Part shown: piece after piece, positions 1 to 64,000 of the stretch
How the letters are laid out: the number at the start of each line of letters is the position of its first letter
How positions within the stretch are numbered: the first letter of the stretch is position 1
Source of the DNA: Longimicrobiales bacterium
GTDB lineage: Bacteria > Gemmatimonadota > Gemmatimonadetes > Longimicrobiales > Gaopeijiaceae
Assembly: GCA_965238005.1 (NCBI GenBank)
Contig: OZ250165.1
Span: forward strand, 128,001-192,000
Direction: 5' to 3'
DNA length: 64,000 bases
Made by a program: the position numbers and the translations under genes
Notes under the pieces: generated by a model
The model's database searches: none
What the model was told of the DNA's origin: nothing
Seen by the model: the letters and a program-made list of their open reading frames with translations, nothing else

Positions 1-187
1 TCAGCTTCTCGTCGATCCTCTCCGTGGCCTCGGCCACCGGCCAGACGATGGGCCGGTTCCGATCCCTCTGGAAGACCGTCGTCACCATGAAGAAGATGAG
101 AAGCAAGAATGCGATGTCAGCCATCGACGAGTTGGGAACGTCCGACGACGCCTGCGACTTACGCTTGAATCCGCCTTGGAGCGCCAT
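1..187 (-). CDS. exbD: ExbD/TolR-family biopolymer transport protein (runs off window edge)
   Basis: Manual translation from ATG at 187: MALQGGFKRKSQASSDVPNSSMADIAFLLLIFFMVTTVF; has the ExbD TM motif and parallels the neighbouring ORF. Confidence 0.85.
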   Translation of the reverse strand, partial: MALQGGFKRKSQASSDVPNSSMADIAFLLLIFFMVTTVFQRDRNRPIVWPVAEATERIDEKL

Positions 188-192
188 TGTCG

Positions 193-618
193 CTAGCCCT
201 CCAGGAGCTGTAGGGAGACACGCTCGGCACCGGCGGTGTGAAGCGCGTCCAGCACATCGACCATGAACTTGTACGGTGCGTCGGGATGCGTCTTCACGGC
301 GGCGATGAGGTTGGCGTTCTCCGCGACTTCCTGGCGCCAGATCCCTTCGAGGGCGTTGGGCCGGACCTGCTGGATCTGCGGGCTCTCACCGCGTTTCAGG
401 TCGACGATTCCGTTCGCCTGAATGATGATGTGGAGGATGTTCTTCTGGCTGACCTCGATCTCTTCCGCCTCCTCCGGAAGAACGATGGCGAGGCCCTTGT
501 CCTTCGGGAAGGTCGTGGTCACCAGGAAGAAGATCAGGAGCAGGAACGCGATGTCCGCCATCGACGCAGAGGGGACCTCGTCGCTGACCTTCGACTTCTT
601 GTTCTTGAGAACGGCCAT
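193..618 (-). CDS. exbD: ExbD/TolR-family protein
   Basis: SMADIAFLLLIFFLVTT TM motif; C-terminal DAPYKFMVDVLDAL. Confidence 0.9.
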   Translation of the reverse strand: MAVLKNKKSKVSDEVPSASMADIAFLLLIFFLVTTTFPKDKGLAIVLPEEAEEIEVSQKNILHIIIQANGIVDLKRGESPQIQQVRPNALEGIWRQEVAENANLIAAVKTHPDAPYKFMVDVLDALHTAGAERVSLQLLEG

Positions 619-672
619 TCTTCAGCCCTCGTATGTGTGCTCAGTTACCGGCGGTGCGACGTAAAGGTTCCT

Positions 673-1422
673 CTAGTCCTCTGCGGGCCCGGCGTCTCCG
701 GATCCTGTGCCTTCGTCCCCGGGTTGTGGGGTGAACGCGGATCGCTCGGCGGCTGGAGCGAAGCCAGCCGGGGCGGCCTCCAAGCCACTCGAGAGATCCC
801 AAGCCAGATCGAGGACCTTCTGCGCTCCCTGCTCCATGTCGACGATCAGCGCGTCGATGCGGGAGACGAAGAAATTGTAGCCGATGTTGACGGGAATTGC
901 GATCAGGAGGCCCGTCGCCGTGGTCAGCAGCGCGACCTTGATCCCGCCCGCTACCAGCGTCGGATCTACGTCACCGGCCGCCTCGATGGACGCGAAGGCC
1001 AGGACCATCCCGACCACGGTACCTAAGAAGCCCATGAGGGGAGCGACGTTGGCCACGGTAGCCAGAATCACGAGTCCCCGCTCGAGGAAGCCCAACTCGA
1101 TGGTCCCCGTGGTCTTGATGGCTTGCTCCATCTCATTTAGCTCGATTTCCTCTGCCTTGATTTTTCGCAATCCCGCCACGAGGATGGCGGCAGCCGGTCC
1201 CGGTCGGGCGGCCGCCAGCTCGAGCGCCTCATCGAGCCGACCCTCGCGAGCAGCCTCGTCGACCTCGGCGAGAACGGCTTGGGTGCTGCTGTGGGCGACC
1301 GAGAGGGTCCACGCCTTCGCAATGATCACACCAAGCGCGACGAGCGAGCAGAGCACCAGGGGATACATCATCAGGCCGCCATCGGAGAACAGCGACAAAA
1401 GATGGTATTGGCTCGCGTCCAA
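673..1422 (-). CDS. exbB: MotA/TolQ/ExbB proton channel protein
   Basis: ANVAPLMGFLGTVVGM and GGIKVALLTTATGLLIAIP motifs; start (TTG) uncertain. Confidence 0.9.
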   Translation of the reverse strand: MDASQYHLLSLFSDGGLMMYPLVLCSLVALGVIIAKAWTLSVAHSSTQAVLAEVDEAAREGRLDEALELAAARPGPAAAILVAGLRKIKAEEIELNEMEQAIKTTGTIELGFLERGLVILATVANVAPLMGFLGTVVGMVLAFASIEAAGDVDPTLVAGGIKVALLTTATGLLIAIPVNIGYNFFVSRIDALIVDMEQGAQKVLDLAWDLSSGLEAAPAGFAPAAERSAFTPQPGDEGTGSGDAGPAED

Positions 1423-1584
1423 GCGACGCTCCTTTGTGCAACGGTCCCGGTACCGCCGGCCTGCCGACGGTCATCTGAGTGAAGACGCGCCAATCTAGTG
1501 CGCCGTCCCGAAAATTCCTAGACCATCTGCCAGATCATACGACATCAAAGGATTTGGGCTTTCAGGCCAGGTTCGCAAGCACCC

Positions 1585-2382
1585 TCACGCGAGGGTTGGG
1601 GCCAGGGCCGCCGGGCGTTCGGGTAACGTACCACCGAGGATCTCCCTGAGTCGCGCCGTTTCCACATCCCGCTCCAGCCGGCCGTGCTGCGCCACCGATA
1701 CCCGGGCGGTCTCCTCGCTGACCACGACGACCAGAGCGTCGGTCTCCTCGCTGAGGCCGATGGCCGCACGGTGGCGGGTACCCAGGGACTTGTCGGCGAC
1801 CGCGTACTGGGTCAGAGGAAGGATCGCACCGGCTGCCCGTATCTCGTCTCCCACCACTATCACCGCTCCGTCGTGCAGGGGACTCCCGGCCGTGAAGATC
1901 GTCTGAAGCATCTCGGACGAAACGCGGACCCTCTCCCGGCTACCGGTCTGACCGTACTCGTCGAGGCCGACCTCCTGCTCGATGGCGATGATGGCGCCCA
2001 TCTTCCTGCGAGAGAGCTCTTCGACACCGTGGACGATCTCGTCGATCAGCTGGCTTTCCTGCATCGGATTGACCATGCGGATCAGGCGACTCCGGCCGAG
2101 ACGGCTCAAGGCGGTCCTCAGCTCGGGCTGGAACACGACCAGAGCCGCAATGACCCCGTAACTGAAGACCGACTCCAGGATGTACTCGATGAGGGTCAGC
2201 CGGAGGACCTGGGAGACGAAATACGCTGCAGCCAGGACGAGCAGTCCCAGAAGGATCTGCATCGCCCGGGTTCGCCGGATAATCAGCAGAATCCTGTAGA
2301 GCAGAAACGCGACAAGGAGGATCTGGAGGAGGTCGAGCGGCCCCGGAAGGAAGAACTGCAGCTGATTCCAGAGTCGGGACAC
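1585..2382 (-). CDS. dacA: Membrane diadenylate cyclase CdaA/DacA
   Basis: Three N-terminal TM helices, VVFQPELR, and DAC motifs LHDGA and GTRHRAA. Confidence 0.92.
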   Translation of the reverse strand: MSRLWNQLQFFLPGPLDLLQILLVAFLLYRILLIIRRTRAMQILLGLLVLAAAYFVSQVLRLTLIEYILESVFSYGVIAALVVFQPELRTALSRLGRSRLIRMVNPMQESQLIDEIVHGVEELSRRKMGAIIAIEQEVGLDEYGQTGSRERVRVSSEMLQTIFTAGSPLHDGAVIVVGDEIRAAGAILPLTQYAVADKSLGTRHRAAIGLSEETDALVVVVSEETARVSVAQHGRLERDVETARLREILGGTLPERPAALAPTLA

Positions 2383-2392
2383 TTTGGATCAG

Positions 2393-4606
2393 CTAGCTGG
2401 AGGCGCCTGCCTCCGGATCCTCGACACGGAGCCGGACCGCGGGGGTGCGTACGGTGTCGGGGCTCGACTCCTCGGCGCTCGAGTCCTCGCCGCCCGGCCC
2501 TTTCAGCGCGGCCCCCTCCAGAACCGTGCCTTCCTCGACGGCAGTGTCTTTCGCTGCGCCCTCCTCGACGGCAGTGTCCTCCGCCGTGCCTTCCTCGACG
2601 GCAGTGTCCTCCGCTGCGCCCTCCTCGACGGCAGTGTCCTCCGCCGTGCCTTCCTCGACGGCAGAATCGTCGGTGGCGTCGGATGAAGAAGCCGCTCCCT
2701 CGCCCTCCTCATCGTACTCGGGGGTCGCCAGGGGCGGGAGCTCCTCGCCGGCGTCCAAAGCCGCGATCTCGGCGGCATCCAGCGTCTCCCGGCCCAGGAG
2801 CGCCTGGGCCAGTTCCTCCAACAGATCGCGGTGCTCGGTGACCAGCGCCCGAGCGCTCTCGTGGGCCTCGTCAAGCACACGCTTGATCTCCTGATCGACC
2901 TGCTGGGCCGTGTGCTCCGACACCTCCCGGCGCTGGATCAGGTCACGGCCCAGGAAGACCTCCTGATCCGCCTGCCCGATGGCCATGAGACCGATGAGGT
3001 CGGACATGCCGAATCGGGTCACCATCTGGCGGGCCAGGGCCGTGGCCCTCTCGATGTCGTTGCCCGCTCCCGTGGTGATCTGGTTGGGCCCGAAGACCAT
3101 CTCCTCGGCGACACGCCCCCCGAAGAGCATGCACAGCTGCCCCTGGAGCCACTCTTTCGTATACGAGTGGCGGTCTTCCTCCGGCAGGCTCGCGGTGATG
3201 CCGAGGGCCCGCCCACGAGGCACGATGGTGATCTTGTGGACCGGGTCCATGCCGGGCAGACGGAGGCCGACAACGGCGTGGCCCGCCTCGTGGTATGCCG
3301 TGAGCCTCCGCTCCGAGTCCGTGAGCACCATGCTGCGCCGCTCGGCCCCGAGCATGACCTTGTCCTTCGCCTCTTCGAAGTGGGCGTTGCTCACCTTGTT
3401 GCTGCCGTCGCGAGCAGCCAGGAGGGCCGCCTCGTTACAGATGTTGGCCAGATCCGCGCCGCTGAGACCCGGAGTGCCCTTGGCCACGGCCTTGAGCTCC
3501 ACGTCTCCGGTCAGCGGTAGCTTCTTGGCGTGGACCCGAAGGATCCCTTCTCTGCCCCTGATGTCCGGGAGGTCCACGACGACCTGGCGGTCGAAACGGC
3601 CGGGCCGAAGGAGGGCTGGGTCGAGAACGTCGGGTCGATTGGTCGCCGCCAGCAGGATCACGCCCTCGTTGGCCTCGAAGCCGTCCATCTCGACCAGGAG
3701 GGCGTTGAGGGTCTGCTCGCGCTCGTCGTGCCCGCCTCCCAGGCCGGCTCCACGATGCCGTCCCACCGCGTCGATCTCGTCGATGAAGATGATGCAGGGG
3801 GCGTGGGCTTTGCCCTGCTCGAACAGGTCACGGACCCGGGACGCTCCCACACCGACGAACATCTCGACGAAGTCGGACCCGGACATCTGGAAGAACGGCC
3901 TCGCGGCCTCTCCCGCCACGGCACGGGCCAACAGCGTCTTTCCGGTGCCCGGAGGACCCACGAGCAGGACACCCTTGGGCAGCCGGCCACCGAGGCGCGA
4001 GAACCTCTGCGGGTCCTTGAGGAACTCGATGATCTCCTCGAGCTCTTCCTTCGCTTCGTCCGCCCCGGCGATGTCCGCGAAGGTGCCCGTGGGCGTGTCC
4101 GGCGCGATGAGCTTCGCCTTGGAGCGTCCGAATTGGAACGCCCTGTTTCCCCCACCCTGCATCGTGCGGAAGATCCAGATCCAAAACGCGATGAAGAGCA
4201 GCCAGGGCAACACGCCCAGTAGGAGGGTCCCCCAACCGCGTGTCTCCAGCTTACCCGAGATCTCGATCTCGTGCTGCTCCAGGTCGGCGAGGAGATCGGG
4301 AGTGATCTCGCCCGGGAGCATCACTGTGAACTTCTGGAACTCCTGGCCCTCTTCGATCCGCGGCGCCCGCAGCTCTCCCTCGATCAGGCGGCTCTCGACG
4401 ACCGTGACCTCGAGAATGTTGTCCGCGTCGAGCTGCGCCTTGAATTCCGTGTACGTGAACTCGACGGCCACGTCGCTCTGCCCCCGCATGAACTGGAAGG
4501 CGAGAGCCGTCATGAGGACGAGAAGCAGCCAGAAGGCACCGGTCCTTGAGAACCGGCTCATTGGAGATCCGTCGTTCGGCGTGCGAAGTGGGTCTTGTTC
4601 AGCCAT
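2393..4606 (-). CDS. ftsH: ATP-dependent zinc metalloprotease FtsH with acidic repeat tail
   Basis: Two TM segments, Walker A GPPGTGKT, Walker [17 protein letters not shown], Zn motif HEAGH. Confidence 0.98.
2524..2664. repeat. Coding tandem repeat, about 4.7 x 30 bp, alternating variants (60-bp period)
   Basis: Units of ytcctcgacggcagtgtcctccgcygygcc, encoding EDTAVEEG[T/A]A in the FtsH tail. Confidence 0.95.
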
Positions 4607-4650
4607 GTGTTTCTGCTACACCTGGAACGGCGTCGGAGTCCCACCGACGC

Positions 4651-5190
4651 TCACAAACTTGCAATATAGGGCAAGTGGCGGAAGTTTTCGCTGAAATCCA
4701 GCCCGTAGCCCACCAAGAACTCCCGCGGGGCGTCGAAGCCCACCCAGCGGGGCTCCTTCGCAAGCTGGCTGATGCGCTTGTGCAGAAGGGCACAGATCTC
4801 CAGGCTCTTGGGACCTCGCTCTTCCAGCAGCGGGACGAGGCGGTTCATGGTGTTTCCGCTGTCGACGATGTCCTCGACGATGATCACCGCCCGGTCTTCC
4901 AGCGTCGCCTCCGAATCATAGAGAAGCTGTACGTTGCCGCTGCTCATGGTGTCACTGCCGTAGCTCGACGCCACCAGAAAGTCGACATGAAGCGGCAGGT
5001 CGATGGATCGCACCAGGTCGGCCAGGAATATGAACGAGCCCTTTAGCAGGCCCAGCACCAGCAGATCGTCGTCCTCGGTGTAGGTCTCCGTGATCTCTCG
5101 ACCCATCTCCTCGACGCGCCGAGCGATCGCCTCCTCCGAGTAGACGATGCGGTTCAGCGCCTGTCCCCCCAACCTCGCCTGGGTAGTCAC
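4651..5190 (-). CDS. hpt: Hypoxanthine phosphoribosyltransferase
   Basis: [28 protein letters not shown] motif, [11 protein letters not shown] start overlaps the tilS stop. Confidence 0.95.
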
Positions 5191-6554
5191 CGATCCTCCG
5201 ATGTGGACAACGAAATGGCGAACGCACTTTCCTCTTCGGCCGGGACGTGCTGGCATGAGCGAGACACGCCGGGAACCCAAAGCACGCGGCCACGGCCGTC
5301 CACCACGACGGGGACCCGAGACCGCTCAACCAGGGGTACGCGTGCCTCTCCGAAGACCTTCTTCAGCTTCTTGGATCCGTACGAGTACCGCACCCGGTCT
5401 CCGGGGCTCCACCCCCGCATCCGGAGGGGAAACTCGAGCTCTGCCAGGGAGAACCGCTCGACCCACGTTCCCTCGAGCGCCTCGGTGAGCGACCAAGTGG
5501 CCGACCAGTCCCGCCCTCTAATCACGAAACCCCCTCGACCCTCTCCGGGTTCGCCGATCTCAAGCGAGCCGTCGTCGCCTCGCTCCCTGATGAGCTCGAG
5601 CACGAGATGATCGAACGCGCGGTGCAACCTGAGGAGCCCTGTGATCCAGTGCTCCTTACCGCTAGCGCCCGCGCTTGCAAACGCAACGGCCGCCCGAGTT
5701 CCGGCCTCATCGAGCCGTACCCCCAAGCGGGCCGAGAGCGCCCGCAGCGCGCGGGCATGAACCTCCGAATCATACGCGAGCCAGGAGACCCGATCAACGA
5801 CGATGCGGGCGTCGCTCGACTCCACGATCAAGTCGTCCAGGAGCTTTGCGAGGATCGACTGCCACGCCCTCTCTTCTCTCTGGGCGATGCGCGCCAGCCG
5901 CACCAGGGAGCCCCGAGTGCCCGGGGCTACCGCGGCCTCGAGGCGGGGCAGTACCTCGTGCCTGATCACGTTCCGGGCGAAGGCAGGATCTTCGTTGGAC
6001 GGATCGAGGCGCGGCTCGATCCCTACGGATTCCGCATACCGTGCGAGGCGATCCCGCGTGAACCGTAGCAGAGGCCTCAGGATTCCCGGTGCCCTCTGCT
6101 CCGGAATGCCTGCGAGGCCGCGAAGGCCCGTGCCACGAGCGATACGGAAGAGCACGGTCTCCGCTTGATCGTCGGCGTGGTGGGCAGTGACGATCCACCG
6201 GGCTCCCAACGCTCGATGCTCCGCTTCCAGAAACTCGTAGCGGGCCTCTCGGGCCTCCCCTTCGCCGGCAAGGCCGGCCTCCGCCACGCCCTCACGAAAG
6301 GGAAGATCCCAAGCCTGGGCCACTCCACGGACCCACGAGGCGTCGCCTGAGCTCTCGGGCCGCATACGGTGATCGAAGTGCCCGACGATGAGATGGAGTC
6401 TGGGAAGTCCCGGTGTGAATCGCAGAAGATGAAGCAGAACGAGGGAATCCAGCCCCCCGGACACGGCCACGAGGATCTTGTCACCCTCTGAGAAGAACCC
6501 TCGCTGGGCCACGTGCTCCTCGAAGTCACGCGCCAGCGCATGCCGATGGCTCAT
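5187..6554 (-). CDS. tilS: tRNA(Ile)-lysidine synthetase
   Basis: AVSGGLDS PP-loop, TAHHADDQAET, RPLL, RNVIRH; ATG overlaps the upstream stop. Confidence 0.95.
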   Translation of the reverse strand: MSHRHALARDFEEHVAQRGFFSEGDKILVAVSGGLDSLVLLHLLRFTPGLPRLHLIVGHFDHRMRPESSGDASWVRGVAQAWDLPFREGVAEAGLAGEGEAREARYEFLEAEHRALGARWIVTAHHADDQAETVLFRIARGTGLRGLAGIPEQRAPGILRPLLRFTRDRLARYAESVGIEPRLDPSNEDPAFARNVIRHEVLPRLEAAVAPGTRGSLVRLARIAQREERAWQSILAKLLDDLIVESSDARIVVDRVSWLAYDSEVHARALRALSARLGVRLDEAGTRAAVAFASAGASGKEHWITGLLRLHRAFDHLVLELIRERGDDGSLEIGEPGEGRGGFVIRGRDWSATWSLTEALEGTWVERFSLAELEFPLRMRGWSPGDRVRYSYGSKKLKKVFGEARVPLVERSRVPVVVDGRGRVLWVPGVSRSCQHVPAEEESAFAISLSTSEDR

Positions 6555-7402
6555 CCCTCGACTTCGACCTCGGACGAGGGAGAGGCGAAAGGGCGGCGGG
6601 CCACATCCGCCAGGACCCGTGCGAGGATGTCGAGACGGTCGGTCTGGAGGCCGTCGACACCCCAGTCGAGGAGTCGTCGCATATCCCCCTCGTCGTCCAC
6701 CACCCATACGTGGACGGCGACGTTGAGGCGATGGGCCTGGGAGATGAACCTCGGTGTCACCACCCGCAGACCACGCCAGCGCTCGGGCACCTGAAGGACA
6801 TCGAACCTGGGTCGCAGCGTCCCCATCATCCGTGCGTGGCTGGCACACCAGAACCAGGCGATGTCCCGCCGAGAGGCACCCCACGGCCCCGTGTAGCCAT
6901 GAGCGTCATTGCGCCAGGCTTCCACCTCGGCCGCCACCAACACCCGATGCGTGGCGTTATGCCGGCGGATCACCTCCAGGAGGGGGCGTGCCACGTCCGG
7001 AGACTTCGTCTCCACGTTCACCCGTGTGTCCGGAAAGGCGTCGAGGACCTCCTCCAGGGAGGGCACGCGAATACCCTTTCCCCGGAACGACGTCTCACCG
7101 TCGAGGTCTCGGAAATGGAAGCCCGCGTCAAGGGCCTTCACCTGCTGCCACGACATGGAGGCGATGGGCCCGATTCCGTTACACGTCCGATCCACCGTCG
7201 CGTCGTGGATCAGCACGACCTTGCCGTCGGCGGTCAGGTGCGCGTCGGTTTCGAGCATGTCGACACCCCACCCCTCCACAGCTAGTCGGAATGCCGCCAT
7301 GGTGTTTTCCGGGGCCATGTGGCCCCCGCCCCGGTGGGCGATGAAGAGCGGACTGCCAGCCAGGTAGGAATGGCCTGGTCGCCGCCTTTGGAGTGAGGCC
7401 AC
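6551..7402 (-). CDS. Glycerophosphodiester phosphodiesterase (GDPD family)
   Basis: IAHRGG, PENT, ETDAHLTADG, IHDATVDRT, GVDGLQTD. Confidence 0.92.
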   Translation of the reverse strand: MASLQRRRPGHSYLAGSPLFIAHRGGGHMAPENTMAAFRLAVEGWGVDMLETDAHLTADGKVVLIHDATVDRTCNGIGPIASMSWQQVKALDAGFHFRDLDGETSFRGKGIRVPSLEEVLDAFPDTRVNVETKSPDVARPLLEVIRRHNATHRVLVAAEVEAWRNDAHGYTGPWGASRRDIAWFWCASHARMMGTLRPRFDVLQVPERWRGLRVVTPRFISQAHRLNVAVHVWVVDDEGDMRRLLDWGVDGLQTDRLDILARVLADVARRPFASPSSEVEVEG

Positions 7403-7414
7403 GGGTCCGACGAT

Positions 7415-7930
7415 TCAGGACGCTGACGCCCCGTCCCTGAAGCCCTCTACGTCGGCCGGGTCGACCCCGTGGAGACGAAAGAGCACCAGGTCGAGGAGCC
7501 GGTCGGTCAGAGCCAGATCCCGCTCCGTCCGTAAGGCGTCCTCGTCTTCGGGGTGCTCCTTCGGGTCCTGGAGCGCCACGACACGCTCGGCCAGGAACCC
7601 CACCACCTCTTCCACGACTTCCGGTCGGGGATTAGCGGGAGCCAGGGAGTCGGGCATGACCTGCTCCAGGAGCAGGCCACGGACATAGGCGAGGAATCCG
7701 GGGAACGTCAACTCGGACAAGGGCTCTCCCTCGACCTGCTCCTCATCTGTGATATTCTCCCAGGCGAGCTCGTTCACGTATAGCTCGGTGGCCCCGGCCT
7801 TGAGGTGTTCTCGCTCGGAGTCTGACAGCTCAGGGCCGTCGGACGGAGTCGGAACCGTGAGCTTGCGGCCCAGCGCCCGTGCCAATTCCTCTCTTCGTTC
7901 ATCGAGCAATGCCTTGGCTCGATAATCCAT
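7415..7930 (-). CDS. Hypothetical acidic helical protein
   Basis: 171-aa ORF with GAGGAG RBS before the ATG and genome-like codon use; no motif recognised. Confidence 0.7.
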   Translation of the reverse strand: MDYRAKALLDERREELARALGRKLTVPTPSDGPELSDSEREHLKAGATELYVNELAWENITDEEQVEGEPLSELTFPGFLAYVRGLLLEQVMPDSLAPANPRPEVVEEVVGFLAERVVALQDPKEHPEDEDALRTERDLALTDRLLDLVLFRLHGVDPADVEGFRDGASAS

Positions 7931-8029
7931 ATCGCAGACTCCTCGAGGTCGTTGGGATGAGCGCCCCACCGGGGCAACTTACGGACCGTCGTAGCCCGGC
8001 CGCTACTCCGCACTACGCGGTCGTGAGAC

Positions 8030-8797
8030 CTACTCCCGCCTGTCCCGGCGTATCCGCGCCGCCAACCGGTCGTACAGGCCGCGGGGTAGCGCTTGGCCCG
8101 CCCAGACGGCGGAAGAGAGGGGCACAGGGAAAAGCAGTGAAGGACGACGGGTGGCGATGGCTCCGTACATCCGCTCCACGGCGTCGTCGAGTTCGACTAG
8201 AAAGGGCCTCTTGTCCACGTACTTCGACGTCTCGGAGGCGCGCACGTACCCTGGCGAGATCACGGTGACGTGCACCGGATCGTCCTTCAGGTCGAGCCGA
8301 AGACTCTCGAAGAAGATCCGGAGCGCCGCCTTCGATGCCGCATATGCCGCCGTCTTCGGAAGGCCTCCGAATCCCGCTAGGCTGGACACGGCCACGAGAT
8401 GGCCTCTCTTCCGCTCCAACATGCCGGGGAGCACTGCCTCCACGGCGTAGACGGCACCAAGAAAGTTGACCCGCATGAGGCGTTCGACATCTTCCGCCAC
8501 CAGGCGATGGGTATCGGTGCCCTCGCTTACCCCGGCGTTGGCCACGAGAAGGTCGACGGGCCCCAGGGCTTCCTGGCACGCTCGCGCGGCCCGGTGCATG
8601 GCTTCCGGATCCGTAACGTCGCACGCCAACGCCCGAGCCTTCCCACCACGGGCCTCGATCTCCTCCTTCACGGCCTGAAGAGCGTCCTCACGGCGTGCCG
8701 CCAGCCCCACGGAGTACCCCTGCCGGGCCAGGCGCAGGGCCAGTGCGCGACCGATCCCGGATGAAGAACCTGTGACCAGAGCTACGGTGGAGCTCAT
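8030..8797 (-). CDS. Short-chain dehydrogenase/reductase
   Basis: TGSSSGIG, NAG, YAASK motifs; ATGA overlap with upstream gene. Confidence 0.93.
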   Translation of the reverse strand: MSSTVALVTGSSSGIGRALALRLARQGYSVGLAARREDALQAVKEEIEARGGKARALACDVTDPEAMHRAARACQEALGPVDLLVANAGVSEGTDTHRLVAEDVERLMRVNFLGAVYAVEAVLPGMLERKRGHLVAVSSLAGFGGLPKTAAYAASKAALRIFFESLRLDLKDDPVHVTVISPGYVRASETSKYVDKRPFLVELDDAVERMYGAIATRRPSLLFPVPLSSAVWAGQALPRGLYDRLAARIRRDRRE

Positions 8798-9765
8798 CCG
8801 CCACCCCGGAGATCCCGCTCCCACGCGCCGAAGGCCACCTCGTAGTACCTGGGATTGAACATGGCCCACTCGCCCAGGGACTCGGGGACCGAATAGGCTC
8901 GGGCCGCTTCGGCCACCGGGATCCCGGCCTCCACCGCCCGAGTGGCCGCCATTCCCACATCCTCAAGGAGATCCACGTAAGGGGCGAGCCCGGCCAGGTC
9001 GGACGTGTCACCGTGACCGGGCACGTAGAGCACCTGAGGGTCGACGAGGATCTCCCGTACGTGGCGGATCAGGCGCGTGGGGCGGGCGTCACGATAGTTC
9101 GGGAAGAGGCCGTTCCAGACGAGGTCGCCACACCACACGACCCTGGGATGGTCTATCTCCACCGTAACGTCACTGGAGGTGTGTCCCTCACGAACGGTGA
9201 CGCGAACCACCCGACCGCCCAAATCGATCTCGGTGACCCTCTCCGTATCCGCGATGATCAGGTTGGGGAGCAGCCGCTCCCGCTCCTCGCCTGCGAGAAG
9301 CCGATGGGTCTCGTGGGTGGTCAGGACCCGCAGCTCACCGGGCCGGGCGCGGTATCCGCTCTGCCCCACCGAGTGGTCACCGTGATGGTGGCTGAGCACC
9401 ACATGGGTAGGCCGGCGGCCGGTGAGTCGCTCCGCGGCGTCACCCACCCATGTTGCCCCCTCGACGCTGGCCAATCCCTCCACGGCCAGAATCCCATCGC
9501 GGCCCACGATGAAACCGCCGTTGGAGAGCGTCGTGAAGTCTCCCTCCTTCAGAGGCGTCGAAACCACCACCCAGACGCCCTCGGCGATCTCCTCGATGCG
9601 ACCCCACGGCTCCACGGCCCGGACCACGCCTCTGGGCGACCCCGCGAAAGCCTCGCGCACGAAGGAGGGGGCAAAGTTCAATGCCAGCAGGAAGTGGGCG
9701 CCACACGACGCGGAGTGCTGGAGGAACCGGCGCCGGCTCGGACCCCTCGATGGCGAAACGGACAT
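8794..9765 (-). CDS. Tat-exported metallo-beta-lactamase-fold hydrolase
   Basis: SRRRFL twin-arginine signal; HHHGDH, GHT, GDL, PGHG motifs. Confidence 0.88.
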   Translation of the reverse strand: MSVSPSRGPSRRRFLQHSASCGAHFLLALNFAPSFVREAFAGSPRGVVRAVEPWGRIEEIAEGVWVVVSTPLKEGDFTTLSNGGFIVGRDGILAVEGLASVEGATWVGDAAERLTGRRPTHVVLSHHHGDHSVGQSGYRARPGELRVLTTHETHRLLAGEERERLLPNLIIADTERVTEIDLGGRVVRVTVREGHTSSDVTVEIDHPRVVWCGDLVWNGLFPNYRDARPTRLIRHVREILVDPQVLYVPGHGDTSDLAGLAPYVDLLEDVGMAATRAVEAGIPVAEAARAYSVPESLGEWAMFNPRYYEVAFGAWERDLRGGG

Positions 9766-9949
9766 GAGTGCCTCAGGCGATCTCTGGTTATGCTGTGGCT
9801 AGCCTAGGGTGGTGTCCCAAAAACACAATGACAGTACTTCCTGTCGGCGTGATACGGACCTCCTGACGTCGCGCGCGGTTTCTGCTGGGCGACCAAGATG
9901 TCGACCGGAAGCCAAGCGGGCAAAGCCTCCTCCACGGAAACGCTGATTA

Positions 9950-10585
9950 CCGAGTGAAACGTAGTCCCCTCGGACGTTTGTCACGTATGCGATGGCTCCG
10001 TCCGGCTAATCGCGACGCCGAGGGGTCCATCATCTACAGGTATTGAGGCATCACCGTGTTCGACGCAACGTCGATCACAGAAACTGTGTTTGAGTCTATG
10101 TTCGTCACGTAGGCGCGGCGGCCGTCGGGAGTGATCGCCACCTCACTGGGAAAGCGGCCTACTGAGATTGGAGCGCCAAGGATCGTGTCTGTGGTAGCGT
10201 CGATCACGGAAACACCGCCACTGAACAGAAAGAGCGACATAGACACGCGTGCCGTCAGGTGTGATGGCAATGCCCTGTGGTCGGGGGCCCATTGGGATGG
10301 GAGCGCCAGCCAACGCGTCAGTGGCGAGATCGACCACCGAACATCTCGGCTGCCGATATGGGAAACGTACGCGCGTTGCCCATCGGGCGTGATCACAATG
10401 CCAAAGGGACCATCGCGTGCCGGGATCGACTTGACGACCGCGCTCGTGCCCAGGTCGATCACCGTGACGTCGTTGCTTGCCCAGTTGGTCACATAGACTC
10501 GGCTGCCGTCCGGTGTGATCGCAATGCTCGAAGGAGCCTCGCCCACCTCGATCGGCGGGCCAACCACGGTGCTCGTGGCTACGCG
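9950..10585 (-). pseudogene. Degraded YVTN/YncE-type beta-propeller repeat gene
   Basis: About five repeats of P..IAITPDG.R.YVTN..S..VSVID that switch frame near 10341, 10230, 10050 and 10007; no intact start; GC looks lower than flanks. Confidence 0.82.
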
Positions 10586-10670
10586 TTAGAAGCTCGCCGA
10601 ACAGCGTACGTATCTTTATACCGTGAGTATACGTACGGAGGCTTCATCACACAGCGGTCACACTGGCCAG

Positions 10671-10706
10671 GAAAATCGGCCCCCCGAGAGAACCCGAGAG
10701 GCCGTT
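10671..10706 (-). terminator. Rho-independent terminator after tRNA-Met
   Basis: Minus strand CGGCCTCTCGGG-TTCT-CTCGGGGGGCCG-ATTTT: 12-bp stem with G.U pairs and a short U tract. Confidence 0.65.
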
Positions 10707-10726
10707 TTCCGTTGTGGCGCCTAGAA

Positions 10727-10800
10727 TAGCGGAGGAGGGACTCGAACCCCCGACACGCGGATTATGATTCCGCTGCTCTAACCAGCTGAGCTACTCCGCC
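10727..10800 (-). tRNA. tRNA-Met (CAU), probably elongator; CCA not encoded
   Basis: Cloverleaf GGCGGAG TA GCTC AGCTGGTTA GAGC A GCGGA ATCATAA TCCGC GTGTC GGGGG TTCGAGT CCCTC CTCCGCT A. Confidence 0.95.
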
Positions 10801-10820
10801 CCCATGTTTTCGTGCCCCGA

Positions 10821-10849
10821 AAGCTGAAAGGAGACCTCAGGGGTGTCAA
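10821..10849 (-). promoter_or_regulatory. Putative sigma70 promoter of tRNA-Met
   Basis: TTGACA-17 nt-CAGCTT, 20 nt before the tRNA. Confidence 0.55.
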
Positions 10850-11008
10850 GACGGATCCCGGCCCCCTTCGTGCGGCATTCGTAATGTGGATCCGAAGATG
10901 CTCGGGCACGGTTCCGGCGAGTCATTTCAGGGGTGAAGGGGTATTCTTCCAGGCACGTAGTCTACGTGCGACACGACAACAGTCATTCCTGGCAAGAGGG
11001 GTCGTCTC

Positions 11009-11992
11009 ATGGACTTCGGAGCCTTTCTAATCCCCGCAGCCGTCGTAGCGGGAGTGGCCCTGCTCTCCAGCCTCCGCGTCCTCTACGAGTACGAGCGGGG
11101 AGTGGTCTTTCGCCTCGGGAAGCTCACCCGGGCCAAGGGCCCCGGTCTCATCTTCCTGGTCCCCTTCGCCATCGAGCGCATGAAGAAGATGGACCTCCGC
11201 ATCGTTGCGCTGGACATCGCACCCCAGGACACCATCACGAAGGACAACGTCAGTGTTAAGGTGAACGCGGTCGTGTACTTCCGGGTGGCGGACCCGGCCA
11301 AGGCCGTGGTGGAGATCGAGGACTACTACTTCGCCACGAGCCAGCTCGCCCAGACCACCCTCAGGAGCGTCATCGGACAATCGGAGCTCGACGAGATCTT
11401 GGTGGAGCGTGATAAGATCAACGATGTCGTCTGCCGGATCATCGACGAGGGGACGGACCCCTGGGGGATCGAGGTCACGTCCGTCGAGGTCAAGGACATC
11501 GACCTCCCTCACGAGATGAAGCGCGCCATGGCCAGGCAGGCCGAGGCAGAGCGGGAGCGCCGCGGCAAAGTCATCGCCGCCGCCGGCGAGGCCCAAGCCG
11601 CGGCGAAGCTCGCCGAGGCGGCAGAGATCATCCAGCACTATCCGGTAGCCATCCAGCTCCGGTTCCTGCAGACGATGGTCGAGATCGCGGCCGAGAACAA
11701 CTCCACGACGGTGTTCCCCATCCCCATGGACCTGTTCCAGCCCCTCGTCGAGGCCGGGGCGCGTTGGAAATCCGGTGAGCGACCCTCGCAAGAGGTGTTG
11801 AACGCAGCCAGCGAGGGAGCGGCTCTACCGGCGGGCGCCGATCAGGCCATCCTCGCCGAGGCCGCGAAGGCGTTCCTGGGCATCGGAAGTGGCAACCCGG
11901 CCTCCGAGCCGGCTACGGTCTCTGCCGAGTCGGATGGATCGGACGAGGACACCGGGGGCCCCGACACCGGGGCCCCCGAGGAGGACGCCTAG
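11009..11992 (+). CDS. SPFH/band 7 stomatin-like (slipin) protein
   Basis: [50 protein letters not shown]. Confidence 0.93.
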
Positions 11993-12088
11993 ACAGGCGG
12001 CTGCGGGACGGCTCGCCGGACGAGGACGTTCGGCTGCACGGGGACGCCTTGCCACTTCACCGGCCGAGGCCCCCTGGAAGATATCGCT

Positions 12089-14496
<2,408 letters not shown>

Positions 14497-14503
<7 letters not shown>

Positions 14504-15516
14504 GGGGCCTCCCTGGGCGTGAAGTGATCGAATCCACCCCCGCTCCCACCCCCGCCGAGGGATTTCCACCCGTCGATATGCACGCCCTCGCCCTCGAGCA
14601 CACGGCCAACATGCGTGAGCGGCGTCTCGAACCGCTCGCGGAATGCTTCGACCAGAGGACTCATGGCACCAGGAGCAGACGCGATGCAGAGCTCGTAGTC
14701 CTCCCCTCCGGACAGGGCGAGGTCGACATCGCCAACGTCCAGCTCAGGGTGGATCGGTATCAGATCGGACTCGATCTCGATGCACACCCCGGACGCCGCG
14801 GCCAGATGGCCCGCATCCCCCGCAAGGCCATCGGAGAGGTCTATCATGGCGTGCACGTCGCCGTGCTCGGCGAGCCATTGGGCCTCTTGGATACGGGCGA
14901 CGGGTCGCGCGAATGCCTCACGCAGCCCGCGGCCCGGCTCCGTGCCGGCATTCCATGCGCGAACGGCTCCGGAGCTGCCACCCAGGACGCCCGTCACCCA
15001 GATCTCGTCGCCGGCCACGGCTCCCCGGCGCATGACCGGCTCGGTCGCCTCCCCGAGCACCGTGACGTCGAGGACGACCGGTCCGGGTGAGGCCGTGAGG
15101 TCCCCGCCGACCAGGGCCATCCCGAGATCCCTGAGAGCGCTGCGGATGCCGTTGCCCAGCTCCGCCGACACGGCCTCAGCCTCGTCCGCCGATACGGCCA
15201 GAGAGATCAGTACGCCTACAGGTCTGGCAGCCATGGCCGCGAGGTCGCTGGCGGCCACCGTAACCGCGCGAAAGCCCACCTCCTCGAGTGAGATCCACGA
15301 TCTGCGAAAGTGTACGTCCTCCACCGACAGGTCCGTGCTCACCACGAGTCGCCCTGTCTGCAGCACGGCCGCGTCGTCTCCGGGACCCACGAGCACGGCG
15401 GGACCCAGGTCTTCCGACTCACCGAGTAGGGCCCGGATGAGATCGAACTCTCCTCCCGGACCCATGGGCGTGGTCCGGTCCGCTCCCGAGTCCCCGGGGG
15501 GGCGCGCCATCATCAC
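14497..15516 (-). CDS. thiL: Thiamine-monophosphate kinase
   Basis: EFDLI, GPGDDAAV, SDLAAMAA, GGDL, IDLSDGL, GGEDYEL. Confidence 0.95.
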
Positions 15517-17141
15517 CTGGCGGCGTCCTGGTCGAAGATCACGAAGGGCAGACCCAGATCGGTCTCACCGGGGCCGTCTTCCTCCCACACGGCGGGAAGC
15601 TCCTCGATGACGTCGGACGGGGTGAGGCCAGGGCCCTTGTCCGCCCTGATCGCCGCCCTGCCTGTCATGTAGAGAGCGAGGGCGCCTGCTACGTCCGGCG
15701 CGGAGCCCTGGGCGAGAAGCGCCCCGGCCACACCCGTGAGCACGTCCCCCATCCCCCCGGCGGCCAGATCAGAGGTGCCCACCGTGTCCACCCAGCACGT
15801 GCCGTGGGGGGGCACGACGATAGACGGCAGGCCCTTGAGAAGAACGGTGGCACCCGACTGGGCCGCGAAGGTCCTGGCGGCCGACATCCTGTCTTCCGCA
15901 ATGGTCTCCCCCGACAGGCCCGACAGGCCCTTCATCTCGCCGAGATGGGGCGTCACCAGCACGTCCCGTCCCTGGGCCCAACTAGCCACGCCGGGACCCT
16001 CACCGGAAGCCGCCAGATTCAACGCGTCGGCATCCAGCACCGTCGGACGGCCGTCGGTGGCCTCGAGAATCACCTCGAGAAGCGCCGCCCCTTCGGCCCC
16101 GTCTCCCAAACCGGGACCGGCGGCCACGGCGTGTGAGGCCGCCGCCGCCTTCCTCACCGCCTCCGGGTCATCGCCGGGAACGAAGACAGCCTCGGGAACC
16201 GACCCCTGAATGATCTCCCGGTTCTCCGCTGCCGAGGCGACACGAAGGAGGCCTATGCCTGCGCGCAGGGCTGCCCTGGCCGCCATTACCGCCGCCCCCG
16301 CCATGCCGGACCGGCCGGCAACGAGAAGTAGAACACCCACCCGGTTCTTGTGTGTGTCAGGCTCCCTGCGCGGTCGCCGCTCGGACGCCCACGCAGGCGT
16401 CACCGCCGCCGCCCCAAACGCGCTCTCGCCGGCGGGCGGGAAACCGATCTCCACGGCGATCAACCGCCCGACATTGGTCCTGGCGGGCTGTAGGAAGGTG
16501 CCAAGCTTCGGCCAGCCCAGGGCCACGGTCACCTGCGCAGCGACGGCCTCCCCGTCGATCCGCCCCGTGTCCGCATCGATGCCGGAGGGTGCGTCCAGCG
16601 CGAAGACCGGGCGCGGGGATCGGTTGATGGCCTGGATCGCCATGGCCTGGCGGGCCCGGGGCGCTCCCTTTATGCCGGTGCCGAGGATCCCGTCTACGAT
16701 AACGGCGGCGTCGCCCAGGACGGAGTCAAGCAGCCGTCTGTCGCCTGACCCGCCGCTGGGAGCACCCCCGCTGGGAGCACCCCCCGTCCCGTCGTCCCCG
16801 CCGTCGCTCAGGAGTGGCACGTCCCAGCCATGGAGCAGCGGATCGTCCTCGGGGCGATCGGCGACGAGCACGGCCTTCACGGGTCGACCCCAAGAGCGCA
16901 GCGTTCGGAGAAGCACGAGACCGTCGCCTCCGTTGTTTCCCGCCCCGATGAGCGCCACGGCCTCGCCTCGCGGGAAGAGGCGATCGAGGACCTGTGCGGC
17001 GGATCGCCCTGCGCACTCCATCAGGGTGACCTGGGGCACGCCCTGCTCGTCGATGGCCATGCGGTCGAACGCGGCCGCCTCCGCCCCGGTCGGAGCCCAC
17101 ACGCGTGGTCCTCCGAAGGGCCGGATAGGGATCCCCGTCAT
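15513..17141 (-). CDS. nnr: Bifunctional NAD(P)H-hydrate epimerase/dehydratase
   Basis: YjeF_N motifs LMECAG, GNNGGDG, DAPSG; kinase-like motifs LDADAL, TPHLGE, GGMGDVLTG. Confidence 0.93.
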   Translation of the reverse strand: MTGIPIRPFGGPRVWAPTGAEAAAFDRMAIDEQGVPQVTLMECAGRSAAQVLDRLFPRGEAVALIGAGNNGGDGLVLLRTLRSWGRPVKAVLVADRPEDDPLLHGWDVPLLSDGGDDGTGGAPSGGAPSGGSGDRRLLDSVLGDAAVIVDGILGTGIKGAPRARQAMAIQAINRSPRPVFALDAPSGIDADTGRIDGEAVAAQVTVALGWPKLGTFLQPARTNVGRLIAVEIGFPPAGESAFGAAAVTPAWASERRPRREPDTHKNRVGVLLLVAGRSGMAGAAVMAARAALRAGIGLLRVASAAENREIIQGSVPEAVFVPGDDPEAVRKAAAASHAVAAGPGLGDGAEGAALLEVILEATDGRPTVLDADALNLAASGEGPGVASWAQGRDVLVTPHLGEMKGLSGLSGETIAEDRMSAARTFAAQSGATVLLKGLPSIVVPPHGTCWVDTVGTSDLAAGGMGDVLTGVAGALLAQGSAPDVAGALALYMTGRAAIRADKGPGLTPSDVIEELPAVWEEDGPGETDLGLPFVIFDQDAAR

Positions 17142-17270
17142 GACCTTCCGCCGCACCGGGCCAACCCGCGGGCAGGCCGGGTCGAGCTCGAGTTCAGTGG
17201 TGGCAGGTCCGACGAGAAGAGGCGGCTGGCGGGCACTGAACGCCGGTCAGGCCGGACAGGAGGAAGGGAC

Positions 17271-17468
17271 CTACTTGTAGCTCTGGCCGATGCTGCGTCC
17301 CAGCGAAATCTCCCCATTATCGATCCGGATGTTGAACCCGCAGTCAGGGTTGGAGCACACCCAGGCCTTATAACGGATAGCAGCACCGTCGCGTCCATAA
17401 TCCGAAAGGGGTAACAGGATCCCCGGTTCGCACTTCAGGCAAGTAGGAAACCCAGATTCTTCCGGCAT
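17271..17468 (-). CDS. Small putative zinc-ribbon protein (65 aa)
   Basis: CLKC and CSNPDC cysteine pairs; GGAGG RBS upstream. Confidence 0.75.
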   Translation of the reverse strand: MPEESGFPTCLKCEPGILLPLSDYGRDGAAIRYKAWVCSNPDCGFNIRIDNGEISLGRSIGQSYK

Positions 17469-17588
17469 GTCCAAACCCCTCCCCACAGCGTTATGAGTTT
17501 GGCGAGCCCCCTGCCGGCGAACCGGCAGACGTGCAGGCGCCGCTCCGTTGTCGTGCTCAACATCGAATGTGGCCCGAAGGCCGATCCT

Positions 17589-17969
17589 TCAGATCCCCGG
17601 ACTCCAGGGATAATTTTGCTCGAATGCTTCCTCGAAGTCGAAAACGTCACGGAAGTCCTCGGGGCTGTCCCCGTCCTGCCTGATCAGGACACCACAGTCG
17701 ACGAGCGCGAAGACGATGTCGCCCAGATCTTCGGTCGTGTGGATACCCCAATGCTGCAAAACGGTCCTGGCCATGGGTCCGAAGCGATCCAAGGCGAGAC
17801 GACGGACCCCGTCGGCGAGCTCCTGGCCCGAGATGTGCCGAGGCTCATCCAGCCCTTCCATCACCTGGTGGAGTGACGAAAGCAGAAAGAGGTACGCCTT
17901 CCCGTGGAAACGGGGGTGCTTTTCTTGGAGCTGATCCAAGACCTCTTCGGCAAATTGAAGCTCGGTCAT
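17589..17969 (-). CDS. Conserved hypothetical protein, Minf_1886-like family
   Basis: AYLFL, RHISGQEL, FGPMARTVLQHWGI, DLGDIVFALVD, DSPEDF..VFDFEEAF pattern. Confidence 0.8.
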   Translation of the reverse strand: MTELQFAEEVLDQLQEKHPRFHGKAYLFLLSSLHQVMEGLDEPRHISGQELADGVRRLALDRFGPMARTVLQHWGIHTTEDLGDIVFALVDCGVLIRQDGDSPEDFRDVFDFEEAFEQNYPWSPGI

Positions 17970-18028
17970 AGGGGAAATGTTACGCGCTCGTCGTCCTGGC
18001 GCCAGGCTGGCCCGGACGCTAGTGGCCG

Positions 18029-19288
18029 CTAGACCCGTGCTGCAAGCTCTTGATAGAGCGGGAATGCCTGGCACATCTCGTCGATCTTCCGGCGAACACC
18101 GCTGATCATGTTTTCGTCGGTCGGGTCGGCCAGCACGGTGACGATCCAATCGGCGATCTGTCGCATGTCGGCTTCACGAAGCCCCCGGGTCGTCACGGCA
18201 GAGGTCCCGATGCGGAGTCCCGAGGTGACGAACGGGGACCGGGTCTCTCCCGGAACCGTGTTCTTGTTGACCGTCATCCCCGCCAGCTCCAGAGCCTTTT
18301 CTGCCTCCTTGCCTGTGAGCTCTTCGTGACTCTTGCAAAGGTCCACGAGAAGCAGGTGGGTGTCGGTGCCCCCGCTGACCAGGAAGAGTCCATGCTCCAA
18401 CAAACCCTCGGCGAGGGCCCGGGCGTTGGCGACGATCTGGCGCTGATAGCTCTTGAAGTCGGGCTGCAGCGCCTCCCTAAACGCCACCGCCTTCGCGGCG
18501 ATGATGTGCATCAAGGGGCCTCCTTGCGTGCCCGGGAAGACCGACTTGTCAATGGCCTTCGCGTGCTCCTCCTTACAGAGGATGAGCCCACCCCTGGGTC
18601 CCCGCAGCGTCTTGTGGGTCGTCGAGGTCACCACGTCGGAGTGGGGCACAGGACTCGGATGGAGCTCGCCGGCCACGAGCCCCGCGATGTGGGCCATGTC
18701 TACCATCATGCAAGCGTCCACCTCTCGTGCGATCTCGCCGAAGGTCTCGAAATCGAGGATGCGAGGATAAGCGCTCGCCCCCGCCACGATCATCTTCGGG
18801 CGCGCCTCTAATGCCTGCTCACGGAGGGCGTCGTAGTCGATTCGCCCATCGGACTCGCGAATCCCGTACGCCACCACTTCGAAGAGCTGGCCGCTGAAGT
18901 TCACGGGCGATCCGTGGGTCAGGTGGCCCCCGTGACTCAGGTGCATTCCGAGGATTCTATCCCCGGGCTCCAGGAAGGCGAAGTACGCCGCCATGTTCGC
19001 CTGAGCTCCGGAGTGGGCCTGAACGTTGGCGTGATCGGCCCCGAAGAGCTCCATGGCACGACTACGGGCGAGCTCTTCCGCCACGTCCACGTGCTCGCAA
19101 CCGCCGTAGTACCGCTTGCCCGGAAGCCCCTCGGCGTACTTGTTGGCCATAACGGTCCCCATGGCCTGCAGAACGGCCCGGGAGACGAAGTTCTCGCTGG
19201 CGATGAGCTCGAGCTGGGAGGACTGGCGCTCCGCCTCGGCTCGTATGGCCTCGAAGATCTCCGGGTCTGTGCTTTTCAAGTGGTCCAT
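18029..19288 (-). CDS. glyA: Serine hydroxymethyltransferase
   Basis: [33 protein letters not shown]. Confidence 0.99.
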
Positions 19289-19323
19289 GGCGGCTCGAAG
19301 CTATCGACGGAGGTGGATCGGGA

Positions 19324-20379
19324 CTAGACGTGGCTGCGCCGGAGGTTGCGCGCCTCGATGACGCGCTGCCAGGCGACCCGGTCCGCGGCCTCGCTGGTGG
19401 GGATATTCTCGGCCTGTGCCCTCCGGAAGATGCGGAGGAGCGTGTCGTAGATGGCCCCCGCCTTCTTCTTGCTCTGCTCGGGCGTCCAGCCCTGCAGCTC
19501 ACCGTACACGTTGCACAGCCCGCCGGCGTTGATCACGTAGTCCGGCGCGTAGAGAATCCCCTGGTCGTGAATGGGCTGCCCGTGACGCGCCTCCGCCAGC
19601 TGGTTGTTGGCTGCCCCCGCCACGATGTCCATCTTGAGCACCTTCAAGGTGTCGTCGTTGATCACAGCGCCCAGCGCGCACGGCGCAAAGATGTCGGCGT
19701 CCACTCCGTAGACGTCCTCGCTGCCGACGGCCGTGGCTCCGAAATCGTCTACGACCCGCTGGATCCGCCCCTCGTCGATGTCGGTGACCGTGAGCTTGGC
19801 CCCGTCGGCCGCCAGGTCCTCACACAGGTGGTATCCCACGTGTCCGACTCCCTGGACGACGACGTGCTTGCCCTCCAGCGAATCGTCACCGTAGCGGAAC
19901 TGGGCGCACGCCTTGATGCCCCGGTAGACTCCGAACGCCGTGATGGGCGACGGGTCTCCGGAGCCCTCTTTCAGGCCGGTTACCGAGTCCGTCTCCATAC
20001 GGACGTACTCCATGTCGTCCACCGATGTACCGACGTCCTCGGCCGTAAGGTAGCGCCCCTTGAGCGACTCCACCGCCCGGCCGTGGGCGCGGAAGATCAT
20101 CTCCCGTTCCGTGGTCCGGTTGTCGCCGAGGATCGCGGACTTGCCGCCACCCAGGTTCAGGCCAGTGATGGCGGCCTTGTAGGTCATTCCGCGGGAGAGG
20201 CGCAGAACGTCGGTGACGGCCTCGGCCTCCGAGGAGTAGTTCAAAAAGCGGGTGCCGCCGAGGGCCGGCCCCAGCGTGGTGTCGTGGATCGCTATGAGCC
20301 CCCTATACCCGATGGACGGCTCGCTCCAGAAGACGAGCTGCTCGTGACCCCACTTGGCCATCGCGTCAAATATCTCCAT
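19324..20379 (-). CDS. Leucine dehydrogenase (Glu/Leu/Phe/Val DH family)
   Basis: HDTTLGPALGGTR, RGMTYKAA, GGGK, TAEDVGT, GAANNQL, PDYVINAGG. Confidence 0.92.
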   Translation of the reverse strand: MEIFDAMAKWGHEQLVFWSEPSIGYRGLIAIHDTTLGPALGGTRFLNYSSEAEAVTDVLRLSRGMTYKAAITGLNLGGGKSAILGDNRTTEREMIFRAHGRAVESLKGRYLTAEDVGTSVDDMEYVRMETDSVTGLKEGSGDPSPITAFGVYRGIKACAQFRYGDDSLEGKHVVVQGVGHVGYHLCEDLAADGAKLTVTDIDEGRIQRVVDDFGATAVGSEDVYGVDADIFAPCALGAVINDDTLKVLKMDIVAGAANNQLAEARHGQPIHDQGILYAPDYVINAGGLCNVYGELQGWTPEQSKKKAGAIYDTLLRIFRRAQAENIPTSEAADRVAWQRVIEARNLRRSHV

Positions 20380-20470
20380 CACTCCGTTATCTCAATCACT
20401 CCGTCGACCTCTTCCTCAAGAGTTTGCGTTTGCCGAAGTCAGAGTGTGCCGGACGATAGACGTGACTAGG

Positions 20471-21673
<1,203 letters not shown>

Positions 21674-21681
21674 GGCTAGAG

Positions 21682-22539
21682 TCAGGCGTCATACTCGTAG
21701 AACCCACGACCCGTCTTGCGGCCGAGCCAACCGGCCGCCACGTACTTGCGAAGGAGGGGGCACGGCCGGTAGCGGTCGTCTCCCAGCTCCCTGTGGAGGA
21801 TCTCCATGATGCTGAGGCACGTGTCCAGACCGATGAAGTCGGCAAGGGCCAGCGGACCCATGGGGTGGTTCATCCCGAGCGTCATGACCGCGTCGATGGC
21901 CTCTGCGTCGGCCACACCCTCCATGAGGGCGAAGACGGCCTCGTTGATCATGGGGCCGAGGATGCGATTCGACACGAACCCCGGGAAGTCGTTCACCTCC
22001 ACCGGAGTCTTGCCGAGCTCCTCGGACAGGCCGACCACCGCGGCCGTCGTCCCGTCGCTCGTGGCCAGGCCGCGAATGATCTCGATGAGCTTCATGACCG
22101 GCACCGGGTTCATGAAGTGCATCCCGATCACCCGGTCTGCCCGGCCCGTCTCCGCCGCGATGGCCGTGATGGAGATCGACGACGTGTTGCTCGCCAGAAT
22201 CGTCTCGGATGCAACCATGCCGTCGAGGCGCCGGAACAGGTCGAACTTGAGCTCGGCGTTCTCCGGAACCGCCTCGACCACCAGCTGGGTCCCCTCCACC
22301 GCCTCCTCCAGGGAGGTGGTGGGCCGGATTCGCCCGAGAGTCTCGTCCCGGCCAGGCTCATCGATGATCTCCTTCTTCACCTGCCGATCCAGGTTCTTCG
22401 AGATCGTGGCGAGAGCGTTATCCAGAACCTCTTGTGACACGTCCGTGAGACGCACGTCGCGGCCGTGCTGGGCACACACATGAGCGATCCCGTTGCCCAT
22501 GGTGCCTCCACCGATCACCGTAATCCTTTCTATCGTCAT
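21682..22539 (-). CDS. hbd: 3-hydroxybutyryl-CoA dehydrogenase
   Basis: [41 protein letters not shown] at 22539 follows GAGGA. Confidence 0.93.
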
Positions 22540-22592
22540 GCCGTCCTCGGCTCTCTGAACAAGACTTGTTCCGCGGCGGCTGGAAGCGTGTC

Positions 22593-22778
22593 CTAGTGTT
22601 CCGTTTCCCAAGTTCGCGAGCCACCAAGAGGGTCGGGGCGCCGTGGGATGAAGGCGGGACGACACGGCGTAGCGCAAGCGGGCACCGCGGGAAGCGTGGT
22701 CGTAAGGAGTCCCAACGCCCAGCCCACGGATGCACCGTGCCCTCGACTGGCCGAGACACTTTGGTAACGGGACACTAG
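22593..22778. mobile_element. 186-bp MITE-like repeat, copy 1
   Basis: CTAGTGTTCCGTT...AACGGGACACTAG imperfect TIRs, TA at both ends; right end includes the thiolase TAG stop. Confidence 0.85.
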
Positions 22779-23986
22779 GACTTCTCGACCGAGAGGGCGA
22801 CGGCGTTCCCTCCCCCGAGGCAGAGCGAGGCCAGCCCCGTCTCGACGCTCCGATCATCCATGGCGTTCAGCAACGTCACCAGGATGCGAGCGCCGGACGC
22901 ACCGATGGGGTGTCCCAGCGCCACCGCGCCACCGTGCACGTTCACCCGGTCCGGATCGACCTCCAACTCCCTCATGTCCGCCAGGGCCTGCACGGCGAAC
23001 GCCTCGTTGAGCTCGAAGAGACCATAGTCGCCGACGCCCCTCCCCTCCTTGGCCATGAGGTTCCGCACTGCGGCAATGGGGGCGAAGAAGAGATCCTTCG
23101 GCTCGGTTCCGCTGGCGGCGTATCCGGAGATGGTGGCCTCCACGGTCAACCCATGGGTCTCGGCGAACTCCAGCGACGTCACGACCAAAGCCGCAGCGGC
23201 GTCGTTGAGCCCCGGCGTGTTGCCTGCCGTCACGACCAGCTCGTCGAGGCCCTGGGGAGCGTCCTTGGGGAACGCCGGTCGGAGCTTGCCCAGAGCCTCG
23301 AGGGACGTCTCACGTCTCGGCGACTCGTCGGTGTCGACGACCGTGGTGCCCCGACGCGTCTCGATGGAGACCGGAACGATCTCGGCGTCGAACTTGCCCT
23401 CGTCCATGGCCGCCACAGCGCGCGTATGAGAGCGGAGCGAGAACTCGTCCGCATCTCGTCTCGTGATACCCGCCTTCGCAGCAGTGTACTCCGCGTGCCC
23501 CCCCATATGGCAGTGGCCGAACGCACACCAGAGGCCATCCAGGATGAGCCCGTCCTCGAGCTTCTGATCGCCGACCTTCACCCCTGAGCGGAGTCCCCGA
23601 AGGTAGAACGGGACGTTCGACATTGATTCCATGCCCCCCGCCACCACCGCCTTGGCATCGCCTGCGCGGATGGCCTGGGCGGCCAGCATCACTGCCTTGA
23701 GGCCCGATCCACAGACCTTGTTGATCGTGACAGAGGGCACCGTGGCCGGGATTCCGGCGCTGATGGCCGCCTGGCGGGCGGGGGCCTGCCCTTCGCCGGC
23801 CACCACGACGTTCCCCATGATGACTTCGTCGACGGCGGTGACGTCGATACCGGAGCGCTCCACGGCCGCGCCGATGGCCACGGCGCCCAGCTCTGGCGCC
23901 GACAGGGGGCCGAGGCCGCCCAGGAAGCGTCCAATGGGGGTACGGGCTCCGGCGACGATTACCGGAATCCTCGCCTTATCGCTCAT
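22775..23986 (-). CDS. Acetyl-CoA C-acetyltransferase (thiolase)
   Basis: [33 protein letters not shown]. Confidence 0.96.
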
Positions 23987-24867
23987 GAATGCATCGTCTT
24001 TCCAGGTTCTGATCCGTCCGGCCAGACGCCGTCGCGACTGGGGCCCAGCAGGGATAGCTGCTGGCCTTGCCGGGGTCGTGACGGGCGGCGGCGCTTCCGC
24101 AGGAAGACCTTCAGGGACTCGAGGTCCGTGACGCCCTGGTTGGCGGCCTCATCCAGGAGTCGGAGCAGGACGCGAGCCGTTGCCAGGGCGTCTCCGTGGG
24201 CCCGGTGGCGAGCCGTGATCTCGATGTCGAAATGACGGGCCAGTGAATCCAGGTTACGGCGCCGGAGCCGGGGAAGGATGCGGCGAGCCATGCGCACGGT
24301 GCAGAGGCGCTCGACCCGAGGAACCTCGCCGATGGCCTCGGCCAGCTGCTGGCTCACGAACCCCCAGTCGAAACGCGCGTTGTGCGCGACGAAAACCCGA
24401 TCCCGGAGTCGCTCGAGAATGTCGGGCGCGATCTGATCGAAGTAGGGGGCAGAGGACACGATGTCGTTGGTGATGCCAGTGAGCGCGGCGATGCGGGGAG
24501 GAATGCCCCGGCCTGGATTGACCAGGGTTCGGTACTCGCCGGCCACGACTCCGTCGCGGACCTCGTAGATTGCCACTTCCGTGATCCGATGCCCCAGCCG
24601 GTAAGGACCACCGGTGGTTTCCACGTCCACGACCGCGTATCGCAGATCGGCCAGGGGAGTGCCGGGCCGTGGCCTCTGAAGAGACCAAAGACCCTCGGAA
24701 TCGACATGAAACCGGGAATCCGAACCGAGGAGGGTGAAGACGGCGGCCGAAGCGGCCCCGGGATTCCCTGAAAGACCCAGGACCTCTCTCGCCAAGTCGA
24801 GCGTGTGCGTGGAACTCCGCTCCAAAACGGAGGCGGCACGGTGGATCAGGCCCCGGTCGCCCTTCAC
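23983..24867 (-). CDS. DEDDh 3'-5' exonuclease (Pol III epsilon-like) with N-terminal extension
   Basis: VVDVETTG, VAHNARFD, LCT, HRAHGDA. Confidence 0.88.
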   Translation of the reverse strand: MKGDRGLIHRAASVLERSSTHTLDLAREVLGLSGNPGAASAAVFTLLGSDSRFHVDSEGLWSLQRPRPGTPLADLRYAVVDVETTGGPYRLGHRITEVAIYEVRDGVVAGEYRTLVNPGRGIPPRIAALTGITNDIVSSAPYFDQIAPDILERLRDRVFVAHNARFDWGFVSQQLAEAIGEVPRVERLCTVRMARRILPRLRRRNLDSLARHFDIEITARHRAHGDALATARVLLRLLDEAANQGVTDLESLKVFLRKRRRPSRPRQGQQLSLLGPSRDGVWPDGSEPGKTMHS

Positions 24868-25505
24868 TCCTCCCCTTCTTCCTGGCTCAACGCGAAGGAG
24901 AGCGCTTCCAGCTCCATGACCATGTTCACGTCCTTCACCGTAACACGCTCGGGGACTCTAAGAGTGGTGGGAGCGAAGTTGAGAATACCGCGTACCCCCG
25001 CGCCGGTGACCCGATCCATGACAGCGGGGACGGCCTCCACGGGAACGGCGAGGATGACGATCTCGACGCCTTGCTTCCGGGCGATGTCCTCGAATTCGCA
25101 GATGTCATGCACCGTCAGGTCGGCCAAGCGCTCACCGATCTTCGATGGGTCGACGTCCAGAATGGCGACGATGTCGTAGCCCCGCTCCCGGAATCCGCCG
25201 TACTCGACCAGAGCCGATCCGATGCGGCCGACCCCCACCAAAGCCACCCGCCAGCGCCGGTCGAGGCCGAGGATCTTCCGAATTCGAAGTGCAAGCTCCG
25301 CCGCACCGTAGCCAAGCCCTCGCTTGCCGAAGGAGCCGAACAGGGACAGGTCCTTCCGCACCTGTGCCGCCGTGGTGTCGCTGTGGATGGCCAGCTGTTC
25401 GCTGGATACTGTCCTCTCGCCGTCTCGCTCCAGATTCTCCAGGATCCGGAGATAGAGCGACAGCCGGCGGATGGCGGACTCGGAGATCTTCTTCGATATG
25501 GACAA
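24864..25505 (-). CDS. rex: Redox-sensing transcriptional repressor Rex
   Basis: RRLSLYLR, QVRKDLSLFGSFGKRGLGY, VGVGRIGSAL, GILNFAP; TTG start inferred (GTG at 25532 also possible). Confidence 0.96.
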   Translation of the reverse strand: MSISKKISESAIRRLSLYLRILENLERDGERTVSSEQLAIHSDTTAAQVRKDLSLFGSFGKRGLGYGAAELALRIRKILGLDRRWRVALVGVGRIGSALVEYGGFRERGYDIVAILDVDPSKIGERLADLTVHDICEFEDIARKQGVEIVILAVPVEAVPAVMDRVTGAGVRGILNFAPTTLRVPERVTVKDVNMVMELEALSFALSQEEGEE

Positions 25506-25540
25506 CGTGGAAACCCGGTTAAACCCTTCCACACCCTGGC

Positions 25541-25558
25541 TTGTGAAAAGCTTCACAA
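25541..25558. promoter_or_regulatory. Rex operator
   Basis: TTGTGAAaagcTTCACAA, an exact match to the TTGTGAAN4TTCACAA consensus, directly upstream of rex. Confidence 0.92.
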
Positions 25559-25587
25559 TATTAGGCAGAGGGGGGCTGAAGCGTCAA
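25558..25587 (-). promoter_or_regulatory. Putative sigma70 promoter of the rex operon
   Basis: TTGACG-18 nt-TAATAT; the -10 abuts the Rex operator and the -35 overlaps the rsmA stop. Confidence 0.65.
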
Positions 25588-26402
25588 ACGCGGGCTCTTC
25601 GACCCACCCCCTCTCCGACCAGCTTCGATAGTCGTACGAATTCCTCGGGCTTGAAGGTCTCCGGCCGGCGCGTGAGATCCCAGCCCGTATCGCGACCGAT
25701 CCGGTCCAGGGCTTCCCGGGAAAGGCCAAGGTCGACGTGCTCACGGAGGGTCTTCTGAAACTGCTTTCGCCTCCACTGGAAAGCCGCCCGCGTCAGGTTC
25801 CGGAGGGAGATCTCCTCGTCGAGGGAGAGGGGCGGAGGGACAGTCGGTCTGATCCGTACCACGCTGGAGTCGACGCGGGGCATAGGCCGGAACGCTGTCC
25901 GTGGGACGCGGACCACACTTTCGACCCGGGCGACGCTCCTGACCCCCACCGAGAGAGCCCCGTACTCCGAGGTTCCCGCGGCCGCAACCAGGCGGTCGGC
26001 TACCTCGCGCTGAACCATCAGGAGGATGTCCTTGGGCCGAGGACGCTCCAGCAGCTTGAAGATTGTGGGGGCCGTGATGTTGTAAGGGATGTTTCCCACG
26101 ACCAGCAGCCGATTCGGATATTCGGTGAGGGTGGTGAGGTCCAGCTTCAGGAAGTCCTGGTGTCTGACATCCACATCGGGACGGTCGCCCCACTCCCCTT
26201 CGAGCTCGTCCGCGAGCTCGTCATCCAGCTCGACCAGGATGAGGCGGTCTACCCGGCCCACGAGGTGGCGTGTGAGCGCCCCATGGCCGGGCCCGATCTC
26301 CAGGACGGTGTCCGACGGCGAGGGGTCGAGGGCCTCGACGATCTTGCGCTGGAGATTGGGATCGACGAGGAAGTTCTGCCCGAGAGATTTCTTCGCGCGC
26401 AT
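25584..26402 (-). CDS. rsmA: 16S rRNA dimethyladenosine transferase
   Basis: KKSLGQNFL, LEIGPGHGALT, GNIPYNIT, MVQREVADR, PRVDS. Confidence 0.96.
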   Translation of the reverse strand: MRAKKSLGQNFLVDPNLQRKIVEALDPSPSDTVLEIGPGHGALTRHLVGRVDRLILVELDDELADELEGEWGDRPDVDVRHQDFLKLDLTTLTEYPNRLLVVGNIPYNITAPTIFKLLERPRPKDILLMVQREVADRLVAAAGTSEYGALSVGVRSVARVESVVRVPRTAFRPMPRVDSSVVRIRPTVPPPLSLDEEISLRNLTRAAFQWRRKQFQKTLREHVDLGLSREALDRIGRDTGWDLTRRPETFKPEEFVRLSKLVGEGVGRRARV

Positions 26403-26482
26403 CGGCTCGCTCAGCTGCGCGGCCGGACTCTGAGCCTCGCAAGACCCCTGTGCGCGACCCACTGTACTTCCTCCACAGGCCT

Positions 26483-28060
26483 CTAGGTCCTCAGGACGAT
26501 CGCTGTCAGGTCGTCCGCCGGGATGTGTGGAGTCGCGGCCTCGGCCATGTCGAAGAGAGCATCCACGATCTGGGCGGAAGCCGCGCTTCCCTGAGCGGTC
26601 ACCGCTTCCAGGACGGTCGCTTCACCACTTCCGGGCTCCTCGGTGGCCAGTGTATCGGAGAGACCGTCGGTGAAGAGGAGCAACAGATCCCCCTGCGCCC
26701 ACGCGGCCCGACCCTGGTGGTAGGACTCGGGCCCGGCGAAGCCCACCGGAGGGTCGGTGGCGGCCAGACGCTCGGCGTCGCCGCCCGCACGGAACACGAA
26801 GGCATGAGGATGTCCGGCATTGGAGTACTGCAGCTCCCCGGCCGCGGGATCGATGACCACGTAGCAGAGGCTGAGAAACATCTCCGTGGTCTCGAGCTCG
26901 TCGCTGAGAGCGTCGTCGATCTTTCTGAGAACCACGGATGGGTCGCGCGACTCGAGGGCGTAGATACTTGCCGCGCTCATGGACAACGCCATCATCAGAG
27001 CAGCCGGGAATCCGTGAGTCGAGACATCGCCGATCATAACCCCGATCTTGTCGTCCGGAAGCTTGAAGATATGGAAGAAGTCCCCGCCGACTTGCTCGGC
27101 GGATGCCACCCGGGCGGCCACGTCGGCCTGGTCGAAACCCTCCGGAGACTTCAGGAGCTTCATCTGCAGATGATGGGCCAGCTCCATCTCGTGGCTCATC
27201 CGCTCCTGGGCCATGCTCTCCTGGATCAGTCGATTGTTCTCGAGGGCCGCACCGATCTGGCTAGCTATGGCGGACAGGAGCTTCTCGTCACCAACCGCGA
27301 AGGGATCACCTCGCATACGGCCGAAAAGGTTGATGACGCCGACCGTGCGCACCTCTCCGGATGGTGGGCTGTAGCTGATGGGGACGGAGATGTCGGTCGT
27401 GGCCCCCCCGTTCCGCCGGTCGTCGGGATCGGCGCGGCCACCGATGCGCGACCGGCCTTCCTCGAATACCAGGGAGGTGACGGCATCCGGATGGTCGCCA
27501 CGTGGTGGATCCTGGGCTCCGTCCTGTCCCACTGCCGCGGTGAGGTGAAGGAGGTTCTGCCGGGGATCATGCACCCAGAGCGAGCCCCGCTCGGCGCCCA
27601 GCACGTCGCACACTTCCTTCAGGATGGCGTCGGCGGCATCGTCGAGCTTGAGGATCGATCCCAGCGTCTCGCTGATGGAGTAGAGGAGGTTGATCTCCTC
27701 GTAGCGCTCCGACAACTCATACGTGAAGAAATGGATCTCCTGGGCGAAGTCCAGCGCTCGTTCGAGGTTCCCCTGAAGGATGGAAGCCAACGGCTCGAGC
27801 CGTAGATCACCGGAGGGTCGGATCTCGAGCTCCAACGGAGGTCCGTCCTTGGGAGAGATGGACCTCACCACACAGCCGTCCATCGGGGGACAGGTCTCAC
27901 TGCTTTCGGGGGTATCGTAGGGGTAGAGATGACGGGCGCGAGTCCCGTCTTCCTCGACGCTCCAGAGGTGGACGTCGAGGCCGAGTTGCTCACGGAACTC
28001 GTCCAGGGTTTGCTCGACCGGGACAGGAAGGACGGGGCTAGCCCCGCCTTCCGGGGTCAT
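26483..28060 (-). CDS. GAF + SpoIIE/PP2C phosphatase (RsbU-like)
   Basis: GAF-like region; VGGDFF, IGDVSTHG, NAGHP, FTDGL, DDLT. Confidence 0.9.
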   Translation of the reverse strand: MTPEGGASPVLPVPVEQTLDEFREQLGLDVHLWSVEEDGTRARHLYPYDTPESSETCPPMDGCVVRSISPKDGPPLELEIRPSGDLRLEPLASILQGNLERALDFAQEIHFFTYELSERYEEINLLYSISETLGSILKLDDAADAILKEVCDVLGAERGSLWVHDPRQNLLHLTAAVGQDGAQDPPRGDHPDAVTSLVFEEGRSRIGGRADPDDRRNGGATTDISVPISYSPPSGEVRTVGVINLFGRMRGDPFAVGDEKLLSAIASQIGAALENNRLIQESMAQERMSHEMELAHHLQMKLLKSPEGFDQADVAARVASAEQVGGDFFHIFKLPDDKIGVMIGDVSTHGFPAALMMALSMSAASIYALESRDPSVVLRKIDDALSDELETTEMFLSLCYVVIDPAAGELQYSNAGHPHAFVFRAGGDAERLAATDPPVGFAGPESYHQGRAAWAQGDLLLLFTDGLSDTLATEEPGSGEATVLEAVTAQGSAASAQIVDALFDMAEAATPHIPADDLTAIVLRT

Positions 28061-28500
28061 GCCGAGGCCCCTCCCGTGAGGTCGGGACGCCCCTCCTCCA
28101 GGCGAAGGACGAGGGTAACGGAGTTCCCTTCCTCATTAAATCGGACTTCGTCCATCAGCGATTTCATAAGGAAGATGCCGCGGCCACCGGACTTGCCGAG
28201 GTTGCCCGGAAGTGTGGGGTCGGGCGCGGTCGTGTGGTCGAAGCCCGTTCCCTGGTCGGTTACACGGGCCGTGACCTCCTGGTCCCGAACCGTCACCTCG
28301 ACCCGAACATGCTTCCCGGGATCACGGTCGTTGCCGTACAACATCGCGTTGGCCAACGCCTCGGTGAGACCGACACGGAAGTTCAGGTTCAGTTTTCGCG
28401 CATAGGCGCAGCAGCTCGAGCAGTGCTCCATCACGTACTCTACCGCGTGCTCGATGGACCGAATGTCGTTCGGTAGCTCTAGAATGAGTTCTCGATCCAC
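28057..28500 (-). CDS. Anti-sigma factor Ser kinase (RsbW-like)
   Basis: HATPase motifs LTEALANA, DQGTGFD, GGRGIFLM. Confidence 0.88.
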   Translation of the reverse strand: MDRELILELPNDIRSIEHAVEYVMEHCSSCCAYARKLNLNFRVGLTEALANAMLYGNDRDPGKHVRVEVTVRDQEVTARVTDQGTGFDHTTAPDPTLPGNLGKSGGRGIFLMKSLMDEVRFNEEGNSVTLVLRLEEGRPDLTGGASA

Positions 28501-28538
28501 TCGTTACCCTCTGCGGGGAATCAGCTTGATCGCCGGCC

Positions 28539-28871
28539 TCAAAGACCCGTCAGGGCCTCTTCGCGGCTCTCGGCGATCCTGAAGAGCGTGTCGAGCTTGG
28601 TGAGCTCGAAGAGCGTACGAAGATCCTCGTTGAGGCTGGCGAGCCTGAGCTCGCCGCCCTGCTCGCGGATCTTCTTGGAAAGTGACACGAGTACGCCCAA
28701 TCCGGAGGAGTCGATGTAGCCCGTGTTGGAAAAGTCGACGACGAACTTGCGCTCGCCCTTATCGAGCTCGTCGAGGACTTTTTGCTTCAGTTCTTGGCGA
28801 TTTCCGACGATGAGCTGGCCCTCAACATCGATGACCGTCACGTCGCCCGACATGCTCACCTGAAATTCCAT
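28539..28871 (-). CDS. STAS anti-sigma factor antagonist (RsbV-like)
   Basis: YIDSSGLGVLV phosphoserine motif, LFELTKLD; GGAGG RBS. Confidence 0.92.
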   Translation of the reverse strand: MEFQVSMSGDVTVIDVEGQLIVGNRQELKQKVLDELDKGERKFVVDFSNTGYIDSSGLGVLVSLSKKIREQGGELRLASLNEDLRTLFELTKLDTLFRIAESREEALTGL

Positions 28872-29011
28872 TGTTCCTCCGCTTACGGTTTCGATCCTCC
28901 GGCTACGCAGGCACGGGCGCCTAAAGGGGATCGCGAAACGATACAGGAAAACGCCCCGACGGGGCAATACTCCCGTTAGAGGGCGTGCTCAGGGGAATCC
29001 GTGCCTGCACC

Positions 29012-30010
29012 CTACCCGGTGCCCGTGCCCATCAACGCGGTGATGCAAGCAACGTCGAAGACCTCGTCGGCCGACGCCCCCCGGGAGAGGTCGCTATACG
29101 GCCGCCGAAGCCCTTGCAGGATGGGCCCCAGAGCCCGGCAGCCCGTGATTCGCCGGACGAGCTTGTACGCGATGTTGGCCGAGGCCAGGTCGGGGAAGAT
29201 CAGAACGTTGGCTTGGCCGGCCACGGAGGAACCGGGAGCCTTGCGCCGGGCAACCGAGTCGATGAGGGCGGCGTCCCCCTGGAGCTCCCCGTCCGCGGGA
29301 ACTGCCGGGAGCCGCTCCCGGAAGAGCTCCACGGCCCTGATGACCTTGTCCACCGCCGGGCCGGAGGCACTCCCGAGGGTCGAATACGACAGGAAGGCCA
29401 CACGCGGCTCGTCGTTCACCACCAGCGCACGCACCCTGGCCGCCGCTACCCCGATATCGGCCAGCTCGTCCGGGGTCGGCTCGGGGATCACGCCTGCGTC
29501 CGCGAAGGTGAGGACCTCGTCGTCCACACCGCGGAAGGACGGAACGAGCATGTAGAAGGCCGAGGACACGGTGTCCACCCCCTCGTCGGGCCCTACGGTG
29601 CGGACCGCGGCGCGAATGATGTCCCGAGTGGGATGGATCGCACCGGCCACGACCCCGTCCACGCTTCCCTCCGACACCAGCAGTCCGGCCAACATCAGGG
29701 GGTCTCGCGCCACCTGAATTGCCTTGTTCTCGGACAGCCGTCCCCCCAACCGCTCACGGAGAAGCGCTGCATACCGCTCCACTGTGGACTGGTCGGTGGG
29801 ATCGACGATCTCGATGGCGTCGGCATCGACGCCCGCCGGCACGAGAGCTTCGCGCACGGCCCGGGGGGATCCGACGGCAGTGACGGAGCAGACGCCCTCT
29901 CCCAGGAGCCGGGCGATGGCTGCCGCGGTGCGGGCGTCGGTCGCCTCGGGGAACGCCAGTGTTGCTTGGAGCGCTCGCGCCCGAGTCTTCAGAGACTCGA
30001 GAAAGGTCAC
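29012..30010 (-). CDS. pta: Phosphate acetyltransferase (short form)
   Basis: FPEATDAR, VAFLSYST.GS, DGELQGDAA, IFPDL..ANIAYK, DLSRG. Confidence 0.9.
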   Translation of the reverse strand: MTFLESLKTRARALQATLAFPEATDARTAAAIARLLGEGVCSVTAVGSPRAVREALVPAGVDADAIEIVDPTDQSTVERYAALLRERLGGRLSENKAIQVARDPLMLAGLLVSEGSVDGVVAGAIHPTRDIIRAAVRTVGPDEGVDTVSSAFYMLVPSFRGVDDEVLTFADAGVIPEPTPDELADIGVAAARVRALVVNDEPRVAFLSYSTLGSASGPAVDKVIRAVELFRERLPAVPADGELQGDAALIDSVARRKAPGSSVAGQANVLIFPDLASANIAYKLVRRITGCRALGPILQGLRRPYSDLSRGASADEVFDVACITALMGTGTG

Positions 30011-30507
30011 TCCCGAAGCACTGCCTCCATCTGCCTGAGGACCGGCTCCGATACGAAGGGAGCCACGTCCCCTCCGAGGCGAGCCACTTCACGTACCAGG
30101 GACGCGGATAGGAACGAGTAGTTCTGATCCGGCGTCAGGAAGACGGTCTCGACTCCACTCCAGAGCTCTCTGTTCATCTGCGCCATCTGAAACTCGTACT
30201 CGAAGTCGGAGACGGCTCTCAGGCCACGAATCACGAGTTGAGCCTCCACCTCCCGTGCCAGATCAACCAGGAGACCTTGGAAGCTGAGACACTCGATGCG
30301 CTCTTCCTCTCGGAAGACCTCCTCGATCAGTTCGAGGCGTTGCTCCACGCTGAACAGGCTTCCCTTCTCCTGTGTGGCCATGTAGGCGACGGCGATGATG
30401 ACCCGATCCGCCAAGCGCAAGGAGCGGCGCGCCACGTCCTCGTGCCCCTTGGTGATCGGGTCGAAAGAACCTGGGTAGATGGCTAGAACGGGCCGATCGC
30501 GGGTCAT
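30007..30507 (-). CDS. coaD: Phosphopantetheine adenylyltransferase
   Basis: YPGSFDPITKGH, RGLRAVSDFEYE; ATGA overlap. Confidence 0.97.
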   Translation of the reverse strand: MTRDRPVLAIYPGSFDPITKGHEDVARRSLRLADRVIIAVAYMATQEKGSLFSVEQRLELIEEVFREEERIECLSFQGLLVDLAREVEAQLVIRGLRAVSDFEYEFQMAQMNRELWSGVETVFLTPDQNYSFLSASLVREVARLGGDVAPFVSEPVLRQMEAVLRE

Positions 30508-31031
30508 GGCTGCGCCTCGAGGATCGAGATGACCGTGTCTCCGTAGCGTCGTTGTTGGAGCCCGGCGAGATCCGGTATAGGATCGGTAGTACGATGCTCT
30601 ACCCAGAGCTGAGATGCAAACGGACTCGCAGCGAAGGACTCGAGGAGCCTCGCCGCCAGCCCCCGCCCGTACGGCGGATCGGCCAGGGCGACATCGAAGG
30701 TCACTCCCTCCAGCCGCTCGGCACATGCCATGGCGTCCGAAGCGATCACCGTCGACTCCGACTCAGCCCCCAGCATCTCGATGTTGGCGCGCAGCGTGCC
30801 GAGTGCGCCCGGGGAGCGCTCGACGAAGACGGCGCTCGCCGCACCCCGGCTGAGCGCCTCGAGGCCCAGAGCGCCCGAACCGGCGAAAAGATCCAGGACC
30901 GCAGCCCCATCCAGAACGGGCCCCAAGGCCGCCATCCACGACTCTCGCACACGATCCGTAGTGGGACGGACTCCCTTGCCACGGAGGGCCTTGAGCCGCC
31001 GCCCTTTCCAACGCCCGGAAATGATCCTCAC
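30504..31031 (-). CDS. rsmD: 16S rRNA m2G966 methyltransferase
   Basis: RIISGRWKGRRL, RPTTDRVRE, LDLFAGSGALGLEALSRGA, DPPY. Confidence 0.95.
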   Translation of the reverse strand: MRIISGRWKGRRLKALRGKGVRPTTDRVRESWMAALGPVLDGAAVLDLFAGSGALGLEALSRGAASAVFVERSPGALGTLRANIEMLGAESESTVIASDAMACAERLEGVTFDVALADPPYGRGLAARLLESFAASPFASQLWVEHRTTDPIPDLAGLQQRRYGDTVISILEAQP

Positions 31032-32809
31032 GTCGCGGTGCCTGGGAGGGTAGGGTCCGCGGCGCCGTGGGACCGTACGTCGAGAAGGTGGGCCTCAACG
31101 CGGCGCCGACCGCGGAACACACCGAGCTTGAGCTTGAAGGTCAGGTCCAGGGGGCCGGTTTCCAGGGATTCGGGAGGGATGCGGTTCACGAGGCCGAAGC
31201 CGATGGCATCGAGAGAATGCCCCGACTGCGTGAGCCTGAGCTTGAGATGGCCCTTACCGACCTCTCGCGGGGGGCTCGCCAGCTCGACGTCGCGGGAGAT
31301 GAAGACGGGAGACGGATTCCCGATCCCGAAAGGTCCGAAGTACGTGAGGAAATGGGCGAGCCGCTCGGTGGCCTCCGACAGCCGGAGCTCGAGCTCCGGT
31401 TTGATCGTCGGGCGTGGCTGGCGGCCTCCCAAGCGATCACGAGCCTCCGCGTTGAAGGCGTGCCTGAAGTCCTCCACTCGCTCCGGTGCCACATCCATCC
31501 CCGCCGCAGCACGGTGCCCCCCAAAACGGTCCAGATGCTCCCGGCATGCGTGTACGGCTCCGTAGAGGTCGAAGCCTGGAATGGATCGGGCGCTCCCCTG
31601 CCCTCGCCCGTCCCGGAGGGCGACCAGGACGGTGGGCCGGTGGATGCGCTCGACGATTCGTGACGCGACTATGCCGATGACGCCCGGGTGCCATCCCTCG
31701 CCCTCCAAGACCACGCCGAAGTCCCGCTCGGGTCGATAGCTGCTGCTCAGCCCCTCCAACGCCTCTCGGAGAGTCCTGGCCTCCTCGTCACGCCGGTCGG
31801 CGTTGTCGCCTTCGAGCCGGTCGGCGAGCTCCTCGGCCCGCACGAGATCCTCTGTCATGAGCAGATCCAGCGCGGTCATGGCTTCCGCCATGCGCCCGGC
31901 GGCGTTGATGCGTGGTGCGAGCCTGAAGGCCACCTGGCCGGCTTCGACAGGTCCGGCCCCCAACCCGGCCCGCTTCATGAGGGCCCGCAGCCCGGGAAGC
32001 TCGGTGCGCGCCAGCGCCTTGAGACCGTACCGGATCAGCGTGCGGTTCTCGTGATCCAATGGCACCACGTCGGCGATGGTGGCCACGGCCACCAGGTCCA
32101 GGGATCCGTGCAGCTCCTCGCGATCGAGGCCCCGCTCATCCGCCAGTAGCTCGCAGAGCCGGTAGGCGACACCCGCCCCGCAGAGACCCTTGTTGGGGTA
32201 CGGACAGTCGGCTCGGTTCGGGTTGACGACGGCGAGCGCGGGAGGAAGGGTCTCCGCCGGGGTGTGGTGATCGGTAACGATCACGTCGATACCCGCGGCG
32301 TTCGCCTCGGCCACGGCCCCGTGGGCCCGGATCCCCGAGTCTACGGTGACGATGACGGCCGCTCCCGCCGTCCGGGCCGCTTCGACGCCCGCAGGACCCA
32401 GATCGTAGCCATCCCAGACACGGTGGGGGACGAAGGGCACGGCGGCTCCCCCCATCCTCCGGATCCACCGTGTCAACAAGGCGGTGCCGGACACCCCATC
32501 GACGTCGTAGTCACCGTGGACCAGGATGGTCTCCCCACGGTCGATGGCTTCGAGGATCCGCCCGACGGCCTCCTTGCTACCGGCGAGGAGAGCGGCCGGA
32601 TGCAGGTCGGACAGGAGGGGTCGCAGGAAGCCCTTGGCCTGCTCGGGGTCGGTTAGGCCGCGCTGCACCAGGAGCACACAGAGCGGCTCGGGAATCGAAA
32701 GCGCCTCTGCGAGGAGCCGTACCGCTTCTCGAGGGACGGACGCCGGCTCTTGCCACACGGGGACGAGCACCGGCAGCGCCGGCTGGGAGGCTGCGCCCGC
32801 ACCGTCCAC
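31028..32809 (-). CDS. recJ: ssDNA-specific exonuclease RecJ
   Basis: GDYDVDG, TDHH, PRINAAGR, WHPGVIGIVASR, GSARS, FGGH.AAAG. Confidence 0.97.
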   Translation of the reverse strand: MDGAGAASQPALPVLVPVWQEPASVPREAVRLLAEALSIPEPLCVLLVQRGLTDPEQAKGFLRPLLSDLHPAALLAGSKEAVGRILEAIDRGETILVHGDYDVDGVSGTALLTRWIRRMGGAAVPFVPHRVWDGYDLGPAGVEAARTAGAAVIVTVDSGIRAHGAVAEANAAGIDVIVTDHHTPAETLPPALAVVNPNRADCPYPNKGLCGAGVAYRLCELLADERGLDREELHGSLDLVAVATIADVVPLDHENRTLIRYGLKALARTELPGLRALMKRAGLGAGPVEAGQVAFRLAPRINAAGRMAEAMTALDLLMTEDLVRAEELADRLEGDNADRRDEEARTLREALEGLSSSYRPERDFGVVLEGEGWHPGVIGIVASRIVERIHRPTVLVALRDGRGQGSARSIPGFDLYGAVHACREHLDRFGGHRAAAGMDVAPERVEDFRHAFNAEARDRLGGRQPRPTIKPELELRLSEATERLAHFLTYFGPFGIGNPSPVFISRDVELASPPREVGKGHLKLRLTQSGHSLDAIGFGLVNRIPPESLETGPLDLTFKLKLGVFRGRRRVEAHLLDVRSHGAADPTLPGTAT

Positions 32810-32835
32810 GTCAGGAATGCCGGGGAGGCCGTCGC

Positions 32836-34158
32836 CTATGCGTCGGCGGCTCCCTCCGTGGGCTCTTCTTCAGGTTCGTCGACCCCGGCAAGGCCCTCGA
32901 GCTCTTCTTCCGCCTGATGCTCCGAAGCCTCGGCCACGGGCTCTGCGGTTCCGATGTCGAGCTCGGCATCCGTTTCATCAGCCGCCTCCGCCAGGTCTTC
33001 TACCGCCGACTCTACGGCGGTGTACTCTTCTTCTTCTTCTTCTTCTTCTTCTTCTTCTTCTTCTTCTTCTTCTTCTTCTTCTTCTTCTTCTTCTTCTTCT
33101 TCCGCTTCCGCGACCTCGGCTTCCGAAACTTCGGCTTCCGCGACCTCGGCCTCCGAAGCTTCGGCTTCCACCTGGGCCTCGGCCCTTCCGTCCGCTTCGG
33201 GCTCGGCAACCGAGACGTCCTGCACGATACCGACGTCTCCGGCCAGCTCGGCCTCGTCGTCGGCGACTTCCACCGCGAGGTCTTCGGCGGCCTCTACCGT
33301 GAGCTCCGCCTCGACTTCCGCCTCCGTCCCCGCCTCGGCCTCTTCCTGCGCCTCCGTGGCGGCTCGCTCGGCCTCCCTGGCCTCTTCGGAGGCTCGGAGT
33401 GCCTCCTCGATACGGGCGGCCTCTTGCTGTGCCTTGGCGATCCCCTCCTCGGACTCCGGCGTGAGGATCACCCCGCACGCCTCGCACCGGATGACCTCGG
33501 TGGCGTGCCGGATCTCGTTCTGGATCTGGAGCGGAATCACGCTGAAGCAGTTGCCGCAGGCTCCGTCATGTGTGAGCTCCGCCACGGCCACGTCTCGGGT
33601 GCCCGCCATGATGCTATCGTAGATACGGCGCTCTTCGAGGTCGATGCCGGCGGCGAACTCGTCTCTCTTGGCCTGCAGCTCCTGCAGCCGCGCCTCGGCG
33701 GCTTCCTTTTTGTCGAGCAGCTCGCGGCGTCGGGGCTCCACCTCGGCCAGCGCCTCCTGGTGTGCCGCCTCTTGCTCGCCCATGCGCTCTTCCATCCGTC
33801 GGAGCTGATCCAAAAGACTCAGAGCTTCCTGCTCGTCATTCTCGAGAGCCCGCCGAACCATTTCCAGCTCGGCATGCACCGCAGCCTCTTCTCTCACGTT
33901 CCGGACGGCGTTCATCCGCTCCTGGAGCTTCGTCGACCGCACGCGACGCTCCTCTATGGACAACTCCAGCCTGTTCTCCTCGAGCGTCACCTCCTGCAGC
34001 CGGGCCTGTAGGGCCTTCAGCTCTTTCTCGAGACGATGGACCGGCTCCCCGACCTCTTCGAGCTTGGCGTCGAATGTCCCCACAACGGACTCGATGGAGG
34101 CGATCTCCTGGTCCAGCTCTTGGAGCTCTTTCAGTGATGAATGTGTCTGAGGTGTCAT
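32836..34158 (-). CDS. Coiled-coil C4 zinc-ribbon protein (DUF164/CT398-like) with long acidic tail
   Basis: LQELD start, long coiled coil, CGNC...CEACGVIL, then about 200 aa rich in E/A. Confidence 0.85.
   Translation of the reverse strand: MTPQTHSSLKELQELDQEIASIESVVGTFDAKLEEVGEPVHRLEKELKALQARLQEVTLEENRLELSIEERRVRSTKLQERMNAVRNVREEAAVHAELEMVRRALENDEQEALSLLDQLRRMEERMGEQEAAHQEALAEVEPRRRELLDKKEAAEARLQELQAKRDEFAAGIDLEERRIYDSIMAGTRDVAVAELTHDGACGNCFSVIPLQIQNEIRHATEVIRCEACGVILTPESEEGIAKAQQEAARIEEALRASEEAREAERAATEAQEEAEAGTEAEVEAELTVEAAEDLAVEVADDEAELAGDVGIVQDVSVAEPEADGRAEAQVEAEASEAEVAEAEVSEAEVAEAEEEEEEEEEEEEEEEEEEEEEEEEEEYTAVESAVEDLAEAADETDAELDIGTAEPVAEASEHQAEEELEGLAGVDEPEEEPTEGAADA
33028..33102. repeat. 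Perfect (TTC)25 / (GAA)25 microsatellite encoding poly-Glu
   Basis: 75 nt of uninterrupted ttc units, counted directly. Confidence 0.97.
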
Positions 34159-34178
34159 GAGTGCTCTTGTATATATGC

Positions 34179-34586
34179 CTAGCTGTTGCTCTTCAGGGTC
34201 CTACGAGCAGCGGACGACCAATCGAGTCCAAGCTCGCGGCGCTGCTCACCGAGGCGGGCCTTGTCGGCCAGGAGCTCGGTACGTCGCTCCGGGTCTGTCG
34301 TATTGTGCATGAGACGATCGACTTCGTCGAGCCTCTCCTGCAACGCCATGCCCTGGATCTTGCTCAGCGACTCTTCGAAAACCCGTCGCGCCTGGCGGAG
34401 TTCCTTCGGATCGGCCAGCAACTCCTCCAGTGTCTGCGTGGCGGCGGGTGACAGCCCGGGGGGCGCGTGCATCAGCCCCGGATCGGCAAGGAGCGCCTCG
34501 TAAGCGCCTCGATACCCCAGGTCCACGAAGTCGTCGGGACTGAGGTGCTCCCCCACCCGCTCGATCCAATCCCGATCCTTGGTCAT
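34179..34586 (-). CDS. Probable C-terminal helical part of DnaG, in a different frame
   Basis: Frame continues upstream as R-E-L-L-L-L-M-T-K; helical, with LSPDDF; follows the primase core directly. Confidence 0.65.
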   Translation of the reverse strand: MTKDRDWIERVGEHLSPDDFVDLGYRGAYEALLADPGLMHAPPGLSPAATQTLEELLADPKELRQARRVFEESLSKIQGMALQERLDEVDRLMHNTTDPERRTELLADKARLGEQRRELGLDWSSAARRTLKSNS

Positions 34587-35977
34587 GAGCAGCAGCAGCT
34601 CGCGCGCGGGCCCATGGGTGGAACCGTCGGCGCGACAATCCGCCTCGGCGTCGGCCGGCGCGCGGGAGGTGGAGAGCCCGCAGGCGGAGCGCCTCTCGCC
34701 AACTCCTCCTGAAGGGTCTCGCGGCGTACCCCCGTGCGATCGGAGACCTTCGAAACGTAGATGTCCCGGAGAGCCGGATCCTGAACCGCCCGCAAGGTCG
34801 GCAGGAGGCGGTCGATGGCGTTCCGGATCCGCTCGATTCCCGAGAAGTGGTCCCGCTCCTCCAGGATCTGGAGCTTGCGGTCGAGGACGTCGACGGCTTG
34901 GTCGAGGCGCCCCTGCAGCCCCTCAGCTCCCTCCTTGTGAACCACCGTGTCGGGGTCCTCCCCCGGAGGAAGCGTGACGACGGAGGGATGGAGTCCTGCG
35001 GCCAACAGCACGTCCCCGGCCCTGAAGGTGGCCTTGAGACCCGCGGAGTCGCTGTCGAAGAGGAGGTGGACCCGCGTGGTGTAGCGGCGAAGCAGCGCCA
35101 CCTGCTCGGGAGTCAGAGCGGTGCCGAGTGGCGCCACGGCATTCTCGAATCCGGCGGCGGCCAGCGACACGGCGTCCATGTAGCCCTCCACCAGCAGAGC
35201 CGCTTCTTCGCGGCGGATGGCGTTCTTCGCCCAGCTCAGCCCGTAGAGCACGTCGCCCTTGTGGTATATGGGCGATTCCGGGGAGTTCACGTACTTGGGC
35301 GCCCCCTCCCTGCCGGAGTCGAGGACGCGGCCCCCGAAGCCCAGGACCTTGCCGCCCACGTTCTCGATGGAGAAGGTGATCCTGCCCCTGAAGCGGTCGT
35401 AGGGCTCCTGGCTCTTCTCGCTCTGGGTCAGGAGACCCACCTCGAGGAGCGTCTCGTCGCCGATCCCGTGATGGGCCGCGGCCTCGCGTAGCCATCGCCA
35501 TTCGTCCGGGGCGAATCCCAGGGAGAAGCGCTCGGCGGTGTCCCGGTCGATACCTCGCTGCCCCAGATAGGCTCGAGCCTCCCGTCCCAGCTTCTCATCC
35601 CACAGCGAGTCGTGGAAGAACATCCGGGCAAAGGCATTCGCATCGTAGAGATGGCGGAACGGATCTTCTTCTTGATGGCCTCTCTTCACCTCACGGATCT
35701 CCACACCCGCCCGCTGGGCCGCATGCTTCACGGCGTCCACGAAGTCCAGGCCCAGGCGCTTCATCAGGAACGAAAAGACGTCCCCCGACTCGTCGCATCC
35801 GAAGCACTTGTAGAACCCCTTGGCCGGGACGACGTAGAAGCTGGGGGTCTTCTCTTCGTGGAACGGGCAACAGGCCTTGTAGTCCTTGCCGGACCTCTTC
35901 AGGGGAACGATCTCGCCGATGATCTCGACGATGTCCGCCCTGGCCCGGACTTCCTCGACCTGGTCGTCGGGGATCAC
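34583..35977 (-). CDS. dnaG: DNA primase (Zn finger + Toprim), cut short by a frameshift near 34605
   Basis: CPFHEEKTPSF, CFGC, DRFRGR, KYVNSPES, VEGYMD, LGTALT, FDSDSAG. Confidence 0.95.
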   Translation of the reverse strand: MIPDDQVEEVRARADIVEIIGEIVPLKRSGKDYKACCPFHEEKTPSFYVVPAKGFYKCFGCDESGDVFSFLMKRLGLDFVDAVKHAAQRAGVEIREVKRGHQEEDPFRHLYDANAFARMFFHDSLWDEKLGREARAYLGQRGIDRDTAERFSLGFAPDEWRWLREAAAHHGIGDETLLEVGLLTQSEKSQEPYDRFRGRITFSIENVGGKVLGFGGRVLDSGREGAPKYVNSPESPIYHKGDVLYGLSWAKNAIRREEAALLVEGYMDAVSLAAAGFENAVAPLGTALTPEQVALLRRYTTRVHLLFDSDSAGLKATFRAGDVLLAAGLHPSVVTLPPGEDPDTVVHKEGAEGLQGRLDQAVDVLDRKLQILEERDHFSGIERIRNAIDRLLPTLRAVQDPALRDIYVSKVSDRTGVRRETLQEELARGAPPAGSPPPARRPTPRRIVAPTVPPMGPRASCCCS

Positions 35978-38331
35978 TTGAAGCTCACCACAGTGACGCC
36001 GGCTCCGCCTTCAGTACGCCCACCAAGGCGGAAGTCCGAGACCCGACCGTCACTCTCCAGAATCTCCGTCACACGAGACCGCACCGCTCCCGTCCCCTTG
36101 CCGTGTATGATTCTGAGCTCCGGAAGGTCGTTCAGGATGGCTTCGTCCATGGCCTGGAAGAGCTCTTGCTCCACCTCGTCGACCCGGAAGCCACGGAGAT
36201 CCACCTCCGTCCGGACGGGACCCGCAGGAGCGTTCAAGGACACCGACGCCAAACGCCGGTCGCGCTGAGTCTCCGAGCTCCCCAGGAGCTCGAGGTTGGA
36301 CAGGGGCACCTTCATCCGGATGCCGGACGCGTCGATGACGGCGCGGTCGTCCCTGACCTCCACCACCACCCCCTTGGGGCCTCCGTCGAGCACCCTCACC
36401 CTGTCTCCCGACGTCACAGCGAAGGGGCCGGACGAGCCCAGCTCGCCGGGCCGCAACTCGCGCTGACGCCGCGCGGCGTTCTCGACCTTGCGGCGGGCCT
36501 TCCGCGCCACCTCCTGGAGGTCCTCAGTGGCCCTGGCCTCCTTGACCTCGCGGATGGCGTCCTCCACCTCCACCCGCGCCTCCATGAGCAGCTGCCGGGC
36601 CTCGCCCCGGGCCTTCCGCTCCGCCTCGCGCTCCTCTTTACGAAGATCGGACTCACGGGCTTCGAGCTCGGCTCGGAGGCGCTCCGCCACGCTCTGCTCT
36701 CGCTCCAGCGAAGCGACCAGCTCCCGGGCCTCCTTGTCCTTTCGCTCCAAACGCTCGAGAAGGTCCTCGATGGACGACTCACCGCCCGACATGTTCTCGT
36801 CGGCCCGATCCAGGAGGGAAGGCGGAAGGCCCAGCCGGCGGGCGATGGCGAGGCCATAGCTGCGGCCCGGCCGGCCCTTCACCAGCTCATAAGTGGGCTC
36901 CATGCGATCCGGATCGAACTGCAGCGACGCGTTGACGATCCCGCTCCCCTCGGTGTCGAGTCGCTTGAGGGCTCCCAGATGAGAGGTGACGATGGCCATG
37001 GCACCACGCTGCACCAGATGCCCGAGCAGCGCTATGGAGAGGGCAGCGCCTTCGGTGGGATCCGTCCCCGTCCCCATCTCGTCCAACAGCACGAGAGAAC
37101 CCCGGTCCGCCTGCTCCGCCACCTCCTTCCAGTTCGCCAGGTGGGCCGAGAACGTCGACAAGCTCTCCGCGATGGACTGCTCGTCTCCGATGTCGGCGAA
37201 GAAAGAGTGGAAGATCGGCAGGCGAGTGCCTTCGTCCACGGGCGGGATGACGCCGCTCTGTGCCAGGGCCGCGATGAGACCTACCGCCTTCAGGAAGACA
37301 CTCTTGCCACCGGTGTTGGGCCCGGAGACCACGAGCACGTGCTCTCCCGGATCGAGCGTAAGGTGGAACGGCACGACCTCGCCGTCGGAGGTGGAGAGGA
37401 GTAGGGGATGCCTTCCTCGGACCAGCACCAACCGCTGGCCGTCCTCCGTGAACGCCGGCGGAACCGCCCCCCATTGCTGGGCGGCTCGGGCCCTCGAGTA
37501 CAAGGAGTCGAACTCCACGAGCGCGTCGAGGCTGCCGGTGAGGGCGTCCCGGCTCGGACGGAGAAGCTGGGTGACTTCCGTGAGAACCCGATGGACCTCA
37601 CGGGCCTCCTCCCGCTCGAGGCCCCTCAGCTCGTTGGTGAGGGCCAGAGCCACGGGTGGCTCGACGAACAGGGTAGCGCCCGTGTGTGACTCGTCGTGGA
37701 CGATCCCGCCCACTTCCTTCTTCCCCTCCCGGCGGATAGGGATTACGTACCGACCCTCCCGGACGCCGATGGACGCGTCGGCGACCGTGTACCGCTCGGG
37801 CAGATCGCGGACGAAGGCTTCTAGCTTCCGGACGATCTTCGAGTGGGCGCTCCGAAGCCGGCTGCGGATCTTCTTCAGCTCGGAGCTGGCGGTATCCAAC
37901 ACCTCGCCGGAAGCGTCGACGGTCTTTTCGACGCGGGCGACCGTCGGCGGGTCGGTATGGAGCCGATCTCCCAGGAAACCGAGCTCTGGAAAGGCTTCCC
38001 GGTGGGCGGCCAACGGAAGAGCGAGCTCCCCGGACGACGCCAGTAGTACTCCCAGCCCGTGAAGCTCCAGGCCTTCGAGCACGGCCCCATCCACCCCCAA
38101 GCGCGCGAGGGCTTCGGCACAAGCGGGCATCGTGGGCGGTGCCCACGGAGAAAGGGATTCGATGAACGCTCCGGTCTCAGCGACACGGCCGAGCTCGAGT
38201 TCCAGCCACTCCCGATCCGTGCGCGGCCGCAGCGAGAGGACCGCCTCTTTTCCGGCTTCGGAGGACGCGTAGCCCGCCACCAGCTCCAGAGCCTGCGGAA
38301 AGTCCAGAACGGAGAGGGCATGCTCGCTCAT
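35974..38331 (-). CDS. mutS2: Endonuclease MutS2
   Basis: GPNTGGKS, DIGDEQSI..SLSTFS, DEMGTGTDP.EG; C-terminal Smr domain DLRG...IIHGKGTG. Confidence 0.95.
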   Translation of the reverse strand: MSEHALSVLDFPQALELVAGYASSEAGKEAVLSLRPRTDREWLELELGRVAETGAFIESLSPWAPPTMPACAEALARLGVDGAVLEGLELHGLGVLLASSGELALPLAAHREAFPELGFLGDRLHTDPPTVARVEKTVDASGEVLDTASSELKKIRSRLRSAHSKIVRKLEAFVRDLPERYTVADASIGVREGRYVIPIRREGKKEVGGIVHDESHTGATLFVEPPVALALTNELRGLEREEAREVHRVLTEVTQLLRPSRDALTGSLDALVEFDSLYSRARAAQQWGAVPPAFTEDGQRLVLVRGRHPLLLSTSDGEVVPFHLTLDPGEHVLVVSGPNTGGKSVFLKAVGLIAALAQSGVIPPVDEGTRLPIFHSFFADIGDEQSIAESLSTFSAHLANWKEVAEQADRGSLVLLDEMGTGTDPTEGAALSIALLGHLVQRGAMAIVTSHLGALKRLDTEGSGIVNASLQFDPDRMEPTYELVKGRPGRSYGLAIARRLGLPPSLLDRADENMSGGESSIEDLLERLERKDKEARELVASLEREQSVAERLRAELEARESDLRKEEREAERKARGEARQLLMEARVEVEDAIREVKEARATEDLQEVARKARRKVENAARRQRELRPGELGSSGPFAVTSGDRVRVLDGGPKGVVVEVRDDRAVIDASGIRMKVPLSNLELLGSSETQRDRRLASVSLNAPAGPVRTEVDLRGFRVDEVEQELFQAMDEAILNDLPELRIIHGKGTGAVRSRVTEILESDGRVSDFRLGGRTEGGAGVTVVSFK

Positions 38332-38377
38332 CCCGTCTGACCCCATGTTGTCGGCCCCCGGGGGAGCGGCCTGCCTC

Positions 38378-38815
38378 TCACCCCAGCTCCTCCCGAACGA
38401 TGCGGTTGGCCTCCTTGCCGTTGAAGCGTGCCCGGATCCGAGGCATGATCTGCCCCATGAGGGCACCCATCTGGTCGGCTCCTCCGGCGATGGCACTCTG
38501 CACCATCGCTCGCACCTCCGCCTCGGTGAGTGGTGGTGGGAGATAGACCTGAAGAATCTCGGCCTCGGCGTCTTCCTTGTCGGCCAGCTCGGGACGACCG
38601 CCGGCTCTCATCTGCTCGGAAGAGTCATGGCGCTGCTTGATGGCCCTGGTGACGACGGCCTGAACACCCTCGTCGTTCAGCTCACCCTGCTCCTCGATCT
38701 CGCGGTTCCTGACCTCCGACAAGAGCGTCGTAAGCACCACGGTTCGGAGCCGATCCCGAGCCTTTCGGGCTTCGATTAGGTCACTCTGGACATGTTGTTT
38801 GAGATCCGTCGACAT
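38378..38815 (-). CDS. GatB/YqeY domain protein
   Basis: ARKARD..R, IKQRHDS..Q...GGRPELA.KE..E, YLPP.L, MGALMG. Confidence 0.9.
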   Translation of the reverse strand: MSTDLKQHVQSDLIEARKARDRLRTVVLTTLLSEVRNREIEEQGELNDEGVQAVVTRAIKQRHDSSEQMRAGGRPELADKEDAEAEILQVYLPPPLTEAEVRAMVQSAIAGGADQMGALMGQIMPRIRARFNGKEANRIVREELG

Positions 38816-38822
38816 GGGGCTG

Positions 38823-38851
38823 AAGCTACCCGAACCTCCAAAGGGGGTCAA
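38823..38851 (-). promoter_or_regulatory. Putative sigma70 promoter, probably leaderless yqeY mRNA
   Basis: TTGACC-17 nt-TAGCTT ending 7 nt before the ATG. Confidence 0.6.
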
Positions 38852-38958
38852 CGCGATCCCCATCCGGGAAACTCGTGTCCCTTCTAGCTATTCGGCTGCC
38901 CCGAAGCCTATGCTAATGATTTGATGTCGGCCGGATCCATCGCACGACGGGAGGCCCC

Positions 38959-39369
38959 GTGAAGACCACTTCAGAGCACGCCCAGGAGATTCTCTGGCGC
39001 TCCTCATCTCCGGCGCTGCCCCTGGCCAGCCTGGTCGAAGCCCTGAAGCGGGAAACCGTCACGACGACGGGTGGCACGGAATCCGTGCTCCGCGAGCTCA
39101 GGACCCGCCCGGACCTCTTTCGGGTGCTGGACCCGCGCGTCGGGCCCTGGCGCAGCCGTGGGGCGATGTATGCGGAAGTCCGGGCGTGGACCCCCGACCT
39201 CTCGGTCCTCGGCCTCCGCCCGCGCCCCAGACCCTCCTCTCCGGTCCGGGCTCGACTGGCCGAGACCCTGCGCTCACTGGGACGCCGCGTGGATCAGGGC
39301 TCGGCTACGGCTACGGCCCGTTGGCTGCTCCTCATGGAGAGGGAGTCCACCGCCTTCACCGACTCCTAG
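38959..39369 (+). CDS. Hypothetical protein
   Basis: GTG start after GGGAGG RBS; fills the gap between yqeY and prmA; overlaps the prmA 3' end by 14 nt. Confidence 0.6.
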   Translation: MKTTSEHAQEILWRSSSPALPLASLVEALKRETVTTTGGTESVLRELRTRPDLFRVLDPRVGPWRSRGAMYAEVRAWTPDLSVLGLRPRPRPSSPVRARLAETLRSLGRRVDQGSATATARWLLLMERESTAFTDS

Positions 39370-40294
39370 AGGCCTGTAAGGCCCGAGACCCGAACGCCAG
39401 TGTGAACAAGCCGGATCGCCACTCACCGTCGGTGTCGATCGCCTCCAGCGAGAAGCCGGCCTCGGCCACCGAGCCGGCCAGCGAAGACCACTCCTCGGCC
39501 AGAATGCCGCTCAGTATCATCCACCCGCCCTCCTCGAGAGCCTTTGCGAAGCTCCCCAGGAGGGGCACCAGCACTCCCATCTGGATGTTGGCCAGAATCC
39601 CACCGAAGGATCCTTGTTCGACGATCCAGTCGGGGCTCACGGCAGCGGTCTCGACGGCGACCCGGTCCGAGACCTCGTTTCTGGCGACGTTCTCCCGGGC
39701 TGCGCCTGTGGCGTCCGCATCCGAGTCCACTGCCAGCACGCGGGCCACGCCCAGCCGAGCCGCCGCGATGGCCAGTATCGCCGATCCGCATCCGGCGTCC
39801 AGGAGAGTTTCGCCGGGAGAGCGCGCGCGATCCAGCAGCCTCAGGGCGCCTCGGGTCGTTCCGTGCTCGGCGGTGCCGAAGGCCATCCCAGGGTCGATGA
39901 CCACCACCACGGCGTGCTCTCCAGCCATCTCGTCCGCCTCGCCCTCGCACCAGCTCGGGGTCACGATGAGCCGATCCGTGAGCTTCCGGGGCCCGAGGCC
40001 CTGCCTCCAGAGAGACGCCCAGTCCTCGTGCGCCTGCCAGGACCAGCTCAACTGCAGGTTCTCGAGGCCTGTGGCCTCTTCGAGCGTTGTCAGCACGCGA
40101 AGGAAAAAGTCCTCCGGCTCGTCCGGAGGTGGAAGATGGGTGACGAACTCTCCGTTCCGCTCCTCCACCGCCCGTCCACCCAGGGACAGCATCGGGTCGA
40201 CCAGGAGGTCGGAAGCCAGGGGAGAGTCGGAGCGGACGGACAAGACGAACCAGCGCTCCGGAACGGAGCCGGAGGAGTCCGGCGGGTCGCTCAC
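39356..40294 (-). CDS. prmA: Ribosomal protein L11 methyltransferase
   Basis: [41 protein letters not shown] overlaps the dnaJ stop. Confidence 0.93.
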
Positions 40295-41451
40295 GGCTGT
40301 GTGAACGCCTCCTTCACGCGGGACCACAGGCTCCTTGGGGACTCTCCCTCGATCTGCTCGGGAGCGGGATCCTCCACGTCATGGAGTGCCTGGAGCACCT
40401 CTTCCTGCTCCACAGTCAGACGGTCCGGCGTCCACACCACTATGCGTACGAGCTGGTCCCCCCTGCCCCGGCCGTTGAGCTCGGGGAGCCCACGTCCGCG
40501 AAGCCGCAGCACCTCCCCACTCTGGATTCCGGGCGGAATCGTGAGCCGCACAGTGCCCTCCACCGTGGGGACCTCCATCTCGGCCCCCAGGGCCGCCTGT
40601 GAAAAGGTGACCGGCAGCTCGTAGCGGAGATGGGGACCGTCCCTGACGAAGGGGGTGTCCTCCTCCACCTCGAGGAGGACGATGATGTCTCCCTGGAGGC
40701 CGCCCCTGGGCCCCACATTGCCCTCGCTCCGGAGGGTGAGGAAATTTTCGGACGTCACGCCGGCCGGGATCTCCACCTCGATCTCCCGTTGGGTGCGAGC
40801 CCGTCCGTCGCCGTTGCACTTGGCACACGGCTTTTCGATCACGCGACCCTCGCCACCGCACGTCCGGCACGGCGCCACGCTGACGAACTGCCCGAATACG
40901 GAGCGCTGGACGTGCCGCTCCTCACCCGATCCAGCGCACGTCGAGCAGGTCACCGGCCCCGACCCCGCGGCCGCCCCGCTTCCACCGCAACGATCACAGG
41001 CGCCCAGCACCGCCACGCCGAGGGTCTTGGTGACTCCCGTTGCAACCTCGAGCAATGTCAGCGGAACCTTCACCTTGATCGTCTGGCCCTTGCGAGACGC
41101 CCGCGACGGGCCCCGCTGCCGCCCACCGAAGAGGTCTTCCAACCCGCCGAAGCCACCGAAGTCCCGCATGAAGATCTCGACGGCATCGGCGAAGTCGAAA
41201 TTGCCGAAGCCCCCGGCCCCGCCGACACCTCGCTTCAGGCCCTGCTCCCCGTAGCGGTCGTAGACGGAGCGCTTCTCCGAGTCACGGAGAACCTCGTATG
41301 CCTCCGTCACTTCCTTGAAGCGCTCCTCCGTATCTTTGGAGCCCTGGTTCCGATCCGGATGATACTTGAGGGCGAGCTTGCGATACGCCCTCTTGATGTC
41401 ATCGGTGCTGGCGTTCCGGGGAACGTCCAGCAGGTCGTAGTAGTCGGCCAT
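40291..41451 (-). CDS. dnaJ: Chaperone DnaJ
   Basis: DYYDLL, HPD motif, G/F region, four CxxCxGxG repeats; ATG after GAGGT. Confidence 0.97.
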
Positions 41452-41470
41452 TACCTCGTGCAGGCTCCGC

Positions 41471-41656
41471 CTAGTGTTCCGTTTCCGAAGTTCGCGAGTC
41501 ACCAAAAGGGTCAGGGCGCCGTGGGATCGAGGCGGGAGGACGCGGCGTAGCGCAAGCGGGCACCGCGCGAAGCGTGGTCGCAAGGAGTCCCAGCACCGAG
41601 CCCACGGATGCACCGTGCCCTCGACTGGCCGAGACACTTTGGTGACGGGACACTAG
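41471..41656. mobile_element. 186-bp MITE-like repeat, copy 2
   Basis: Same length and TIRs as copy 1, about 14 substitutions by manual alignment; right end includes the hrcA TAG stop. Confidence 0.85.
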
Positions 41657-42726
41657 ATGCCGAGGACGCTGTTGACCAGCGTCGATGTGTAGTCAACGAT
41701 GGCGATCACCTTCTCGTACGGCATGCGCGTGGGTCCGATGACCCCGATGACGCCCTTGAGGTCGCCGACACGGTATTCCGCGGTCACGAGGGTGAAGTCC
41801 CAGAGGGCCTCGGCATCGTTCTCGCCGCCGATCGTGATCTTGAGCCCGCCTTGGTGCTCCCGGCTGCCGAGGACCTGCGCAAGCAGATCTCGCTGCTCGG
41901 TGAGCTCGATGAGCCCCTTCAGTCGCTCACCGCTCGTGAACTCGGGCTGAGCCGCCAGTACACTCGTCTGACCCAGGTGCACTTCAGCCTGCGTCAAAGG
42001 CAACCAGTCGAAGAGCTCCGAGCTCGACTGCATGAAGATGTTAAGCAGCTCATCGGTGCCGGCCTGGTCGTCCGGCGAGGAGTCCCTGAGCCGCTCCGGC
42101 AACGTCTCACGAATGGCCTGTAAGGTCAGGCCGCCCAGCCGCTCGTTCAGGACCTGGGTCACGCTCGTCAGAATATCCGGCTTCACCTCGCCGGGCAGGT
42201 CGACGTACACGGTGCGCACCAACCCACTCCGGATCGTCATGACCATGAGGATCTTCGCGCTCGACACCTGAATGAGCTCCAGGTGCTCGAGGGTGGCCTC
42301 TCCGAAGCTGGGCTCCACCGCCACGCCCAATTCCTTCGACAGGAGGCTCAAGGCCCGGATCGAGCGCTGAACCAGCCTCTCCACAGCGGAAGATCCCGAG
42401 GCATCGATCTCCTCGACCAGGCGATCGCGCTCGGCATGGGTCAACGGCATCGGCCGCATGATGCGATCCACAAAGAAGCGATACGCGTGATCGGTGGGAA
42501 TGCGACCCGCCGACGTGTGCGGGTGGAAGAGATACCCCTTGGACTCGAGGTCGCTCATCGTATTCCGCACGGTGGCCGGCGACACCCCGAGCTCGAACCT
42601 CTTCGCTACCGTGCGGCTACCTGCCGGCTCGGCGAAGTCCACGTACGTGCGAACCACCGCCTCGAGCACCTGGCGCTCGCGGTCGGAAAGCTCCTGGCCG
42701 ACGGGATCCGTTCTCCTGAGGGTCAT
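41653..42726 (-). CDS. hrcA: Heat-inducible transcription repressor
   Basis: SPATVRNTMSDLE..GYL.HPHTSAGRIPTD..YRFFVD; GVIGPTRMPY. Confidence 0.96.
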   Translation of the reverse strand: MTLRRTDPVGQELSDRERQVLEAVVRTYVDFAEPAGSRTVAKRFELGVSPATVRNTMSDLESKGYLFHPHTSAGRIPTDHAYRFFVDRIMRPMPLTHAERDRLVEEIDASGSSAVERLVQRSIRALSLLSKELGVAVEPSFGEATLEHLELIQVSSAKILMVMTIRSGLVRTVYVDLPGEVKPDILTSVTQVLNERLGGLTLQAIRETLPERLRDSSPDDQAGTDELLNIFMQSSSELFDWLPLTQAEVHLGQTSVLAAQPEFTSGERLKGLIELTEQRDLLAQVLGSREHQGGLKITIGGENDAEALWDFTLVTAEYRVGDLKGVIGVIGPTRMPYEKVIAIVDYTSTLVNSVLGI

Positions 42727-42789
42727 CTACCAGCTCACTCTTGGCATTTAGACATCGCGTTAGAAGATCGAATTCCGTTCGTTACCTCG

Positions 42790-43980
42790 TCAACGGCCTG
42801 CTACGTCATCGTCGAGCTCGACGGTGAGGCGATCCATGACCAGCCATCCGTGAGGAGTCAGGCGGGCGGCCCCCCGCTCCGCCTCCGCCAGACCACCATC
42901 GATCCAACGCTTTACTCTTTCCCGGGCGGCGGGTGGGAGATCGGCCGTCGCCACCCCCCGGCGGGTGCGCAGCCCCAGCCAGATGCGCTCGAGCCGGACC
43001 TTGTCGGCATCGAGCTCTTCGTGATCGGCTACCGGAGGGGTCGCTCCCATCGCCTTAACCCGATAGGCGTCCCAGTCCCGGAGGTTCCATCGGCGCACCG
43101 GGTGCCGGTAGCTGTGAGCTCCGTTTCCAAGCCCCAGATAGGACTCTCCGGACCAGTACACCATGTTGTGGCGTGAGGCCCGACCCGTGCGGGCGAAGTT
43201 CGACACTTCGTAGGCCTCGTAACCGGCGTCCGTCAGACGCTCCACGGCCGTGAGATACTCCCACTCGTAGCGCTCCTCGGAGGCAACCGTCTCGCGCCCT
43301 TCGGCGACGGAGCGCCCCAGGGGCGTGCCCGATTCGACGCTGAGCCCGTACAGGCTCACATGATCGGCGTCCAGCGAGAGAACTTGATGCAGATCCTCCT
43401 CCAGGTCCCGCCCCAGGTGTTCGGGCAGCCCGAAGATCAGATCCACGCTGACGTTGTCGAACCCCGCAGCCCGTGCGGTGCGGACCGCCTCCCGTGCGCC
43501 AGCGGCGCCGTGGAGCCGCCCCATCCATCGCAGAGAGGCTTCTTGGAAGCTCTGGACCCCGAGGCTCACGCGATTCACCCCAGCCCTCTTCCAGCCTTCG
43601 GCCACTTCTCTCGTGAAGCTCTCGGGGTTCGCCTCGCTCGTCCATTCCAGATGGGCGGAGCCCAGGCGGGCCGGGCTCACCAGCCTTCGGATCCCCTCCA
43701 TCGCTGCGGGACCCAAAAGGGACGGCGTCCCGCCGCCTATGTAGAGGGTGTCCAGAGAAGCGTCGAGCACGAAGGCTCCTTCCTCTTCCAACGAGCGGAG
43801 CTCCCCGCCGATCGCGGCGAGCCACTCCTCCGGGTCGCCCTGGGGCGTCACCTTGACCGCGAAGTCACAGTAGAAGCAACGGCGCGAGCAAAAAGGGGCG
43901 TGGATGTAAAGCGAGCGGATTCGGTCGCCTTCGGCCGCCGGCTCGTCGAGCCGCACCGGGCGGGGCGGGGCGGTGGTCAT
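42790..43980 (-). CDS. hemW: Radical SAM heme chaperone HemW (HemN-like)
   Basis: YIHAPFCSRRCFYCDF, GGGTPS, YEVSNF, HNMVYW; upstream of hrcA. Confidence 0.9.
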   Translation of the reverse strand: MTTAPPRPVRLDEPAAEGDRIRSLYIHAPFCSRRCFYCDFAVKVTPQGDPEEWLAAIGGELRSLEEEGAFVLDASLDTLYIGGGTPSLLGPAAMEGIRRLVSPARLGSAHLEWTSEANPESFTREVAEGWKRAGVNRVSLGVQSFQEASLRWMGRLHGAAGAREAVRTARAAGFDNVSVDLIFGLPEHLGRDLEEDLHQVLSLDADHVSLYGLSVESGTPLGRSVAEGRETVASEERYEWEYLTAVERLTDAGYEAYEVSNFARTGRASRHNMVYWSGESYLGLGNGAHSYRHPVRRWNLRDWDAYRVKAMGATPPVADHEELDADKVRLERIWLGLRTRRGVATADLPPAARERVKRWIDGGLAEAERGAARLTPHGWLVMDRLTVELDDDVAGR

Positions 43981-45155
43981 TCAGATGCCTTGCGGAAGCG
44001 CATTCCGGCCTCCTGGGCGACCCACCCGGCCACCTCCAGCTCGGTGAGGACCGCCAGCACGCTGCCCGAGTCGAGCCGGGTGAGGTGCGCCAGCTTCTCG
44101 ATTCCGACGGGCTGCTCGTCCAACACTCCCCAGACTCGACGCGCCACGGGGGTCAGGCGCCCCGGCTCCGCGGTCCGCCCACAGGTCTCGGGCGAACCGG
44201 CCACCGGGTCCGCGTCCCGTCGACCTTCGCCACGCCCCTCGTCGCGATGACCCACACCGAGAAGGTCGAGCTCACGCGCGAAGTCCATCGCAGAAGTGAC
44301 GACGTGGGCCCCTTGCTGGAGGAGGGCGTTGCACCCCCGGCTCTGGGGGGCGTCGACGGGTCCAGGCACGGCGTACACGTCGCGACCCAGGTCGAGGGCG
44401 TGCTCCACCGTGATGAACGCTCCGCTCCGCTCGCCGGCCTCCACCACCACGACCGCCGCGCCGAGAGCCGCGAGGATGCGATTCCTCCGGGGGAAGTGAT
44501 GGCCCCGGGCGGGCTCGCCCGGAAGAAATTCCGACAGGAGGAGACCCTCCCGGGCGATTCGGTGACCCAGTGCGCGATGGGAGGACGGCTGAATCAGATC
44601 GACGCCGGAACCGAGCACGGCGATGGTGTCCCCCCCAAACTCCAAGGCACCCCGGTGAGCGGCTCCGTCGATCCCCAGCGCCAATCCGCTCACCACCACG
44701 ACGCCCCGACCGGCCATCTGCGCGGCCAGCCTCTCCGCCACCCTACGGCCATACTCGGTGGAGCGGCGGGAACCCACTACGGTCACGGCCGGGCCGGACA
44801 GGAGCCCGAGATCGCCACGGCAGAAGAGGAGCGCAGGAGGGTCGGTGAGCTGGCGCAGCCGCCCGGGGTATTCCCGGTCACGCCACGTGAGGACCCGCAT
44901 CTCGGACGCGGTGCACCGCTGCAAGGCGCGCTCGACCCGCTCATTCAGCTCCGGCGTTCTGAGGGCGGCCGCCGCGCGGAAGCCCGCCACGGCGTTCAGG
45001 TGAGAGGAGGGCGCCTCCAGCGCGGCGACGCCGGAGCCGAATCGCTCCAGGATCCGCCACAGGGTCCGGCTTCCCACCCGGGGAAGGCAGTGGAGTCGCA
45101 TGACGGCCTCGACCTCACGAGCACGCTCCGGGGACCAACTCTTCAGGGAGTCCAC
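43977..45155 (-). CDS. dprA: DNA-processing protein DprA
   Basis: VGSR..T.YG, VSGLALGIDGAAH, FPRRNRI, VEAGERSG, C-terminal winged helix; start inferred. Confidence 0.95.
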   Translation of the reverse strand: MDSLKSWSPERAREVEAVMRLHCLPRVGSRTLWRILERFGSGVAALEAPSSHLNAVAGFRAAAALRTPELNERVERALQRCTASEMRVLTWRDREYPGRLRQLTDPPALLFCRGDLGLLSGPAVTVVGSRRSTEYGRRVAERLAAQMAGRGVVVVSGLALGIDGAAHRGALEFGGDTIAVLGSGVDLIQPSSHRALGHRIAREGLLLSEFLPGEPARGHHFPRRNRILAALGAAVVVVEAGERSGAFITVEHALDLGRDVYAVPGPVDAPQSRGCNALLQQGAHVVTSAMDFARELDLLGVGHRDEGRGEGRRDADPVAGSPETCGRTAEPGRLTPVARRVWGVLDEQPVGIEKLAHLTRLDSGSVLAVLTELEVAGWVAQEAGMRFRKASE

Positions 45156-46168
45156 CAATCCTCGTCCTCGTCCCCCTCGTCCTCTTGGATGGCTTCCCGC
45201 GTGCGCTCCCAAAGGCCCTCCAGGAGATCCGTGAGTCCGGATTGGGCTACGGATGATATCACCAAGGTCGCCCACGCTTCGGGGGCGTCGATCTCGGGCG
45301 GCGAATCTTCCGGGCCCAGGAGGTCGGCCTTGGTGAGCACCACGCAGTGCGGCCGTGCACCCAATTCCGCGGAGTATGCCGCCAGCTCGTCCCGCAGCTC
45401 CCTGTACTCGGCCTGAGGGTCCCGCGAATCCACGGGAATCAACAACGCCAGCGTTCGCGTCCGCTCGATGTGGCGTAGGAACTGGAGCCCCAGACCCTTG
45501 CCCTCGTGCGCCCCGTCGATGATCCCAGGAATGTCGGTGATGGCAAAGGTGCGGAAGTCCGAAAGCTCTACCACTCCGAGGTTCGGCTCCAGGGTCGTGA
45601 AGGGATAGTCCGCCACTTTGGGGCGTGCCCTGGATATCGTTGCCAGCAGCGTCGACTTGCCGGCGTTGGGCTCACCTACGAGGCCGACATCGGCGATCAG
45701 TTTGAGCTCCAGCTCGACCCGACGCTCCTCTCCCTGCTCGCCCGGTTCCCAGCGGACGGGCGTCTGGTTCGTCGGCGTGGTGAAGTGGACGTTGCCCCGG
45801 CCCCCTCGCCCCCCTCGAGCCACCACGAGCCGGTCCTCGGCTTTCAGGAGCTCACCGAGGACCTCCTGCGTATCGGCGTCCTTCAGCACCGTTCCCGGCG
45901 GCACCCGGATGATGAGGTCCGTGCCGCTCTTGCCTGTCTTGTTCTTCCCCGAGCCGTGGAGACCCCGCTCGGCCCGGTGGTGCTGGCGGTAGCGGAGGTC
46001 CAGCAGCGTGGTGAGCTGCGGATCGGCCACCATGACCACGTCCCCCCCGTGGCCGCCGTCCCCACCGGCGGGTCCACCTCGGGGTACGCCCTTCTCACGA
46101 CGGTACGCTTCGGATCCGGCGCCTCCCGCTCCTCCGTACACGCTGATGACGGTCCTGTCGACGAACAT
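45143..46168 (-). CDS. obgE: GTPase ObgE/CgtA
   Basis: MFVD start, Gly-rich Obg fold, GEPNAGKST, YPFTTL, DIPG, FLRHIER. Confidence 0.97.
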   Translation of the reverse strand: MFVDRTVISVYGGAGGAGSEAYRREKGVPRGGPAGGDGGHGGDVVMVADPQLTTLLDLRYRQHHRAERGLHGSGKNKTGKSGTDLIIRVPPGTVLKDADTQEVLGELLKAEDRLVVARGGRGGRGNVHFTTPTNQTPVRWEPGEQGEERRVELELKLIADVGLVGEPNAGKSTLLATISRARPKVADYPFTTLEPNLGVVELSDFRTFAITDIPGIIDGAHEGKGLGLQFLRHIERTRTLALLIPVDSRDPQAEYRELRDELAAYSAELGARPHCVVLTKADLLGPEDSPPEIDAPEAWATLVISSVAQSGLTDLLEGLWERTREAIQEDEGDEDEDWWTP

Positions 46169-46770
46169 CAGGCGACGTGCCTTTCCTGGACTTTCTCCCA
46201 CACCTTCATCGACGCGCGGCGCCCGTCCTCGTCCAGGTAGGGGTCGGCCTGAGCCAAGGCCTCTTCGACGTCCGACGCATCGGCTCCGACGTTCAGCGCT
46301 CCGCGGAGGTGGGAGTAGAGCTGCTTCGGGGCTTCCAGCACGGCCAGGCTCGCAACGATGCACAGCTCTCGGATCGTCAGAGGCAGCCCCGGCCTTCCAA
46401 GAACCTTGCCGTACCCTTCCACCACCATCCACTGCTCGAGGTCCGGGTGCAGGGCCCGAACGGTCTCGCGCAGCTTCTCGTACTGGCCCGCGTACACCGA
46501 GCCGCAGACTTCGTGGCCCCGGTCCTCCCATCCAAGCCAGTCCGGCTCCTGGGGCGCCGACGGCACCGTGTCGGAAAACCGGCGCCACGCGGCCATGCCG
46601 TTCAGGGATGCCGGGAATCCGAGAAAGAGGTAGGACTGGAGGAGCACCTCCTCTACCTGGCGGCTGTCGGCCACCCCACGAGCCCCTTCGAAGGCGGACC
46701 TCAGGGCTGCCTTGCCTCTGGAAGCGAGGGCCGCGCTAATGCGGACCAGAGACCGCTCACCATCCGTCAT
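46168..46770 (-). CDS. Carboxymuconolactone decarboxylase/AhpD-like family protein
   Basis: Two CMD-like repeats: EVLLQSYLFLGFP; YGKVLGRPGL...REL; HLRGALNVGA. Confidence 0.8.
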   Translation of the reverse strand: MTDGERSLVRISAALASRGKAALRSAFEGARGVADSRQVEEVLLQSYLFLGFPASLNGMAAWRRFSDTVPSAPQEPDWLGWEDRGHEVCGSVYAGQYEKLRETVRALHPDLEQWMVVEGYGKVLGRPGLPLTIRELCIVASLAVLEAPKQLYSHLRGALNVGADASDVEEALAQADPYLDEDGRRASMKVWEKVQERHVA

Positions 46771-47753
46771 CCGTGCCGCTCCAGCTCGAACTCCGGTCGG
46801 ATGTCGCCCACCTCCACTCCTCGGCTGCTGATCGTGGGCGGTGCGCGGAAGCGATCCAGCTCCCCGCTCTCGATCCCGTCGAGCACGCCCAGCTTCCTCA
46901 GGATGTGAAGGACCGCCACGGGACTGGCCCTACTGCCGCCATCCTCCACCTTCACGGCCAGCCCGAACGATCCGTCGGTGGCACCCACCCCGAACACTCC
47001 CTCGGCTCCCGTCTTGCCGAACACGCGGTCTCCAACCGCCTCACCAAGAGCCGTCCCGAAGCGGCCCGTGCCGGCGACCATGCACGGGTGGGCGGTCATA
47101 GCTCGCACGATCTCTCTCGGCGGCCCCTCCGTACCCCCCAACCTCGCGAAGCCGGAAGCAAGTCGCGAGATAGGGGTGGCAAAGCAGACTACCCCACACC
47201 CGTCCTGCCCAGGTCCGATCTCGCCTTCGGCGAGTCCCGTCCATAGAGCGATCTCGGCGAGCATCCTCCTCTGCACCGGGTGGTCAGGACCGATGTATCC
47301 CTTAGTGGGCCAGCAATGAGTCTTGGCCAGAGCCAACATGCCGGCGTGCTTTCCGGAGCAGTTGTTGTGGATCGGCCTCGGCTCCTCACCGGCGCGTAGG
47401 AGCTGGTGCGCCGCACGTTCGTCCCACGGAAGATGCGGGCCACACTCCAGATCCCCCTCCACTAGGCCCGCTTTCTCCAAGATGGATCGAGCCGCTTCAA
47501 TGTGCTCCGGCTCGCTGTTGTGGGAAGCGCAACAGAGTGCCAGCTCCTCCGTCGTGAGCCCGAATCGCTCCACGACCCCGTCTTCCACCAGAGGCACGGC
47601 CTGGAAGGGTTTCGCGGCGGACCGGTAGACGACGACATGCTCGGGATCTCCGACGCTGGCCGTCAGGCGACCGTCTCCGTCGACGACGGCGGCATGCACC
47701 CGATGGACCGCTTCGACGATTCCGCCGCGGCGAGCCACCACCACGGAGCTCAT
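46767..47753 (-). CDS. L-asparaginase II family protein
   Basis: RSAAKPFQA, CASH, HNNCSGKHAGML, DGCG, KTGAEG. Confidence 0.9.
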   Translation of the reverse strand: MSSVVVARRGGIVEAVHRVHAAVVDGDGRLTASVGDPEHVVVYRSAAKPFQAVPLVEDGVVERFGLTTEELALCCASHNSEPEHIEAARSILEKAGLVEGDLECGPHLPWDERAAHQLLRAGEEPRPIHNNCSGKHAGMLALAKTHCWPTKGYIGPDHPVQRRMLAEIALWTGLAEGEIGPGQDGCGVVCFATPISRLASGFARLGGTEGPPREIVRAMTAHPCMVAGTGRFGTALGEAVGDRVFGKTGAEGVFGVGATDGSFGLAVKVEDGGSRASPVAVLHILRKLGVLDGIESGELDRFRAPPTISSRGVEVGDIRPEFELERHG

Positions 47754-47929
47754 GGTCGGCGTACCTCGCGATGGCACGGAACGTGGAGAACGAGCATCTA
47801 CTCTACCGGATGGGTCGGGGCCCTCGAAGGGCTCGATGGGTCGGCACAGGCCGACTCCACACCCCGAACGCGCTTAGGATGATCGGTGGCACGGTGGGGA
47901 TCAAGGTGCGGGGTGAACCGCGGCCACTA

Positions 47930-48115
47930 CTAGTGTTCCGTTGCCAAGGTTCGCGAGCCACCAAGAGGATCGGGGCGCCGTGGGATCAAGGCGGGACGAC
48001 GCGGCGTAGCGCAAGCGGGCACCGCGCGAAGCGTGGTCGTAAGGAGTCCCAACGCCGAGCCGACGGATGCACCGTGCCCTCGACTGGCCGAGACACTTTG
48101 GCAACGGGACACTAA
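47930..48115. mobile_element. 186-bp MITE-like repeat, copy 3
   Basis: CTAG...CTAA ends, about 11 substitutions versus copy 1; 1 nt after the S41 peptidase stop. Confidence 0.85.
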
Positions 48116-48116
48116 G

Positions 48117-49799
48117 TCAGTTCGAGCCCGAAGCCCCGGACGGCACCGCTTCCGCAGCAGTCTCGCTGTCGGGACCCTGGGAGTCACCGGCCGCGCGGAA
48201 CAGCGTCTGTGGCGACTCGGAGCTCTGGAGAAGCTCGATAGCCTTGTTGAGCTGAACGTCCTCGTCCCGGATCTGCCGGAAGGCGTCCTCCCTGTCCCAC
48301 GCCTGCACGGCGATCTGTTTCTCGAGCTGATACATGACGAAGCGACTGGCCGTCTCATAGTCGGCCCGTTCTAGCTCAACCTCGTGCTCGTCCACCAGAT
48401 AGCGGTAAAAGCGATCCAGGTCGGAGGCAGACGGGGTGAAGCCGATCTGCAGGTCGGGATGCTCCTGCACGTAGCTCACGGCGAAGTTGAAGAGCGCGGT
48501 AGCAAAAACCCCCGCGGAGCGGAAGACCCGCTGAACCGCAGCCTGCTCGGCGAGCGTCAGCGTGTCGGGCAACACGGTCAGATCGGGTGTGATGCCCCCA
48601 CCGGCGTAGAGAGTCCGCCCTCCCATGGACTGGGCCGTAGGTCGTCCCTCCGGATTATCCTTCAGCACCCGCTGGCCATCGCGGCCCAGGGTCGAGCTCT
48701 GAGGCGCCCGAGAAGCCTCCTGCTCCTCACGGGTCATGTGGATGGACCGGCCCATCGGTGTATACCACCGAGCCGTGGTCAGCCGGAGGATGTTGCCCCC
48801 GCTGAGACGGTAGAGGGTCTGTACCGAGCCCTTGCCATAGCTCCGGCTGCCGATGACGAGGGCCCGATCGTGGTCCTGCAGCGCACCTGCCACGATCTCC
48901 GAGGAGCTGGCGCTGTTCTGGTTCACCATGACGACCACGGGAAGGCCCGGGAGCAACTCCGGCCTCACGGCGGCGTAGCGCTGGTTCTGCCCGGCGGCGC
49001 GTCCCCTCGTCTCCAGGATGGCAGCCGAATTGGGCAGGAACATGTCGGCGACGGCCACACCCTCGTCCAACAGCCCACCCGGATTGTTCCTGAGATCCAA
49101 GATGACAGAGGTCATCCCTTGAGCCTGGAGGCTCTCGATCGCCTCCCGCATCTCGCGACCCGAGGTCTCGCTGAACACCTGAAGCGGGATGTAGCCCACG
49201 CCATCGTCCACCATCAGCGAGAAGGGCACGGACAGGAGCTCGATGACGTCCCGGGTGAGCTTGAATGGGATGGCCTCATCGACGCCGGGACGGCGGATCA
49301 TCATCTCCACCTCGGTCCCAGGGGTACCGCGCAGCCGGTCGGCGGCTCGATCGGTCTCCCAGTCCTCTGCCGACTCGCCCTCGACCTCGACGATCTGATC
49401 GCCGGCGCGTATGCCGGCTCGAATGGCCGGCCCGCCGGGCAGCGGTGTGATGACGGTCACCCAGCCGTCCCTCTTCGAGATCTCGAGGCCCACGCCTCCG
49501 TAGTCGGCGTCGGCGCCGCTCCGGAAGCGGAAGCTCTCCCATGTCGCGGCATCGATGAACGACGTGTGGGGGTCGCCCAGGTCTTCCAGAACACCCTCGA
49601 TGGCGGACTCGATGAGGCCGGACCGATCCACGGGATCGACGAACTGCTCCGAGATGTGCTCGATGACCTCCCGGAACAGCCTCGCCTGCACGTAGACGTT
49701 GGCCTCCTGTCCCACGCCGCGCTGGAGGAACCACCCCCCCGTGACGAGGGCGATGGCCAGCACGACCGCCGGGCCAAGGATCGATCTGGGATCTCTCAT
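48117..49799 (-). CDS. ctpA: Carboxyl-terminal processing protease, S41A family
   Basis: N-terminal TM, DPHT, PDZ, DLRNNPGG, SASSSEIVAGALQD, GKGSVQ. Confidence 0.92.
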   Translation of the reverse strand: MRDPRSILGPAVVLAIALVTGGWFLQRGVGQEANVYVQARLFREVIEHISEQFVDPVDRSGLIESAIEGVLEDLGDPHTSFIDAATWESFRFRSGADADYGGVGLEISKRDGWVTVITPLPGGPAIRAGIRAGDQIVEVEGESAEDWETDRAADRLRGTPGTEVEMMIRRPGVDEAIPFKLTRDVIELLSVPFSLMVDDGVGYIPLQVFSETSGREMREAIESLQAQGMTSVILDLRNNPGGLLDEGVAVADMFLPNSAAILETRGRAAGQNQRYAAVRPELLPGLPVVVMVNQNSASSSEIVAGALQDHDRALVIGSRSYGKGSVQTLYRLSGGNILRLTTARWYTPMGRSIHMTREEQEASRAPQSSTLGRDGQRVLKDNPEGRPTAQSMGGRTLYAGGGITPDLTVLPDTLTLAEQAAVQRVFRSAGVFATALFNFAVSYVQEHPDLQIGFTPSASDLDRFYRYLVDEHEVELERADYETASRFVMYQLEKQIAVQAWDREDAFRQIRDEDVQLNKAIELLQSSESPQTLFRAAGDSQGPDSETAAEAVPSGASGSN

Positions 49800-49843
49800 C
49801 TCTGCTCCAACCCATGAGTCCTTCCGCTCACCTTCCAAGAAAA

Positions 49844-50512
49844 CTACTCCTCAAGCAGGGCGAAAGTTGCGGGCATCTCACGGTGAAGCGCAGCCCTCAC
49901 CCGAGTGTGCACCTCATCGGCCGTCCCGCGGGCGTCGATGAGGTGCGCCCGCCCGTCGCTCTCCACGAGCTCGTGATACCCCGCTCGAACCGCCTCCAGG
50001 AAGTCATTCCCGGCAAGCTCGAGGCGATCGTCCTCGTTGCCGCCGGCCTTCTGCCTGGCTCTGCCCGCTTCCACCGGGAGGTCGAACACGAGGTAGAGAT
50101 CGGGGACGAGGCCATCCGTGGCGAAGCGGTCCAGGCGGCGCACCTCTTCCAGGTCCAGCCCCCTCCCATACCCCTGATACGCGTACGTGGACATAGAGAA
50201 CCGGTCGGCGATGAAGAGCTCGCCGCGCTCGAGCACCGGACGGACGATCTCACACACGAAAGCGGCCCTCGCCGCCAGATAGAGCAGGAGCTCGGCCTCG
50301 CGGGGTACCGTGAGATCGGGGCGGCCTTGCACCACGTGCCGGATCGCCTCGCCCACCTCGGTGCCTCCCGGCTCCCGGGCAAGCGTGAACCTCACACCGC
50401 ACGACTCCAGCCACTCGACCAGGAGGCGGGCCTGTGTGGTCTTCCCGGCCCCCTCCACGCCCTCCAGCACCAGAAAGGGCCCGCGCTCGGGTGGGTCTAC
50501 CGATGGCGACAC
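49844..50512 (-). CDS. tmk: Thymidylate kinase
   Basis: EGVEGAGKTT, REPGGT, DRF..ST.AYQGYGR. Confidence 0.96.
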   Translation of the reverse strand: MSPSVDPPERGPFLVLEGVEGAGKTTQARLLVEWLESCGVRFTLAREPGGTEVGEAIRHVVQGRPDLTVPREAELLLYLAARAAFVCEIVRPVLERGELFIADRFSMSTYAYQGYGRGLDLEEVRRLDRFATDGLVPDLYLVFDLPVEAGRARQKAGGNEDDRLELAGNDFLEAVRAGYHELVESDGRAHLIDARGTADEVHTRVRAALHREMPATFALLEE

Positions 50513-50533
50513 GTCGTCAGTCCGTTCCCTTGG

Positions 50534-51847
50534 CTACTCATAGCACTCGCGACCCAGGTGCGTGATCTGCTCTTCCCCGGAGAGCCACCGGAGCGTGTTC
50601 TTCAGCTTCCAGTGCTGGATGAACAGATCGTGCTCGGGGTAGAGGCCCGGAGCGCACTGGGGGCTCTTGAAGTAGAAGGAGAGCCACTCCTGGATGCCCC
50701 CCAGCCCAGCCCGCCCCGCAAGGTCCATGAACAAGGCCAGATCCAGGACGATGGGCGCCGCCAGGATGGAGTCCTTGCAGAGGAAGTTGACCTTGATCTG
50801 CATGGGATAGCCCAGCCATCCGAAGATGTCGATGTTGTCCCACCCCTCCTTGTCGTCCCCGCGGGGCGGATAGTAGTTGATCCGTACCTTGTGGTAGATG
50901 TCGCCGTAGAGGTCCGGGTAGAGGGCGGGCTGCAGGATGTGGTCGATGACGCCCAGCTTCGACGCTTCCTTCGTCTTGAAGCTGGCCGGGTCATCCAAGA
51001 CGGCCCCGTCGCGGTTCCCGAGTATGTTGGTGCTGAACCAACCCCTGATCCCTAGCATGCGCGCCTTGAATCCGGGGGCCAGGATGGTCTTCATGAGAGT
51101 CTGGCCCGTCTTGAAGTCCTTCCCCCCGATGGGGATGGCGTTCTCCTTGGAGTAGCTCTCGAAGGCAGGGAAGTCCGCAGACAGGTTCGGAGCGCCGTTG
51201 GCGTAGGGAATCCCCTCCATGAGTGCCGCGTACGCGTACAGCATGCTCGGAGCAATGGAGGGGTCGTTCTCCTCCATGGCCTTCTCGAAGGACTCCATCG
51301 TCTCGTGTGTCGGTCCCGGGCGGAGAAAAATCTCCGTGGACCCGCACCAGACCATGACCAGCCGGTCGCAGCCGTTCTCTTCCTTGAAGTTCCTGATGTC
51401 CTCGCGGATCTGCTCCGCGATCTCCCGCTTGTTGGCTCCAGTCTTCTTGTTGGATCCGTCCAGTCGGGTCACATACTCGGGGTCGAAGGCCGCTGGCATG
51501 GGCTTGATGGCGGCGAGCTCGTCCTTGATGGGATCGAAGTGCTCCGATCTCAGCACCCCAGCATTCACGGCGCTCTCGTAGGCGTTGTCCGGGATGGGAT
51601 CCCACCCGCCGAAGACGATCTGATCCAGCTCCGCCAGACCGATGAAGTCCTTGATCAGCGGAGTGCGGTCGTCGATACGCTGGCCCAGCCGGATGGCGTT
51701 CATCTGGGTGAGGCTTCCGATGGGCTTGGCCAGACCCTTCCGGGCGAGCAGGACGCCCGCGATGGTGGTGGTGGCCACGGCTCCCATGCCCGGAAGCAGG
51801 ACCCCCAAGCGCCCTTCAGCGGACCGAATCTCAGGACGTTCGTTCAC
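50534..51847 (-). CDS. ino1: myo-Inositol-1-phosphate synthase
   Basis: GMGAVATT, VFGGWD, GKDFKTGQT, STNILGNRDG, DSILAAP..LDL, SFYFKSP. Confidence 0.93.
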   Translation of the reverse strand: MNERPEIRSAEGRLGVLLPGMGAVATTTIAGVLLARKGLAKPIGSLTQMNAIRLGQRIDDRTPLIKDFIGLAELDQIVFGGWDPIPDNAYESAVNAGVLRSEHFDPIKDELAAIKPMPAAFDPEYVTRLDGSNKKTGANKREIAEQIREDIRNFKEENGCDRLVMVWCGSTEIFLRPGPTHETMESFEKAMEENDPSIAPSMLYAYAALMEGIPYANGAPNLSADFPAFESYSKENAIPIGGKDFKTGQTLMKTILAPGFKARMLGIRGWFSTNILGNRDGAVLDDPASFKTKEASKLGVIDHILQPALYPDLYGDIYHKVRINYYPPRGDDKEGWDNIDIFGWLGYPMQIKVNFLCKDSILAAPIVLDLALFMDLAGRAGLGGIQEWLSFYFKSPQCAPGLYPEHDLFIQHWKLKNTLRWLSGEEQITHLGRECYE

Positions 51848-51878
51848 TTGTATCTCCTTCGTTCGCGATTCGGGCTCC

Positions 51879-52511
51879 TCACTCGTCCAGGGGCACGCCC
51901 GCCGCTTGTTTGTAGACCCAAAGAATCCTTCTGACCACCGTGTAATTGGTGAGAACGGCGAAGATTACGATCACCCCGCTGATGACGAGACCATCCCAGC
52001 TGAGGCCGAAGATCAGCGATCCAACGCCTAGGAGGACCACCCGCTCGGCCCTCTGCATGAGCCCGACTGAGCAGTCGAGGCCCAGCGTCTCGGCCTTGGC
52101 TCGCGTGTAGCTGATCATGAGAGAGCCCGCCATGGCCAGAGCGATCAGGTAGATCATGCCGATGTTCAGGAGGGACATCTCGTATTGGTTGTAAAGCGAG
52201 ATGAGGCCGATGTAGATGACTACCTCGCTGATCCTGTCGAGCACCGAGTCGTAGAACGCGCCGAACTTGGACTGGAGCCCCGACTCGCGGGCGACCCGTC
52301 CGTCGAAGATGTCGTGGGCACCCCCAAGGAGGACGAAGAGCCCCGCCGTGCGCACATGATCGGTCCCGTAGAGGAACCCCGCGAACACCGTCACCACGAA
52401 CCCGCTGGTGGTGATGAGGTTCGGATGCACGCGCTTCCTCACCAGCCACCGCGTGAGCGGATCGATGATCGGGTAGACCCGATCGCGGAGGTCGTCTAGG
52501 TTCTTTCCCAT
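51879..52511 (-). CDS. CDP-alcohol phosphatidyltransferase, PIP-synthase-like
   Basis: PNLIT, DIFDGRVAR..FGAFYDSVLDR signature, SYTRAKAE, GLMQRAER. Confidence 0.88.
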   Translation of the reverse strand: MGKNLDDLRDRVYPIIDPLTRWLVRKRVHPNLITTSGFVVTVFAGFLYGTDHVRTAGLFVLLGGAHDIFDGRVARESGLQSKFGAFYDSVLDRISEVVIYIGLISLYNQYEMSLLNIGMIYLIALAMAGSLMISYTRAKAETLGLDCSVGLMQRAERVVLLGVGSLIFGLSWDGLVISGVIVIFAVLTNYTVVRRILWVYKQAAGVPLDE

Positions 52512-52528
52512 GTCCGCCTGGCCGCCTT

Positions 52529-52885
52529 CTACGGCATGATGATCCGGCTCTCGGCGCCCTCGACGATCCCTTCCTGGATCGTCTGATTCACCTTGAGCAG
52601 AATCTTATCGAAGTTCGCCTGAGCCGAGACGAGTTGCTGATAGGTGGAGCTCGCCTGGAGTCGGCCTACGGCGTCTTCATAGCTCGACTTGAGCTCGTCA
52701 TCCGGCTCGCTCCCGGCCTGGAGCGCCTTTTCGATCCGACGCTCGAGGCTTTCCAGCTCCGTACGCAGCTCGGCCATTTCCCGATCGTCGTCGGTCGATG
52801 CGACGACGACTTTGAGGATCTGATACTCGTCGGTCCGAGCAAGGGCCCTGCCCATGTCCTTGGCCATCTCCATCATGCGCGACAT
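52529..52885 (-). CDS. YlbF/YmcA/YheA-like helical protein
   Basis: A..MGRAL..T.EY start, helical hairpin, A...F..IL..VN..I end. Confidence 0.65.
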   Translation of the reverse strand: MSRMMEMAKDMGRALARTDEYQILKVVVASTDDDREMAELRTELESLERRIEKALQAGSEPDDELKSSYEDAVGRLQASSTYQQLVSAQANFDKILLKVNQTIQEGIVEGAESRIIMP

Positions 52886-52936
52886 TTGCTTCCTGCCTCT
52901 GTGGTCCAGACCCCGCGTCTGGACTCGGGGGTTGTT

Positions 52937-53857
52937 TCATTCTCGGGTCCGTTCGGCCATCACGACTCGCGGGCGGCCACTCAGATCTCGTCGGACCCGG
53001 GCCGGGCCGAATGCACCCGTCTCCTCGATCAACTCGACCACGCGGGACGCCTGTCCCGTCCCTATCTCCAGGGCCAGGAGCCCACCGGGCAGCACCCGCT
53101 CAGCGGCGCGGGCTACCAGAGGCCGGATCACGTCGAGCCCGTCCGCCCCCGCGAACAGGGCTTCGGCCGGCTCCCACTCGCTGACTTCGGGCTCGAGGTC
53201 CGGCCTCTGTCCCTCTTCCACGTAGGGGGGGTTCGAAACGACGACATCGAATCGCTCCTCCGCCCGGAGGGCCTCGAACAACCCTCCTTGGCGGAACTCC
53301 ACCTTCTCGGCGGCACCGTGCCGTCGGGCGTTCTCCGCCGCAACCTCGAGCGCATCCGGCGAAACGTCCGTGGCAACGACACGGCCGCAGGGTCTCTCCA
53401 CAGCCAGCGACAGGGCGATCGCGCCGCTCCCGGTTCCTACGTCCAGCACGATCCCCAGGCCTTCCGGCCGGTCGGCCGCCCAGCCCAGAACCTCTTCCAC
53501 CAACACCTCGGTCTCGGGACGAGGAACCAGAACCCGCCCGTCGGTCACCAGCTCCAGCTCCCGGAAGGCCGTCCGACCGAGAATGTACTGTAGTGGCTCC
53601 CGGCCGGCCCGGCGACGGAGTAACGGCTTGAACGCTTCCCGCTCCTCCCGGCTCAGCGACCGGTCGTACTGCAAGTACAGCTGAAGGCGGTCGACCTCGA
53701 GCGCGTCCGCCAGCAGCCACTCCGCATCCAGCCGCCCGTTCTCGACACCCTTTTCGGTAAGGTAGTCGGCGCTCCACAGGATCATCCGGAGAATCGTCCA
53801 CGCCTCTTCGGGACCAGCATTCTCCCTGATACGTGCGGCTCCTTCGGCGGCGCTCAC
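52937..53857 (-). CDS. prmC: Release factor glutamine methyltransferase
   Basis: [32 protein letters not shown]. Confidence 0.96.
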
Positions 53858-54954
53858 TCCGCGACGCCTCGGAGGCGCTCTTCCCGATCGGCGAGCCGTA
53901 GCGCCGCGATCAGCTCGCTCAAGTCGCCGTCCAGTACCTGGTCCAGGGTGTGGAGGGAGAGCTTGATCCGGTGATCCGTCACGCGGCTCTGGGGGAAGTT
54001 GTACGTGCGGATCTTCGCGGATCGGTCCCCGGTGCCCACTTGAGTCCGCCTCTCCCGTGATCTTTCCGCCTCTTGCTCTGCGATCTTCTGGTCCAGCAGA
54101 CGGCTCCGGAGAACCTTGAGCGCCTTCGCCTTGTTCTTGTGCTGGGACTTCTCATCCTGACACGAGACGACCAGCCCCGAAGGCACGTGCGTGATGCGCA
54201 CCGCCGAATCCGTGGTGTTCACGGACTGGCCCCCTGGTCCCGAGGAGCGGAAGACGTCGATCCGTAGGTCCTTTGGATCGATGTCCAGATCGACCTCGTC
54301 GGCCTCCGGCAGCACGGCCACTGTCGCCGCCGAAGTGTGGATCCTGCCCTGGCTCTCCGTTTCCGGGACGCGCTGCACCCGATGTACGCCCGACTCGTAT
54401 CGGAGGCGGCCGTAGACGCCCTTCCCTCGGACCGTGAAGATGGCCTCCTTGATCGAGCCCGGAATGCCCTCGGAAAGACTCATGAGCTCGATGCTCCAGC
54501 CCTCGCGCTCCGCCGCCCTCTGGTACATGCGGAACAGGTCGTGGGCGAAGAGCCCGGCTTCGTCGCCCCCGGTGCCGGCGCGGATCTCCACGACCGCCGC
54601 ACGGTCGTCCAGGGGGTCCTTGGGGATCAGGAGCTTGCGCGCCTGGTCTCCCAAGGTCTCGATCCGCCCCTCGAGGGAAGCGATCTCGTCCTCGGCTAGG
54701 GAGCGCATCTCGGGGTCGTCGGCCTCAGAAAATAACTCCCGGGCTCCCTGGTGCTCGCCCAGGAGGCCCAGGAGTTGGTCTGCGACTTGGATCACGGGCG
54801 CAAGCTCGGCCCGCTCCTGTCCCAGCGTCCGAAGCCGATCCAGGTTCTGGATGACCTCCGGGCTGGCCAGCTCGTCGTCCAGACCGCGGAATCGCCCCTG
54901 AGCCTCACGAAGACGGTCGAGGAGCCGCTCATCGACTCCCCCGGGGTTACCCAT
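53854..54954 (-). CDS. prfA: Peptide chain release factor 1
   Basis: [14 protein letters not shown] (PxT) motif, GGQ, SQHKNK, RTYNFPQ. Confidence 0.97.
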
Positions 54955-54978
54955 ACGCGAATCGGACCCGGTTTCGTC

Positions 54979-55185
54979 CTACTTGCTGGCCTTCTCGTAC
55001 TTCTTCTTGAACCGCTCGACCCGCCCTGCCGTATCGACCAGGCGCTGCTTGCCCGTGTAAAACGGGTGGCACACGGAGCAGATATCGGTGTGCACTTTGG
55101 CCTGGGTCGCCATGGTCTCGAACGTGTGTCCACACGCGCAGGTTACCATGGCCGGCACGTATTCGGGGTGGATACCCTCTTTCAT
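54979..55185 (-). CDS. rpmE: 50S ribosomal protein L31 (Zn-binding type)
   Basis: [31 protein letters not shown]. Confidence 0.97.
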
Positions 55186-55202
55186 GATCCATCTCCGGTA
55201 TT

Positions 55203-55266
55203 CAACAGAAAAGCGGGCCGGGGATCCCCGGCGAGAACGCCTCGCGGGAATCCGCGCCCGCTCTTT
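55203..55266 (-). promoter_or_regulatory. Long hairpin plus U tract upstream of rpmE (leader/attenuator or terminator)
   Basis: Nested stems AAAGAGCGGGC/GCCCGCTTTT, GGATTCCC/GGGGATCC, GCGAG/CTCGC; ends TTTTCTGTT. Confidence 0.55.
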
Positions 55267-55357
55267 AGTGTCCCGTTGCCAAAGTGTCTCGGCCGGTCGA
55301 GGGCACGGTGCATCCGACCCTCTTGGTGTCTCGCGAACTTCGGAAACGGAACACTAG
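55265..55357. mobile_element. MITE-like repeat, copy 4 (inverted, internally deleted, 93 bp)
   Basis: Both TIRs kept; central 93 bp lost between two CGG microhomologies. Confidence 0.85.
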
Positions 55358-55364
55358 CCTGGGA

Positions 55365-55393
55365 AATATAGAAATCCGGAGAGGTCAGTTCAA
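55365..55393 (-). promoter_or_regulatory. Putative sigma70 promoter of rpmE-prfA-prmC
   Basis: TTGAAC-17 nt-TATATT. Confidence 0.6.
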
Positions 55394-56989
55394 GCCGGTC
55401 CTATTGCGTCCCGCGCCCGCCAGTAACACCAGCGTGACGACCAGCGCCGCCGGGCCGGCAACATCTCCGGTGCGTGTGTAGAGGGTCGTGACGTCGCTCG
55501 TGTAGACGGTGGCTTCCAGTACCTCCGGCTGGAAGAGCCTGGTCCGCCCGTACACCCGCCCGCGGGGGTCCACGAAGAGCGAGATACCCGTGTTCGCGGC
55601 CCGGGCGACGCCGACCCGGTTCTCGATGGCGCGCATGACCAAGTGAGCAGGGTGCTGCCAGAGCGCCGCCGTCCGTGAATACCACGGTTCCCGTCCGAAC
55701 CATGCGTCGTTGGTGAGGTTCACCAGCACGTTCGCTCCCTCCCGGCGGAAGCGTCGAGCGTGCCCGGGGTAGGCGGACTCGAAGCAGATGAGCGTCCCGA
55801 TTCGAGCTCCGCTTCTAGTCGACCCCAGCGGCCAGCCCTCCCCTCGTTCGTACTGGCCGAATGCCTGCCCGCTCTCCACCCACGTGGCGGGCACCAAGGG
55901 CACCCGCTCCACCAGGGGGACTAGGCGATGCTTGTCGTAGCGAAAGCCGGTGAGGACCCCGTCGGCCGACGTGAGGAAGGCCGAGTTGAACTGCACCGAC
56001 GGCCGCGCGCCCTCGCTCCCCTGACCGATGGCCCCGAACAGAACCGGAGCGCCCCACCGCTCCGCGACCCCGAGCACCCGCCGTCGCAGCTCTTCATCCA
56101 CCTCGACCGGCCCCAGGATCGTGGCCTCGGGCCATATCACGAGCTCGGGAGGGGGCTCCCGGAGCGTCGGCCCCGACCTTTGGACGCCCGGCGGGATCTC
56201 CTCGGGCTCGGGAGCTAGCCTTTCAAGCGCTGCCAGCGTGCTGTCGATCGCGCTTCTAGGGTCCAGCTTCACCGGCTCGGGAACATTGGGCTGCACCACG
56301 ACGACGTGGCCGATGGCCCGTACCGGCAGTGTGGCCGCACGCCAGTAGCCCCACCCGGCCGGGACAGCCAGAACGATGGAGAAGGCGGCGGCCCAGGCCA
56401 AGGCCTTGCGCATGCCGAGCTCACCACGGGCGGCGAGGACCGCCTCGGCCAGTAGCCCGTTCAGGACCGCCAGCCAGAGGGTGACGCCGCGAGCCCCCAC
56501 CAGCTCGGCCGACCCGACCAGCTCGGGATACGCCGTGAGCGAGGTCCCGAGACCCAACCAGGGGAAGGCCAACCCGCCCGGTGCGTGCGCCCGCAGCCAC
56601 TCCAGGGCCGTCCAGGCCAGCGGAAGGGCAAGCCACAACGGAATTCCACCCCGACGCACCATCCGGTGAAGTGCCCAGGCGAAGGAGCCGGCGCCCAACC
56701 CGAGAGCCGACACCACAGCCAGGTACGCGGGGATCGCCCACCAGGTGAACCACACGAGGGCGATTGCGATCCAGTGGAGGAGAAGCCCGAAGTACAGGAG
56801 ACCGAACCAGACTCCACCTCGGAATGCCTCCCCCGGCGCACTCCCGTCGCTCCCGCGGTCGACGATCCAGACCGCGAGAGGGACGAGGGCTACGAACGAC
56901 GGGATCAACAGATGGAGCGGTGGAAACGCGCTGACGAGGAGTACTGCGGAGACGGCGGGAACCAGGCGGTCCCCGGGCCCGGGGATCAC
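55385..56989 (-). CDS. lnt: Apolipoprotein N-acyltransferase
   Basis: Multi-TM N-terminus, FPW..LG, VQPN; triad motifs WPE, YDKHRLVP, ICFE; NDAWFG, QH, RAIE, RAANTGIS. Confidence 0.95.
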   Translation of the reverse strand: MIPGPGDRLVPAVSAVLLVSAFPPLHLLIPSFVALVPLAVWIVDRGSDGSAPGEAFRGGVWFGLLYFGLLLHWIAIALVWFTWWAIPAYLAVVSALGLGAGSFAWALHRMVRRGGIPLWLALPLAWTALEWLRAHAPGGLAFPWLGLGTSLTAYPELVGSAELVGARGVTLWLAVLNGLLAEAVLAARGELGMRKALAWAAAFSIVLAVPAGWGYWRAATLPVRAIGHVVVVQPNVPEPVKLDPRSAIDSTLAALERLAPEPEEIPPGVQRSGPTLREPPPELVIWPEATILGPVEVDEELRRRVLGVAERWGAPVLFGAIGQGSEGARPSVQFNSAFLTSADGVLTGFRYDKHRLVPLVERVPLVPATWVESGQAFGQYERGEGWPLGSTRSGARIGTLICFESAYPGHARRFRREGANVLVNLTNDAWFGREPWYSRTAALWQHPAHLVMRAIENRVGVARAANTGISLFVDPRGRVYGRTRLFQPEVLEATVYTSDVTTLYTRTGDVAGPAALVVTLVLLAGAGRNRTGLN

Positions 56990-58278
56990 TCCCCTGCCGG
57001 TGGCCACGCCCTGAGCACTCCCCAGGCGAGCCCGAGGTGGGCAGGTAGTGCCAGGGCCAGAATCTCCCCGTTGACCTGATCCAGACCGGGCAGCACCTGC
57101 AGGGCGAGCCCGGCCACGCCCAGCGCGGCGACAGTGACAGCGGCGCGCCCAGTCCACACGCGCCCCTTCCCCGTGGCGGCCAGGAGGAGCATAGCAGAGA
57201 GTACCAGAGACACCGGGTTGGCCTGGAAGGCGTTCTCGTTCAACCCCAAGAAGAAGTGATCCGTGAAGAACCACGAGAGCAGCAGCGCCGAACCCAGGAG
57301 TCCAACGATGAGGCTCCACCCCCCGCCCGCCAGCGCCAGGAGCCATGCCGCCCAGCGCTTGCCTCTTCCGGCCATCCATCCGGAGATGGCGAAGAGACCC
57401 CCGAACACGGCCCCCGTCAGGAGGAACCCGACGAGCTTGTTGGGAGCGCTGCTCGGGACGGGCCCCCGGCGGGCATCCACGACCTGCACGGCCGGCCCCA
57501 GAAGCGGCACGTCCTCACCTTCGAACGTCGGTGCCCGCACCTCCTCGAGCTGGCGCTGGAGCGGGAGGGGCAGGAACATCTCGTCCCACACCGAGATGGG
57601 CTCGTCCGCGCGGTTGCCCATGACGAACTGGATGCCCGCGTAGGGCGCCAGCACCGGCCCTAGCAGCCGGGCCGTGTGCCACCGGTAGGTAGTGCCCGTC
57701 TCCAGTCCCTCCGTCGCCGCCCGGATCCGTCCGCCCAAGACACGGTCGAGAGCATCCCGGACGCGGGTGGAGCAGTTGTCCCGATAGTAGTCGTATCGGT
57801 AGTAGCGGTTGGCCTCGGTATCCGTCTCGCGGACATGTGCCTGGAGCTCGAGTCGCTGGCCCGGGGTTAAGTTGACCCGTTGGAGCCAGACGCTGCGATT
57901 CACGCGCCGATAGGACTCGATCATGTCTGCGGACCGGTACCCGGCCATCCAGTAGCGCATGCGGCCCCGGAGCAGACGTGGGATGAAGTCCGACTGATTG
58001 AATTCGAACATGCCCCAGTTGTAGGCGATCTCGGTCCCCGCCCGGCCGTCTCGGATGACCAGAGCGTTGTGGCTGAAGCGCTCCCAGATGGCATCGCCCG
58101 GGCCCATGGTCATGAGGAACACTTCGAGATGCGAGCCCAGGACTGGCGCGGAGGCGGAGTCAGCCTCCGCCTGTGGGAGGACCTCTGCGCGGAGGGGAGC
58201 GTGGAGTCCGGCGGCCCCAAGCGTCACGGCCACAAAGAGGACGCATGCGAGCCCCCGCGGCTCCTCAGCCTTCGCCAA
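56986..58278 (-). CDS. DUF4105-domain membrane protein, Lnb-like putative lipoprotein N-acyltransferase
   Basis: Signal peptide; LMTMGPGD..WERFSHNAL, YNWGMF, YRYDYYRDNCSTRVRD, MFLP..L; about five C-terminal TM helices incl. FTDH. Confidence 0.8.
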   Translation of the reverse strand: MAKAEEPRGLACVLFVAVTLGAAGLHAPLRAEVLPQAEADSASAPVLGSHLEVFLMTMGPGDAIWERFSHNALVIRDGRAGTEIAYNWGMFEFNQSDFIPRLLRGRMRYWMAGYRSADMIESYRRVNRSVWLQRVNLTPGQRLELQAHVRETDTEANRYYRYDYYRDNCSTRVRDALDRVLGGRIRAATEGLETGTTYRWHTARLLGPVLAPYAGIQFVMGNRADEPISVWDEMFLPLPLQRQLEEVRAPTFEGEDVPLLGPAVQVVDARRGPVPSSAPNKLVGFLLTGAVFGGLFAISGWMAGRGKRWAAWLLALAGGGWSLIVGLLGSALLLSWFFTDHFFLGLNENAFQANPVSLVLSAMLLLAATGKGRVWTGRAAVTVAALGVAGLALQVLPGLDQVNGEILALALPAHLGLAWGVLRAWPPAGE

Positions 58279-59290
58279 GTCGTACCTCCTGCCCCTGCTC
58301 CGCCGATCGGTACACGGCCTGCATGACCTCCATCAGATGGACCTGCTCCGTAGGAAACGGCAGGTCGCACTCACCCGCCACCGCCCTGACGAACTGATCC
58401 AGCAGCCTCCGGTAGGCGTTCGTGAAGGGATTCTCACCCCCCCGTGGCTTGGGCTGCCGCGGCGTCACGTCCATGGGCCGGCCGCCCAGCTGCTTCTGGA
58501 TCTCCAGGGGGGGCATAGAGCCCGATCCGTCGGTCCCCATGACCCGGGCGTAAGTGCGATCGGCATCGGCGAACAGGCTCCGGCTCGCCTCGACGCTGAA
58601 GACCGTGCCGGAGTCGGCCACGGCGAAGACGCTGGCCGCGTCCTCCACGGAGTCGTCTCCTTTCTGGAACACAGCCGAGACTCTGGTGATTTGTGGATAC
58701 CCCACCAGCCAGAATGCAAGATCCAGGATCTGGACGCCCAGGTCCATGAGTGCCCCACCCCCCCGCTCCGGCTTCTGGCGCCACGTCGAGCGCACGGACG
58801 GGGTCTTCCGCGTGAGGGAGCTCGCACGCACCGCGTAGATGTCGCCAAGCTCGCCGCCGGCCACGAAGGACGCCAGAGCTCCTGCGTCGGGGCGGAACCG
58901 GTGATTCATCCCGACGGCGAGACAGCGTCCGACAGAGTCGGCCACGTCCAGGACCCGCTGCACCCCCTCGGGAGTGAGCGCGAGGGGCCGCTCCACGAGG
59001 ACGTGCTTCCCGGCCTCGAGAGCTGCGATGGCCAGCGTCTCGTGGAGGTGGTTGGGCGCGCAGATCACGGCGGCCTGGATGTCCTCGTCCTGAACCAGCT
59101 CCTGGTCGGAGAGGACCTTCGGCACATCGAAGCGGTTGGCGAGGGCGTCGGCCTTGGGCCGGTCCGCGTCGGCGAGGGCGACGACGTCGGCGTCTTCCCG
59201 CTCGGAGAGGATGGGGAGGTAGACGATCTGGCTGATGGCGCCGACGCCCAGAACTCCGACCTGGATCGGGTCGGGCTCCGATCCGAACAT
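58265..59290 (-). CDS. Gfo/Idh/MocA-family oxidoreductase
   Basis: GVGAI, PNHLH, ALEAGKHVLVERP, RF.P, GGGALMDLGV. Confidence 0.9.
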   Translation of the reverse strand: MFGSEPDPIQVGVLGVGAISQIVYLPILSEREDADVVALADADRPKADALANRFDVPKVLSDQELVQDEDIQAAVICAPNHLHETLAIAALEAGKHVLVERPLALTPEGVQRVLDVADSVGRCLAVGMNHRFRPDAGALASFVAGGELGDIYAVRASSLTRKTPSVRSTWRQKPERGGGALMDLGVQILDLAFWLVGYPQITRVSAVFQKGDDSVEDAASVFAVADSGTVFSVEASRSLFADADRTYARVMGTDGSGSMPPLEIQKQLGGRPMDVTPRQPKPRGGENPFTNAYRRLLDQFVRAVAGECDLPFPTEQVHLMEVMQAVYRSAEQGQEVRLGEG

Positions 59291-59964
59291 CAGCGTGCCT
59301 CACCTTGGACGAGCTCGCCCCAGATGTAGCTGAGGCCGAAGCGGAGCTCTACATAGCGCAGGTCTCCGAGCACCTCGAACTTGCTTCCTCCGTAGAGCCG
59401 GAATCGATCCGTGACCGGATACTCCAGGCCTCCATGCACGTTGAAGCCCGCCGAGACGGAGTCCAGTAGGTCCTCGACAAACGTGCCGTTCACGGCCGGC
59501 CCCGATCCGTTCAAGAAGTGGGTCGAGACGCCGACCCCGGTCCAGAGGAAGAGGTCGAGAGGCACAGACCACATGTAGTGCCCGTCCACGCTGATGACCA
59601 CGTCGTCCCGGTCGATGGACCCGAGGTCGAACCCTCCCGGCGGAGCCGTGCCACCCTGGATGGCATTCAGCGCTGCCAGACGCGCCTCGAAATCGTTCAC
59701 CTCGTCTTGGGCCATGCGAGACGTCCAGAAGGCCACACCGGGAACGATCCGGAAGCCCGGGCCGAGAAAGCCGAGATCGAACCGGAGCGCGAAGATCTCC
59801 GTGTTCTCCACGTTGTTGGCGAAGATGTACCCGCCCTCGGCCAGAACCCCTCGGAAGGAGAGGTTCGCGTAATCGTAGTCCGCCAGCTCCTGACTTCCCG
59901 CGCCCGCGGGGGCGAGGATCACCACTGCTGCCAACGCCAACTTCCACATCGCATCCGTCCTCAT
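59290..59964 (-). CDS. Exported protein, probable outer-membrane beta-barrel
   Basis: Signal peptide, alternating hydrophobic strands, C-terminal ELRFGLSYIW. Confidence 0.6.
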   Translation of the reverse strand: MRTDAMWKLALAAVVILAPAGAGSQELADYDYANLSFRGVLAEGGYIFANNVENTEIFALRFDLGFLGPGFRIVPGVAFWTSRMAQDEVNDFEARLAALNAIQGGTAPPGGFDLGSIDRDDVVISVDGHYMWSVPLDLFLWTGVGVSTHFLNGSGPAVNGTFVEDLLDSVSAGFNVHGGLEYPVTDRFRLYGGSKFEVLGDLRYVELRFGLSYIWGELVQGEAR

Positions 59965-60053
59965 CAGGACCTCACCTCCCTAGTCATACGTGCGCGTGAA
60001 TCCTCGAAAAGGCCTGTGCGCGACCCACTGTACTCCTTCAACAGGCCTCTCAG

Positions 60054-61337
60054 TCAGCCGACCTCCAGCGCCGCCTCCCGAACCGCCTCCAGGGTCTCGT
60101 CGATGACGTCCGGCGTGTGGGCGGTGGACAGGAAGCCGGCCTCGAACGGGGATGGAGCAAGAAACACGCCTCGATCGAGGCACGCCCGGTGGAAGAGTCG
60201 GAACTTGTCGGTATCCGCGCCTTGAGCGTCCTCGAAGGAGTGGACGGCCCCCCCGCGGAAGAAAACACCCCACATGGACCCCACGGAGCTTCCGGTAGCC
60301 GGTATTCCCGCATCCTCCAGGGCCGACACCACACCCTTCGCCAGGCGGCTCGCGGCAGCCTCCAGGTCCCGGAAGGGGTCGTGGGTCTCGAGGTATGCGA
60401 GCTGGGCGCCACCGGCCGCCGTGGCCAGGGGATTCCCCGAAAGGGTCCCGGCCTGATAGACGGGTCCGGCGGGAGCCACCTGTTCCATGATGTCGCGGCG
60501 GCCGCCGAACGCACCCACGGGCAGACCGCCCCCGATGACCTTCCCCAGCGTGGTGAGGTCCGGAAGGACGTCGTAGCGCTCCTGTGCCCCACCCATGGCG
60601 ACCCGGAAGCCGGTCATGACCTCGTCGAAGACGAGAAGGGCACCGTGTCGCTCCGTAACCGAGCGCAGCCCTTCCAGGAATCCGTCCACCGGGGGGATCA
60701 GACCCGAGTTACCCACCACGGGCTCCACGAACACGCTGGAGATCTCTTCTCCCCGGGCAGCGAAGAGCTCCTCCGCGGCGACCAGGTCGTTGAAGGGCAG
60801 CACCGCCGTGTGGGACGCCGCCGCCGCCGGAACGCCGGGCGAGTCGGGGAGGCCCAGCGTCGCCACACCGCTCCCCGCAGCCACCAGAAAGGCGTCGGCG
60901 TGGCCGTGGTAGCATCCGGAGAACTTGAGGGCGACGTCCCGTCCGGTGGCGGCCCGGGCCAGGCGAAGGGCGCTCATGGTGGCCTCGGTACCACTGTTCA
61001 CCAGGCGCACCATCTCGACCCCCGGCACCAAGCGCACGATTCGCTCCGCCAGGTCGACTTCGGCGGCCGTCGGGGCTCCGTACGAGGTGCCGCGGTGGAG
61101 CTGGTCGGCCACCGCTTCAATGACCACTGGATGGGCGTGCCCCAGGATGAGGGGCCCCCAGCTCAGGACGTAGTCCATGTAGCGACGTCCCTCGGTGTCG
61201 TACAGGTAAGGGCCCTCACCGCGCTCCACGAAGAACGGCGTGCTCCCGACCGAACGGAAGGACCGCACCGGAGAGTTGACCCCCCCGGGGATCAGCTCCT
61301 GGGCGCGCCGCCAGAGTGCGTCGGAAACGCCCGTCAC
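60054..61337 (-). CDS. hemL: Glutamate-1-semialdehyde 2,1-aminomutase
   Basis: PGGVNSPVR, SGTEATM, CYHGH, FDEVMTGFR, GKVIGGG, GTLSGNP. Confidence 0.97.
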   Translation of the reverse strand: MTGVSDALWRRAQELIPGGVNSPVRSFRSVGSTPFFVERGEGPYLYDTEGRRYMDYVLSWGPLILGHAHPVVIEAVADQLHRGTSYGAPTAAEVDLAERIVRLVPGVEMVRLVNSGTEATMSALRLARAATGRDVALKFSGCYHGHADAFLVAAGSGVATLGLPDSPGVPAAAASHTAVLPFNDLVAAEELFAARGEEISSVFVEPVVGNSGLIPPVDGFLEGLRSVTERHGALLVFDEVMTGFRVAMGGAQERYDVLPDLTTLGKVIGGGLPVGAFGGRRDIMEQVAPAGPVYQAGTLSGNPLATAAGGAQLAYLETHDPFRDLEAAASRLAKGVVSALEDAGIPATGSSVGSMWGVFFRGGAVHSFEDAQGADTDKFRLFHRACLDRGVFLAPSPFEAGFLSTAHTPDVIDETLEAVREAALEVG

Positions 61338-62812
61338 GCCGACACGGACCGACCGATGAGGTCGTACTCCAGGGCGTCCACGATCTCCACTGTGACGATC
61401 TCACCCGGCTTCAGTCCTGGGTCCGGGTGCAGGTGTGTGACGCCGTCCACGTCGAGGGCTTGCCCCACGGTCCGCGCGACCCCGACCGGCCGACCCCGGG
61501 CGGCATCGCCCAGGGGACCCGGATCGTCCACGACGTCGTCGATCAGCGCCTGGATCCGGCGCCCCACCAGCTCTGCGTTCCGCTCCGCCGAGATCATGCG
61601 CTGAAGATCCATGACCTCCTCCAGTCTCTCTCGCATGAGGGAATCGGGTACTTGATCGGGCATCTCGGCGGCGGGGGTACCGTCTTCCACGGAGTACGTG
61701 AACGCTCCGACCCGATCGAAGCGGATCTCTTCCAGAAGATCCAGCATTTCCCGAAAGTCGCCGTCGGTCTCTCCGGGGAATCCGACGATCACTGTCGTGC
61801 GGAGGGTGAGGTCGGGGACCATGTCCCGGAGCCAGGCCACGCGCTCCCGGATGATGCTCCGGCGCTCCGGCCTCCTCATGGCCTCCAGAATGCGATCGCT
61901 GCCGTGCTGGAGCGGCATGTCCAGGTACGGGAGGATGGCCTCCTCCTCCGCCATGAGCTCCACGACCTCGGGGGTGATGCCGGACGGATACATGTAGAAG
62001 AGGCGATACCAGAGCACGTCGGTGTCGTGGACGAGGGCTCGGAGGAGCTCCGGAAGGAGCGGAGCGGAACGGTCCTTGCGCCACAGATCGCGTCCGTACC
62101 ACGTGGTGTCCTGGGAGATGATGTTGAGCTCCTTCACGCCCTGGCGGGCTAGGGCCTGCGCCTCGGCCACCAGCTCCTCCAGCGGGGCCGAACGGTGAAG
62201 CCCTCGAAAGCTCGGGATGGCACAGAACGCGCACGTGTGGTCGCACCCTTCGCTGATCTTCAGGAACGACGTGTGCGGCGTCTCGGTCGACAGGATCCTG
62301 AGGGGTTGTTCCATGTTGGGAACGGCCTCGGGCACCTCGGCGAGGAGGCCGCGGTCGCGTAGCTCCGGCACCAGGGAGGCCATCTCCGTGAGACCGAGGA
62401 AGAGGTCCACCTCGGGGATCTCCGACTGGAGCTCCTCCTTGTAGCGCTGCACCATGCATCCCACGGCCACCACCGCCCGTATGCTGCCCTCCTCCTTGAG
62501 CTGGCACGCCTCCAGGATCGTCTCGATGGACTGCTCCTTGGCCGCCTCGATGAACCCGCACGTGTTCACCACCACCACGTCGGAGCCCTCCACGTCCGAG
62601 GAGACCCGGGCGCCGTGTCCCACCAGCGCGGCCATCATCTTCTCGGAGTCCACGGTGTTCTTGTCGCACCCGAGAGTCACCAGACCGATGCGCGGTCCGT
62701 CCTCGGGACCGACGGGATCGATGTCCAGGCGGACCGCCTCGACGTCCGGCGCCACATCGGTCCGTATGGGGTCCGGCGACAGAGGGAAGACCGGGAGTTC
62801 CCTCGTCCTCAT
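61334..62812 (-). CDS. rimO: Ribosomal protein S12 methylthiotransferase
   Basis: LGCDKN.VDSE, NTCGFI, EGCDHTCAFC, SQDTT.YG, C-terminal TRAM domain. Confidence 0.95.
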   Translation of the reverse strand: MRTRELPVFPLSPDPIRTDVAPDVEAVRLDIDPVGPEDGPRIGLVTLGCDKNTVDSEKMMAALVGHGARVSSDVEGSDVVVVNTCGFIEAAKEQSIETILEACQLKEEGSIRAVVAVGCMVQRYKEELQSEIPEVDLFLGLTEMASLVPELRDRGLLAEVPEAVPNMEQPLRILSTETPHTSFLKISEGCDHTCAFCAIPSFRGLHRSAPLEELVAEAQALARQGVKELNIISQDTTWYGRDLWRKDRSAPLLPELLRALVHDTDVLWYRLFYMYPSGITPEVVELMAEEEAILPYLDMPLQHGSDRILEAMRRPERRSIIRERVAWLRDMVPDLTLRTTVIVGFPGETDGDFREMLDLLEEIRFDRVGAFTYSVEDGTPAAEMPDQVPDSLMRERLEEVMDLQRMISAERNAELVGRRIQALIDDVVDDPGPLGDAARGRPVGVARTVGQALDVDGVTHLHPDPGLKPGEIVTVEIVDALEYDLIGRSVSA

Positions 62813-63471
62813 CGCGTCATCACCCGGGCGCCCGGCGGTGGCACGAAGCGAAACTCGTCGTCGGACACCTCGACGTCCACCCGGATGTCCGTGAGGCGCA
62901 CCCGCCGGATGGACTCGTTGGCGTCGTGGACGTCTATGCCCGTGATCAGATCGCTCTCGGCATCGATCCACACCACGGCCGAACGGAATCCCGCCGCCTC
63001 CCGCGGGGTGACGGTGAGCTTGTGAGACGGCCTCGCGTCCATCTCCTCGATTCCCTGGTAGGTGGCGTCGAACCGGCCTCGCGGGTCCTCGAGGAGGTTC
63101 TTGAAGAAGTTGAAGCGACCTTCAGCACCCGTGGCAGCGAAGCGCATCACCTGCTTGGCGTCCATGCTCGGATAGAAGGTCCAGAGGAATTCGCCGTCCA
63201 CCACCACCAGGTCCCCCTCGGGGTCGCTGAAGCGCATGGAGAACTCATCAGGCTGGCGCTGGCAGATCGTGCCCTCGCCGGACCGGCTCTCTCCGAGAAG
63301 CGTGACCTCGATCTCCTGGTGGAACCGGGCACAGAGCGTCTCCAGCCCCCAGAAGCGCTCTGCCGCGGCCTCCAGGACCTCGTAGGCCCGCTCGTCCTGG
63401 GCGGGAAGCCCGACCGGCACCGCGGCGCCGACGACTTCCGCCACGAGGAGCACGGGCAGGATGATGTGCAT
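62809..63471 (-). CDS. lolA: Outer-membrane lipoprotein carrier LolA family
   Basis: Signal peptide, A.F.Q, VVDGEFLW.F.P...QV, C-terminal F.FVPP.GA; start uncertain. Confidence 0.82.
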   Translation of the reverse strand: MHIILPVLLVAEVVGAAVPVGLPAQDERAYEVLEAAAERFWGLETLCARFHQEIEVTLLGESRSGEGTICQRQPDEFSMRFSDPEGDLVVVDGEFLWTFYPSMDAKQVMRFAATGAEGRFNFFKNLLEDPRGRFDATYQGIEEMDARPSHKLTVTPREAAGFRSAVVWIDAESDLITGIDVHDANESIRRVRLTDIRVDVEVSDDEFRFVPPPGARVMTR

Positions 63472-63573
63472 GCGGTCTCGGCATCGGGCGGGACGCTGGA
63501 GACGTGGTGAGGGGCGTGGCTCCGTCATGCGCCGTCCATACCCGTTGGGCATCGGGGCCGTTCCTAGATGCTT

Positions 63574-64000
63574 CTAGATCCCTTGGCTCGAGCAGATGGC
63601 GTCGAGCTCGTCGAGACCCACGAGGACCTCCCTCGCCTTGGAGCCCTCGGACGGGCCCAGGATCCCCGCGTCGTGAAGCTGATCCACGATCCTCGCGGCC
63701 CGGCCATAGCCGATCTTCAGGCGGCGCTGGAGGAGCGACGTGGAGCCCTGGTCATGCTGGATGCACACCTCGCCGGCCGCCCGGAAGAGCTCGTCCCAGT
63801 CCGACGGTCCGTCCCCCCCTACGGCCGACTCGGCGGCCTCCTCCAGCTCGTGGCTCCGGATCTGCTCGAGGATGTTCGACTCGTCATCCCGCACGGCTTC
63901 GTCGAAGTCCTGATTCCGAAGCTCCACCTGGTCCCGGTACCAGCCCATCATACGATCCGTCTCGGGTGTGGAGATGTAGGCTCCCTGGATGCGCACGGGC
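63574..64000 (-). CDS. ftsK: DNA translocase FtsK, C-terminal part (partial)
   Basis: RIQGAYIS and gamma domain STSLLQRRLKIGYGRAARIVDQL. Confidence 0.93.
   Translation of the reverse strand, partial: PVRIQGAYISTPETDRMMGWYRDQVELRNQDFDEAVRDDESNILEQIRSHELEEAAESAVGGDGPSDWDELFRAAGEVCIQHDQGSTSLLQRRLKIGYGRAARIVDQLHDAGILGPSEGSKAREVLVGLDELDAICSSQGI

Follow-up and report, generated by a model that had tools for sequence, protein, structure and literature searches.

At the end of a conserved string of housekeeping genes in a Gemmatimonadota genome, the window (the whole 64,000-nucleotide stretch of DNA that was analyzed) encodes what, judging by sequence, are two intact, unrelated, periplasm-facing membrane acyltransferases: a member of the Lnb family, here called the Lnb-like protein, and a classical apolipoprotein N-acyltransferase, Lnt. 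Elsewhere, both kinds of enzyme are known to attach the third fatty acid of bacterial lipoproteins. Their order is not due to chance, as it recurs in 21 of 80 related loci, and the pair is old within Gemmatimonadota and co-inherited, with both genes under similar purifying selection. We favor, at a probability of roughly 0.4, the reading that these are an old, co-inherited pair of thioester acyltransferases in which Lnt performs standard N-acylation and the Lnb-like protein has a non-identical role. Each enzyme would first be charged with an acyl chain of a membrane phospholipid, bound as a thioester to the catalytic cysteine, and would then transfer that chain to an acceptor on the outer side of the inner membrane. 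Lnt would in this manner N-acylate diacylglyceryl-cysteine lipoproteins in the standard way; the Lnb-like enzyme would most likely be a second lipoprotein N-acyltransferase, not fully redundant with Lnt, and may take a different subset of lipoproteins or use another acyl donor or chain. Both proteins look active because their triads are conserved and their dN/dS is low.

Lnt was long regarded as the sole enzyme of lipoprotein N-acylation; Lit, LnsAB, and Lnb indicate that the step was invented several times, and earlier descriptions always had one solution per organism. A lineage in which Lnt and an Lnb-family enzyme have stayed coupled through a long stretch of evolution calls this either/or picture into question and extends the Lnb family well beyond Bacteroides. 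Whether the second enzyme is redundant, specialized, or engaged in different chemistry bears on lipoprotein sorting in non-model diderm bacteria, as well as on claims of Lnb as a Bacteroides-specific drug target. We found no description of an Lnb-like/lnt pairing in the searchable literature, and nothing relevant there on Lnt in Gemmatimonadota.

The overlapping gene pair and its neighborhood

The Lnb-like gene is followed on the minus strand by lnt, and the TGA stop of the first and the GTG start of the second have bases in common, reading tcac on the plus strand (Table 1). Such overlapping frames would coordinate expression of the Lnb-like enzyme and Lnt. Upstream, the Shine-Dalgarno-like motif of the Lnb-like gene sits within the 3' end of an oxidoreductase gene, which runs 14 bases into the Lnb-like ORF before it stops. 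Downstream, a terminator-like hairpin suggests that lnt is the final gene of the unit; the consensus scan that found it returned five such sites in the region versus 3.2 expected. An alternative in-frame GTG start for lnt is present 18 bases farther upstream, with which the overlap with the Lnb-like gene persists.

The full string runs lolA, rimO, hemL, a beta-barrel-like gene, the GFO oxidoreductase gene, the Lnb-like gene, and lnt. The lolA-like gene thus lies five genes upstream of the pair; its product exceeds the Pfam cut-off and, at 70 bits, falls under the TIGR00547 cut-off of 112. The longest ORF of rimO probably begins too early, with the TIGR01125 profile match beginning at residue 94, and the small secreted protein has no match in Pfam or NCBIfam. 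A DUF4105 gene of Gemmatimonadetes that follows rimO is also listed in the supplement of a paper on a Salmonella T6SS effector (PLoS Biol 2026, PMC12994826). Of 73 related loci, 49 have the GFO/IDH/MocA oxidoreductase gene immediately before the Lnb-like gene, and the oxidoreductase gene is a more constant neighbor than lnt. We considered the operon neighbors as a clue to function and set them aside, since hemL, rimO, a generic GFO/IDH/MocA oxidoreductase, and a beta-barrel-like protein offer no pathway link. Outside the locus, positions 1–44000 of the window carry housekeeping genes, and none of the 36 ORFs scanned is lgt, lspA, or lolCDE. An inositol-lipid module adjoins the locus.

Table 1. 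Annotated features at the Lnb-like/lnt locus, numbered from the first base of the window
Feature	Position	Strand	Basis or remark
Terminator-like GC hairpin with T-rich tail, between lnt and prfA	55217..55232	-	Consensus scan only
lnt, apolipoprotein N-acyltransferase, 534 aa, GTG start, Glu288-Lys353-Cys402	55385..56989	-	TIGR00546, LNT_N, CN_hydrolase
GTGA overlap, four bases	56986..56989	-	Lnb-like stop and lnt start; same RTGA junction in 12/21 related tandem loci
Lnb-family (DUF4105) putative acyltransferase, 430 aa, TTG start	56986..58278	-	Pfam, NF051878, AlphaFold2, alignments
AGGAGG Shine-Dalgarno-like motif	58285..58290	-	Read from sequence; 6 bases 5' of the Lnb-like TTG
GFO/IDH/MocA-family oxidoreductase	58265..59290	-	Pfam; best NCBIfam matches all far under cut-off
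Small secreted protein, probably outer-membrane beta-barrel	59290..59964	-	Signal-peptide-like N-terminus; ESM Atlas neighbors named OMP beta-barrel
hemL (glutamate-1-semialdehyde 2,1-aminomutase)	60054..61337	-	TIGR00713, 595 bits vs 527
rimO (S12 methylthiotransferase)	61334..62971	-	TIGR01125, 464.6 bits vs 357
lolA-like periplasmic lipoprotein carrier	62809..63552	-	Pfam LolA, 47.8 bits vs 23.6

Architecture and catalytic residues of the two proteins

Lnt passes the equivalog cut-off of TIGR00546 (249.7 bits versus 132.9) and matches Pfam LNT_N and CN_hydrolase, both above their cut-offs. It resembles the solved Lnt chains only weakly in sequence, at about 69 bits; in PDB chain 8q2p_A, the motifs WPE, NK, and IC(Y/F)E line up with Glu288, Lys353, and Cys402, and related Lnt sequences keep this triad without exception (18/18). 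It aligns with the E. coli triad, the first two residues of which we take to be Glu267 and Lys335. The catalytic cysteine of E. coli Lnt is Cys387 (PNAS 2024). The protein thus has the LNT_N plus nitrilase-type domains and the Glu-Lys-Cys residues of the E. coli and P. aeruginosa enzymes (TIGR00546; PDB 5n6h, 5xhq, 8q2p, and others), while its gene differs from theirs in that the start overlaps an Lnb-family stop.

In the Lnb-like protein, a hydrophobic helix at the N-terminus is followed by a permuted NlpC/P60-like domain in the periplasm and, at the C-terminus, by five transmembrane helices. Residues 49–188 score 69.8 bits on Pfam Lnb_N, a domain once called DUF4105, whose cut-off is 22.2; the membrane domain scores slightly under the cut-off of 5TMH_Lnb (21.9 versus 25.2 bits), and PF25221 is present in the precomputed annotation of many close relatives. 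The AlphaFold2 model (pLDDT 84.3) places the helices at residues 282–304, 308–338, 356–368, 373–395, and 404–424. The putative triad is His70-Asn87-Cys169, conserved in relatives in 79/79, 73/79, and 79/79 alignment rows, respectively. The preliminary description had pointed to the E-K-C triad of Lnt, to a His in RFSHNAL and a Cys in DNCSTR of the upstream protein, and to a C-terminal transmembrane bundle, and each of these is borne out, the His and Cys being His70 and Cys169.

Comparison with Bacteroides Lnb (B. fragilis BF9343_0945 and the B. thetaiotaomicron ortholog; NF051878; PF13387 plus PF25221) revealed the same Lnb_N and five-helix architecture at considerable distance in sequence. 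Identity to B. finegoldii Lnb is 29% over 243 residues (E 2e-32) and 25% overall, with His70, Asn87, and Cys169 aligning residue for residue with its His, Asn, and Cys, and with the motifs around each of them in common. The spacing equals that of His49-Asn66-Cys148 in the B. theta alignment rows of the PNAS 2024 SI, a putative triad of which Cys148 is experimentally essential (PNAS 2024). In the membrane domain, His341, Asn347, and Gln401 are invariant in an alignment that includes the Bacteroides protein. A fold search of the PDB gave TseH (6v98), likewise the nearest solved fold for Lnb (PNAS 2024), as the sole high-probability match (probability 0.96; TM 0.42 normalized to target length, 162 aligned columns, E only 0.16); RND efflux pumps ranked at the top of the same search with rmsd above 30 and were rejected as spurious. 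The soluble domain of the Lnb-like protein has the fold of TseH and Tox-Act1, two T6SS effectors from the permuted NlpC/P60 group. These are secreted toxins found in conflict-system contexts and have no membrane domain, whereas the Lnb-like gene sits in a housekeeping context and encodes five transmembrane helices. PMC12994826 describes Tox-Act1 as the sister clade of DUF4105.

Family membership did not extend to the Lnb equivalog: the protein scores 141.3 bits on NF051878, far below the cut-off of 550 that a B. finegoldii control clears at 667.4, and while the equivalog denotes the sole N-acyltransferase of a genome without lnt, here an intact lnt lies directly downstream. The comparison with DUF4105 and Lnb by HMM and structure, which the preliminary description had proposed, was favorable in part, with the Lnb_N match and the TseH fold in support and the equivalog score against. 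Other differences concern context. The gene after lnb in B. finegoldii is of the alkaline-phosphatase family, not lnt; B. fragilis has no lnt ortholog and Lnb is described as apparently confined to Bacteroides (PNAS 2024), whereas the present host belongs to Gemmatimonadota. Demonstrated activities in the family are those of Bacteroidota members; the role given here to the Gemmatimonadota protein is a predicted one.

These distances leave room for a somewhat unlikely alternative in which the chemistry is retained and the acceptor differs: Lnt would be the sole N-acyltransferase, and the Lnb-like protein a periplasm-facing Cys-His transacylase acting on a lysophospholipid (e.g., the Lnt by-product), another envelope lipid, or a different lipoprotein position. 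Besides the equivalog score and the 25% overall identity, the very large size of the family (4786 clusters at 50% identity, E ≤ 0.001) and the fact that lnt is not the most constant neighbor of the Lnb-like gene favor this possibility. In the ESM Atlas, most clusters that share the two-domain architecture carry the label Pseudomonadota, a phylum that has Lnt, which is consistent with another acceptor and suggests that co-occurrence of Lnb-like proteins and Lnt within genomes may be commoner than the view of the two as alternatives implies. Permuted NlpC/P60 kin (LRAT, HRASLS, YiiX, and Tox-Act1) have a variety of lipids as substrates. The triad and the polar membrane-domain residues common to bona fide Lnb speak against a different acceptor, however, and the frame overlap with lnt would suit two enzymes of one pathway. 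Genomic context also argues against it, in that DUF4105 is replaced by Lnt in several contexts, suggesting that DUF4105 generally does the job of Lnt (PMC12994826).

The pair in related genomes

We compared the best 80 of 579 confirmed matches, a sample biased to close relatives, and treated the 70 loci with at least 1200 bases downstream as judgeable. The adjacency that the preliminary description had suggested checking is conserved: 21 of the 80 loci (21/70 judgeable) have lnt as the next gene downstream in the same orientation, all in one conserved neighborhood. The 4-base RTGA overlap occurs at 12 of these 21 tandem junctions and a 1-base overlap at one. In a quick, midpoint-rooted tree of the Lnb-like proteins, tandem loci fall on both sides of the deepest split. 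The earlier interpretation was sound as to the gene identities, the triads, the transmembrane bundle, the overlap of the DUF4105-like stop with the lnt GTG, lolA upstream on the same strand, and the treatment of Lnb and Lnt as alternatives, the last in agreement with PNAS 2024 and PMC12994826; "undescribed system" was an overstatement, the locus being a conserved, coupled gene pair.

Coupling is not obligatory, as two loci that diverge immediately outside the tandem clade of the window, L009 and L014, are without lnt at this site. So are 49 of the 70 judgeable loci in all, and lnt is likewise absent from the site in a crown clade of 53 rows (Gemmatimonadales-type, with three rows of Planctomycetota); in L014, prfA follows the Lnb-like gene after only ~370 bases. 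Searching proteins with the Lnt of locus L069 gave 66 matches, a few of which are named just Gemmatimonadetes, Gemmatimonadales, or Gemmatimonadota bacterium, labels too coarse to tie them to the crown clade. Where both genes are present, their proteins have diverged in parallel (Mantel r 0.975, a value reached by 0 of 2000 permutations), which is expected of any two vertically inherited neighbors. Identity to the proteins of the window across tandem lineages is 36–47% for Lnt and 41–49% for the Lnb-like protein. For both genes, dN/dS is 0.16–0.24 at moderate divergence (window versus L003, L004, L005, and L008) and 0.35–0.42 versus L001 and L002, the closest two relatives.

The many lnt-less loci are also what would be seen if both enzymes N-acylated the same lipoproteins and the tandem were a stage of replacement, either gene being dispensable. 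L030 and L002 carry lnt matches split over three and two reading frames, which could be decay or assembly error, and PMC12994826 reports a pattern of mutual displacement, in which DUF4105 proteins are repeatedly displaced by Lnt and the genes swap in shared genomic contexts. We nevertheless consider such redundancy unlikely: the pair persists across the protein divergence given above, the triads are whole in every intact copy, and dN/dS is equal and low for both genes, a persistence too long to be expected of pure redundancy. The displacement study concerns the same two families and also draws functional equivalence from genomic context, but it has either gene per context where the present locus has both side by side; its neighborhood table, as far as accessible, has no row for "apolipoprotein N-acyltransferase" (PMC12994826).

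A bolder and rather doubtful extension would make the tandem the ancestral N-acylation arrangement of the Gemmatimonadota and Bacteroidota-group lineage, with the two enzymes splitting the lipoproteome and one-sided losses following later. The split might be between inner/outer-membrane and surface-exposed lipoproteins, for example, or between different N-acyl chains or phospholipid donors; Bacteroidota and crown Gemmatimonadales would then have retained Lnb only, and other bacteria Lnt only. If true, the locus would be a living example of the two-enzyme state behind the published displacement pattern and a natural system for asking what each N-acyltransferase contributes.

By analogy with LnsAB of Staphylococcus aureus, which N-acylates lipoproteins with the phospholipid sn-1 acyl chain as donor, the Lnb-like protein and Lnt might instead form an obligate complex, active only together. 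We regard this as highly improbable. LnsA, too, is a Cys-His enzyme of the permuted NlpC/P60 type; it caps an integral membrane protein that it requires and with which it is encoded, and overlapping frames are kept in 12 of the 21 tandem loci. But LnsA has no membrane domain of its own and LnsB is a CPBP-family protein without an essential catalytic motif, whereas the partner in the present pair would be a complete enzyme; Pfam identified no Rce1-like/CPBP domain in the Lnb-like protein or Lnt, so the pairing is not of the LnsAB type. Lnt works alone in E. coli, which also counts against an obligate complex. In addition, B. fragilis Lnb alone suffices to rescue Lnt-depleted E. coli (PNAS 2024), a result that also speaks for functional equivalence of the two families, and many relatives have the Lnb-like gene with no adjoining lnt. 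A search for longer relatives, which is weak evidence, likewise gave no Lnb–Lnt fusion, yielding only two proteins, a HEAT-repeat fusion and a hydantoinase fusion, and six longer representatives of the family carry HEAT, DinB_2, or no extra domain, with no Lnt fusion. Complex prediction with Lnt and residues 44–430 of the Lnb-like protein returned "no answer" (score 0.00 in two runs) and is neutral on binding.

Within the alignment of Lnb-like proteins, residue 88 was considered as a marker of the tandem arrangement, being Trp in 22 of 22 tandem rows and Tyr in 40 lnt-less rows. It is also Trp in 17 lnt-less rows, and the marker was rejected because the Trp/Tyr split tracks clade, not lnt.

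Overlapping frames of the Lnb-like gene and lnt

The Lnb-like gene and lnt close a minus-strand string of genes that runs from the end of ftsK through a lolA-like gene, rimO, hemL, a secreted beta-barrel-like gene and a GFO/IDH/MocA oxidoreductase gene; the preliminary description had placed lolA a few genes upstream on the same strand, and the lolA-like gene indeed stands near the head of this string. After lnt come a terminator-like hairpin, prfA, prmC, a small YlbF-like ORF, a phosphatidylinositol-phosphate-synthase-like gene and ino1, and the remaining genes of the window are housekeeping. The GTGA overlap claimed at 56986-56989 can be read directly in the sequence, these four bases being common to the TGA stop of the Lnb-like ORF and the GTG start of lnt. 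The TTG start of the Lnb-like gene is preceded, 6 bases 5′, by AGGAGG within the 3′ end of the preceding gene. Taken at its greatest length, the lnt ORF would reach 394 bases into the Lnb-like gene; relatives, however, have this frame open from just 21-78 bases 5′ of the junction, so the true lnt start is either the junction GTG or an in-frame GTG 18 bases further 5′, and lnt overlaps the Lnb-like gene with either candidate.

Features of the gene string in window coordinates
Feature	Position	Strand	Remarks
ino1 (myo-inositol-1-phosphate synthase)	50534-51847	minus	
Phosphatidylinositol-phosphate-synthase-like gene	51879-52511	minus	128-149 bits, somewhat below NCBIfam cut-offs; adjoins ino1
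lnt	55385-56989	minus	534 aa; GTG start at 56989-56987
Lnb-like gene	56986-58278	minus	430 aa; TTG start, TGA stop at 56988-56986
GFO/IDH/MocA oxidoreductase gene	58265-59290	minus	14-base overlap with Lnb-like gene
Gene for 224-aa protein	59290-59964	minus	Signal peptide; ESM Atlas neighbours named outer-membrane beta-barrel

The sole sigma-70-like promoter match in 54800-64000 (55365-55393, minus strand) lies at the lnt stop and 5′ of prfA, which fits prfA-prmC as a transcription unit of its own. No functional link between the oxidoreductase and the Lnb-like gene is evident. The 224-aa protein has no match in Pfam or NCBIfam, and its gene is kept 5′ of the oxidoreductase gene in 24 of 80 related loci. 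The inositol-phospholipid module (50534-52511) is kept 3′ of prfA-prmC in tandem-type loci, those with lnt directly 3′ of the Lnb-like gene, and the organism probably makes inositol lipids, like Bacteroides.

Family assignment and catalytic residues

By its sequence, P0002, the product of lnt, reads as an ordinary Lnt, with Pfam LNT_N and CN_hydrolase domains and 249.7 bits on the lnt equivalog model TIGR00546 (cut-off 132.9). The E-K-C triad claimed for it is intact: Glu288, Lys353 and Cys402 align with the WPE, NK and ICxE motifs in an Lnt of solved structure and are unchanged in all 18 relatives compared.

For the upstream protein, the proposed DUF4105/Lnb membership held for the domain, with 69.8 bits on Pfam Lnb_N (formerly DUF4105; cut-off 22.2), and failed at the equivalog level: the Lnb equivalog model NF051878, its sole NCBIfam match, aligned near full length at 141 bits (cut-off 550). 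The Pfam Lnb transmembrane domain scored 21.9 bits, slightly below its cut-off of 25.2. At the Pfam level we place the protein in the Lnb family, but not among the Lnb equivalogs. An AlphaFold2 model (15 relatives in the alignment; pLDDT 84.3, pTM 0.76) has an N-terminal helix, a mixed alpha/beta domain (residues ~51-267) and five long C-terminal helices, in agreement with the transmembrane bundle described from sequence. Searching the PDB with this model gave a sole high-probability match, the Vibrio T6SS effector TseH (6v98; probability 0.96, TM-score 0.42 by target length, E 0.16); higher-ranked RND pumps were discarded as meaningless (rmsd > 30). TseH has been named the nearest structure to Bacteroides Lnb (PNAS 2024, PMC11573676).

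For B. theta Lnb, an Asn66-His49-Cys148 triad has been proposed, with Cys148 required for activity (PMC11573676). As a Bacteroides Lnb reference we took a protein encoded on a B. finegoldii record of the plasmid collection; at 667 bits, it clears the equivalog cut-off of 550. BLASTP aligned the two proteins at 29% identity over 243 residues (E 2e-32), placing the Bacteroides His, Asn and Cys on His70, Asn87 and Cys169 of the Lnb-like protein; the B. theta rows of the SI alignment in PMC11573676 have the same motif contexts. The His and Cys previously picked out in RFSHNAL and DNCSTR are His70 and Cys169. Neither varies across the 79 Lnb-like sequences of related loci, while Asn87 is retained in 73 and replaced by His in 6. 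In an eight-sequence alignment including Bacteroides Lnb, the triad is among the invariant columns, as are His341, Asn347 and Gln401 of the membrane domain.

Conservation of the pair in relatives

A scan with the Lnb-like alignment, one genome per species, gave 579 confirmed matches, from which we used the best 80, a sample therefore skewed to close relatives. Closest to the window are loci of MAGs that carry the label Longimicrobiales or Gemmatimonadota, one of them (L001) 96% identical at the protein level. Using tblastn with P0002, we found lnt in 21 of these best 80 loci, always on the same strand and directly 3′ of the Lnb-like gene. Ten loci with fewer than 1200 bases downstream could not be judged, so that the adjacency noted in the window recurs in 21 of 70 judgeable loci and is missing from 49. 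Where flanks were recovered, tandem loci have the rimO-to-prmC neighbourhood in common. Their junctions are tight and comprise 12 RTGA overlaps, one 1-base overlap and eight whose candidate starts lie between about -41 and +48 bases. In two loci, the lnt match is split over frames (three in L030, 8293-10016; two in L002, 8290-9892), which may reflect decay or indel errors of long-read MAG assembly. Where there is no tandem, other genes occupy the site or it is empty: an MBL-fold gene with a Crp gene on the opposite strand (L022), an EEP-family gene (L009), or merely a gap of ~370 bases from the Lnb-like gene to prfA (L014).

In a midpoint-rooted tree of 79 Lnb-like sequences, built with a quick maximum-likelihood method, the window falls in a tandem clade of 12 (SH-aLRT 98), and a further 10 tandem rows make up the basal branches in the other half. 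A crown clade of 53 rows, Gemmatimonadales-type plus three Planctomycetota, has no tandem. At least three changes of state are required; given the midpoint root, which is not established, the distribution fits an ancestral tandem from which lnt was later lost or relocated. Residue 88, after the triad Asn (window ~58015-58017), is Trp in 39 rows, among them every one of the 22 tandem rows, and Tyr in 40 crown-clade rows and Bacteroides Lnb; we rejected it as a mark of lnt presence because the split tracks clade, not lnt. The three Planctomycetota rows nested in the Gemmatimonadota crown clade hint at gene transfer, and in Planctomycetota-type relatives a HEAT-repeat protein follows or is fused to the Lnb-like gene (L025, 7750-9351; P0189, P0242, P0318).

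Between pairs of 18 tandem genomes, divergence in Lnt correlates with divergence in the Lnb-like protein (r = 0.975; none of 2000 permutations as high), as expected for joint inheritance, although any two vertically inherited neighbours would give the same. Against relatives at moderate divergence, dN/dS is 0.16-0.24 for both genes.

Possible roles of the two enzymes

Shown here are two intact enzymes with their topology and complete active sites, encoded in overlapping frames and long co-inherited. Going by its family, Lnt would pass a phospholipid acyl chain, through a thioester on its Cys, to the alpha-amine of diacylglyceryl-cysteine; a thioester on Cys387 of E. coli Lnt, followed by transfer, is cited in PMC11573676. 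LnsA and LRAT, permuted NlpC/P60 acyltransferases, are described as using a Cys-His pair in the same ping-pong, with the phospholipid sn-1 chain as donor (PMC13559823). The Lnb-like enzyme would, by family, be a lipoprotein N-acyltransferase as well. This is the simplest reading, since B. fragilis Lnb alone is reported to rescue Lnt-depleted E. coli (PMC11573676) and DUF4105 genes and lnt to stand in for each other in common contexts, three of them with DUF4105 proteins displaced by Lnt (PMC12994826). That both genes have been kept for so long argues for non-identical roles of the Lnb-like enzyme and Lnt.

The chief alternative is an Lnb-like enzyme that acts on another acceptor. Its score lies far below the Lnb equivalog cut-off, it belongs to a very large family (4786 clusters at E <= 0.001, 3670 at 1e-10, 890 at 1e-30), and ESM Atlas clusters that share its architecture carry mostly Pseudomonadota labels, a phylum that has Lnt, with the Atlas's warning that taxa rest on few members. 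Upstream, moreover, the oxidoreductase gene is a steadier partner than downstream lnt, directly adjoining the Lnb-like gene at 49 of the 73 loci that could be judged.

What is new is the coupled arrangement, both families being already known. Lnb has been described as apparently confined to Bacteroides (PNAS 2024, PMC11573676), and the DUF4105 clade as primarily, not exclusively, of Bacteroides (PLoS Biol 2026 T6SS study, PMC12994826), where a table includes one Gemmatimonadetes DUF4105 gene 3′ of rimO with no lnt beside it. Our full-text literature search, which covered few subscription journals and is not proof of absence, returned no description of Lnb-Lnt tandem or co-occurrence. In the B. 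finegoldii reference (NZ_OY725907.1), lnb (L081, 5152-6726) is followed instead by an alkaline-phosphatase-family gene, start and stop sharing a base; this record is filed as a plasmid and looks like a chromosome piece, as it carries lptC, secA and a pantothenate kinase gene. Among the matches of a protein search, three Lnt homologs (P0176, P0186, P0187) have a C-terminal Rce1-like/CPBP domain (LNT_N + CN_hydrolase + PF02517), a fusion that may link the Lnt and LnsAB systems because LnsB, the membrane partner in LnsAB, belongs to the CPBP family.
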